From NCBI RefSeq assembly GCF_040938485.1, contig NW_027271650.1, positions 248,001 to 312,000 on the forward strand: a stretch of DNA of 64,000 nucleotides. Direction: 5' to 3'. The notes below the pieces were generated by a model. The model searched no databases, was not told the DNA's origin, and saw only the letters and a list, made by a program, of their open reading frames with translations. This DNA is from Diadema antillarum (lineage: Eukaryota). Both the position numbers and the translations under genes were made by a program. Every line of letters begins with the position of its first letter. The stretch's first letter is position 1. Shown here one piece after another: positions 1 through 64,000 of this stretch.

Positions 1-52271: not shown

Positions 52272-53239
52272 TTCACATCTACAGCATCAAAATGCTAATG
52301 AGTGCACTTTACTGCACATACAAACATAATGGCTCGGAACATACATGTACACTGTACTTTCTTACTTATGGGACTTAGTGATGAGAAAAATCTCAGCATG
52401 AGAAGCAGAGAATGTGACAGGCGTGGTGAAGAGGACTTCATTGGATTCCCAATAGGGTGTTAATACCAGTCTGTGCAGGGCCAGGTGGGAACAACACAAC
52501 TACAGAGAACATACCCCTGGAATCAGACATTGCTCGAAGTTAAAACTTCAAATGAATTGTTCAAACTTCAGATGAATTGTTCAAACTTCAAATGAATCGC
52601 CCTGTACTGACAACAAATACACACACACACACAAAGATTCCATCATCCAATGTCGATATCTTATATAATCATCAATGAAAATGTGGATTTAGTAATCCTG
52701 TCTGATATTCCTAAAGATTGAAAAAAAAATCACAAACAAATACTTAAGTCATACTCGAACTTCCACTATAGGTCAAGCAGACTTGTATTTCCAGTTAAGG
52801 TTCAGAGGTCAAGGGGTCAATGCAGTTCAAGAGATTCTGCAGGAGATGGGGCAATAAGAGGAAGTTTGGTAACTGCTCATGGTAAGGGCAAACCAGCTAA
52901 AGCTGTGACTGTCTGTCTGCCTCAGATATCAAAAGACCTACAAACAACCAACAAATGTTTTCACATTATCTATAAGATACGATGCAGTGTTATCCAAGGC
53001 TAAATCAATAATCTTGTATCTTGGACATAAAACAATGAAGGTCCTAGACTGTTTCATCCTTCACTCACAATACTCTGAAAGGGGAGTACTTGTTCAGCTT
53101 TTGTTACAGCTACATATTATATTGATTTTTCACTCTTGATGCTCTCACATCAAGATAGCTGACCAAGTGCATGTCGCAGTGGCAAGCTATCTGTCATCTT
53201 TGGTGATAAGGCTCTGTAAGATAAATCACACCGTGTTAA

Positions 53240-53324
53240 CCTATCGAGGACGGACTGATTTTGCTATAACATGCATTCCCCACAGACACCTGCCCGAGAA
53301 TTCTCAGGACTCGTCTTCAAAGGG
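53240..53324. mobile_element. 85-bp piggyBac-type mini-element
   Basis: TTAA|CCTATCGAGGACG ... CGTCTTCAAAGGG|TTAA; imperfect TIR. Confidence 0.5.
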
Positions 53325-56300
53325 TTAAAGGGCCCTGCTGTCAAAGCAACCCTTTATCTCTTTATGTACCATGGTGTGCCATATTATTCTGAGACAGCAA
53401 TGTGGTCATCCATGCTTAAGGAAAACATTCTGTTTTTCAAATCTAAGTAACTTTAATAGATTTTGTTACCATTGGAATGCAATACGCAAAGTTGCAGAGA
53501 AAATGTCAAACCTTGATTTGATGTAAATAGCATGACAAATCTATGATTGTTTTTCTTAAAAATGACCAACAAAAATGACCAACAAATGGTAACTACATTA
53601 TTGAAAGGGCATGACTTGCACAGAAAACAGTGACAGAAACTAGACATCACTAGCAAAACCACTAGGGAATACCGGTTGATAGACAATCAAAACATACAAT
53701 ACATGCTACATGTGGCAGGAGCGGTACTGCCAGAAAAGCTTTCATTGTACTGTGGTGGCATTTGGCGATTTATCGATCGATTTGGGCGATTTGTGCATTT
53801 GAGCAGAATATGCGACCTTGGCACATCATCGACTGAGTCGGATGTGCGAATGTGGCACATAAAGAGTTAAGGATGTAGCCATCTAAACTCTCTGCCTGAA
53901 AGGTAACATACATGATGGGAACTGATTCCAGATATCACCAATGGTTGTAATATCTTATATCACTATCCATCACTGTACTCTCTCACGTCCTACACAAGCT
54001 CAGTTCTTGCTAATTATCAGCAAAGATTAATCAAGTTGTAAATTGAATGATTGTTCAAATATAGGTCAGGATGTAACCAAGCACTACTCACTACAGCAAA
54101 CATATCTCAACAGTGGGCAACAAATGCATGACAGTGGAAGGCAGAAATAGAAATTATTACCCACACTTATTTCAGTGAGGAGGATATAACTTAGGTTACC
54201 AAGAAAACACATTGATAGGCCTAATAAACTCAATCTACATACATCCTTTATCACATAAGGAATGCACATTGTCAATGTGTACACACAAGTTAAGGCTGAT
54301 TTTTTTTTTTCACACAACTTAGTTAAACTTGTAACAGAAACAAATTTCTTAATTTAATCATGCACAAGACCAAATGGTGAGTCCAAAATAAAATGATTGA
54401 AGATCAAGGCATAACAAACAAAAAATTGTATATCAAATAAATCTCATATCCTCTGCAGTCATTCATCTTTTCCGTTCAAATATACTAATATACTGCAAAT
54501 TTCAAGAGAGGGCTAGTGGCCACATTGAAGAATTTCTTAAACTCCATCTACAATTGTCCTCCTTTCACGGTCCAGGCAAGGGCAAAAACCTGTAAAACTG
54601 TATGTAGTCTGATTGTATCTTTAATTATGATGTAACACATATCTTGAGGAGTAATAACGGACATTGGTGGACAACCGGTCTTTACGTTTGGTAACATTCT
54701 TTTGGTGGCAGGGGAATAAGTTCCTTGGAGGAATCATTGATGGTGAGTGAGTGCTAATTACTGTTGTCATGACAACCAAGATGTTTGTAATACCGCCACA
54801 TCTTCACTGAAACTCTGCGGGGGTGGGTTGCGGATGATGTATGTAACAGAAGGACATTTACACAGATGTTGGGCATACTACAGAACCATTAAAACTATGG
54901 GCTATGAGTTTCATCTAAATGTCCGACCTTTTCAAATCTTTCTGTACAATGTACTCTATGCACTCTGTACCACTGTCTATGCTTAAACTAAAGGTGTATG
55001 TAAAGCTACAGATCATAGGTCAATGAACAGATAGATACACAGATGGATGAATAGATAAATAGATAGATGGATGGATAGACAGTTTGACAGACTGATAAAT
55101 AGCTGGATACATGAGAAGGAAAAGTGTATGTAAAGAGAGAAAGAAATAGTGCAAGAAAGAGAGAAGACATAGCATGAATAGAGTTTGATGTTTGCACTTT
55201 TGATAATCAACAACAAAATCATCTCTGTCTGTGACTCTCTCTTTTCACATAAACAGCCATGAACTACTCACAGACTTGTCTTAAGATCAACATTGGTACA
55301 TAAAGTGCAATAAGTTTTTGAAAAAGAATAAGAAGTCCAGCATTGGGGCATTAAGAACAATATTAGCAGAGTACATCATTTTCAGTTTACTTTCAATGCA
55401 AACCTTGCCTCCCTACATTTTATTTACATCTTTACCATGACCAAGGATTGATGTCCTTAGACTATTCATGGATTTAGCAAGTAGCAAAACAGCTTGCCTT
55501 GGATAAGTAGTGATATTTGGTCCATACATAGTGTCACATTGACATACATGTAGTTAAACTAGAATGTGAAGCATGCAACTTGGTGTAGGAGTCATAATCA
55601 ATGAACTACAAATTATAATGTCAACTACAGAAAAAAAAAATTCATAGAAAATATACTCAAAATACTATTAAAAAAAAATGACTTTAAGGATGTCACATTT
55701 CCTTTTATCCATAAGTTTGATAATCATGCGATGATTCTTTATATCCAGTCTTCACTCACCTTGGTGACAAAAATATACTTGTTTTTGTGTCAGGGTAAGA
55801 AGCGGAGATGTTGATGCAGGAACCGTTTGTGGTCAGTGTAATTAAACACACATTTACTTCAATTTGTGGTTTAAAATCAGAGGTGCTACTCTGAATATGC
55901 AAAAACTGAATTATCAAAGTTGAGACAGTTGCTTATTCTTTACAACTATGTCACAATACTATCGCCTGCAGACCAGCACAGCATTGACAAGTGCCCCTAC
56001 AACCCACCATCATCTACATGTACCCCTATCCATCCTTTGTAGATTACATGTATGTTCAAAATAACTGACCCGATCATCCTTCTTATCAAATATTACTGTA
56101 AAAACTCAAATGGTGGCTGTGTTATTTCATTTCCACAGTAGACACTTGGCAATGCTGTGACAGTGCACTGCGTGGTGAGGTCTAAATCGACACAGTTTTG
56201 TTGATTTTCTAAACAGTTGTTACGAGTTGGGGAAAAGAAATATCAAGTGTTGCTGCACAGTAACTCTGTATTACTAGAAGTGCACAAGTGAACCAGCAAA

Positions 56301-57157
56301 AGTGTGACCCTGCTCTGCGTGTTGCGTGTGGGTGTGTAAGATCACCTCATTCATTTGCACATAGCGTACTGACCTGACTGCTAGCAACTAAATTTTTACA
56401 TGTATATGCAATAGAATAGCCTCAGCATACCTCGCAACCATTCTTCTGGCAAGACTAGGTTTTCTGACTACGCATGTAATACATGCCATCATCAAAGTCA
56501 TCACAGGTGCTTTGTCGTAGTTAACTCTTTTTCATAACTTGGATAAAAGGACTTGAAACAGGCAGTGAGGAGATCGACTTAAAAAAAGGTGTTTTTATTT
56601 CTAATTCCCCTGTGCAACTGAGTAAAGACAAAACAACCCCCCCCCCCCTCATTTCTCCAGTGAATAGAACAACATTTTGCAAATAACGATTTGTGAGAGG
56701 CGCACATATTAGATGAATTAAAGGAGAGTAACTTAGGAGCAGTCAGTATGTTTCCCTGGCACCATGCCTCAAAAGATATAAGATCTGTACAGTATACAGT
56801 GTACATGTATCTCACATTGTGACTCTTATTGAAATATTCACACTAGTTAACTTGTGGCCACATGGAGAAAGTACATCCTTACATCACATAAAATAGAGGG
56901 CGCCTTTAACAATCCAGTAAAACATTTCAAGGGAAAATGTCATCAAGAAATCATTTTAAACATTCAAAGCTTAGCTCAAAAACAGTCTCTTCTCAACTCT
57001 GACTCATATCCAAGTGGTGCGAAAGATTTCATGGATATGGGCAGAGCTCGGAAAGAACGACGACCACCTTTACAATAAATATGACAGGCAAGCGATACAG
57101 AGCAGGATATGTTCGAGGGTATTCTGTACGACTCTATAGGGGCTCACAATTCCAACC

Positions 57158-59615
57158 TCAGGATTTCTCTGCTGCAGTTTCAGCAACGTCCATAGCCTCC
57201 TCCCCCTCTGCCTGCCCCGACCATCGCAGTAGTAGCTTGTGAATATCTCTGTGGCCCATGTCTGCGGCTAGCTGGAGGGGCGTGATGCCATTCATGCTTG
57301 CCGCGATGTCAGCTCCCGCGGAAACCAGAGCCTCACTTGCCTCCAGATGACCTGCACATGGTGAAACATGGAAACAATTTTGCAATCATTGCTCTTCTGA
57401 AAAAGATACAGCATCCCTTTATATGCTCATTATAAAATCTAGAATTACAGAATGTAATTCTTGCTCTTCTTTCGTTACTTTATCAACCATAAACAGGAAT
57501 AACTCTCATCAAATGGAGAGAAAATAATGTGTTTCTATCCAGTAGATGCTTGAAAAGAAATGCATTTAGAAAATTTGTTGGAGTTTGAACCTTACTTCAT
57601 CGAAAGCACAATGAAACACAGGCCAGAAAGGAAGATTGTCACACATCAGAAGACATCCATGAACCCTTGCATATTAAAGTCGAGATCACTATGTAATGTG
57701 GTGTCCTTCATAATTTTGCTGCTTACTTCAGCAGATTTCAACAGCATTGTTATCTCTAACTGGTCAGGTTTTGCTCTTAGGATGTGAAAAACCTGTCAAA
57801 ATTGAAGGATCAGTCCCTGCCTGTGCATCGGCAGTGTCTCACCTTGCATCACTGCCAAGTGAAGAGGGGTGGCGTCATCGCATTGAGGGTTGGGAATGTT
57901 GACGTCGGCGTTGCCTCGCGTCAGGAGAACCTGTATGCTGTCCACATAGTTCCAGTTGGCTGCCGTGTGCAAGGGGGTGTTGCCAGACTCCCCCGGCTCG
58001 TTGACTGGCAGGAAGTCTTTATGCTGTGAAGGAGAGAGAGAGACCAATTACATACAGAAATTATGCAATAATTACACCAAGCATTATGTACCGATCAAAT
58101 CTCTATTTAGTGCATGTGTGTGTTTGAGAGGGGAAGCGGTGGCTGAATATGCATGTCTAGATATGTTATCTATGCTTTAACAATTGCAATAAATTGTATA
58201 CAGTGCTACACCCGTAGCTTCTAGAGTATCACCTGGGCAATAATAAGTTTTATCAGCTGAAAGTAGACTGTACTTCAATTGCTACCTGCTAATTTTTCGT
58301 AATTGCAACATTTAGGTATTTTATTTCTTTTTTTTTCAGAGTATCCTTCGAATATGTTTCAGATTTCAATAGTGTAGGTTCTCTGTCTTCACTCTTTTAA
58401 ATGATTACAATCACCTTTCTCATCTGTTTGTAATCTCATACCTTGGTTATCAGGTAATGAAGAGCGTTACTCTGATTCGCCAGCACTGCAGCAAACGTCA
58501 AAGTTCTATCGTGATCATCCCGGACATTGGCTTCACCCTCCCGTCCCTAAGAAAGTAGTAGATGACACTAACATAGCCCTTCTTCACAGCCGCAAAGAGC
58601 CGATTTTGTGCGACAAACTCAGCACTATCTCCCACTTTGGCAGCACTTTTCTCTCCAGCCAAACCGGCATTTATACTTCCAGTGACCCGCCTGTAGAAAC
58701 CAACAATACTGGTCCAGATGCTAAGGAGCGCGAATGCACGTAGAGCCAGCAAGCATTGCGCGTGGGTACGGTTTCTTGTCGACACTCTCACTGCCGTCAG
58801 GAGTTGCTTGTATGCCTGAGTCTTTTGAGACGTTATCGTGTCAAGGATATCGAGGAAAACATGAGGTCCCTGCCCGCTGCACAGTTTGGTGGGGTACTCC
58901 TTCAGGATAGCAGTCATAATTCTGTTCAAGTCAGCAGGGCAAACTTTACCCTCCTTGTAGGCATCCCCGAAGGCCGCCATCAGTTCGTCAGCAATGATGC
59001 CAATCTCCAGTTTGTAGATCTCAAGACGCTGGTTGTCTGGGAATTCGGTCAGCCAGAACTGGGCAAAGTCCACAAAGTGATCCACGTCGCTGCACCAGGA
59101 CGTGAGATCATTCAGCATGTCAGTCGTCCGCTGGAGCCACTCCTTGACCACGTCCTCCGCGATGAACTGCAGGATGGTGTCGAAGTTAGTCTGGGCTGCT
59201 TCTCCGCTCCCAGACTTGTCGCTGCCTGAGCTGCTGCCCGAGCCAGGTCTCGACGTTCCCTTGACAGGCGGAAGAGGAGCCACGTCTTTGCGGAAGTTGA
59301 ACGCAGAGTTATTCGAGAGAGACTTGCTTTTGGCCGACTGGGGGCGCTTTCCAGATCTTGCCCTGGCTCCTCCCTTGTTACCAGGTGGGGTCTCGGCACG
59401 GCAAACCTATCATTTGTAACTCTCTGATGACGCCCTTGGTGGTCGGGCATCTGAATAAAGTCTCCATTTCCACCAATTCCACTTGACTTTTCACCATAGA
59501 TGCTTAAAGAGCTGAGCGGTCTGGAGAGATCTAAGTCATCCTCATCATCGCTGTCCCTTATTGTCAGTCTAGACACGCAGATGAGATCTCGCAAATCCTT
59601 AACACTACGAGTCAT
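57158..59615 (-). CDS. FAM220A-like: FAM220/SIPAR-like domain + ~5 C-terminal ankyrin repeats, ~516 aa; two 1-nt frameshifts in the assembled large exon
   Basis: Exons 59615-58442 (1174 nt; adding 2 nt gives 392 codons), 58023-57843 (181 nt), 57351-57158 (194 nt), GT-AG with matching phases. Ankyrin motifs GNTPLHTAA, ATPLHLAVMQGH, GITPLQLAADMGH. Segment 58923-58720 (RIMTAILKEYPTKLCS...FLDIL...YKQLL...LLALRAF) matches the C-terminal conserved part of human FAM220A as I remember it. Start codon (AAGATGA) is inferred. Confidence 0.75.
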
Positions 59616-59722
59616 CTTGCAGATATATGTGTCACTGAGAAACTGGAAGGAAAATCTGACAAGAAACTCGATGCCAAAGTCCTTGCCGTATAAATTTAAA
59701 TGCAGTTGGAAAGGACAGTGCA

Positions 59723-61514
59723 CTATCCGATTTGGACAACATTGATTTGAAGTTGGAGACGTACATCACATGCAAGCAGACCCAGGAAAACAAAAGTGGG
59801 AATTCGCAGACGACATCTGTATGCCAAGTTAAAGAAGAAGCTCAGTGTTCTGGTTAACATTGGGAACGGAGGCTCAGATGGAATGCGTGTCTTGATGGCA
59901 TGCTCTTGACGATTCCGGTAGTATTGCAACAGCCTGAAAATTATTCAGAGGTGTAAGAGAGAAGGACAATGACAGAGTGAAAGTACTGTACATTGTAATA
60001 ATGATACTCATAAATATTTGAAAGTTTGATGAGAAGATCCAATAAACAGCACAGTGTGATAGTAGATTTCTATACCAAATTATTAAGAAACTTCAAAGTG
60101 AAAGGCATTAGCTTTACATAACATACAGCCTTTTGTTGGTAATTTCTAGACACGTAATGCCATCAACAGCAATTGGAAGACAGAGATACATGTAATGTTG
60201 GAAATTGAGAGTACTTGCATTAGGCCGAATGTAGTTTGTGCTGGATATCTTATCACTATTGGATGAATCAACACACACACACACACTGATAACAGAAGGT
60301 ACTCCATCCAACTGGATCAATGCAGTAATGTCCAACGATGTAAATGGGCATGGGCATACACAGATGTTCCATAAACTCCACATTGTACCTGTTAACCTCA
60401 ATGTTTACTCGTAACTTTACTCCTTTCATGTGTATACTTGGGTGACCCGCACCTTGCCATAGTTAATGTTTATGCATATTTGAATCACATTTCGTTACTG
60501 AAATTCTATGAAATCCCATGTACATGGTGGAAAACTGCTCTAAATTCCAATGGAACCACCAGCGCTCCCATAGACTAAAGCACGTAAAAGACGTGTGCGG
60601 GTGACAGTGATGCTCCCATAGACAAGCACGTAAAAGATGCGTGCGGGTACTTACAACACGTAATCCCAATATAAATTTCAAATTTTCCCACAGTTTGCTT
60701 GTTTGTGGTAACCCTGTCAAGTTTCAGGCTTTTTAAGGGATACTGAACACAGTCCCGGGCATAAATTTTTGTTCAGTGTGCTTGTAGCAATCTTAAGCCG
60801 GGTGGCGGTATTCGGGCCCCTGGCGAGGTGCGGGCACCTCACTATAGACCTACTCAGCAGGGTTATTTTCAAAAGGCTTCTTCAAAACATGAAAATGTGT
60901 ATCATTTGCTCATATCCACTGACCAAGACATAACTTTTCCTCAAGACAAACACTGATGCCTATCACATCAAACTTCCAGCTGCTAGCTGTACATGTGATG
61001 ATGTGATCAACTTAAGTTCAAATCAAGGGCCAATTTTATTTTTTTTTTATTTTTTAGTTTACGTGTCCTGCTTCAAACACCCACTAGGAACTAGCATGTC
61101 AAAAAGAGCAGATCTCTCGTCAGGTACTGACTGACAATGCGATGTGACATAATCTAATTTTGAATTATCCATTGGCGTACAACAGAAAAATTTATTGCAC
61201 ACTTTACCACATCACATGATAGTGCCATGACATGATTCATTGATTGCCTTTTCACAATGACAGTACACATTGACACTGCACTAACACAGAAAGGCTAATT
61301 TGGGACTACACTAACACATTAGAACGAAATTGCTGTTTTCCCTCTCAGTAAAGCTTTATATAAACTCAGCAGTTTTCAACCCTATCCGTAGATCATTGCG
61401 ATAATTAAGGCTAACTTCTTCTGCATTTTAATCACATGAAACACATTATTCTATATAGAGGAAGGAAAGGTAAAGCCAACGAAAAGCAAAGAATGTCAGT
61501 TACCAAGGAGCCAT
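59723..61514 (-). CDS. SMIM10-like: SMIM10-family microprotein (73 aa), spliced upstream ORF of the FAM220-ankyrin transcript
   Basis: ACCATGG Kozak start at 61514; exon 61514-61504, donor GTAACT, acceptor ttttcag|G at 59933, stop at 59723. Product MAPWLLQYYRNRQEHAIKTRIPSEPPFPMLTRTLSFFFNLAYRCRLRIPTFVFLGLLACDVRLQLQINVVQIG. LTRTL..FF.LA.R.R...P.F.........VRLQ..I is an ungapped match to the SMIM10 core as recalled. The core lies wholly in the second exon; the exon-1 join is predicted. Confidence 0.75.
60564..60650. repeat. ~48-bp tandem duplication (gctcccatagac..aagcacgtaaaaga..gtgcgggt)
   Basis: Two adjacent imperfect copies. Confidence 0.7.
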
Positions 61515-61636
61515 GGTATCGTCAACGGGCCTCGGAAATGCCGTGGAATGGTTTCGCGCCGTACATATGGATCAACTGGACCGGTATATAGATCCTCAGA
61601 AAAGACGTGAGGGCATTCATTGGCTGCAGAGTGAAA

Positions 61637-61667
<31 letters not shown>

Positions 61668-61700
61668 CTATACCGAACGCAGGGCGGTGGAAATGGGATG
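61505..61700 (-). promoter_or_regulatory. Putative promoter/first exon of the SMIM10-FAM220 unit
   Basis: Locally CpG-rich; on the minus strand CAGCCAAT (~61619-61626), CTATATA (~61583-61589), then the Kozak ATG and donor; 31-nt G run at 61637-61667. Confidence 0.5.
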
Positions 61701-63792
61701 TGGGTCATCACAGCTCCCAGGGCCCCCTCTTTTCGTTTGTATGAAAATCGAAAAAAAAAAATCATCCAAAATTAAAAAAGGAAGAAAGAAAGAACTGGGC
61801 CCCGTCTTATAATGCCTTCAAATCAATCACAAGTCCCCAAATCAATCGCAACTTGCATTGAAGCTCACATAAAACTTGTGATTGATTTCTATCACAAGTC
61901 TTTATAAGACAGGCCCCTGGTCCAGCACTGAAGCCACCCCCCCCCCCCCCCCCCCCATTCCTGAAACGTTCTCCAGCCCCAGTTGCGATGGTATGTGGTG
62001 TTGTTGTTGTTGTTTTTGTTTGTTTTTTTTTTTTGCTGTTTTTTTTTGTTTTTTTTTTTTAGTTTTTTTTTTTTTGGGGGGGGGAGGTACTCTATTATAG
62101 CTTACCCTCCTTCCGTTGGCTCGTATAGCACCTCCCCCACCCCCATCCCCCCCCCCTCCTAAACACACACACTATACTGTACTCACCGACATTCTTCGGC
62201 CCCTGCAAGCACTGCCGAAAGATATTGTTCTTTATGGTCACTACAAATTCAAATAGGAGGAAATTCTTGTTCCGAACTCACATATAGAAACTATAATAGG
62301 CCTACTGAGAATAGAATTAACTTTTGACATGAAATAAGAATAAGAGGTTTCTATCTCTCTCTCTCTCTCTCTCTGTGACCAAGTGTGTTTGTGTGTACGT
62401 ATGTGTATGTCGAGTGAATCAGGAAACATCAAAACTAAAAACGGATCATGTAACTTTTAAACGATTACTAGTATAGGCCCTAACGCTGTTTCATGAATAC
62501 GATATTATCTATATGTAGGCACATAAACGTTACAAATTCTTTAACTTGTTTCCTTTTTTCTATTTTTTTTTTTTTTGCATATTGCATATATAGGTCACAT
62601 TTATACTACCTTTACAAGTTCTTTACCGTCTGTCTGCATTTTATATTTTTCCTTTTGTAGTATTTACTATACATCCGTAACTTGAACATTATATGAAATT
62701 GTACTTAAAAAAAAAAAACAAACAAACAAACACCGATTTTTATGCTTCTGTTGAGCCGTGTTTAGGTCTCCATAATCATAGTGCATTGAAAGGTGGGTAT
62801 AGCGCTTTTGACATCTGGTCGACTCGCCTTCTCTTCCTGTCTCTCTTGGTAGCTGTAATGAGTCATCATTTTAATCGCCAACGAGTGAAGCACAGAAAGC
62901 AGCTATAGTCTCGGCATATCTGGTGATTCAGTTCTCAAGTCATCGGTCCATGCTTTTCATTCATTGTCATTCATTCATTCATTCATTCATTCATTTTCAA
63001 TCTCCAACAAAAACATGAAAATGTATTGTTGTTTTTTTTTAGAAAACAAGCGCATATTGACATTACATCCCCAACAAAAGCAGGCAAACATGATTTTTAC
63101 AGAAAACAAGCGCATGATATTGACATTTCATCTCCAACAAAAAAACATGCAAATAGGATTTATTCTTTTACAGAAATTGAGTGCACAATATTGATATTTC
63201 AATGCAATAAACAGTTATACGTGGTTATATTCACAATTTCACACCTGCTGTTACTGCACTCCTATAAGGAGAAGGATCGGGGAGGAGGAAGGGGGGCAGA
63301 AAGGGAGAGGAAAATGATGACGATGAGAAACAGTGTTGGTGTAAGGTTAGGTGAGAGTCGCTAACGGAATGTATGATCATGATTTTGAAACAATGTGCCA
63401 AGGAAATATCTCAACTTGTTCGACGGACACGTCTGAAGCATGCTGTATAAAACCCGCAATTCATGCGAGTGACTTGCAATTCGAAAATCGATTACATAAC
63501 AGTGTTTTGACAGGGGTCTCGAAATGCGATGTCTTTTCTTGTTACATCCTAATCACCATGATCAAGCTGGAAGATAACACCATTAAAGGTGCTGTTTTGT
63601 TTAAACAACAGATTTACTATGGTAAAGACAAGGAAGTAATTTGCCGAGCTATCTCTCAGTCGCTGTTGCCACTAGACGCAATCATACCTGTGCCAGACGT
63701 TATTCAAAGCTGAGCTGACGCTTATATCCCGAAGTTGTGGACTCTCGGACGTTTACGGTAGACTCCATCACCTTCCATCGTTGATTGAAAAC

Positions 63793-64000: not shown

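Follow-up and report, generated by a model that had tools for sequence, protein, structure and literature searches.

We found that a 64,000-nucleotide stretch of the Diadema antillarum genome (the window) carries, on its minus strand, what is very probably the sea-urchin orthologue of the mammalian two-cistron gene SMIM10L3 (SAGSIN1)/FAM220A (ACPIN1, SIPAR). Judged from its sequence, it is a single predicted gene of four exons with two separate reading frames, one of 73 codons and then one of about 516 codons. The pair is already described in mammals as SMIM10L3/FAM220A; its occurrence in invertebrates is the addition made here, and no report of such invertebrate conservation was found in the literature searched. 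To our knowledge, few animal mRNAs encode two proteins, and the upstream-ORF microproteins known so far are for the most part young or vertebrate-restricted. Here, the anatomy of one documented mammalian case is also found in echinoderms, amphioxus, and a bivalve.

Structure of the Locus

The features of the locus are as follows.

61504 to 61514, minus strand: coding part of exon 1 (ATG GCT CCT TG), opening the 73-codon SMIM10-like upstream ORF
61503-61502, minus strand: GT donor of the 11-nt coding exon 1
59934 to 61503, minus strand: intron 1, 1570 nt, GT...AG, with the AG acceptor at 59935-59934
59723 to 59933, minus strand: exon-2 part of the upstream ORF, stop TAG at 59725-59723
59616 to 59722, minus strand: intercistronic spacer, 107 nt, ATG-free in the window allele
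58442 to 59615, minus strand: exon-2 part of the main FAM220-ankyrin ORF, start ATG at 59615 (MTRSVKDLRDLICVSRL...)
58723 to 59274, minus strand: FAM220 (SIPAR) domain (Pfam PF15487 positions 86-271, 155.5 bits, E = 2.8e-45)
57843 to 58023, minus strand: exon 3, ankyrin repeats (Pfam Ank, E = 2e-12), AG acceptor at 58025-58024, GT donor at 57842-57841, phase 1 end
57158 to 57351, minus strand: coding part of exon 4, last ankyrin repeat, stop TGA at 57160-57158

The upstream ORF starts at the ATG at 61514, whose surroundings are GATACCATGG (ACCATGG). Its codon across the junction of exons 1 and 2 is TG|G and encodes W, giving a spliced product of 73 aa with a conserved DUF4560 core, LTRTLSFFFNLAYRCRLRIPTFVFLGLLACDVRLQLQI, at about 59855-59742. 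The initial annotation had proposed the 11-nt first coding exon, the in-frame splice to 59933, the 73-aa ORF, and an ATG-free stretch of 107 nt before 59615 (59722-59616), and each of these was exact on recheck. The stop of the small ORF (59723) and the FAM220 start ATG (59615) thus lie in one exon, on the same strand, with 107 nt between them. No AATAAA was present on the minus strand in the spacer (59616-59722), and the next one downstream of exon 4 is at 56594-56599. Intron 1 is 92% identical to the other assembly copies, with numerous indels. The D. setosum protein and the P0005 sequence, derived from cDNA, matched the exon blocks of the main ORF. The main protein begins with a disordered region, continues with a helical FAM220 domain, and has its ankyrin repeats at the C-terminus.

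The Main Reading Frame and Its Assembly Copies

The downstream ORF had been read as FAM220/SIPAR-like, and the PF15487 match of 155.5 bits, together with the ankyrin repeats, bore this out. A FAM220 profile search of the genome gave 162.8 bits at the window copy; the intact copy C54 scored 175.4 bits for positions 1-271, all of which fall there within a single 435-aa open frame. The N-terminal motif of the main ORF is conserved across phyla. Homologues were found in D. setosum (96% identity), Lytechinus, Patiria, Acanthaster, Asterias, Antedon, Branchiostoma, Pinctada, and Ylistrum, and their gene tree agreed broadly with phylogeny. A fold search returned ankyrin-repeat matches only. The name SIPAR comes from STAT3 binding and the promotion of STAT3 dephosphorylation.

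The initial annotation had drawn the FAM220 ORF from 59615. Its first residues do match positions 1-26 of the FAM220 model, but in the window the ORF is not one open frame: the frame from 59615 is closed by a stop codon at 59112, a second frame (59283-58498) contains the FAM220 domain, and a third contains the first ankyrin repeat. Relative to the other two assembly copies (C54 and C375), two 1-nt deletions, at ~59389/59388 and ~58531/58530, break the frame. The initial annotation was therefore confirmed only in part, the upstream ORF details being exact and the breaks in the main ORF having been missed. The C54 copy is open over all 392 exon-2 codons, which with exons 3 and 4 make 516 codons, the length of the D. 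setosum protein.

Taken at face value, these breaks would make the window copy a decaying pseudogene or null allele and C54 the functional gene: the two frameshifting deletions in the main ORF occur in the window copy only, and the one at ~59389 falls in a segment where no other copy carries the window's haplotype. We consider this unlikely. The three copies show no more than two alleles at any variable site, which makes them redundant contigs of a single diploid locus. Contigs of the same haplotype differ by single-base indels only, four of five beside C runs, as is typical of consensus errors: C54 and C375 have 0 substitutions and 3 single-base indels over 59933-58950, and the window and C54 have 0 substitutions and 1 indel over 58949-58442. 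Stop codons and larger lesions are absent, and the upstream ORF is intact. Given an intact copy in the same assembly and indel-only differences within haplotypes, the two frameshifts are most likely assembly consensus errors.

The Upstream Peptide and the SMIM10 Family

The initial annotation had assigned the 73-aa peptide to the SMIM10 family, and searches upheld the assignment. Against Pfam PF15118 (DUF4560) the window peptide scored 29.8 bits (cut-off 27; E = 5.5e-7; profile positions 27-64 of 64), and a six-frame, genome-wide DUF4560 search gave 28.7 bits at the upstream ORF. BLASTP of the urchin peptide against owl SAGSIN1 aligned 15 of 36 residues as identical (42%), ungapped, at E = 6e-8. 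A profile built from ten invertebrate peptides alone, searched against 1.84 billion proteins, retrieved owl SAGSIN1 (E = 3e-7) and a marsupial 84-aa "FAM220A isoform X4" (E = 5e-7), so that the similarity between the urchin peptide and vertebrate SAGSIN1 is reciprocal. No peptide record under a name was found for echinoderms, amphioxus, or molluscs in the databases searched. For the integral membrane protein that the family name (small integral membrane protein) suggests, the hydrophobicity of the upstream peptide is borderline (best 19-residue Kyte-Doolittle mean 1.2-1.7), its hydrophobic stretch containing charged residues, and an AlphaFold2 model gave two helices with a mean pLDDT of 72.

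Both frames are under purifying selection. For the upstream ORF, dN/dS was 0.15 between alleles and 0.10 against another urchin, the value of about 0.1 being of the coding type; in four further pairs pN was 0.11-0.24 and pS 0.79-0.87, the latter saturated. Differences by codon position were 8/2/21. Between the alleles there were 4 synonymous and 2 non-synonymous differences, and the ORF stayed intact. Putative translation of the 73-aa peptide is thus favored, indirectly, by coding-type selection. With the Pfam cut-off passed, reciprocal SAGSIN1 matches, and codon-level purifying selection, the candidate upstream ORF is far above chance expectation.

Conservation of the Gene Pair

A DUF4560-like ORF was present directly upstream, on the same strand, in all 10 of the 10 FAM220 loci or contigs examined. 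The order of small ORF and then FAM220 was seen in another urchin, a starfish, a crinoid (feather star), amphioxus, a scallop, and further lineages. In this search, an HMM from three upstream peptides was run against 2802 six-frame fragments of the ten loci, and the best match per locus shortly preceded the FAM220 start and shared its strand (E = 2e-17 to 3e-8); the L021 peptide was weak against this HMM (E = 0.45) and matched Pfam DUF4560 at E = 4e-4. DUF4560 was the top Pfam match of all upstream peptides of the examined loci (E = 1e-8 to 4e-4). In the reverse test, which started from three DUF4560-like proteins retrieved with a profile, FAM220 followed downstream in two of the three loci (L022 and L025), the third contig being too short to show it.

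The details of the junction are less constant. Spacer length across species ranged from 59 to 715 nt (about 60-720), and the spacer contained no ATG in the window allele, 1 in the C54 allele, and 0-18 in other species; the ATG-free spacer is a feature of the window allele and is not conserved. The frame relation between the small and main ORFs was 0, 1, or 2 depending on the species, which speaks for two separate cistrons; a fusion or readthrough product was rejected on this ground.

The order and close spacing have been kept in deuterostomes and at least in bivalve molluscs, with one scallop as the named protostome genome alongside other non-deuterostome contigs. Because the pairing occurs in both, the SMIM10-like/FAM220 unit is probably as old as the bilaterian ancestor. 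The initial annotation had suggested that the pairing might be older than the vertebrate-invertebrate split and had proposed looking for the same order in other animals; the arrangement in echinoids, an asteroid, a crinoid, amphioxus, and the scallop agrees with this, and its reading of family, order, and human parallel is supported by these comparisons. Because echinoderms, amphioxus, and a bivalve share this anatomy with mammals, selection would have kept the frames together for more than 500 million years, and so long a pairing argues for a functional link between the SMIM10-like and FAM220 proteins.

RNA-Derived Contigs with Both Reading Frames

Both ORFs were present in four RNA-derived contigs (L013, L014, L021, and L025), with spliced single contigs in three lineages, although short-read contigs may in principle join overlapping transcripts. 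The main ORF of L013, a cDNA contig of another urchin, mapped to three separate Diadema exon blocks, and in L014, L021, and L025 the FAM220 and ankyrin parts were contiguous, parts that are split by an intron in every genomic locus examined. In L013 the small frame is already open at the first base of the contig and continues across the equivalent G-P-W codons into exon 2 without an internal Met; its start codon must therefore lie in an upstream exon too.

These contigs bear on whether the locus might instead be two adjacent genes, independently transcribed, with a FAM220 promoter in intron 1 or in the spacer and nothing more than conserved synteny between them. Amphioxus and the loci L019 and L022 have long, ATG-rich spacers (583-715 nt), and the peptide is annotated as a separate gene in spiders, insects, and L022, as this arrangement would lead one to expect. 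It is nevertheless very improbable, as the four RNA-derived contigs span both ORFs and the small-ORF stop and FAM220 start in the window are 107 nt apart in one exon, with no AATAAA between them. Moreover, NCBI lists the marsupial SMIM10-like peptide as an isoform of FAM220A, and HGNC places human SMIM10L3 within the 5′ UTR of FAM220A (PMC12807706), as the initial annotation had stated.

Comparison with the Mammalian Pair

The urchin locus resembles mammalian SMIM10L3 (SAGSIN1)/FAM220A (ACPIN1/SIPAR) in its combination of DUF4560 and FAM220, in their order and strand, and in the leader position of the small ORF. It differs in that the main protein, at 516 aa, retains C-terminal ankyrin repeats, that an exon segment of its own, 11 nt long, carries the start of the upstream ORF, and that the urchin gene is known from sequence alone. 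The ankyrin repeats are also present in the main proteins of starfish, crinoid, amphioxus, and bivalves, and in one marsupial isoform. For the mammalian pair, the 2026 HGNC paper (PMC12807706) cites Ueda et al. 2009 (Int J Urol 16:639), whose title describes a salivary-gland protein from the mouse upstream ORF.

Vertebrates also have four separate stand-alone genes of this family according to HGNC, namely SMIM10, SMIM10L1, SMIM10L2A, and SMIM10L2B (PMC12807706). They share with the urchin peptide the DUF4560 core L-[ST]-R-T-L-x-F-F-x-L-A-[WY]-x-x-R-x-x-x-P ... R-L-Q. In contrast to these paralogues, the family members in this urchin genome occur at the FAM220 locus only: the three DUF4560 matches above cut-off in the Diadema genome are redundant copies of this locus, and four more fell below cut-off. 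The deep conservation of the pairing suggests that the free-standing vertebrate SMIM10 genes may be offshoots of a leader-encoded ancestor.

Possible Mechanism and Function

If both frames lie on a single capped mRNA, scanning ribosomes would reach the upstream AUG, in its optimal context, first and make the microprotein. The FAM220-ankyrin protein would then come only from reinitiating or leaky ribosomes, or from isoforms without the exon-1 AUG. The upstream cistron could thereby be a product itself and also a brake or switch on the main product. Such a dual role fits the tissue-alternative translation to which the title of the mouse Acpin1 paper points (Ueda et al. 2009, cited in PMC12807706). 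The up to 18 spacer ATGs of other species would hinder reinitiation or leaky scanning, so that main-ORF translation in species with ATG-rich spacers may rely on other transcripts.

A second account, which we regard as doubtful, is that the upstream ORF acts mainly in cis as a conserved-peptide uORF: ribosomes would be stalled or modulated by the nascent chain at or near termination, which would set FAM220 translation, and the peptide would have no separate function. Most of the conservation falls within the last ~40 residues, about as many as the ribosome exit tunnel contains, and in 9 of 10 peptides it reaches to within 0-5 residues of the stop codon. The peptide is also kept in cis with FAM220 across phyla, and the Diadema genome has the single locus described above. 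In these respects the upstream ORF would resemble regulatory uORFs such as the AMD1 MAGDIS peptide, the fungal arginine attenuator peptide, and plant CPuORFs, in which the conserved C-terminal part is close to the stop and cis linkage is obligatory. These peptides are, however, usually shorter and lack free-standing paralogues, whereas the SMIM10 family has stand-alone genes in vertebrates and insects. The insect homologues (gene models of 92-140 aa) have acidic tails of 40-80 residues past the core, which places the core away from the stop. The four stand-alone vertebrate paralogues (PMC12807706) and the title of Ueda et al. 2009, with its salivary-gland protein from the mouse upstream ORF, also count against a purely cis-acting peptide. 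A cis-acting role and an own peptide product are not exclusive, and both can hold together.

Beyond orthology with the mammalian two-cistron gene, we tentatively propose, as a possibility short of an even chance, that the microprotein and the FAM220-ankyrin protein form an obligate functional pair, encoded together on one mRNA ever since the bilaterian ancestor, in which the peptide would bind or localize FAM220 or gate its synthesis through the nascent chain. If true, few two-cistron units in animal nuclear genomes would be older, and the pair would offer a first way into the function of the whole SMIM10 family. For experiments on how both frames are translated, the eggs and embryos of sea urchins are an easy system. 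MIEF1-MP and ASDURF/ASNSD1 are further examples of protein-coding upstream ORFs in old animal genes, each a conserved peptide ORF in the leader of an mRNA whose main ORF is conserved as well. Their protein families are unrelated to those described here, and the depth of conservation of the SMIM10-like/FAM220 pair (deuterostomes and a bivalve) is at the high end.

Structure of the Two-Frame Locus and Its Protein Families

The upstream small open reading frame (ORF) and the main ORF lie on the minus strand, arranged as follows (a slash within a motif marks a splice junction).

61514-61504, minus: start of the small ORF, GATACC-ATG-GCT-CCT-TG/GTAACT, with the ATG at 61514
59933-59723, minus: remainder of the small ORF, from the next good acceptor (TTTTCAG/G, 59935/59933) to the TAG stop at 59725-59723
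59722-59616, minus: spacer of 107 nt, no ATG in the window copy
59615, minus: main-ORF ATG, context GCAAGATGA, starting the frame that reads MTRSVKDLRDLICVSRLTIRDSDDEDD
58442, minus: end of exon 2 (AAG/GT donor)
58023-57843, minus: exon 3, ankyrin repeats
57351 to the TGA stop at 57160-57158, minus: exon 4, ankyrin repeats

Joining 61514-61504 to 59933 onward gave an ORF of 73 codons; the start, splice, length and stop proposed in the initial annotation were all exact, and the ATG-free spacer that it described is present in the window copy. The small-ORF stop and the main ATG lie in one exon, and a motif scan of the spacer found no minus-strand AATAAA.

Both family assignments of the initial annotation held in profile searches. 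The small ORF matched Pfam DUF4560, the SMIM10 family, above the curated cut-off (29.8 versus 27 bits, E 5.5e-7, profile positions 27-64). For the main ORF, the frame opened at 59615 matched FAM220 positions 1-26 with its residues 6-31, and positions 86-271 were found in a second frame (155.5 bits, E 2.8e-45). At its N-terminus the main protein carries the motif M-[ST]-R-x-V-K-D-L-R-[DE]-L-I-C-V-S-R-L-T, which was almost invariant across phyla, and thus 59615 is the true start. In the AlphaFold2 model of the Diadema setosum orthologue, residues 1-141 are disordered, the FAM220 domain is confidently predicted and entirely helical, and the ankyrin repeats form a stack; a fold search with the full-length model returned only designed and natural ankyrin-repeat proteins and was thus uninformative about the FAM220 domain. 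The small peptide is predicted to be helical. Its hydrophobicity is only borderline for a membrane span, and therefore the label "integral membrane" is not established for it.

Interrupted Main ORF and Three Assembly Copies

The start at 59615 stood, whereas the single open FAM220-ankyrin frame proposed from it did not hold in the window: this frame meets a stop at 59112, a second frame holds the FAM220 domain, and a third holds the first ankyrin repeat. The window corresponds to G000:C762:248001-312000, and a profile search of the 1.75-Gb assembly located the locus also on contig C54 and at the extreme start of contig C375. Both of these copies have two bases that are missing from the window, one at ~59389/59388 and a C at ~58531/58530. 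On C54 the main ORF is open for 392 codons in exon 2, this part being 96% identical to the D. setosum protein, and with exons 3 and 4 it reaches 516 codons, the length of that protein.

Ancient paralogy of the three copies was ruled out, since they are 92-100% identical, introns included, and variable sites never carry more than two alleles, which makes them redundant contigs of one diploid locus. Contigs of the same haplotype differed by single-base indels only: C54 and C375 had no substitutions and three such indels over 59933-58950, and the window and C54 had no substitutions and one indel over 58949-58442. Four of the five single-base indels adjoin runs of C, and three one-base insertions occur in C375 alone, two within the small ORF. 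Most or all of these indels look like consensus errors, while the deletion at ~59389 may instead be a real null allele. Taken together, the comparison points to retained haplotigs with residual indel errors, and such errors would lead one to expect false frameshifts elsewhere in the Diadema genome. Across the regions compared (window 55999-62499, G000:C54:2743000-2752999 and G000:C375:1-9000), a phase-switch pattern was also seen, the window matching C54 downstream of ~58950 and C54 matching C375 upstream of it.

Conservation of the Pairing among Animals

With the intact main ORF as query, full-length FAM220-ankyrin proteins were recovered from sea urchins (Diadema and Lytechinus), starfish (Patiria, Acanthaster and Asterias), the crinoid Antedon, four Branchiostoma records, the bivalves Pinctada and Ylistrum, a marsupial, and Logan, ENA and JGI contigs. 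Their tree had two clades: echinoderms grouped with amphioxus and the marsupial in the first, bivalves with the Logan, ENA and JGI contigs in the second. Nine FAM220 loci were fetched, and an HMM of three upstream peptides was run on 2802 six-frame fragments of ten loci. In all ten, the best match was immediately 5' of the FAM220 start and in coding orientation; next-best matches had E values of at least 0.06. The order of small ORF and FAM220 anticipated for other animals was thus recovered in echinoids, starfish, crinoid, amphioxus and the scallop Ylistrum.

Matches of the upstream-peptide HMM at individual loci (locus, positions, E value)
L020, Logan contig: 242-424, 7e-26
L015, Patiria: 9568-9798, 2e-17
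L017, Branchiostoma: 9205-9414, 4e-13
L016, Antedon: 9744-9938, 1e-10
L019: 424-735, 3e-9
L018, Ylistrum: 9660-9860, 3e-8
L021: 6-182, 0.45 (weak)

When the upstream peptides were scanned singly, DUF4560 was the top Pfam match of each (E 1.2e-8 to 3.6e-4), and those of Diadema, the echinoid contig L013 and amphioxus exceeded its cut-off. In the reverse test, proteins resembling DUF4560 that a profile had picked out were examined for FAM220 downstream. On the ENA genome contig L022, the peptide gene (10001-10318) is followed by FAM220 at 11000-12421, and on L025 the peptide (136-321) precedes a FAM220-ankyrin ORF of 654 aa (455-2419). Two animal-like JGI metagenome contigs, L023 (2247-2468; 3300013843) and L024 (1992-2213; 3300013842), carry a DUF4560-like ORF of 73 aa near the L014 and L020 peptides; no FAM220 start is recognisable in the 1.25 kb after it, and there the contigs end, too early to bear on the pairing.

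Spacers across loci ranged from 59 to 715 nt and contained 0-18 ATGs, with one even in the C54 allele; the ATG-free spacer is therefore not conserved, and we rejected it as a selected feature. We likewise rejected a fused or readthrough product, because the relative frame of the two ORFs varies among species; the small and main ORFs are therefore separate cistrons.

Both ORFs on RNA-Derived Contigs

A listing of sequencing runs gave none of RNA for Diadema antillarum, and the evidence on a shared transcript is indirect, coming from four other contigs. Contig L013 (run SRR6173504) is of echinoid origin, and its main ORF is 65% identical to that of Diadema. It is spliced, its ORF of 501 aa mapping on three separate exon blocks of the Diadema genome, and both ORFs are on it, the small one at 1-222 and the main one at 418-1923. 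Its 5' end, G-P-W-I-L-A-H-Y..., corresponds to Diadema (M)A-P-W/L-L-Q-Y-Y across the junction of exons 1 and 2. Within its small ORF, no Met before the conserved core could serve as the start, which must therefore lie upstream, as the initial annotation had modelled it. L014, L021 and L025 also carry both ORFs on one contig with contiguous FAM220-ankyrin frames, and L025 ends in AATAAA followed by an A-run. The Logan contig L020 (ERR13265025) was dropped as RNA evidence, its standard-code main ORF stopping after the FAM220 part. Its stored product of 500 aa (P0022, 611-2113) takes in-frame TGA codons as Trp, while the standard code gives a start at 665 and 419 aa; P0026 comes from the same contig. 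P0022 is an artefact of alternative-code gene calling on a eukaryotic contig.

Coding Selection on the Small ORF

The codon-level conservation predicted for the small ORF was found both between alleles and between species. The window and the C54 allele differ by four synonymous and two non-synonymous changes, both of the latter outside the core (dN/dS 0.15), and Diadema versus L013 gave a dN/dS of 0.10. In four further independent pairs, pN was 0.11-0.24 and pS 0.79-0.87 (saturated). Differences in the 47-codon core were distributed 8/2/21 over the three codon positions. The spacer barely aligned between Diadema and L013 (45% identity).

Relationship to SMIM10L3 and FAM220A

The human pairing named in the initial annotation is on record: HGNC lists SMIM10L3 as a protein-coding gene nested in the FAM220A 5' UTR, with four paralogues (SMIM10, SMIM10L1, SMIM10L2A and SMIM10L2B), and, by its account, Ueda et al. 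first reported it as SAGSIN1 in mouse and human (PMC12807706). A profile of invertebrate upstream peptides only, run against 1.84 billion representatives, retrieved 277 proteins at E <=1e-3. Thirty of these were looked up by record; they included an owl "salivary gland specific protein SAGSIN1", an 84-aa "FAM220A isoform X4" of the marsupial Dromiciops, and uncharacterised proteins of three spiders, a flea, a cricket, three leafhoppers and a spittlebug, with no echinoderm, amphioxus or mollusc record of the peptide among the 30. By BLASTP, the urchin peptide was 42% identical to owl SAGSIN1 (E 6e-8) and ~47% identical to flea, cricket and spider proteins. A word search with the single peptide gave no candidates, the alignment as query gave five proteins only, and an ESM Atlas feature search with the peptide gave no usable match. 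Insect DUF4560 members (P0054, P0055, P0061, P0063, P0188 and P0194) appear in annotations as separate proteins 92-140 aa long, with the core at the N-terminus and then a long acidic tail rich in Asp, Glu and Ser; spider members (P0042, P0043 and P0052) have 70-92 aa. Spider homologues come from Larinioides, Araneus and Nephila.

FAM220A isoform X1 of the marsupial Petaurus breviceps (P0029, 478 aa) has ankyrin repeats as in the invertebrate proteins, and the FAM220-plus-ankyrin architecture therefore seems ancestral. The short FAM220A of placentals would then be the derived form. The ancestral partner of the small ORF was probably a FAM220-ankyrin protein. The urchin locus is of a kind already known from mammalian SMIM10L3/FAM220A. 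Our literature searches found no paper on invertebrate conservation of the pair or on the function of the SMIM10/DUF4560 family, and as far as searched, such a unit in echinoderms, amphioxus and a bivalve is apparently new.

Possible Modes of Expression

The locus comprises two conserved cistrons in fixed order and close spacing, within one exon in Diadema and on one RNA-derived contig elsewhere. Cap-dependent scanning would meet the optimal-context upstream AUG first, and the FAM220-ankyrin protein could then be made through reinitiation, leaky scanning, or isoforms without the exon-1 AUG. On this view, the small ORF would act at once as a product and as a throttle or switch. Its main rival role is that of a purely cis-acting arrest peptide, which would fit with the conserved core lying at the C-terminus; however, free-standing vertebrate paralogues exist and the insect proteins are extended at the C-terminus, which argues for an additional independent role of the peptide. 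The two products may be functionally coupled, as initially proposed; one complex prediction, of the full-length D. setosum protein with a 69-aa peptide, returned scores of 0.00 and 0.01, a result without verdict that speaks neither for nor against binding.

In the 5' region of the window, an unbroken run of 31 C (minus strand; G on the plus strand) occupies 61637-61667, ~125 nt upstream of the small-ORF ATG and adjoining TATATA at 61590-61585; the C54 and C375 copies have insertions of 6-7 nt in the same presumptive promoter region. Another ATG, at 61566 on the minus strand, opens an ORF of 15 codons (61522-61566) whose TGA stop lies 7 bases before the ATG at 61514, and its inclusion in the transcript would depend on the transcription start.
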